Source: Octopus sinensis (lineage: Eukaryota). From it: DNA of 39,218 nucleotides. The notes beneath the pieces are model-generated. The model made no database searches. It was not told the DNA's origin and saw nothing but the letters and a program-made list of their open reading frames with translations. The stretch lies in assembly GCF_006345805.1 (NCBI RefSeq), contig NW_021835518.1, positions 1 through 39,218 of the forward strand. The letters run 5' to 3'. Each line of letters starts with the position of its first letter. Position 1 is the first letter of the stretch. A program made the position numbers and the translations under genes. Of this stretch, positions 1 to 39,218 are shown piece after piece.

Positions 1-219
1 CTAACTGGTTGCAAATTTCACAAGGCTCCATTGTAAGATGTAGCGAATCTTTAAAATTTTAAGTTGCCAGACGTACTCGGCTAGCGAAGTTGAATGGGCC
101 AATATTGGTTTTCATAGTAATATGAAAAACAGTATACGTATATACCCACTTCGCCAAAATAGCTAGCCATGTATCAAAATCTATACATTGGTGTGTGTGT
201 ATATGTATATGTATATGTA

Positions 220-341
220 TTTCACCTTGATCACCGTGACTGACCAGGCTATCAGATGTTGCTACACATCGCTGGTCACAATGCGCTTCGCTTTGTTTTA
301 GCCTTCAAATGACGCCACCCCGCTGGCTAAGCGAGCAGGCC
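220..341. mobile_element. Fragment of an interspersed repeat (SINE-tail-like)
   Basis: GC-richer island (ttcaccttgatcaccgtg...ggctaagcgagcaggcc) between microsatellites. It resembles a common octopus repeat from memory only; there is no second copy in this window. Confidence 0.35.
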
Positions 342-365
342 AATATGTGTATATATATATATTTA

Positions 366-490
366 CAGGGTGATTCAAAAGTCACCATACATAGGAAAAA
401 TTTATTTTTTTATAAGAAACATTTTTTATTTAAATGTTTCTTATTAAAAAAAATGTTTTTCCTATGTATAGTAACTTTTGAATCACCCTG
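366..490. mobile_element. 125-bp fold-back Tc1/mariner-type MITE
   Basis: TA|CAGGGTGATTCAAAAGT...ACTTTTGAATCACCCTG|TA. The 17-bp terminal inverted repeats are perfect, TA flanks both ends (364-365, 491-492), and the inverted symmetry continues almost to the centre. Confidence 0.9.
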
Positions 491-1397
491 TATAAATATA
501 TATATATATACACACACATGCGAAATTAATATGAAAACCATTATACATACATACACACCGCACATATATATCTTTTTCCCAATCTCTATCCATTATTCTC
601 ACTACAGATTCTCCAACCACCTTCTCCAGACACTCCTACAAACGACACCACTACCATTTATTGTCACAGCCACAACATTTTGTCGACTTTTAGTATTTTC
701 TCTCCCTTCATTCATCCTCCTCTTAACTTCGTTATTCTCCCCTGCACCTTTCTCTTCATTTACCTACCTTTTTACATTTCACTTATTATCTTCTCTAACT
801 CAATCTCTCTTTCGCTTTCTTTCGTATCCTCTCTCACCCATCTCTCATCAATTCTTGCTTTCATTTTTCTTTCATTTTGTCATCCTCACCCATGTTCCCG
901 CCATTCCAACAACTTTTTCCCGAACCCTAACAAAATTTACTCCCGGTCCTTCCATCTTTCTTCCCAGCTCTTCCTATTCCACCACATTTCTTTCATCACA
1001 TTTCTCTCCCATTCCATCTTACCTCTCTATTTCCCTATCTTCCCACAATTCTTCCCAGCCACCTTGTTTTCTCTTAAAGCGATTCTATAAAGTCTAACAC
1101 TTTACATCATTCCATAGCCCTCTTCCCCCACCGTCCACGCATCTCGTATAATTCTACCTCTGCTTTATTCACTTACAGTCTCAAGCCAATCTACTCGATT
1201 TTTTACACTCCACGACCCACCAAGTTGCGTTTACATCACAACCCCACCACAGCGCTCACTACATCGCGCCGCCAAATTTTCTTTAAATCCACGCCCTTCC
1301 CACACGTCGTGACCATCGTCTCCGTTACCACAATAGAGCTCATCTCTCTGCAACCACGAACAGCAGCAAAACAACAACAACAACAACGCCAACATGA

Positions 1398-1592
1398 GTG
1401 GAGGCGCAATGGCCCAGTGGTTTGGGCAGCGGACTCGCAGTCGTAAGAACACAATTTCGATTCCCAGACCGGACATTGTGAGTGTTTATTGAGCAAAAGC
1501 ACCTAAGCTCCACGTGGCTCCAGCGGGGGTGGGGTGAACTCCGCTGTACTCTTTCACCACAACTTTCTCTCGCTCTTTTTTCCTACTTCTGC
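1398..1592 (+). mobile_element. tRNA-derived SINE, family A (tRNA-Arg-like head, consistent with octopus OR-type SINEs), 3'-truncated
   Basis: Pol III A-box TGGCCCAGTGG and B-box-like TTTCGATTCC. Aligns over ~190 bp with the copies at 34618 (+) and 31282-31580 (-). Confidence 0.85.
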
Positions 1593-2396
1593 TACAAAGT
1601 AGAGGAACCACGATGTAACCCACTATGGTGTGGTAAACTTTCAAACCCTAGACTAGATTGCGAATTCAGCTCTCCACCCCTTAAAAGCCACCATTTACGG
1701 AATGAGGATAACAACGTAGCTTTCGCGCCCGTGCAACCGCCAGTCTATCGCGTGTGGTGGGTGGATCTTCAAGTTGCCGCACGCATTCTTAGTAGCTTTG
1801 AGTAGGCTCGAATTAAACATTATCCTTTGTTGCTAATGGCGTGAGTCCTGATTGGAAGAAGAAGACAACAGCATAAGCTGATGTCAGTATTTCTATATGA
1901 GCGCTCGACCTGCACAAATTGCTAGCCAAATCTCGTTTAAATCACACATCCTACTGCTTTGAAAATGAAGAGACCATGCATTGTGCAATGTAATCCACGG
2001 TGTAGTAAAACAGCCATGGTCAAAACTGCAGCCCGAGAGAATTCCTGAATGGTACATCTAACGAACAATTATCTTGAATTTGTTTAAACTGATGATGAGC
2101 CATCATCCGGCCCGTTTTGCAAAAAGAAGGTTACCCATTCTTCTAATAAAAGAACGGGATGTTCATGACTGGAACGTTTATGATTATAAACCTGCTCGTT
2201 CAGAACCCACCAAGGGGCAAACAACAATAAGAACGACAACACCCATGACCACATCTTCAACACTACAGCTGCCACCTTGCCACAACGCAACGGCCTGTAT
2301 CACCACTAAACCACAGAACAGATAGTAACAGTACCGCTAATATAGTGTTTATCTTGTACACCACTACACACTAGTAACAGCACCAGCATCACCACA

Positions 2397-2397
<1 letters not shown>

Positions 2398-2446
<49 letters not shown>
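2398..2446. repeat. (CTA)n microsatellite
   Basis: Direct reading. Confidence 0.95.
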
Positions 2447-2448
<2 letters not shown>

Positions 2449-2711
2449 ATCCCTATCACTTCATAGCTACTACGTGTAATAATGTGCTCCATACCTACGG
2501 AATTACTACGCAGCTATCACTATCAGTACCACGTCACAGCACAGCTACCACCAATACTACAATTGTTGCGGAACAGCCACCATCCCAACTACTACCACAA
2601 ACACCACCACCATCACAAATATCGTTTATTACATCTTTTATGGATTGTTTGAAGCTAACTTTCTTCCTACACCTCGATCCTTAAATCTCATATATATACA
2701 TATATATATAA

Positions 2712-2750
<39 letters not shown>

Positions 2751-2843
2751 CGTGTATGTATGTATATCAATGGTACAGCACACTTAATTCTAGTTTGAGC
2801 TGTACGGGCTCGATTCTCTGCTATGTACATAGACTCATATATA

Positions 2844-2880
2844 CGAGGTAGTGTTGAAAAGTTCCTGGCTTTAAAACATG
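2844..2880 (+). mobile_element. Solo mariner-type terminal inverted repeat
   Basis: TA|CGAGGTAGTGTTGAAAAGTTCCTGGCT resembles the mariner end at 11472-11500 (revcomp CGAGGTGGTATCAAAACGTTTCCAGACT). No partner end found. Confidence 0.55.
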
Positions 2881-3253
2881 CATGAACTTGAAAGAGTACA
2901 ACATGATTCATTCTAATCACAGAACACCTCGCAGAAGAGCTCACCAAAAACTTAGAATCAGTTATAAATGTGTTGGAACTGCGTCGAAAGAATAAAACCG
3001 AGACAAAAATTCAACAGATAATACTGAATACAATATGATCGTACCATCATACAACTTTACGAATTACTTGCAAGGTTGAGAAAACAAATCCTGCCATAGT
3101 TTGGAGTTAACCATCGGCTTTAAACTTTGCTTACAAATCGTGGCTGTAGGAATATCTCTGAAATATATAATTTCGCAGCTATTCCATACTGAAGAACTGC
3201 ATATAATTCTGTCTTCTCAGATCTTTCCAATTAATAAGATTTACTTACCGCAA

Positions 3254-3897
3254 AAGGCGGCGAACTGGCAGAATCGCTAACACGCCAGCAAAAATTCTTA
3301 CCGTAATTTCGTCCGTCTTCGTGTTCTGAGTTCAAATTCCGCCGAGGTCGTCTTTGCCTTTTATTCTTTCAGGTCGATAAAATAGGTACCAGTTGAGTAA
3401 TGGAGTAGATGTAATCGACCAGCCTATTCCGTAAAATTACAGGCCTTGTACCAAAATTTGAAACCCTTAAGACAACGAGCAGGCAGAATTGTTAATATGC
3501 CGGGCAAAATATTTAGCAGAATTTTGTCCGTCTTCATGTTCTAAGTTTAAATTCTGCCGAGGTCGTCTTTGCTTTCCATCTTTCTGAGTCAATAAAATAA
3601 GTACCAGTTGAGTACCGAGGTCGATGTAATCGACCAGCCTCTTCCGTAAAATTGCTGGCCTTGTACCAAAATTTGAAACCATTTAGACGGAGAGCTAGCA
3701 GAATCTTTAGCACGCCGGGCAAAATGCTTCGCAGCATTTCGTACGTCTTTCTGTATTGAATTCAGATTCCGCTGAGGTGGACTTTGCTTTCATCCTTTCA
3801 GGGTCGATAAAATAAGTATCAGTTGTACCCTGGGGTCCATATAATCAATTTAGACCATCTCCCGGACTTGTTGGCTTTGGACCCAAATTTGAAATCA
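3254..3897 (+). mobile_element. Head-to-tail trimer of SINE family B (~214 bp each: 3254-3466, 3467-3680, 3681-3897)
   Basis: Each unit has a GGCGG(C)GAGCTGGCAGAATC-like head, a GTTCAAAT-like B-box, a central TTTGCCTTTCATCCTTTC-GGTCGATAAAATAAGTACCAG box, and ends in AAATTTGAAA(C/T)C. Monomeric copies lie at 32832-33045 and 35967-36180. Confidence 0.9.
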
Positions 3898-4261
3898 ACA
3901 TTAACTTGCCCTTTAAATAACTCACATATATAGCACACAGGCGCACTTAGATATTAGCTATAATAGATTTATGGAGATATTATATGTTCCTGTCAAAAAT
4001 ATATCAACACTATTTTCTCGTTCACTCAGAAACTATTTCACAAGTGTATATTCAAAAAAAAAAAAAAAAAAATTGACATGAAAACGATGTTTGCACTTAA
4101 CGAGAGCAAAATAACAGTTTGCTTTTGTCTGTTGGTCATGTGATATAACGTCAGCTCTTGTCTATTGTCACATGATACCGTGTGTTGAATCCCGAATGTA
4201 TTTCTCTCGCTTAGTGCTTCTCTTTCCTTACTCGTCTCTCTGTCTTAGTCCGTTTGTGTGT

Positions 4262-4270
4262 TTCTCTCGC

Positions 4271-4311
<41 letters not shown>

Positions 4312-5075
4312 CCATCTCTAAATCCCCTCTCTGTCTTTCTCTATCCTTCTCTCTGTCTCTCTCTCTATCCTTCTCTCTGTCTGTCTCTCTCTATCCTTCT
4401 CTCTGTCTCTCTCTCTATCCTTCTCTCTGTCTGTCTCTCTCTATCCTTCTCTCTGTCTCTCTCTATCCTTCTCTCTGTCTCTCTCTATCCTTCTCTCTGT
4501 CTCTCTCTCTATCCTTCTCTCTGTCTCTCTCTCTATCCTCTCTGTCTTTCTCTATCCTTCTCTCTGTCTCTCTCTCTTTCCTTCTCTCTGTTTCTCTCTC
4601 TATCCTTCTCTCTGTCTCTCTCTATCCTTCTCTCTGTCTCTCTCTATCCTTCTCTCTGTCTCTCTCTATCCTTCTCTCTGTCTCTCTCTCTATCCTTCTC
4701 TTTGTCTCTCTCTATCCTTCTCTTTGTCTCTCTCTATCCTTCTCTCTGTCTCTCTCTATCCTTCTCTCTGTCTCTCTCTATCCTTCTCTTTGTCTCTCTC
4801 TATCCTTCTCTCTGTCTCTCTCTATACTTCTCTCTGTTTCTCTCTCTATCCTTCTTTCTGTCTCTCTCTCTTTCATTCTCTTTGTCTCTCTCTATCCTTC
4901 TCTCTGTCTCTCTCTATCCTTCTCTCTGTCTCTCTCTATCCTTCTCTTTGTCTCTCTCTATCCTTCTCTCTGTCTCTCTCTATCCTTCTCTCTGTCTCTC
5001 TCTCTATCCTTCTCTCTGTCTCTCTCTATCCTTCTCTCTGTCTCTCTCTTCCCCTCTCTCTCACCGTCTCTCCTG
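4262..5075. repeat. Polypyrimidine minisatellite, unit ~20-24 bp (ATCCTTCTCTCTGT(CT)n), preceded by (CT)n
   Basis: About 30-35 copies read directly; it explains the LSLS ORFs at 4254-5129. Confidence 0.95.
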
Positions 5076-5221
5076 ATTTCCATTTTGTCTCTATCTGCGT
5101 TTCATTTACTAAATCAACCTGATGGCTAACATTATTTATCTGAAATGTAAGGCAAAAAAAATAGGTTGAAAGGCAGATAAGATTCATGAAAGAAGTTCCC
5201 TCAAGAAAAAAGACGTACCAC

Positions 5222-5311
<90 letters not shown>

Positions 5312-5327
5312 ACATACATACATACAT

Positions 5328-5366
<39 letters not shown>

Positions 5367-5406
5367 CACCCCACACACATACACACACACACATACACAC
5401 ACACAC

Positions 5407-5445
<39 letters not shown>

Positions 5446-5458
5446 TATATATATATAC
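5222..5458. repeat. Compound microsatellite (TATC)n-(TACA)n-(CA)n-(TA)n
   Basis: Direct reading. Confidence 0.95.
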
Positions 5459-6369
5459 ATCTTGAAGTAGTTTCCAAAAGACTTCTAACGTTGATTCTTC
5501 ATACTTTACTTTGGATTTACTGGTGTAAAATGGTGTAGATATGAAAAATTATATAAGCATATTAAGTATATGATATAAGTTACAGAACGAAGTTCGACAA
5601 ATTCAATCATGTTTTTCATAAATGGAGATTAGATGTTAATATGGGATAAAACATTTATTGAATTCGCCAGACGATCATTTCGTACAGAAAGACAATAAAT
5701 TCATTTTTTCGAATCTGAGTTGTCAAAGAGTCTAATCAATTGCACAATAAGAATGGATTAGAACTTAATAAAGAAAAAGGTGGATTTTAGGGTTACATTA
5801 ATATTTTGTTCTTACTAATTTTTAATGTCTTATTGTTCTAGACGTCATGTCTATTTAAAACACGACTAACGGGTAACGGTTTGGTGATAATATATATAAC
5901 ATAGAAATATAAGTAACTTTTTCTCTATAGATTAGTGTAAATGAGCTAGTTTTAAACTCCATATAAGCAGTAAGAAGCGAGAGGGGTTGGAAATCCAAAT
6001 AAGGGAGTACAGGAAACTGAAATTTATATTTGACCGTTAATAATCATTTCGGCTTTTTTATAAACTAGAAAAATGTTTAAGAGCCCTCGTAAATGGTTAG
6101 TGGTATATAAACTTTATAGTAGAATGTTTATGTAAATGATATGTCAGAAATATAGAAGATAATTTACAGAAAATAGTTAAAGCAGTAAAAATTAGATACT
6201 AATGGACGGTTAATACGACAATATAAGAAAAGTATAAAAATTATAAGGATAATAAATGAATATATGGACATATCTGTACACTCGCATATATGAATATCTT
6301 TATGCGCGTGTATGAGTACATATATATATATATTCATATACACGCATGCATGTATGTATAAGTATACAC

Positions 6370-6429
<60 letters not shown>

Positions 6430-7042
6430 TATATAAATTTATCCTTTTGTTATAATCTTCTTAATAATCCTTTGATTAACCCTAAATTTTAATTATATAC
6501 AATTAGAGCAATATTGTTTAAAATATATAACTATAGTACTACATGATAAGATTATTCCCTGTTACATTATCAATGGTCTACTAGTGACTGCCCCCTTAAT
6601 TGTCAGCTAACATCTTGATTTAAGTTTTCCTTTACCAAACCTCATGATTTTTATGACTATATCACTATGATTTTTGTCTGTTCCCTCAGCCCTACATTTA
6701 ACAGACTCTGCCCCTTGTTCTCTCAGCCTTAGATATGAAAGGATTTGATAAAACTATCTATAAATTAAAACTGACCCCATAAAAATAAACAGTGACAAGC
6801 AAAAATCTATAACAAGTCTTTCTTCCTGTTAAGGCAACATGTTCTTTGTCTATCTCCCTAACTTCTTGGAGATTTTAGGTAAAATTATACTTATGTGCCC
6901 ATCTGTTTTAATTTAATTAAATCCTATGTCTTTGTGCAGCTGAAGATTGCTCTGCATTTAAATTAATGTAATGATTGCATTGTTCAATTAAATGGTGCTG
7001 TGTGAAACGATCGTACTGATTTACGTCTGGATATACTTGTTG

Positions 7043-7092
<50 letters not shown>

Positions 7093-7794
7093 AGCTAGAC
7101 ATAGCCTGAGCCTACTGGTCGAAACCTAGCTAAGTTGTATGTATGTTACACACACACGCACATACACACACACACGCACATACACACACACACACGCATA
7201 CACACACACACGCACATACACACACACACACACCACACACACACGTCAGAAGTTTAAATATATCTAAAAATAATCATCAATCTCTCTTTTAGGTTCAGCA
7301 GTATAAGGTGATTTATGAACTTTCAACAGGTTTTGATATGATAGATAGACAGCTTTACTGACAGATTGTTACATACAAGCTGAGGTGTGTGTATATGTGT
7401 GGGGACAGGTTGCGCTTATCCACGTATATACACGCGCATTCGCATACGTTTACACATAAACACTGACGTATATTATTGGAGATGGAAGTTTCAATACCCT
7501 CAATGGTATTCATCGTGGGTGTATAAATATAGTTATGTATTTACTTACATGCATGAACGCGTAAAGGCTTCTATATGCGTAATGTATACATACTCACACG
7601 CATACACGCACGTATACACAAACATACGGTCACACACAGACACACGCACACAAATGTATATCTGTGTATATATCTATATAGAGGAGTGATAGCTTAAGAG
7701 ATGCATATATAGACAGCCATATAGAATAGACAAAAGTCCATTGGAATTATAGATACGTAGCTAGTAATAGTTAGATCTATATACACGTATATTG

Positions 7795-7795
7795 G

Positions 7796-7842
<47 letters not shown>

Positions 7843-7912
7843 CATGTATGCTGGTATATGTATATATATATGTATATGTATATACATACATATATATATA
7901 CATATGTATGTA

Positions 7913-7961
<49 letters not shown>

Positions 7962-7964
7962 CTA

Positions 7965-8039
<75 letters not shown>

Positions 8040-8042
8040 TGT
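7795..8042. repeat. (TA)n-rich microsatellite
   Basis: Direct reading. Similar tracts at ~6371-6435, 7046-7090, 8620-8980, 10090-10347, 12470-12557, 13590-13885, 22523-22561, 29320-29480. Confidence 0.95.
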
Positions 8043-8761
8043 AGCTTGAGAAAGAGAGTGTATGAGAAAGACAGACAGAGTGGGAGATGGCCACCATCGC
8101 TGATGTGTAGACAACTCGAAGGTATTATATTGCGCCGTAGTAATGAGTGTGGAAACATGAAAATTACTTGCACGGTGACTAAATCAATGGCGGATCTTAA
8201 AACCTTGTCAGAGAAGCCATCTTGTTATGCTTCGTTATTAGATTTTCTTGAACTGAAATGAAAATGAAATGACTCAGAAAATTGCGTAAACAAATAATTG
8301 TCTTTTCTTGGCATATTCCTATCTCTTTCTTTCTGTCTTTCTTCTCTCCCCGCTCTCTTTCCATCGCTCTTTCTGTCTCTTTCCCTTTGTATATGTATAT
8401 GTATATATATATATGATGAATTTATATGTTTGTTTGTGTGTGCGTATGTGTTTCTATGTATGTATATGAATGTCTTTATGTTTGTCTATACATATTTCTA
8501 TCAAGCCACTCTCCTACTCTCTCAATATATCTGTCTCTCAGTGATTCTCTCTATCGCTAAGTGTATCCTTCTCTTACTCCCACTCTTTCTATCTGATCTC
8601 TCTGTGTCTATCCTTCTATATATATGTGCGTGTGTGTATATATATATATATATTTCAAATATATATACATACATTTATACACACAAACACACATACATAC
8701 ATATATACATATATGAATATACTCACATACATGTATGTATATGTATATATATAAATATGTA

Positions 8762-8806
<45 letters not shown>

Positions 8807-8848
8807 GTATGTATATATATATTTGTATATGTATATATAGTATATATG

Positions 8849-8891
<43 letters not shown>

Positions 8892-8897
8892 ACACAC

Positions 8898-8928
<31 letters not shown>

Positions 8929-9677
8929 AATATATATATATACAATATATATATACATATATATATAACATATATATATGTGTGTGAGTGTGTATATGTA
9001 TGTTGTCCGTGCGCTCAAATGTCTGTCTATCTATCTAGATATCTGTGTATATATATCTATGTTCATATGAACACACACACATACAAATTTATTTGTCCGT
9101 CTGTAACGATATTTACTCTCCACAATTCTTCGTACAGCTCTGTTATTATCCATTCTCCTCATTCTTTTCCTCTCTTCTCTTCTCTTCTCTTCTCTCATCC
9201 CTCTTTCATTCTTTCTTTCTTCCTTTCTTTCTTTCTCCTCCTCCTCCTCCTCCTCCTCTTCCTTCCCGCCATTTCTCTTTCGTTTCACACTTCCCAGCTC
9301 GCTCCTCTACTTACCTTTCTTCTGAGTCAACCAACCCCCCACATCATCGTCTTACTTCCTTTCCTTCTCAAACCACCTTCTACTCCTCCCTCTGACCATC
9401 CCTTCCTCCCCTTCCTCCTACCACTACCATATTCCTCCATTACATTTCGCTTCTCCCTCAATTCTTAATACCTTAAATATCATTCTTATAGTTTTCGCAT
9501 TCTGGAAATTTCTTCGTCATACATTTATTTACAAGTAATTTCTCTTTCTCTCCATATATATATATATATTCAATTTAATTCCTATAATCACACCCTCTCT
9601 TACTCACACATTCACGCTTACCACACGCGTGGGCGCGAGGACATACACACACACTGTCATATACGCTCGCACACGCA

Positions 9678-9698
9678 CATGCTCAGAGAAATATCCAC

Positions 9699-9771
<73 letters not shown>

Positions 9772-9790
9772 AGTCTGTCTGTCTGTCTGT

Positions 9791-9864
<74 letters not shown>

Positions 9865-9980
9865 GTCTGTCTGTTTTTCTATGTATCTATCTATCTATCT
9901 GTCTGACTGTCTGTCTATTTATCTCTCTCTCTCTCTATCTACCTAGTACCCTCTCTCTCTCTCTTTCTCTCTCTCTCTCT
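9678..9980. repeat. (CTAT)n/(CTGT)n (GATA/GACA) compound repeat
   Basis: Direct reading. Similar blocks at ~12073-12400 and ~28332-28680. Confidence 0.95.
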
Positions 9981-10286
9981 AAATGTGTTTATGTACACAC
10001 AATATATACACTCTATACACACACGTTATGCATATATGTATAAGTAATTACTTTTGCATGTATGAATGTACTTGGATTTGATCGTACATATATATACATA
10101 CATATATGTATATACCTATATATATATGTGTATATATATATACACATAAACATATACATAGATATGTATATACATATATACATGCATACGTATATATATA
10201 TATGTACATAACATATATATATATACATACAAACCATACATACATACATACGCACACACATACACACACACACCACACACACACCA

Positions 10287-10350
<64 letters not shown>

Positions 10351-10729
10351 ACAAGTGAGATCCTCAGATTCTCAGTATAGAAAACACTTAGTAGTGCTCA
10401 AAAATTTCAAACATAGACTCCGATGTTTTTACTGGGGAACAATTCGACAAGGTAAAGAATGTTTATAAGAGGATCACTTTGGGCATATATAGGGGCAAAT
10501 TATGCGGATAAACAAATTAGATCTATTAAATGTAATAGTTTGGGTATGAAATAAAGAAAATACATGCAAGATATATGTATACATGCAAAACGAAAGTGAG
10601 CAAAAATACAGAGACTTTCTGACGATGAATATTTAAGTATATTATATATGTAGATATGTATGTAAATAAATCCAGCTTACACTATGTACAAACGAATGGT
10701 ACATTTGGAGACATATGAAATAGGATTCT

Positions 10730-11500
10730 CTATTTGAAATAAAGTCGCTTTCCGTAAGCGAGTCGAGGACCTTCTGCGCTTCACTCTGGATCTCGATAAC
10801 GCTGTTAAAACGGTGATCTCTGAGCAGCATTTTCAATTTGGGGATGTGATGGAAGTCCCCATGTGCTACCAAATCTGGCGAATATGCTGGGTGTGGTAGC
10901 GATACTGTGTTCTTTTTGGCGAGAAACTCCTGAGTGAGGAGAGCTCAATGACAGGTGCATCGTCACCGTGAAGAATTTAATTCGTCGTGCTTCACAGATC
11001 CGGTGGCTTTCGTCAAATGTGCTCCCCCAACTGCTTCAAAAAGTCCTCTGACGATCCTCATACACAATCTGATGAATTTTCTCAACATTTCAGAGTGTGA
11101 AGCTCGTGGCAAATCTACCAGATTGTTCAGCATCTGCCAGGGACGTTCTTCCGAATTTGAAGCCCTCGTGTCACTCGAAACATTGTGTCCGACCCATTGC
11201 CTCTTCATCGTAAGCTTGCTGAAGTAAGCTCAATGTCTCTGTTGCAGACTTCCCATGTTTAGCCTTAAATTTAACGTTGGCTCTCTATTCCACCTTCCAG
11301 ACCATGACAAAAATCGCGAGATTACACCATCACTTGGTCACAAGAACACAAATTTCACAACTTACGCAGTAAACACAGCAATGTCACTGGGCACACTACT
11401 TCATGAAGGTCACTGTTAGCTCTCACTGCGTACTTAACAGTGTGCTGCCATCTGTTGGCTTGCTACATAACTAGTCTGGAAACGTTTTGATACCACCTCG
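10730..11500 (-). mobile_element. Internally deleted, decayed mariner (DD34D-type) element
   Basis: 5' TIR at 11472-11500 followed by TA. The minus strand reads an N-terminal HTH-like region (..ENVEKIHQIVYEDRQRT) fused directly to LKQLGEHI*RKPPDL*STTN*ILHGDDAP, then FLAKKNTVSLPHPAYSPDLVAHGDFHHIPKLK. These match the mariner HDNA and YSPDL motifs, with stops and frameshifts. No 3' TIR seen. Confidence 0.9.
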
Positions 11501-11609
11501 TATGTATGCATTTATATGGATATTCTTGTCAACGGATTTCTCACGTCGATGACGAGTTTGTTAACTTGATTTTCTGCGTATTTCCACCGAAGAATATAAT
11601 AGCAGAGAC

Positions 11610-12060
11610 TCTTTCCATTGAAGAAATAGTGAATGCTGTGAAAGATAAAAAGGAAAGAAGAAGAAGAAGAAGCAAAGCTGGGCTAAGTCGTTTGGGTTGG
11701 ATAACTTGTGTTATGGGATCTTATGAAATGTGGGCGTGAAAACCAGCTTCAACGTCTAAATTAATACAAAAGGTCTGGACTGAATCGAGTGTTCCGAGTA
11801 GGTGGAAAGATGTGCTGATGGTGGTTTTTTTTTTCTAAAGGAAAAGGTACGAAAGACGACTGTGCGAATTACTTTGGGAAACCGCTTCTCTCTCTTGCAG
11901 GGAAGGTTTTGAGTAGGATCTCAAAAGCATCGCTGATGAGGTTCACTCTGAGTGTCAGGGTACAATTCAGAAATGGCAAAGGGGCAAAGGACATATGTTT
12001 TCCGTTAGGTAATTGGAGAAGTGCATTGAACTCAAGTTGGATCTGCATCAAGACTTCTGT
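11610..12060 (+). pseudogene. Decayed non-LTR retrotransposon reverse-transcriptase fragment (RTE-like clade)
   Basis: TLSIEEIVNAVK ... KLIQKVWTESSVPSRWKDVLMVVFF-SKGKGTKDDCANYFGKPLLSLAGKVLSRI ... FSVR*LEKCIE. This corresponds to the RTE-type IW..E.VP..WKDA.IV.LFKGKG...DC.NYRGISLLS..GKVL.RI and FS.RQL.EKC.E motifs. Confidence 0.8.
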
Positions 12061-12073
12061 GTGTGTATGTGTG

Positions 12074-12146
<73 letters not shown>

Positions 12147-12204
12147 GTCTGTCTATCTGTCTGTCTGTCTGTCTGTCTATCTGTCTGTCTGTCTGTCTGT
12201 CTGC

Positions 12205-12248
<44 letters not shown>

Positions 12249-12299
12249 ATATATATATATCTATCTATCTATCTATCTATCTATCAATCTATCTATATA

Positions 12300-12334
<35 letters not shown>

Positions 12335-12477
12335 GTCTGTCTGTCTATCTATCTATCTGTCTGTCTATCTGTCTGTCTGCTTGCCTGTCTGCCTGTCTGT
12401 TTGTGTGTGCGTCTGTCTACGGGCATGCACCCATAAAATCGGTCTGCACATGAATGTGTGCGTGTGTGTGTATGTAT

Positions 12478-12558
<81 letters not shown>

Positions 12559-13136
12559 TATAATATATGTAATTATGTAATATATGTATGACTGTAAGTG
12601 TGTGTGTATCGCTCCGTACCTGTATGAGTGTTTGAATGAGTGCATACGTATGTATACATAGGTGAAGTGGATGTATGTATTCATGTATGTGTGTGCGTAT
12701 AAATATTATGTAAATATAACTATATATATATATATATATGCACGCACTCATATATACATACACAGACATATTCATACATATATGCATACATACAAACGTA
12801 CATATATTGGCAATGTATTACTGCAACAAAACCAGCTGACATACAGACTGACCAACACATCCATGCCCACCTAAATGACCACAGCCATTGGTCATCACTT
12901 TTTAAATTTGTCGTTTATTGCATCAATGTCAAAAGGTGACATTTATTGTCCTAGTAAAACAAGGTCCGGCTTCTGGCCGATGGCTTTAACCAACTTAATC
13001 GAATTATCTTTCTCTGACCAGTCATCTGTCCAGTTCGTCTCTTATGATGTTGACCGTCCGAATCATCTGGACAGAGCGTTTGTCCTATAAATTCATCAAC
13101 AAATACACTAAACCGTGTACCGTCTGGTTGCTTCGG

Positions 13137-13200
13137 TATGGTGGTGGTGGTGGTGGTGGTGGTGGTGATGGTGGTGGTTGATGCTGATCGTGCCGGTGGT
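13137..13200. repeat. (GGT)n microsatellite
   Basis: Direct reading. Confidence 0.9.
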
Positions 13201-13805
13201 GGATGTGGAATTAAGAAATTTACGTTATTTACTGTTATCGAAGACATAAATTATCGATTAACTCCGTCCAATCTCTTTCTTTTTCAATAATGTCCGCTAC
13301 CATGTACAACCTCCGCACAAAGTATACGGAGACGCACACACATATCTAGCCACACAAACATAAAAATATTCATATATGAATGTGCGCATGCGCGTACATA
13401 TGTTCATACATACACATATATACACATATGTATGTATATTTAAGCACATACAAATATAAGTATATATATATTTAATACTCACATATACATATGCATGGAT
13501 ATATATATGTGTGTGTATAAATAAGCTGTTAGATAAAAGATGGATAAGTAGATAAATAGATAGATGGAACAAGCCGTCCGTGTGTTTATGAGTGTATATA
13601 TATATATATCTATATAAGATATATATATATATATATACATATATATATTATATATATATATAATATATATAATACATATATATCTATGTATGTATGTATG
13701 TATGTATGTATGTATGTATGTATGTATGTATAAATTAGAATATTTTATTTCTATATCTCTGAGAGACTTGTACGTAGCAGGACACTTTATATATATTTAT
13801 ATGTA

Positions 13806-13873
<68 letters not shown>

Positions 13874-14065
13874 TGTGTGTGTGTACTTGTATGTGTGTGT
13901 ATACCAATAGATATATGTTTATCACTCGCTCAAAAAATCGTGGACATATTTGTGTATGTAAGCACGTATGTATATGTAGGAATTCATATTATCTGAAGTT
14001 GATACGTAAGTGTCCCATAGACCGAAGATTTGCTAACAAGAAATGTCTGGGTTTGATAAGTGCCT

Positions 14066-17000
14066 TTTAACCATTCTATAAACTCAGCAAAAAGAGACAT
14101 TAATTCTATGCTGGATACTCTAGTTTGCATACCAAAAATTTTTAACCGCTCTATTAACTCTGTATATACTCAACATACACAGGGGTTAATTATGTGCTAG
14201 AGTCCCTAATTTGCATACCGAAAATGTTTAAACCACTCTATAAACTCAACGAAGACAGAAATTAATTCTGTGCTGGAGTCCTTAATTTGCATACCGTAAA
14301 TTTTTAAACGCTCAATTAACTCTATATATACTCAACATATACACGAGTTAATTCTGTGCTGGAGTCCCTAATTTGCATATCGAAAATTTTTAACCGCTCA
14401 ATTAGCTCTATATATACTCAACATATACAGAAGTTAATTCTGTGCTGGAGTCCCTAATTTGCATACCGAAAATTTTTAACCACTCTATAAACTCAACAAA
14501 AACAATTTAATTCTAAGCTGGAGTCCCTAATTTGCATACCGAAAATTTTTAACCGCTCAATTAACTCTATATATACTCAACATATACACAAGTTAATTCT
14601 GTGCTGGAGTCCCTAATTTGCATACCGAAAATTTTTAACCGCTCAAATAACTCTATATATACTCAACATATACACAAGTTGATTCTGTGCTGGAGTCCCT
14701 AATTTGCATAGCGAAAATTTTTAACCACTCTATAAACTCAACAAAAACAATTTATTTCTATCTTGGAGTCCCTAATTTGCATACCTAAAATTTTTAACCG
14801 CTCATATAACTCTATATATACTCAACATATACAGAAGTTATTTCTGTGCTGGAGTCCATAATTTGCATACCGAAAATTTTTACCACTCTATGAACTCAAC
14901 AAAAAGAAAAATTAATTCTGTGCCGGAGTCCCTAATTTGCATACCGAAATTTTTTAAACGCTCATTTAACTCTATATATACTCAACATATACAGAAGTTC
15001 ATTCTGTGCTGGAGTCCCTAATTTGCATACCGAAAATAGTTAACCGCTCAATTAACTCTATATATACTCAACATATTCAGAAGTTAATTCGATGCTGGAG
15101 TCCCTAATTTGCATACCGATAATTTTTAACCGCTCAATTAACTCTATATATACTCAACATATTCAGAAGTTAATTCTATGCTGGAGTCCCAAATTTGCAT
15201 GCCGAAAATTTTTAACCGTTCCATTAACTCTATATATACTCAACATACACATTAGGTAATTCTATGCTGGAGTCCCTAATTTCCATACCGAAAATTTATA
15301 CCACTCTATAAACTCAACAAAATGAGAAATTAATTCTGTGCAGGAGTCCCTAATTTGCATATCCAAATTTTTTAAACGCTCTGTGAACTCTATATATGCT
15401 CAACATATTCAGAAGTTTATTCTATCCTGGAGTCTCTAATTTGCATACCGAAAATTTTTAACCGCTCAATTAACTCTATATATACTCAACATATACAGAA
15501 GTTATTCTGTGCCGGAGTCCCTAATTTGCATACCGAAATTTTTTAAACGCTCATTTAACCCTATATATACTCAACATATACAGAAGTTAATTCTGTGCTG
15601 GAGTCCCTAATTTGCATACCGAAAATTGTTAATCGTTCAATTAACTCTATATATACTCAACATATACAGCATTTAATTCTATGCTGGAGTCCCTAATTTG
15701 CATACCGAAAATTTTTACCTCTATATAAACTCAACACAAAGAGAATTTTAGTTCTATGCTGGAGACCCTAATTTGCATACAGAAATTTTTAACCGCTCAA
15801 TTAACTCAATATATACTCAACATATTCAGAAGTTAATTCTGTGCTGGAGTCCCTAATTTGCATACCGAAAAATTTTACTCGCTTAATTAACTCTATATAT
15901 ACTCAACATATACGGAAGTTAATTCTGTGCTGGAGTCCTTAATTTGCATACCGAAAATTTTTAACTGTTCTGTTAACTCTATATATACTCAACATATTCA
16001 GAAGTTAATTCTATGCTGGAATCCCTAATTTGCATACCGAAAATTTTTAACCGCTCAATGAACTCTATATATACTCAACATATTCAGAATTTAATTCTGT
16101 GCTGGAGTCCCTAATTTGCATACCAAAAATTTTTAACCGCTCAATTAACTCTATATATACTCAACATATTCAGAATTTAATTTTATGCTGGAGTCCCAAA
16201 TTTGCATACCGAAAATTTTTAACCGTTCCATTAACTCTATATATACTCAACATATACAGAAGTTAATTCTGAGCTGGAGTCCTTAATTTGCATACCGAAA
16301 ATTTTTAACCGCTCTGTTAACTCTATATATAATCAACATATTCAGAAGTTAATTCTATGCTGGAGTCCCTAATTTGCATACTGAAAATTTTTAACCGCTC
16401 AATTAACTCTATATATACTCAACATATTCAGAATTTAATTCTGTGCTGGAGTCCCTAATTTGCATACCAAAAATTTTTAACCGCTCAATTAACTCTATAT
16501 ATACTCAACATATTCAGAATTTAATTTTATGCTGGAGACCCAAATTTGCATACCGCTCATATAACTCTATATATACTCAACATATACAGAAGTTATTTCT
16601 GTGCTGGAGTCCCTAATTTGCATACCGAAAATTTTTACCACTCAATAAACTTAACAAAAAGAAAAATTAATTCTGTGCCGGAGTCCCTAATTTGCATACC
16701 GAAATTTTTTAAAATCTCATTTAACTCTATATATACTCAACATATTCAGAAGTTAATTCGATGCTGGAGTCCCTAATTTGCATACCGAAAATTTTTAACC
16801 GCTCAATTAACTCAATATATACTGAACATATTCAGAAGTTAATTCTGTGCTGGAGTCCCTAATTTGCATACCGAAAAATTTTACTCGCTTAATTAACTCT
16901 ATATATACTCAACATATACAGAAGTTAATTCTGTGCTGGAGTCCTTAATTTGCCTACCGAAAATTTTTAACCGCTCTGTTAACTCTATATATACTCAACA

Positions 17001-20000
17001 TATTCAGAATTTAATTCTATGCTGGAGTCCCTAATTTGCATACCGAAAATTTTTAACCGCTCAATGAACTCTATATATACACAACATATTCAGAATTTAA
17101 TTTTGTGCTGGAGTCCCTAATTTGCATACCAAAAATTTTTAACCGCTCAATTAACTCTATATATACTCAACATATTCATTAGTTAATTCTATGCTAAAGT
17201 CCCAAATTTGCATACAGAAAATTTTTAACCGTTCCATTAACTCTCTATATACTCAACATATACATTAGGTAATTCAATGCTGGAGTCCCTAATTTGCATA
17301 CCGAAAATTTTTACCACTCTATAAACTCAACAAAAAGAGAAATTAATTCTGTGCAGGGGTCCCTAATTTGCATATCGAAATTTTTTACACGCTCTGTGAA
17401 CTCTATATATGCTCAACATATTCAGAAGTTTATTCTATCCTGGAGTCTCTAATTTGCATACCGAAAATTTTTAACCGCTCAATTAACTCTATATATACTC
17501 AACATATACAGAAGTTATTTCTGTGACGGAGTCCCTAATTTGCATACCGAAATTTTTTAAACGCTCATTTAACTCTATATATACTCAACATATACAGAAG
17601 TTTATTTTGTGCTGGAGTCCCTAATTTGCATACCGAAAATTGTTAACCGCTCAATTAACTCTATATATACTCAACATATTCAGAAGTTAATTCGATGCTG
17701 GAGTCCCTAATTTGCATACCGAAAATATTTAACCGCACATTTAACTCTATATATACTCAAAATATTCAGAAGTTAATTCTATTCTGGAGTCCCAAATTTG
17801 CATACCGAAAATTTTTAACCGTTCCATTAACTCTATATATACTCAACATATACATTAGGTAATTCTATGCTGGAGTCCCAAATTTGCATACCGAAAATTT
17901 TTACCACTCTATAAACTCAACAAAAAGAGAAATTAATTCTGTACAGGGGTCCCTAATTTGCATATCGAAATTTTTTAAACGCTCTGTGAAATCTATATAT
18001 GCTCAACATATTCAGAAGTTTATTCTATCCTGGAGTCTCTAATTTGCATACCGAAAATTTTTAACCGCTCAATTAACTCTATATATACTCAACATATACA
18101 GAAGTTATTTCTGTGCCGGAGTCCCTAATTTGCATACCTAAATTTTTTAAACGCTCATTTAACCCAATATATACTCAACATATACAGCATTTAATTCTAT
18201 GCTGGAGTCCCTAATTTGCATACCGAAAATTTTTAACTCTCTATAAACTGAACACAAAGAGAAATTTAGTTCTATGCTGGAGTCCCTAATTTGCATACAG
18301 AAATTTTTAACCGCTCAATTAACTCAATATATACTCAACATATTCAGAAGTTAATTCTGTGCTGGAGTCCCTAATTTGCATACCGAAAAATTTTCCTCGC
18401 TTAATTAACTCTATATATACTCAACATATTCAGAAGTTAATTCTATGCTGGAGTCCCTAATTTGCATACCGAAAATTTTTAACCGCTCAATTAACACTAT
18501 ATATACTCAACATATTCAGAATTTAATTCTGTGCTGAAGTCCCTAATTTGCATACCAAAAATTTTTAACCGCTCAATTAACTCTATACATACTCAACATA
18601 TTCAGAAGTTAATTCGATGCTGGAGTCCCTAATTTGCATACCGAAAATTTTTAACCGCTCAATTAACTCAATATATACTCAACATATTCAGAAGTTAATT
18701 CTGTGCTGGAGTCCCTAATTTGCATACCGAAAAATTTTACTCGGTTAATTAACTCTATATATACTCAACATATACAGAAGTTAATTCTGTGCTGGAGTCC
18801 TTAATTTGCATACCGAAAATTTTTAACCGCTGTGTTAACTCTATATATACTCAACATATTCAGAAGTTAATTCTCTGCTGGAGTCCCTAATTTGCATACC
18901 AAAAATTTTTAACCGCTCAATTAACTCTATATATACTCAACATATTCAGAATTTAATTTTATGCTGGAGTCACAAATTTGCATACCGAAAATTTTTAACC
19001 GTTCCATTAACTCTATATATACTCAACATATACAGAATTTAATTCTGTGCTGGAGTCCCTAATTTGCATACCAAAAATTTTTAACCGCTCAATTAACTCT
19101 ATATATACTCAACATATTCAGAATTTAATTTTATGCTGGAGTCCCAAATTTGCATACCGAAAATTTTTAAGCGTTCCATTAACTCTATATATACTCAACA
19201 TATACTGAAGTTAATTCTGTGCTGGAGTCATTAATTTGCATACCGAAAATTTTTAACCGCTCTGTTAACTCTATATATAATCAACATATTCAGAAGTTAA
19301 TTCTATGCTGGAGTCCCTAATTTGCATACCGAAAATTTTTAACCGCTCAATTAACTCTATATATACTGAACATATTCAGAAATTAATTCTGTGCAGGAGT
19401 CCCTAATTTGCATATCGAAATTTTTTAAAACGCTCTGTGAACTCTATATATGCTCAACATATTCAGAAGTTTATTCTATCCTGGAGTCTCTAATTTGCAT
19501 ACCGAAAATTTTTAACCGCTCAATTAACTCTATATATACTCAACATATACAGAAGTTAATTCTGTGCCGGAGTCCCTAATTTGCATACCGAAAATTGTTA
19601 ACCGCTCAATTAACTCTATATATACTCAACATATATAGAAGTTAATTCTGTGCTGGAGTCCCAAATTTGCATACCGAAAATTTTTAACCGCTCAATTAAC
19701 TCTATATATACTCAACATATTCAGAAGTTAATTCGATGCTGGAGTCCCTAATTTGCATACCGAAAATTTTTAACCGCTCAATTAACTCTATATATACTCA
19801 ACATATTCAGAAGTTAATTCTATGCTGGAGTCCCAAATTTGTATACAGAAATTTTTAACCGTTCCATTAACTCTATATATACTCAACATATGCATTAGGT
19901 TATTCTATGCTGGAGTCCTTATTTGCATACCGAAAATTTTTACCACTCTATAAACTCAACAAAAAGAGAAATTAATTCTGTGCAGGAGTCCCTAATTTGC

Positions 20001-22410
20001 ATATCGAAATTTTTTAAACGCTCTGTGAACTCTATATATGCTCAACATATTCAGAAGTTTATTCTATCCTGGAGTCTCTAAGTTGCATATCGAAAATTTT
20101 AACCGCTCAATTAACTCTATATATACTCAACATATACAGAAGTTATTTCTGTGCCGGAGTCCCTAATTTGCATACCGAAATTTTTTAAACGCTCATTTAA
20201 CCCTATATATACTCAACATATACAGAAGTTAATTCTGTGCTGGAGTCCCTAATTTGCATACGGAAAATTGTTAATCGTTCAATTAATTCTATATATTCTC
20301 AACTTATACAGCATTTAATTCTATGCTGGAGTCCCTAATTTGCATACCGAAAATTTTTACCTCTCTATAAACTCAACACAAAGAAATTTAGTTCTATGCT
20401 GGAGTCCCTAATTTTCATACAGAAATTTTTAACCGCTCAATTAACTCTATATATACTCAACATATTCAGAAGTTAATTCTGTGCTGGAGTCCTTAATTTG
20501 CATACCTAAAATTTTTAACCGCTCTGTTAACTCTATATATACTCAACATATTCAGAAGTTAATTCTATGCTGGAGTCCCTAATTTGCATACCGAAAATTT
20601 TTAACCGCTCCTTTAACTCTATATATACTCAACATATTCAGAATTTAATTCTGTGCTGGAGTCCCTAATTTGCATACCAAAAATTTTTAACCGCTCAATT
20701 AACTCTATATATACTCAACATATTCAGAATTTAATTTTATGCTGGAGTCCCAAATTTGCATACCGAAAATTTTTAACCGTTCCATTAACTCTATATATAC
20801 TGAACATATACATTAGTTAATTCTATGCTGGAGTCCCTAATTTGCATACCGAAAATTTTTACCACTCTATAAACTCAACAAAAAGATAAATTAATTCTGT
20901 GCAGGAGTCCCTAATTTGCATATCGAAATTTTTTAAACGCTCTGTGAACTCTATATATACTCAACATATTCAGAAGTTAATTCTGTGCTGGAGTCCCTAA
21001 TTTGCATGCCGAAAAATTTTAACCGCTCAATTAACTCTATATATACTCAACATATACAGAAGTTAATTCTGTGCTGGAGTCCCTAATTTGCATGCCAAAA
21101 ATTGTTAATCGTTCAATTAACTCTATATATACTCAACATATACAGCATTTAATTCTATGCTGGAGTCCCTAATTTGCATACCGAAAATTTTTACCTCTCT
21201 ATAAACTCAACACAAAGAGAAATTTAGTTCTATGGTGCAGTCCCTAATTTGCATACAGAAATTTTTAACCGCTCTATTAACTCTATATATACTCAACATA
21301 TTCAGAAGTTAATTCTGTGCTGGAGTCCCTAATTTGCATACCGAAAAATTTTACCCGCCTCATTTACTCTATATATACTCAACATATACAGAAGTTAATT
21401 CTGTGCTGGAGTCCTTAATTTGCATACCGAAAATTTTTAACCGCTCTGTTAACTCTATATATACTCAACATATTCAGAAGTTAATTCTATGCTGGAGTCC
21501 CTAATTTGCATACCGAAAATTTTTAACCGGTCTGTTAACTCTATATATCCTCAACATATACAGAAGTTAATTCTGTGCTGGAGTCCCTAATTTGCATACC
21601 GAAAATTTTTAACCGTTCAATTTACTCTATATATAGTCAACATATACAGCAGTTAATTCTATGCTGGAGTCCTTAATTTGCATACCGAAAATTTTTAACC
21701 GCTCTGGTAACTCTATATATACTCAACATATACAGAAGTTAATTCTATGCTGGAGTCCCTAATTTGCATACCGAAAATTTTTAACACTCTATAAACTCAA
21801 CAAAAAGAGAAATTTAGTTCTATGCTGGAGTCCCTAATTTGCATACAGAAATTTTTAACTGCTCAATTAACTCTATATATACTAAACATATACAGTAGTT
21901 AATTCTATGCCGGAGTTCCTAATTTGCATACCGAAAATTTTTAACCGCTCAATTAACTCTATATATACTCAACATATTCAGAAGTTAATTTTGTGCTGCA
22001 GTCCCTAATTTGCATACCGAAAATTTTTAACCGCTCTTTTAACTCTATATATACTCAAAATATAAAGAAGTTAATTCTGTACTGGAGTCCCTAATTTGCA
22101 TACCGAAAATTGTTAACCGCTCAATTAACACTATATATACTCAACATATACAGAAGTTAATTCTGTGCTGGATCCCTATATTCAAATTATATATATGCAA
22201 ACTATATATATACTCAACAAATACATCAGTTATTCTATGCAGGAGTCCCTAATTTGCATACCGAAGATGCTTAACACTTTATAAACTGTTTAAATACTCA
22301 ACAAATGCAGCTGTTATTCTATGCAGGATTCCTTAATTTGCATACCGAAAATGTTTAACCGCTCTATAAATTATATATTTCCTCAAGAAATATAGCAGTT
22401 ATTCTATGCT
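14066..22410. repeat. Satellite array, ~95-100 monomers: 86-bp long unit with interspersed 73-75-bp short unit
   Basis: Consensus AATTCTGTGCTGGAGTCCCTAATTTGCATACCGAAAATTTTTAACCGCTCAATTAACTCTATATATACTCAACATATTCAGAAGTT. GGAGTCC anchors at 14361, 14447, 14520, 14606, 14692, 14765 give steps of 86/73/86/86/73. Both edges are degenerate. Confidence 0.97.
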
Positions 22411-22518
22411 CTTTGAACTTTCGCTTGAAATGTCACTGTAAGCAGAGTTGGTACAGAAACAAATGTAACTAATCATTAAAGATGTGCTGAAATCTTTCTC
22501 TATCTTCGTATTCAAACC

Positions 22519-22566
<48 letters not shown>

Positions 22567-22855
22567 GTATGTTACAATTATTCAATATTCAAGATGAAAC
22601 AACTGAGTTTCGGATGCCGAAGTGGAAATATATATATAGCGATAAATCGCATGTAACATCCTAAGGTATATATTTTTCTCTGATTAAATTATGCTGATAT
22701 CATATAAATGCAAATTCAAAGCATAGATTTCTAATTTACCTTTTGGGCACAAATGGAAACAGGTGTAAGAAGTAAAGCTTACCGATTTTTTGATAATGAA
22801 TAATTATTAACTTTCAACTCTCCAATTTTTCGTCAATTAACTGAACATGAATTAT

Positions 22856-23910
22856 CACTGGTCAACAAATTCTAACTCTTTTTTTTCGTATTGACCTAAA
22901 TTTGGGACCTGTTGTTTTTTGTATTTTGGGGTCACAGAGTTTAAAAATGGTAATTTTGTTTTTCTATCAGGTTTAGTTCTTTTTCTATGGGATGGCCCAT
23001 ATTGGCCCCACCCGCGCCTCCATGTTTGAAATGTTTGAATTCCCCTGACTCTTTTGTTATATGTGTGGGTATTTTACAGTACCAAGTCAAAGAATGAACG
23101 TTAGTGACATTGTAAATATTAAAGTTGGTGATCAGGATATATCGTGGGTCTGCACAGTGTATGTAAACCCTGTGTCTATGTATATATATATATAAATGTA
23201 TGTATGTATGTATGTATATATGTATATATATGTATGTATATATGTATGTATGTATGTTTATATATATATAAATATATGCATGTATGTATATATATATATG
23301 TATGTATGTATTATGTATGTCTGTCTGTCTGCATGCATGTATATAGATAAAAATAATACATTCTCATATTTAGTCTGCTGGCATGATGTGATAGGTCGCA
23401 TGTAACATCTTAAGGTATATATTTTTCTCTGATGAAATTATGCTCATAACATATAAATGCAAATTCAGAGGACAAAGGGCACAAGGAAACAACTAACATT
23501 TGGTATTATTCCTATGATATGTTGGGAGCCAAAGAACCATGTAAACGATTGCTACTTTTGTCTCATAAAGACTTCTTCTTATAGCAAGAGAACGTGAGAG
23601 GAAATAAGTTATCCAAATCTGGGTTCAGCAATTCATCCAGTGCTTCACTCAGATGAAATACCAGTACCCGTTTTCAAGGATCTACCTTCACTGCAAGGAG
23701 AAAGTGATATATGTGAAGCAGATATAAATCATGAACATGACAGTGATGTAGACTTTGTAGAAACATCAACCAAAGAACGTGAAAACTTCAACCAGGCAGA
23801 AATTAATGATTTAGTTAGAGACCTAGGACTGTCAAAAGAATTATCAGAACTGTTAGCTTCTAGGCTTAAATAGAAGAAATTGTTGCAGAAAGAAACAAAC
23901 GTGAACTTTG
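22856..23910 (+). mobile_element. Chapaev3-like (CMC superfamily) DNA transposon remnant: left end plus decayed transposase N-terminus, interrupted at ~23177-23467
   Basis: CACTGGTCAACAAATT terminus at 22856. KCLNSPDSFCYMCGYFTVPSQR (~23028-23095), KVGDQDISW/LHSVCKPCV, then TKGTRKQLTFGIIPMICWEPKNHVNDCYFC..SYPNLGSAIHPVLHSDEIPVPVF..FNQAEINDLVRDLGLSKELSELLASRLK*KKLL. The family name comes from recalled motifs; transposase identity is firmer than the family label. Confidence 0.7.
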
Positions 23911-24244
23911 ATGAAGCAGATATATGACCAAAGACAGTGTCTTAGCATACTTTCCGAACTATTAAGGTTTTATATTATCTGAAATGTACTTTTTGTCTTT
24001 AAATACAGTACACGTTTCCTCGTTCATCACTGATGCATTCATTACTGAACAGGTTAAGTCGATATGCTGAATTATGAATCTTGCTTTGCTTATCACGATT
24101 TTATCTGTGCTAACACGGATTGGCGATAAGCTAAAGATCCTGCTTGGACTGTAAAAGCCTGCCCCAGTGACCATCCACAATGCTCAGTACAACTTGGGGT
24201 CTCGGAACGAACCAATTTTTCCCATATATACTTTTTTTCTTTCA

Positions 24245-24621
24245 TTTCTTTCAGTTGTTTCAGTCATTTGACTGCGGCCATGCTGGAGGATTAAAGGATT
24301 TTAGTGGAACAAATCGACCTCAAGACTTATATTTTAAGCTTAGTATATATTTCATCGATCTGGTTTGATGAACCACTAGATTACGGGGAGGTAAATACAC
24401 CAACATCGGTTGGCAAGCGGTGATAGGGCACAAACACACACACACATATGTATATACGATGAGCTTCTTTCAGTTTCCGTTTAGTAAATCCACTCACTAG
24501 GCTTTGGACGGCTCGAGGCTATAGTAGAAGACACTTGCCCAAAGTGTCACACAGTGGGACTGAACCCGGAACCATGTGGTTGGGAAGTAAGCTTCTTACC
24601 ACATATTTACGTCTGCGCCTA
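24245..24621 (-). mobile_element. SINE family C (abundant octopus-type SINE with internal microsatellite), near full length
   Basis: Revcomp begins AGGCGCAG..TGTGGTAAGAAGCTTACTTCCCAACCACATGGTTCCGGGTTCAGTCCCACTG and ends GCATGGCCGCAGTCAAATGACTGAAACAA. Aligns with 37737-38170. Confidence 0.9.
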
Positions 24622-25612
24622 TGTTTATTTATCGCAGATTCATTTAAAATAGTGCTTAAAAAAAATACTAATACCCTTGATAAACGAGGACAGATATGAT
24701 AAATTATGTAGCTTCAAATAAGATTGGCTGCTGATCCTAGCATATCGAACGAATTGTAGATTCCAGATATCACACAACGTCATTTATCTGACACAACGAT
24801 CTACATCGGATATAATCATGAAACTACAACGCAAAATCGTTAGCAGCGCCATCTGAACTTCAGAACACTGACTACAGTAGACGAACAGAATTCAATATTG
24901 AGAGAGAAATATAGAAAAATATCGGTATATAGACGGCAACTTTAACTTTTCTACTGCTTCGCTATTTTTGTTTATATTAGATATTAAGACGATATAAGTT
25001 AATATTTATGTTAAGCTAAGTAAATAATAATGTTGTAATCAGAGATATCTGTCGGCCATGTTATTTTTTTTTTGTATGTCTTTTAACAGTCTTCAAATTG
25101 AAGATCGATAATACAGTGACTGAGTGTCAGGTGAGTATTGGCGTGATGTCTCTGTGTGTGTACGTGTGTACATATGTGTGTGTGTGTGTGTGTGTGAGGT
25201 GTATAACACTGGGGACGACTATTTAGTTGTCTGATGTGTATTGCAAAAATGTCAGTGTGTGTGTGTGTGTTTATATATATATATATATATTATATAATAT
25301 ATATATATATATGTATATGTGTCTGTATATGTATATATATATATATGGTGTGTATATATATATATATGTATGTATTTGCGTGTGTGTGTATGTGTATATA
25401 TATATATTTATATGTATTAGCGCGTGTGTGTATGTGAGGGTGTATATGTGTGTGTTATACATATGCATGTGTATATATGTGTTTGAGTGTGTGGAAAATA
25501 TTACTGAGGACTAAACCGTCTAGTTCTCTTGTGTACACTGGTGTGATATTAGCGCGCGCGCGAGTATATGTATGTGCGTCTACGCGCGAACGTGTGTGTG
25601 TGTGTGCGTGCA

Positions 25613-28200
25613 TGTGCCGACAAAGATCAAAGACGGTGCCGACAGAGATCAAAGACGGTGCCGACAGAGATCAAAGACGGTGCCAACAGAGATCAAAGAC
25701 GGTGCCCACAGAGATCAAAGACGATGCCCACATAGATCAAAGACGCTGCCGACATAGATCAAAGAGTGTGCCGACAGAGATCAAAGACGGTGTCGACAGA
25801 GATCAAAGAGTGTGCCGACAAAGATCAAAGACGGTGCCGACATAGATCAAAGATGGTGCCGACATGAATCAAAGAGTGTGCCGACATGAATCACAGAGTG
25901 TGCCGACAAAGATCAAAGACGGTGCCTACAGAGATAAAAGACGGTGCCGACAGAGATCAAAGACGGTGCCGACAGAGATCAAAGAGTGTGCCGAAAAAGA
26001 TCAAAGAGTGTGCCGATAAAGATCAAAGACGGTGCCGTCAAACCGGTTCAAACCGGTTCAAACCGGATCAAATAAGAGATCCAAGACGGTGCCGATAGAG
26101 ATCAAAGACGGTGCCGACATATATCAAAGACGGTGCCGACAGAGATCAAAGACGGTGTCGACAGAGATCAAAGACGGTGCCGACAGAGATCAAAGACGGT
26201 GCCGCCAGAGATCAAAGACAGTGCCGACAGAGATCAAAGAGTGTGCCGACAAAGATCAAAGAATGTGCCGACAAAGATCAAAGAGTGTGCCGACAAAGAT
26301 CAAAGACGGTGCCGACAGAGATCAAAGACGGTGCCGACAGAGATCAAAGACGGTGCCGACAGAGATCAAAGATGGTGCCGACAGAGATCAAAGACGGTGC
26401 CGACAGAGATCAAAGACGGTGCCAACAGAGATCAAAGACGGTGCCGGCAGAGATCAAAGATGGTGCCGACAGAGATCAAAGACGGTGCCGCTAGAGATCA
26501 AAGACGGTGCCGACAGAGATCAAAGAGTGTGCCGACAAAGATCAAAGAGTGTGCCGACAAAGATCAAAGACGGTGTCGACAGAGATCAAAGACGGTGCCG
26601 ACAGAGATCAAAGACTGTGCCGACAAAGATCAAAGACGGTGCCGACAGAGATCAAAGATGGTGCCGACATGAATCAAAGAGTGTGCCGACAAAGATCAAA
26701 GACGGTGCCGACAGAGATAAAAGACGGTGCCGACAGAGATCAAAGACGGTGCCGACAGAGATCAAAGACGGTGCCAGCAGAGATCAAAGAGTGTGCCGAC
26801 AAAGATCAAAGAGTGTGCCGATAAAGATCAAAGACGGTGCCGTCAAACCGGTTCAAACCGGTTCAAACCGGATCAAATAGAGATCAAAGACGGTGCCGAC
26901 AGAGATCAAAGACAGTGCCGACAGAGATCAAAGAGTGTGCCGACAAAGATCAAAGAATGTGCCGACAAAGATCAAAGAGTGTGCCGACAAAGATCAAAGA
27001 CGGTGCCGACAGAGATCAAAGACGGTGCCGACAGAGGTCAGAAGACCGGTGCCGACAGAGATCAAGATGTGCCGACAGAGAGATCAAAGACGGTGCCGAC
27101 AGAGATCAAAGACGGTGCCAACAGAGATCAAAGACGGTGCCGGCAGAGATCAAAGATGGTGCCGACAGAGATCAAAGACGGTGCCGCTAGAGATCAAAGA
27201 CGGTGCCGACAGAGATCAAAGAGTGTGCCGACAAAGATCAAAGAGTGTGCCGACAAAGATCAAAGACGGTGCCGACAGAGATCAAAGACGGTGCCGACAG
27301 AGATCAAAGAGTGTGCCGACAAAGATCAAAGACGGTGCCGACAGAGATCAAAGATGGTGCCGACATGAATCAAAGAGTGTGCCGACAAAGATCAAAGACG
27401 GTGCCGACAGAGATAAAAGACGGTGCCGACAGAGATCAAAGACGGTGCCGACAGAGATCAAAGACGGTGCCAGCAGAGATCAAAGAGTGTGCCGACAAAG
27501 ATCAAAGAGTGTGCCGATAAAGATCAAAGACGGTGCCGTCAAACGGTTCAAACCGGTTCAAACCGGATCAAATAGAGATCAAAGACGGTGCCGACAGAGA
27601 TCAAAGACGGTGCCGACATAGATCAAAGAGGGGTGCCAACAGAGATCAAAGACGGTGCCGACAGAGATCAAAGATGGTGCCGACAGAGATCAAAGACGGT
27701 GCCGCTAGAGATCAAAGACGGTTGCCGACAGAGATCAAAGAGTGTGCCGACAAAGATCAAAGAGTGTGCCGACAAAGATCAAAGACGGTGCCGACCCAGA
27801 GCAGAGATCAACGACGGTGCCGACATAGATCAAAGACGGTGCCGACAGAGATCAAAGACGGTGCCGACAGAGATCAAAGACGGTGTCGACAGAGATCAAA
27901 GACGGTGCCGACAGAGATCAAAGACGGTGCTGATAGAGATCAAAGAGTGTGCCGAAAAAAATCAAAGACGGTGCCGTCAAACCGGTTCAAACCGGTTCAA
28001 ACCGGATCAAACAGAGATCAAAGACGGTGCCGACAGAGATCAAAGACGATGCCGACAGAGATCAAAGACGGTGCCAACAGAGATCAAAGACGCTGCCGAC
28101 ATAGATCAAAGACGGTGCCGACAGAGATCAAAGACGGTGCCGACAAACCGGTTCAAACCGGATCAAACCGGTTCAAACCGGTTCAAACCAGATCAAACAG
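25613..28200. repeat. 22-bp satellite (~105-110 monomers, GCCGACAGAGATCAAAGACGGT; variant GCCGACAAAGATCAAAGAGTGT) punctuated by (AAACCGGTTC)n cassettes
   Basis: Direct reading. The 22-aa periodicity of all + strand ORFs (66 nt = 3 x 22) confirms the period. Cassettes start at ~26041, 26846, 27542, 27980 and 28146. Confidence 0.97.
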
Positions 28201-28331
28201 GTGTGGGTGTGTGTGTGCGCGCGCGAGTGATGTATATTATTGAAAAACCGCACTACCTTGATGTCTGCTGTATATTTAGAGTGATGTCTGAGTGTATTTA
28301 AGTGTGTGTTAGTATGATCTCTGTGTGTAAA

Positions 28332-28368
<37 letters not shown>

Positions 28369-28425
28369 GTCTGTCTGTCTGTCTGACTGTCTGACTGTCT
28401 GTCTGTCTGTCCGTCTGTCTATCTC

Positions 28426-28464
<39 letters not shown>

Positions 28465-29345
28465 GTCTGTCTGTCTGACTGTCTGACTGTCTGACTGTCT
28501 GTCCGTCTGTCTATCTCTCTCTATCTAATCTATCTATCTATCTATCTATTTCTGTCTGTCTGTCTGACTGTTGACTGTCTGACTGTCTGTCCGTCTGTCT
28601 ATCTCTCTATCTATCTATCTATCTATCTATCTGTCCATCTATCTATCTATTTCTATCTATCCATCTATCTATCTATCTCCAGCTCCCTCCCTCTCCCTTC
28701 ACTCTTTCTTTCTTTCTTCTTCTCTCTCTTTCTATCTTTCGCTTTCTTCCTCTCTCTCTCTTTTTTTCTCTCTCTCTCTATCTGTCTCTTTCTCCACACA
28801 CACATACATTTACATGCAAACACGTTCTTCACTTGTACAAAACAATTAGATAGAATGCAAAAAAAAAAAAAACGTTCACCAGATGCTAAAAAAATATATC
28901 TATAAAAAACCCCAGATCAAAACGAAATAGATATCTGCAGCTTTGATTAGACTACGTTTATCAAGAGACTAATTAGTAATTGGGAAATAAAGCAAAAAAC
29001 AAATCATAACAAAACAACAACAATAAAAACAACAAGCAAGCAAGCAATAGGTTAGTCATTAAAAATATTAGGTGGTGTCGTATACTTAACTAATATCAAT
29101 TAATTAATGAGTTCATGGCGAAATATTTTTCGCTGTGTCTCTCTCTCTCTGTCGTAAGCATATGCCTATATACATACATATGTACACACATACACATACA
29201 CACACATACATACATATATAAATTAAAAAAAATATATATGTATACGTATGTATATATGTAAGTACATATCAGTGTGTTTGTACACACACACACACACATA
29301 TTTATCTGTGTGTATGTTCATATATATATATTATATTATATATAT

Positions 29346-29378
<33 letters not shown>

Positions 29379-29390
29379 ATATATATATAT

Positions 29391-29423
<33 letters not shown>

Positions 29424-29803
29424 TATATATATATATATATTTATATATAATATATATTATAATATATATATATATATATAAAAGCTTGTGCACGTGCGTG
29501 CGTGTGTTTATGTGTGCACTTTTATGTTTTTAGCATTTTTTTCCTATTTTCTTACGACTAATTCAATCGTTCAAAAAAAAGAACTTTATAATTGTGAAGT
29601 ACAAACAGAAAGAGACCGAGAACACAGTAGAATTTTTAATATATGCTTACCGCACGTACATACATACATACAAACATACATACATGCAAGCATGCATGCA
29701 TACATACATCCATACATGCATATATACATACATACATGCATGCATGCATACATACATCCATACATGCATATACACTCCCGTACACATACACACACACATA
29801 TAC

Positions 29804-29964
29804 ACGACGGGATTCTTTTAGTTTCCGTCTACTAAATCCACCCAGAATGCTTTACTCGGCCCTAAGCTAGAGTAGAAAACAGTTGCTCAAGTTGTCATAC
29901 AGGGGGATTGAAGCTGGGACCATGTGGCTGGGAAGCAAATTTCCTACCACACAGCCGCACCTGT
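29804..29964 (-). mobile_element. SINE family C, 5' half, diverged
   Basis: Aligns with the 5' portion of 24245-24621 (AGTTTCCGTCTACTAAATCCAC...CCATGTGGCTGGGAAGCAAA..ACCACACAGCC). Confidence 0.8.
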
Positions 29965-30054
29965 AAAGACAGCGCAGTCTTTTAAATGGTAAAGAAAGTG
30001 GCAATTTTTTAATATTATTTCGTTTCGGCGCTCTATTATCTTTACCATAATTAA

Positions 30055-32652
30055 TATCGTTGAAATTATGAGAGATCCTACGAAAACACCTGATTTGCTA
30101 GCAAGAGGTATTTCTTACCTACTCATGAAGAATAATGAAACCAAAGTTCAGAAAAGTTCTTGTCCCATAACTTGTCTATCTACCACTTATGAAATTTTAA
30201 AATTTATCCTCGGGGGAAAAAAAAAACATGTACCTATGGAACAGAACGATATTTTCCCCACTGAACAGTAAAGGTGCCGATGCAGTTCATATGGGTGGAA
30301 AGATCAACTCCTAATTAATCGAATGATCCTTAGGAACTGTCATAACAAGCACACGAATATAAATTCCGCATGGATTGATAACAGAAAGGCACTTGATATT
30401 ATATCACATTCATGGATTTGAAATCGCTGGACATTTTCAAAATTTATCTTGTAATTTCAAAAAAAATTGAAGCACAACATATCAGTGTGGAATACGAATC
30501 TCCAATTATACCACTCTAATTGTGTACTGACTTCAAACACTATTAATATCAACCGTGGAATTTCCCAAGGTGACTCACCTTCACCTCTAATTTTTAGCAT
30601 AGCCATCATACCCCTTACTAGTGAACTTAACTTAACAGAGTATGTATATAAAATCGAAAAGTAAATAAGCCATCAATTTTATATGGATGAATTAAAATTA
30701 TGGCAAAGGCAATGATGTGCTTGAAGGCCTATTACATAGTGAGAAAGCATTCAGTGATGACATCAGGCCGGGTTTAATCTTGATAAGTGTGCCAAGGCCA
30801 CTTTCCAGAGAGAGAAATTGAAGACCGCAAATTCAGTCATGTTAGATGCTGACACAGTTATAGAAGAACTTTAGCAGGAACAAACCTATAAATACTTAGG
30901 AATAAATGAAGGCTCTGACATTTAGCATATAAGCATGTAAGATCAGGAAGGAATGTTATAGGAGAGTTCGAGCAGATTCCAAATCAGAGCAAAATGCACA
31001 CAAGTTATTAGCCATGAATTCTTTAGCAATTCTAGTTTTTATTTATAACTTCAATGTGTTGAACTGGAATATCAGTGAAATAAGGAAAATTGACAGAGAA
31101 ATACGTAAGCTGCTGACTTGCAATTATATGTACGATCCAAAGGCAAATGTGGATCGGCTTTACCTTCTCAGAGACCAAGGAGGTAGAGGCTTGATTCAAT
31201 CTGAGCTCTTTTACAAAATCACTACAAGTGGATTGACCAAATATCTTTAAGCAACTAACTACTGAATGCTACAACCTGTTGTTTGTTCCTTCTCGAGCCA
31301 CGCTTGGCTAATAGGGCCGGTTTCCCGGTTTCCTTGGCGTATAGGTTCCCCACCTGGACAGGACGCCGGTCCGTCGCAGGTGAGCTGCAAGATGTAGGAG
31401 GAAAGAATGAGAGAAAATTGTGGCGAAAGAGTCAGCAGAAGTTCGCCATTACCTTCTGCCGGAGCCGCGTGGAGCTTAGGTGTTTTGCTTATAAACACAC
31501 ACATCACCCGGGATGAGGTTCGAACCCACGATCCCTCGACCGTGAGTCCGCTACTATAACCACTAGGCCATGTGCCTCTACTACAACCTGTTGAAAATTA
31601 CAAGAGGCGTAAAAAGATTCATTCTGTCTCGAAGGAAAGAAAACAATTTGCTATTGATTTCATGCATAATACTCAGCCTGAACGGGGTTGTGAAGCAACT
31701 GTCTTTGCAAAGAAGAGGAAATAAATAGCAAGGAAACAAGCAAGAAACTCTGTTTGGCAAATATGTGGCCCGTAGCGAACAAACTGATGTAAAATAGAAG
31801 CACACACATCGGTGGCTACGAAGCTCAGTGTTAAAGACAGAGAGGGAGGTTTCATCTTAGCTGCTCAAGATCAGAGCTTAATGACCCGGAACTACCAAGC
31901 CAATGTGATGAAAAATGGATTAGACCCAAAATGCCGGTTCTACAATGGTGAGTTTGAAACAGTGGAGCACCTAATCCCTGGATGTAAAGTATTAGCACCA
32001 GTGGAATAATATTCAAGACATGACAAAGTTGGCCAATATCTATACTGGTAGATATGTTGGCATTAAAATTCAAAACTTGACGAGTGGTAGAAGCACCACC
32101 ACCCTGAGACTGTAACTGAGGGGGAAAATGTAACGACACTTTGGGACTTTCTAGTACATACAGACAGAACCACCAAAGCTCATAGAGAAAGAGCAAAACA
32201 ATAAAATCGGTTTATAGATCGAGATGTGTATTCTTTTTGATCATAATATAGCGGTAAAAGGATTTGATAAGCTCAGAAAATATAAAAATTTGCTCATTGG
32301 AATCGAAAAAAAATGTGGCATCTCAATGCTGTTACACTACCAGTGATTATAGGAGCACTTGGAATAATCAAAAAAGGAACTGAAAATTATTTGGGTATGA
32401 TCCCTGGCTTGCCATTCCATACAAGAATTGCAAAAGCTTGTTTTAACTGGTACGTTACATGAACTGAAAAGACCGTTGCTCCTGTGAGAACGATTACAAC
32501 GCATGTAAATTTTTTTTTCGCATAACTTCAGTTGATTTTGTAAATGAACAATCCGGAATGTTTATTTTAATGGCCTATGAGTGAGCTTCTTTGACCTAGG
32601 TGTCGGGAAGACACCGATCAAGAAATGGAAACAAATTTGAAAGAAAGGAAAC
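30055..32652 (+). mobile_element. 5'-truncated, decayed R4/Dong-clade non-LTR retrotransposon (RT + CCHC knuckle + restriction-like endonuclease), interrupted by a SINE
   Basis: Motifs in order: PITCLSTTYEIL; EQ*RCRCSSYGWKDQLLIN; AWIDNRKALDIISHSWI; RGISQGDSPSPLIF; HQFYMDELKL; FNLDKCAK; YKYLGINE; LYLLRDQGGRGL; GFILAAQDQSL..CRFY..ETVEHLIPGC..RHDKV; LWDFLVHTDR; KLRKYKNL..PVIIGALG. Multiple stops and frameshifts. Immediately followed by (TAA)n. Confidence 0.88.
31282..31580 (-). mobile_element. Full-length SINE family A inserted in the LINE, with 13-bp target-site duplication
   Basis: CTACAACCTGTTG at 31269-31281 and 31581-31593. Revcomp has A-box TGGCCTAGTGG and B-box GGTTCGAACC. Removing the SINE restores the LINE frame (..MLQPVENYKRRKKIHS..). 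Confidence 0.92.
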
Positions 32653-32737
<85 letters not shown>

Positions 32738-32793
32738 TTTCAAATAGCAATAACCACACCTCGGATTTACCTCATTGGCCATGGTACCGCCTC

Positions 32794-32831
<38 letters not shown>

Positions 32832-33083
32832 GTTTCAAATGTTGCCACAATGGCAACCATTTTGGGGATGGGGATAAGTCGATTGCATCGACCCCAGTGT
32901 TTCACTGGTATTTAATTTATCGACCCCGAAAGGATAAAAAGGCAAAGTCGACCTCAGCGGAATTTGAACTCAGAACATAGCGACGTGGGAAATACCGCTA
33001 AGCGTTTCGTCCAACGTGCTAACGATTCTGTCAGCTCACCGCCTTAATAATAATAATAATATAATATAATAATAATAATAATA

Positions 33084-33118
<35 letters not shown>

Positions 33119-33255
33119 GCAACAACAATGATAATAATAAGAAGAAAAAATAACAACAAACATAATAATAATAATGATAACAAAGTTAATGAGGATATTA
33201 TTATTATTATTATTATTATATTATTATTATTATTATTATTATTATATTATTATAA
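32653..33255. repeat. (TAA)n tract with embedded elements, ending in an inverted (TTA)n block (~33196-33253)
   Basis: Direct reading. Confidence 0.95.
32832..33045 (-). mobile_element. SINE family B monomer embedded in (TAA)n
   Basis: Revcomp AAGGCGGTGAGCTGACAGAATCGTTAGCACG...GAGTTCAAATTCCGC..GTCGACTTTGCCTTTTTATCCTTTCGGGGTCGATAAATTAAATACCAG...TTTGAAAC. Confidence 0.9.
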
Positions 33256-33804
33256 ATTCAACATCCTATATCCGTAAGAGATTCACGCATTAAAAACACC
33301 GATATCCAAATACCTTTTCACCAGTTATAATTTCAACACGAAGTAACATTCAACACGCACACACGCACACACGCACTCACCGCACACAAGACGCACCACA
33401 CACACGCACGCAAGCAGACAAGCACACACACACACACACACACAGAGACATACACACACACAAACACACACACACACACAGACACGCACAGACACACATA
33501 ACACCAACGTAAATTCTTCATGTCTGTTTGCTACCAAATAATACATTTCCCTGAGGTGTAATTAAAGATTTTCCGTTAATTAATCACGTGTCAAAACTTT
33601 ACAGAGCCCTTAAAACAACAGCCTGCTGTTATATTGCTCATTCAGCTTGTTGTGTGTTAGTTAGAAAAGTTTGTGTACATGCTAAATAAAAGACTAATTG
33701 ATTAATATTTCGAAATGGCATATATAGTTTGACAGGAGAAATGGCGTTGAGATTTCTCTAATCTACGGATGTATGCATGCAAGACTTTATTTACGTACTT
33801 ATGT

Positions 33805-34065
33805 GTGTATGTACGTACGTACGTACGTATGTATGCATGTATGTATGTATGTATGTATGTATGTATGTATGTATGTATATATGTATGTACGCATGTATGT
33901 ATGTATGTATGTATGTATGTATGTATGTATGTATGTATGAAAGTAAGTATGTATTTACGTATGTACGCATGTATGTATGTATGCATGTATGTATGTATGT
34001 ATGAAAGTATGTATGTATGAAAGTATGTATGTATGTATGAAAGTATGTATGTATGTATGTATGTC
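33805..34065. repeat. (TATG)n microsatellite
   Basis: Direct reading. Related tracts at 13685-13730, 23177-23345, 36850-37190. Confidence 0.95.
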
Positions 34066-34166
34066 ATTATTCAGTTTTATTTCTAGATTTCTAGCCAATA
34101 GAGAAAGAGCCGGTTTCTAACCTAGATTCAAAGCTCCTTCATTGGAATTTCCTGTATGTATGTGTA

Positions 34167-34210
<44 letters not shown>

Positions 34211-34617
34211 TATGCATATATGTAGGCATCTATGCATCTTTATATTTATGTATAAATGAATATATGTATCTAGGTATTATATATGTATGTATGTATGTGC
34301 GTATGAATGCATGCATGTATATATGTACGTAAGCATGTATGTATGTATGTATATGACTGCATATATGTACGTATGTGTATATCCATTTCTGTAAAAATAT
34401 ATACGTGAATGTATATGTTTGTTTATATGTATATATGTACGTTCGTATTAATGGATGCATGCATGAATGTGTATAAGTATCTACGTGGGCTTGCATATTT
34501 GTACACGTGTGTCTGTTTGCTTGTATGTACACATGCAATTATGATTGTTTGCATGTATGTATATATACATATTTGAATCTATGTACGTATGTGTTTATAT
34601 ATGTATTTATATATGTA

Positions 34618-34915
34618 GTGGAGGCGCAATGGCCCAGTGGTTAGGGCAGTGGACTCGCGGTCATAGGATCGCGGTTTCGATTCCCAGACCGGGCGTTGTG
34701 AGTGTTTATTGAGCGAAAACACCTAAAGTTCCACGAGGCTCCGGCAGGGATGGTGGTGATCCCTGCTGTACTCTTTCACCACAACTTTCTCTCACTCTTA
34801 CTTCCTGTTTCTGTTGTACCTGTATTTCAAAGGGCCGGCTGAATATCCCCGAGAACTACGTTAAGGGTACACGGATCAACCGGAACCCTCATAGTCGTAA
34901 CCGACGGAGTGCTTC
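34618..34915 (+). mobile_element. SINE family A, full length with a different 3' tail
   Basis: GTGGAGGCGCAATGGCCCAGTGGTTAGGGCAGTGGACTCGCGGTC..TTTCGATTCCCAGACCGGGCG. Matches the 1398 copy; tail ends ...GTCGTAACCGACGGAGTGC. Confidence 0.88.
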
Positions 34916-35054
34916 CATCCCATTTATATATGTGTCGTATGTTTGTGTGTTTCTATGTTTGTGTATCTTTGGTTTGTTTGTATTCTTTATACACAGAAGA
35001 GCTGCTGGTTTGTAATAAAGGAACAAAATCTCCATTGCTGGAATTTGGATTAAA

Positions 35055-35408
35055 AGGATAAAGGTGAAAACCCACTTCGGTCAAGAATGACCATGGGATT
35101 GCTCCTGGAAAGTTTCCCCTCCTAGGCATAAGTTTGAGTTCGATTATTTATGGGAGACCAGCAGTCCCCCATGCATACGAGCCTCTCCGCTTTACGCCAG
35201 CGGTGCTATCCGAGGGAAAAGCAAAGGTCGATACTGTCTGGCATCAGTGACGTTGCAACTCATTTCTACAGCTGAGTGAACAGAAGTAATGTGAAATAAA
35301 GTGTCTTACTCATGAACCCAACACACAGCTCGGTCTGGTCTAGGAATCGAACTAACTACCTCATGACTGTGACCCCGACGCTCTAACCACCAAGCCATGT
35401 GCCTTCAC
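35055..35408 (-). mobile_element. tRNA-derived SINE family D with CORE-like central segment
   Basis: Revcomp GTGAAGGCACATGGCTTGGTGGTTAGAGC..GTTCGATTCC, then GAGTAAGACACTTTATTTCAC..CACTCAGCTGTAGAAATGAGT, similar in layout to the CORE domain (GCAAG.CACTT...CTGTAAAATGGG). Confidence 0.75.
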
Positions 35409-35708
35409 ACCGGAATTTGGATAACATCTACAATAACTGTAACACGATGAACTATAAAAATGCTGTGCACAGTTACACTCTTCCGGTTACAGATCGAATT
35501 TGTGAAATACCTGTTAGCGGCCCCTTTCTTTATTCGAAAACCGGCAACTGTACTATACCTCCCTTCGTACGGAAGACAGTTTACATTGGATAGACTGCTA
35601 GACGAAAGTAACAAATTATGAAAGGGCAGATGGACCCAACAGATTTAAAAGCCATCCTACAGCTGGTAGTAAGAGACTCTTTGTTGTTGTTTAGACATCT
35701 CTCTAGCA

Positions 35709-35752
35709 CAGCGATTCTCAACCATTTTTGGTCTATGGACCACTTTGATTCC
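35709..35752 (+). mobile_element. Possible hAT (Charlie-like) terminal fragment
   Basis: CAGCGATTCTCAACCATTTT preceded by CTCTAGCA, close to the NTCTAGAN Charlie target preference. No right end found. Confidence 0.4.
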
Positions 35753-35966
35753 TATTCTTGTCATTGACAAGGCTCAAAAGGCACCTTGCCTCCTTACTAT
35801 CCGATGCAAGTACGATTTTTCGACTCCCTCTGATACATATTGTGTTTTTAAACACCGAATGTCCACAAAAGACTTTTATCTTAGACGAAACACGCAATTT
35901 GCTCGCCAACGAATTATATACATAAGGTATAATATATATTTTGCTATTTTAATTTAATACTGCTTC

Positions 35967-36181
35967 AAGGCGGCGAGCTGACAGAATGGTTAGCATGTTA
36001 GCAAAATTACTGAGCAAAATTTCGTTTGTCTTTACGTTCTGAGTTCAAATACTGCCGAGGTGGACTTTGCCTTTTATCCTTTCAAAGCTCATAAAACAAC
36101 TATCAGTTGAGCACTGGGGTTGATGTAATCGACTAACCTCTTCCCGCGAAATTGCTGGCCTTATGTCAAAATTTGAAACTA
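35967..36181 (+). mobile_element. SINE family B monomer with ~15-bp target-site duplication
   Basis: TTTAATACTGCTTCA (35953-35967) vs TTTAATACAGCTTCA (36183-36197), 1 mismatch. The body aligns with the trimer units. Confidence 0.9.
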
Positions 36182-36432
36182 TTTTAATACAGCTTCAGTT
36201 ACGTCAACCAGAATATTTATTCAGCTCAGCAGCTATTTGCAATGCCAGTAAATGTTTTATTCACTGTTTCTTATATCAGAGGCGAGAAATCTGGTTTGCG
36301 CATGTGGCGAGCTCGAGATGATTTTTCCTCTCTCTCTCTGCTATATACAGCAAGCCTTTAAACTAAGAGGAAAACCGCTGTAACAAGGCTGTCTACGGTG
36401 TATATACATTTAATATAATATATAGAAGGTTA

Positions 36433-36473
<41 letters not shown>

Positions 36474-36857
36474 ATATATATATATATAATATATATATAA
36501 TATGATTATTTGTTTGTGCATGTGTTTCATCTAAAAGGGGGGAAAATAGATATTCTCTAAACCAGGTTGAAATATTTCGTGCATTAAAACAAAAACAAAC
36601 AAACAAACGTATTTCTGGATCATTGATAACTAGAAACATGTGTGTTTCTCCCTATGGGATACACTATTTATACTGATAGACCCGGGACCCCTATTTTGTC
36701 ACTAGTCCCTTCCAGAAGTATCACGAATATTAAGAGACCGACCCCTCTTTCCTAAAACTGAAATTACACGCTAACTAGAACATGTCATGACAAGAATTGT
36801 AATGGGATTTGGTGACGTTTCCGTCACGTCATCTTGGCACATACACACACACGCGTG

Positions 36858-36889
<32 letters not shown>

Positions 36890-36943
36890 TGTATGTATGT
36901 ATGTATGTATGCATGTATGTATGTATGCGTGTATGTATGTATA

Positions 36944-36977
<34 letters not shown>

Positions 36978-37067
36978 CATACATACATATATATGCATAT
37001 ATATATATATATATACACGTAAATATGTATATACAAGCATACACCCCCACATACAAACACACACGTG

Positions 37068-37116
<49 letters not shown>

Positions 37117-37244
37117 GTATGTATATATATATATATGTGTGTGTGTGTGTACATATGTATATACAAGCCTACACACACACACATATTTATATCTGTATTT
37201 GTAAGCTGTGTGTGTATTTAGACCCCCCACACACACATACGAAG

Positions 37245-37345
37245 GAATAAGTCCTGGAGTCGATTTCTTCGACTAAATACTTCAAAGCGGTGCCCCAGCA
37301 TGGTCGCAATCAAATGACTGAAACAAGTAAAAGAATAAAAGAATA
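37245..37345 (+). mobile_element. SINE family C, 3' fragment
   Basis: GAATAAGTCCTGGAGTCGATTTCTTCGACTAAA..GCGGTGCCCCAGCATGGTCGCAATCAAATGACTGAAACAAGTAAAAGA. Confidence 0.85.
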
Positions 37346-37439
37346 TATATATATACATTCATACACGTACTCAAACATACATACACACAGTCATACACAT
37401 ACACACACATATACACAAACATACATACTTGTATATATT

Positions 37440-37645
37440 CTTTATTCGTTCATTTGCTTCAGTCATTTGACTGCGGACATGCTGGAGCACCACCTTGAAC
37501 GGTTCAGTCGAACAAACCGACACGAGGGCTTAATTCTTTTTAAGTCTAGTGCCTAATCTATCGATCATTTTTGCTGAACCGATAGGCTACGGGGATGTAA
37601 ACACACCATCACCAGTTGTCAAGCGGTGGTATGGGACAAGCACAG
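37440..37645 (-). mobile_element. SINE family C, 3' half
   Basis: TTCAGTCATTTGACTGCGGACATGCTGGAGCACCACC...GGGGATGTAAACACACCATCACCAGTTGTCAAGCGGTGG. Confidence 0.85.
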
Positions 37646-37736
37646 ATTCAACGACTCTCTCTCTCACACACAGTCACACATACACACAGACACACATACA
37701 CACACACACACACATACATATATATAATATTATATA

Positions 37737-38170
37737 CGCAAGCGTGGCTGTGTGATAAGAAGCTTGCTTCCCAACCACATGGTTCCGGGTTCAGTCCCAC
37801 TGCATAGCACCTTGAGCAAGTGTCTTCCACTATCGCCTTGTGACTAGATTTGGTATACAGAAACTGAAAGAAGCATGTCGTATATATATGTATGTATGTA
37901 ATGTATGTATGTATGTATGTATGTATGTATGTATGTATGCGTGTATGTATACGTTTGTGTGTCTGTGTTTGTCTCCCCAACACCGTTTGTCAACCGATGC
38001 CTGGTGTGTTTACGTCCCCGTAACTCAGCGGTTCGGCAAAAGAGACCGATAGAATAAGTGCTAGGCTTCCAAAGAATAAGTCCTGGGGGGTCGATTTGCT
38101 CGACTAAAAGGTAGGTGGTGCTCCAGCATGGCCGCAGTCAAATGACTGAAACAACTAAAAGAGTAAAAGA
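37737..38170 (+). mobile_element. SINE family C, near full length with internal (TATG)n
   Basis: GCGTGGCTGTGTGATAAGAAGCTTGCTTCCCAACCACATGGTTCCGGGTTCAGTCCCACTG ... GGTGCTCCAGCATGGCCGCAGTCAAATGACTGAAACAAC. Confidence 0.9.
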
Positions 38171-38523
38171 CAGTCTACTCTGCAGAGCTATGAACATCTA
38201 AAAGCTACTTATAAACACAGTTTTAGTGTATTAGTAATACTACAAAAAAAAAACAAAAAAAAAAAAAACATACACAAATGTGTCTCGGTTGTGATTAAGT
38301 AAAGATTGGATGAAATCTTTTTAGTATTGTAGGCATATTCTTATAATTAAAAAGAAAGGAAGCAAAGAAAACCGTAAAGTTTTGATTTGATGTCAAATTA
38401 ACTTGGTTCTGTAATTATCATAATCTCAGCTTTTTTATTCATTCAATGGTTGTGATGTGTAACATTATAAAGACATACATAGACAATAACAACAACAACA
38501 CATACTGACTTATAGACGCACCC

Positions 38524-38554
<31 letters not shown>

Positions 38555-38663
38555 TAAATGCATGCACATACACACACAAACAAGCACAAACGAAAATACG
38601 AACCACACAAAAAAGAAAGTCAATGAGCGTTTAAGGAGTAACAAAAAGGAATAGTGATATATA

Positions 38664-38812
38664 TGTGTGTGTGTGTGTTTATATGCATATGTATGTATAC
38701 GTATATATGTGCGTGTGTGTGTTTATATGCATATGTATGTATACGTATATATGTGCGTGTGTGTGTTTATATGCATATGTATGTATACGTATATATGTGC
38801 GCGTGTGTGTGT
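38664..38812. repeat. 44-bp tandem triplication of a TA/TG-rich block
   Basis: TTTATATGCATATGTATGTATACG starts at ~38678, 38722, 38766. Confidence 0.85.
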
Positions 38813-38832
38813 GTGTGTGTGTGTGTTGTGTG

Positions 38833-39218
38833 TTCTTTTACTTTTACTTGTTTCAGTCATTTGACTGCGGCCATGCTGGAGCAACGGCTTACAGGGGTTT
38901 AGTTGAAGAACACGACCTCGGGACTTATGCTTTGTAAGCCTAGTACGTATTCTATCGGTCTCTTTACGTTATTGAGACATAAACACACCAACATCGGTTG
39001 TCAAGCGATAGTGGGAGACAAACACACACACACAAATATATAAATATATATTTGTGTGTGAGTGTGTGTGTGTATGCATACACACACACACACACAACCA
39101 CACACACACACACACACACATATATATACGACAGGCTTATTAGAGTTTCCGTCTACCAAATCCACTCATAAGGCTTTGGTCGGCTCGAAGCTATAGTAGA
39201 AGACACTTGCTCAAAGGG
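38833..39218 (-). mobile_element. SINE family C, runs off the window end
   Basis: TTGTTTCAGTCATTTGACTGCGGCCATGCTGGAGC ... GTTTCCGTCTACCAAATCCACTCATAAGGCTTTGGTCGGCTCGAAGCTATAGTAGAAGACACTTGC. Confidence 0.9.

What the first reader, a model, noticed from the sequence alone, without database searches (positions are those of the whole stretch)
25613..28200. 22-bp satellite reads like a natural TOPflash: ~100 TCF/LEF sites, each beside C-clamp helper-like motifs
Seen: almost every monomer contains AGATCAAAG (minus strand CTTTGATCT). Recurrent monomer variants mostly change the flanks (ACGGT vs AGTGT, AGAG vs AAAG) and usually leave ATCAAAG and GCCG intact; a few break the site (AGATAAAAG, AGATCCAAG). 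Established: CTTTG(A/T)(A/T), optimally CCTTTGATC, is the TCF/LEF HMG-box site used in multimerised Wnt reporters. Invertebrate TCFs also have a C-clamp that binds a nearby helper site (RCCG; GCCGCCR in Drosophila). The monomer places GCCGACA (one mismatch from GCCGCCA; an exact GCCGCCA occurs at 26201) next to the HMG site, and the main variant has a second RCCG on the other strand (ACGGT). A 22-bp period is about two helical turns. Inference: the array could be a Wnt/beta-catenin-responsive mega-enhancer or a TCF sink, switchable by CpG methylation. Caveat: any 22-mer will match some TF motif by chance, and the base 3' of CAAAG is A rather than the optimal G.
Basis: partly seen in the sequence, partly recalled or inferred. 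Interest (0 to 1): 0.8.

Follow-up and report, generated by a model that had tools for sequence, protein, structure and literature searches.

The report
Octopus 22-bp satellite with TCF-like box
This is a real, non-coding tandem-repeat (satellite) family of octopus whose 22-bp unit contains a textbook TCF/LEF binding core in almost every copy, but nothing here shows that it acts as a Wnt enhancer or TCF sink.

Summary
Window 25614-28145 holds about 105 head-to-tail 22-bp units (consensus GTGCCGACAGAGATCAAAGACG). There are 95 AGATCAAAG and 100 ATCAAAG sites, all on one strand, against 1.5 expected by chance.

It is a composite satellite. The 22-bp units are interrupted by short blocks of a related 10-bp unit (GWTCAAACCG). 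A 695-bp (32-unit) higher-order copy has duplicated recently (98.4% identity).

The same family forms a 9.2-kb array at an unrelated locus on Octopus vulgaris chromosome OX597818.1. There it was mis-annotated as a hypothetical protein.

- ATCAAAG is the least variable block in both loci, even after allowing for base composition.
- The "helper" part fails. The canonical GCCGCCR/RCCGCC occurs once in 105 units in the window and almost never at the second locus, and GCCG varies as much as other G/C positions.
- The conserved GATCAAA is also the stretch shared with the 10-bp unit, at which the sub-arrays switch. That is a non-regulatory reason for its constancy.
- A neighbouring 86-bp satellite has a perfect POU octamer as its own least variable block.
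- The 368 sites in the two arrays compare with about 140,000 chance sites genome-wide, so a sink is unlikely.

Verdict: a new member of an ordinary class. Protein binding is untested.

The parts
25614..28145 (+). Array of about 105 22-bp units, consensus GTGCCGACAGAGATCAAAGACG, all in one orientation. The HMG-type core ATCAAAG lies at unit positions 13-19 and GCCG at positions 3-6.
   Evidence: TRF; wrap-around alignment and per-position table; motif counts.
26199..26892 (+). Higher-order repeat, copy 1 (32 units including one 10-bp block).
   Evidence: 98.4% identical to 26893-27587 over 698 aligned columns. The unit-by-unit variant pattern repeats.
26893..27587 (+). Higher-order repeat, copy 2.
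26038..26072 (+). Block of the 10-bp unit TCAAACCGGT (3.5 copies) inside the array.
   Evidence: TRF; junction sequences.
26843..26877 (+). Block of the 10-bp unit (3.5 copies).
   Evidence: TRF.
27539..27572 (+). Block of the 10-bp unit (3.5 copies).
   Evidence: TRF.
27977..28012 (+). Block of the 10-bp unit (3.6 copies).
   Evidence: TRF.
28144..28202 (+). Terminal block of the 10-bp unit (5.9 copies) that closes the array.
   Evidence: TRF; sequence.
25590..25613 (.). Left flank: (GT)n/(GC)n low-complexity DNA abutting the first unit.
   Evidence: Sequence. The only similarity between the two flanks is this low-complexity stretch.
28203..28230 (.). Right flank: (GT)n/(GC)n low-complexity DNA. 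No target-site duplication and no shared mobile-element end.

Best explanation
This is a non-coding, multi-locus composite satellite (minisatellite-type) family of Octopus. A 22-bp unit and a related 10-bp unit (GWTCAAACCG) are interleaved. The arrays grow and homogenise by replication slippage, unequal crossing-over and duplication of multi-unit blocks. This is shown by the tandem structure, the 695-bp higher-order duplication and a second array with unrelated flanks.

The TCF/LEF-type core CTTTGATC is simply part of the unit consensus, so it is copied with every unit. Its low variability is best explained (inferred) by three things together:
- the block is CpG-free and A/T-rich in an array where nearly all change is at G/C and CpG positions;
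- GATCAAA is the stretch shared by the 22-bp and 10-bp units, at which the sub-arrays switch. Published satellite work finds such conserved motifs to be obligatory components of the junctions between monomers;
- concerted evolution.

An HMG-box protein could bind such DNA in vitro. However, nothing here shows binding in vivo, Wnt responsiveness or any effect on a gene.
For: - Tandem structure and one orientation.
- Higher-order copies 98.4% identical, with the variant pattern repeating unit by unit.
- A second array of about 394 units on O. vulgaris OX597818.1 has the identical consensus and the same polymorphic positions 10, 21 and 22. Its flanks are non-orthologous.
- No stray units occur outside the arrays.
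- 46% of the window is tandem repeat.
- Substitutions run overwhelmingly from G/C. A/T positions outside the motif (2, 9, 11) are also nearly invariant.
- The 22-mer aligns to a dimer of the 10-mer at 15 of 22 positions; 0.8% of shuffles reach this.
- 12 of 13 10-to-22 junctions in L001 run through the shared GATCAAA, and the 22-to-10 junctions run through CAAA or CCG.
- Conserved motifs are described as obligatory components of satellite monomer junctions (PMC3694981).
- The canonical helper site is absent.
- The full 11-bp TCF/Pan consensus is met in 0 units here.
Against: - Within each base class the ATCAAAG positions are still about 3-fold less variable than the rest. Distinct haplotypes carrying a change: A/T 1.8 against 5.2, G/C 5.0 against 17.5. 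Stratified p is about 2e-4.
- The a-priori block is the least variable window in both loci.
- The helper-like GCCGACA sits 0 bp and 4 bp from the 11-bp HMG site. Published work finds helper sites at comparable positions enhance TCF binding (PMC4154663).
- A second satellite in the window shows the same behaviour with a POU octamer. This may mean such boxes are protein-binding sites rather than accidents.
Confidence: 0.75

Rival explanations
1. The array is a platform bound by TCF or another HMG-box protein. Octopus TCF (or a Sox-type HMG protein; ATCAAAG also fits WWCAAWG) would occupy the roughly 100-400 phased sites. The array would then act as a Wnt-responsive enhancer, a local TF reservoir, or a nucleation site for repression or heterochromatin, as Pax3/Pax9 sites do in mouse major satellite.
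For: - CTTTGWWS is present in 95 of 105 units here and 292 times at the second locus.
- ATCAAAG is the least variable block in both loci.
- GCCG-containing helper-like motifs lie 0 and 4 bp from the HMG site (sequence; PMC4154663).
- Invertebrate TCFs carry a C-clamp (PMC3896468 abstract).
- There is a precedent for TF sites in satellites (PMC3875662).
- The 86-bp neighbour has a conserved octamer box.
Against: - The canonical helper is absent, and GCCG is not conserved above background.
- The position 3' of CAAAG is the suboptimal A in all window units. The optimal G variant exists in L001 but has not spread: 15 SCTTTGWWS against 292 CTTTGWWS.
- Core-breaking variants were amplified. ATCAAGG is in 11 units of L001 and ATAAAAG in 3 units here.
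- The 10-bp blocks that co-expand carry ATCAAAC, which lacks the G of the TCF core.
- The 368 sites compare with about 1.4e5 chance sites genome-wide.
- No gene lies in the 39-kb window.
Confidence: 0.12
2. The array is a tandem repeat carried and dispersed by a mobile element (Helitron/Helentron- or MITE-borne, as in bivalves). The conserved box would be the binding or nicking site of the element's own protein.
For: - At least two loci have unrelated flanks.
- Dispersed short satellite-like arrays carried by Helentrons and MITEs are documented in molluscs (PMC7492417 and PMC3879986, listed).
- The L001 array abuts SINE-like sequence.
Against: - No shared sequence occurs at the array edges of the two loci. 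The only flank matches are dispersed repeats at different distances and orientations.
- The window array is flanked only by (GT)n/(GC)n.
- The SINE-like piece next to the L001 array is absent from the window.
Confidence: 0.08
3. The repeat encodes a protein with a 22-residue repeat, as the O. vulgaris annotation implies ('hypothetical predicted protein', P0001).
For: - The consensus has no stop codon in any + frame, so ORFs of up to 282 aa cross the array.
- One such ORF is annotated in O. vulgaris.
- There is a marginal Pfam hit to Bcl-2_BAD, 29.1 bits against a cutoff of 28.2.
Against: - The period of 22 is not a multiple of 3.
- 23-bp, 20-bp and other off-size units shift the frame.
- Common variants create TAG, TAA and TGA (CATAGATC, CGATAAAG, ATGAATC).
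- P0001 has no Pfam hit, and the BAD hit is a single compositional stretch.
- In 1.84 billion representative proteins only P0001 is a true relative. The other hits decode to units only 13-16 of 22 identical and come from metagenomes, macaque and similar sources.
Confidence: 0.02

Closest known systems
Satellite DNA families with a conserved box and mixed simple/higher-order arrays (for example Meloidogyne satellites with CENP-B-box-like motifs at monomer junctions, PMC3694981; dispersed short arrays in oysters, PMC8268682 and PMC7492417)
   Same: Head-to-tail units, higher-order repeats, several loci, two unit types interleaved, and a short low-variability motif that lies at the junctions between unit types.
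   Different: The unit is very short (22 and 10 bp) and the arrays are only 2.5-9 kb. The chromosomal role (centromeric or not) is unknown. The box happens to equal a TCF/LEF core rather than a CENP-B-like box. No carrier mobile element was found.
Multimerised TCF reporters (TOPFLASH type) and natural Wnt-response elements with HMG-Helper pairs (PMC4154663, PMC4267635)
   Same: Many copies of AGATCAAAG (CTTTGATC) in one orientation, with a GCCG-containing motif within 0-4 bp.
   Different: - Reporters use 3-16 optimal sites (CCTTTGATC); here the flanking base is the suboptimal T/A.
- The 6-7 bp helper consensus is not met.
- No promoter or gene is nearby.
- No binding or activity data exist.
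Transcription-factor sites in satellites used for heterochromatin formation (Pax3/Pax9 sites in mouse major satellite, PMC3875662)
   Same: An intact TF consensus is reiterated in a satellite unit. This is a possible repressive or architectural rather than enhancer role.
   Different: In mouse the binding and the loss-of-function phenotype are shown. Here there is only a motif match and low variability.

Membership tests
Bipartite TCF site / Wnt-response element | HMG-domain core 5'-CTTTGWWS-3' (PMC4267635) | tested here: met
   95 matches on the minus strand in the window array and 292 in the L001 array.
Bipartite TCF site / Wnt-response element | Full 11-bp TCF/Pangolin site SCTTTGWWSWW (PMC4154663) | tested here: not met
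   0 matches in the window array and 7 in L001. The unit reads TCTTTGATCTC or TCTTTGATCTT, that is 9-10 of 11.
Bipartite TCF site / Wnt-response element | Helper site GCCGCCR (fly) or RCCGCC / GCCGCY (human) next to the HMG site | tested here: not met
   GCCGCCR: 1 in the window array, 0 in L001. RCCGCC: 1 and 5. The unit has GCCGACA, 6 of 7 with a mismatch at position 5. All seven positions contribute in published mutagenesis.
Bipartite TCF site / Wnt-response element | Helper within a few bp of the HMG site, in an orientation and spacing that aids binding | tested here: inconclusive
   On the minus strand the unit reads CG-[TCTTTGATCTC]-[TGTCGGC]-AC. The reversed helper-like motif is 0 bp downstream (the paper's KK0 layout) and 4 bp upstream (AK-like by my reading; the figure was not available). 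These are permissive layouts, but the motif itself is not a consensus helper.
Bipartite TCF site / Wnt-response element | Binding by TCF and beta-catenin-dependent activation | not testable with these tools
   Needs EMSA, CUT&RUN or a reporter assay.
Satellite / minisatellite DNA family | Head-to-tail units in one orientation, homogenised | tested here: met
   105 units; 27 are identical to the consensus; 152 non-consensus cells out of 2310.
Satellite / minisatellite DNA family | Higher-order repeat structure / block duplication | tested here: met
   Blocks of 694-695 bp at 98.4% identity. L001 has identical TRF rows 1407 bp apart.
Satellite / minisatellite DNA family | Same family at more than one locus | tested here: met
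   L001 (O. vulgaris OX597818.1, 51.12-51.14 Mb) has the identical consensus and unrelated flanks. Only two loci could be reached.
Satellite / minisatellite DNA family | Non-coding | tested here: met
   Frame-shifting units and stop-creating variants; no credible protein family; no Rfam family in the array.
Mobile-element-borne tandem repeat (Helentron/MITE type) | Conserved element termini flanking the arrays at different loci | tested here: not met
   No shared edge sequence between the window and L001. Only two loci were compared.

The most novel reading that the evidence does not exclude
Octopus satellites may be built around intact binding sites for developmental transcription factors. 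Here the least variable block of the 22-bp satellite is a TCF/HMG-box core. The least variable block of the neighbouring 86-bp satellite is a perfect POU octamer. These boxes would be bound in vivo, either as TF-dependent heterochromatin nucleation (as with Pax3/9 in mouse) or as genuine Wnt/POU-responsive arrays.
Probability: 0.1. Interest if true: 0.65.

Novelty: new member of a known kind. Interest (0 to 1): 0.27.

Why it matters
If the box is only a by-product of repeat dynamics, this is one more uncharacterised satellite in a genome that is about two-thirds repeats. Its practical value is then as a caution: it was annotated as a protein in O. vulgaris, and it will produce large false TCF-motif clusters in motif scans.

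If the box is bound, it would be a natural multimerised TCF site in a cephalopod. It would also be a second example, after mouse Pax3/9, of satellites that depend on sequence-specific transcription factors. That is testable with existing octopus chromatin methods.

Tried and rejected
- **Looking for more copies.** An exact 29-mer scan of JGI metagenome contigs and of IMG/VR viral contigs gave 0 hits each. No eukaryotic genome collection was on hand, so I translated the array and searched protein collections. This gave one true relative, P0001, and through it locus L001.
- **The other 51 hits of the exhaustive protein search.** These looked at first like diverged relatives. P0026, for example, decodes to a unit with GATCAAAC. 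Decoding all of them gives a continuum of 13-16 of 22 identity with no outlier. Their sources are metagenomes, macaque and others. I treat them as chance 22-residue-periodic ORFs and draw nothing from them.
- **Coding reading.** Rejected.
- **Known RNA family.** None in the array.
- **Target-site duplication or a shared mobile-element end.** None; the flank similarity is only (GT)n/(GC)n.
- **The octamer control.** I chose the 86-bp satellite's octamer to show that TF motifs in satellites are chance. It did show that such matches are common here. Unexpectedly, the octamer is also that satellite's least variable block, so the control cuts both ways.
- **Literature.** I found no description of this satellite and no natural TCF-site minisatellite.

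Full report
**Observation.** The array exists as described. TRF reports a 22-bp period (also 44 and 66) over 25614-28145. A wrap-around alignment to GTGCCGACAGAGATCAAAGACG gives 117 units, of which 105 are true 22-mers. AGATCAAAG occurs 95 times and ATCAAAG 100 times, always on the + strand and only inside the array. 87 of the 99 spacings are exactly 22 bp. The degenerate site ASWTCAAAG has 97 matches in the window against 1.48 +/- 1.31 in dinucleotide-preserving shuffles.

**Anatomy.**
- The array is composite. Short blocks of a 10-bp unit TCAAACCGGW interrupt it at 26038, 26843, 27539 and 27977, and a block at 28144-28202 closes it.
- It has higher-order structure. Units 27-58 (26199-26892) and 59-90 (26893-27587) carry the same succession of variants and are 98.4% identical. 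A 32-unit block therefore duplicated recently.
- The 22-mer aligns to a dimer of the 10-mer at 15 of 22 positions, a score reached by 0.8% of shuffles. The two units are probably related.
- The flanks are (GT)n/(GC)n low-complexity DNA with no target-site duplication.
- No stray units occur elsewhere.
- 46% of the window is tandem repeat, and no credible gene is present.
- The array has 50% G+C against 36% for the window. Its CpG observed/expected ratio is 1.15 against 0.80 outside.

**A second locus.** No animal genome collection was on hand. I used the fact that the unit has no stop codon in any + frame and searched the translated array against predicted proteins.
- One hit, P0001 (E = 2e-53), is a 'hypothetical predicted protein' of Octopus vulgaris.
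- Its gene lies in assembly GCA_951406725.2, chromosome OX597818.1, at 51.12-51.14 Mb (locus L001).
- L001 carries a 9.2-kb array (2150-11363) of about 394 units with much longer 10-bp blocks.
- It has the identical 22-bp consensus and the same three polymorphic positions, 10, 21 and 22.
- Its flanks match the window only through dispersed repeats at other positions and orientations, so it is a different locus.
- An exhaustive HMMER pass over 1.84 billion representative proteins found no other true relative. The weaker hits decode to units only 13-16 of 22 identical and come from unrelated sources.
- The window is therefore from an octopus. The species is not established.

**Testing the TCF reading: the motif.**
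- The unit meets the 8-bp Wnt-response core CTTTGWWS (PMC4267635) in 95 units here and 292 in L001.
- It does not meet the 11-bp TCF/Pangolin site SCTTTGWWSWW (PMC4154663), which has 0 matches in the window array and 7 in L001. The first S is a T.
- The variant with the optimal base exists in L001 but has not spread: 15 SCTTTGWWS.
- The helper claim fails on the published definitions. GCCGCCR occurs once in the window array and never in the L001 array. RCCGCC occurs 1 and 5 times.
- The unit offers GCCGACA. Published serial mutagenesis found that all seven helper positions contribute, the first four most (PMC4154663).
- On the minus strand the unit reads CG-[TCTTTGATCTC]-[TGTCGGC]-AC. The reversed helper-like motif is 0 bp downstream and 4 bp upstream of the 11-bp HMG site. 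Published work finds layouts of this kind permissive.

**Testing the TCF reading: per-position variability.**

| Position class | Mean number of distinct unit haplotypes carrying a change (both loci pooled) |
|---|---|
| A/T inside ATCAAAG | 1.8 |
| A/T outside | 5.2 |
| G/C inside ATCAAAG | 5.0 |
| G/C outside, non-CpG | 17.5 |
| CpG positions | 27.3 |

- Base composition explains much of the pattern. Substitutions run mostly from G/C, and positions 2, 9 and 11 outside the motif are also nearly invariant.
- A residual signal remains. ATCAAAG is the least variable of the 22 cyclic 7-bp windows. Drawing 5 A/T and 2 G/C positions at random reaches its sum in about 2e-4 of trials pooled, 0.05 for the window alone and 3.5e-4 for L001 alone.
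- These counts are not independent events, because of higher-order amplification and linkage. The contiguity-preserving p value cannot go below 1/22.
- GCCG is no better conserved than other G/C positions (p = 0.20). Its CpG G is among the more variable positions.
- Core-breaking variants have been amplified: ATCAAGG in 11 L001 units and ATAAAAG in 3 window units.

**A competing reason for the constant block.**
- GATCAAA is the stretch the 22-bp and 10-bp units have in common.
- 12 of the 13 10-to-22 junctions in L001 pass through it (…CAAACYGG-ATCAAAG-ACGGTGCC…).
- The 22-to-10 junctions pass through CAAA or CCG.
- The 10-bp unit carries ATCAAAC, which lacks the G of the TCF core. Yet it expands together with the 22-bp unit, covering at least 1.5 kb of the 9.2-kb L001 array by a simple pattern match.

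**Controls and arithmetic.**
- The neighbouring 86-bp satellite (14100-22410) carries a perfect POU octamer ATTTGCAT in 92 units.
- The 10-bp unit carries AACCGGTT, which I recall from memory (not checked here) as the Grainyhead consensus. It occurs 10 times here and 55 times in L001.
- Perfect TF consensus sequences in the satellites of this window are therefore the rule, which weakens the significance of any single match.
- Unexpectedly, the octamer is also the least variable 8-bp window of its 86-bp unit: sum 5 against a median of 41, rank 1 of 86. The control therefore also leaves open that such boxes are protein-binding sites.
- For a sink: at 36% G+C a 2.8-Gb genome (size from PMC13282606) is expected to hold about 1.4e5 chance ASWTCAAAG sites. 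The two arrays hold 95 and 273.
- For a methylation switch: the HMG core has no CpG, both CpGs lie at the most variable positions, and the array is not CpG-depleted.

**Other readings.**
- Coding is rejected. The period is not a multiple of 3, off-size units shift the frame, common variants create stops, and P0001 has no Pfam hit. The one Pfam hit of the window ORF (Bcl-2_BAD, 29.1 against 28.2 bits) is a compositional artefact.
- No Rfam family matches the array.
- A carrier mobile element is not supported by the two loci. Two loci are few.

**Comparison, novelty and verdict.**
- The object behaves as a satellite family with a conserved box. It is not a member of the bipartite TCF-site class as defined, because the helper and the 11-bp site are not met.
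- I found no description of it in the searchable literature.
- It is a new member of a known kind.
The functional inference is unsupported.
- Interest is modest. The point worth following up cheaply is whether conserved TF-like boxes are general in octopus satellites.

Noticed in passing
window 14100-22410: An 8.3-kb array of about 99 units of an 86-bp satellite. 92 units carry a perfect POU octamer (ATTTGCAT within CCCTAATTTGCATACC). That block is the least variable 8-bp window of the unit: sum of non-consensus 5 against a median of 41, rank 1 of 86.
   Followed up: partly
window 32723-32803 (-): An Rfam U4 spliceosomal RNA match of 49.4 bits (gathering score 46), 81 bases long and partly overlapping a (TAA)n run. 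It is probably a truncated or degenerate U4 copy.
   Followed up: no
L001 10001-10753 and 1-7468 (O. vulgaris OX597818.1): The O. vulgaris annotation calls a 250-aa 'hypothetical predicted protein' entirely inside the satellite array. A second predicted gene spans part of the array. These are probably annotation artefacts of a stop-free repeat.
   Followed up: partly
window 26038-26072 and the other 10-bp blocks; L001 2318-2803, 4350-5003, 7230-7483, 8637-8890: The 10-bp unit GWTCAAACCG contains the 8-bp palindrome AACCGGTT in its T variant. I recall this from memory (not checked here) as the Grainyhead-type consensus. The unit also places an A3 tract every 10 bp, close to the helical repeat, so these blocks may be intrinsically bent. 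The curvature was not computed.
   Followed up: no
window 3268-3825: 2.6 tandem copies of a 215-bp unit (TRF, 79% matches). I suspect it is SINE-derived, but this was not checked.
   Followed up: no
window 4281-5061: A second, unrelated 22-bp-period array (TCTCTCTGTCTCTCTCTATCCT, 34 copies) made of TC-rich low-complexity DNA. It also yields long spurious ORFs.
   Followed up: no
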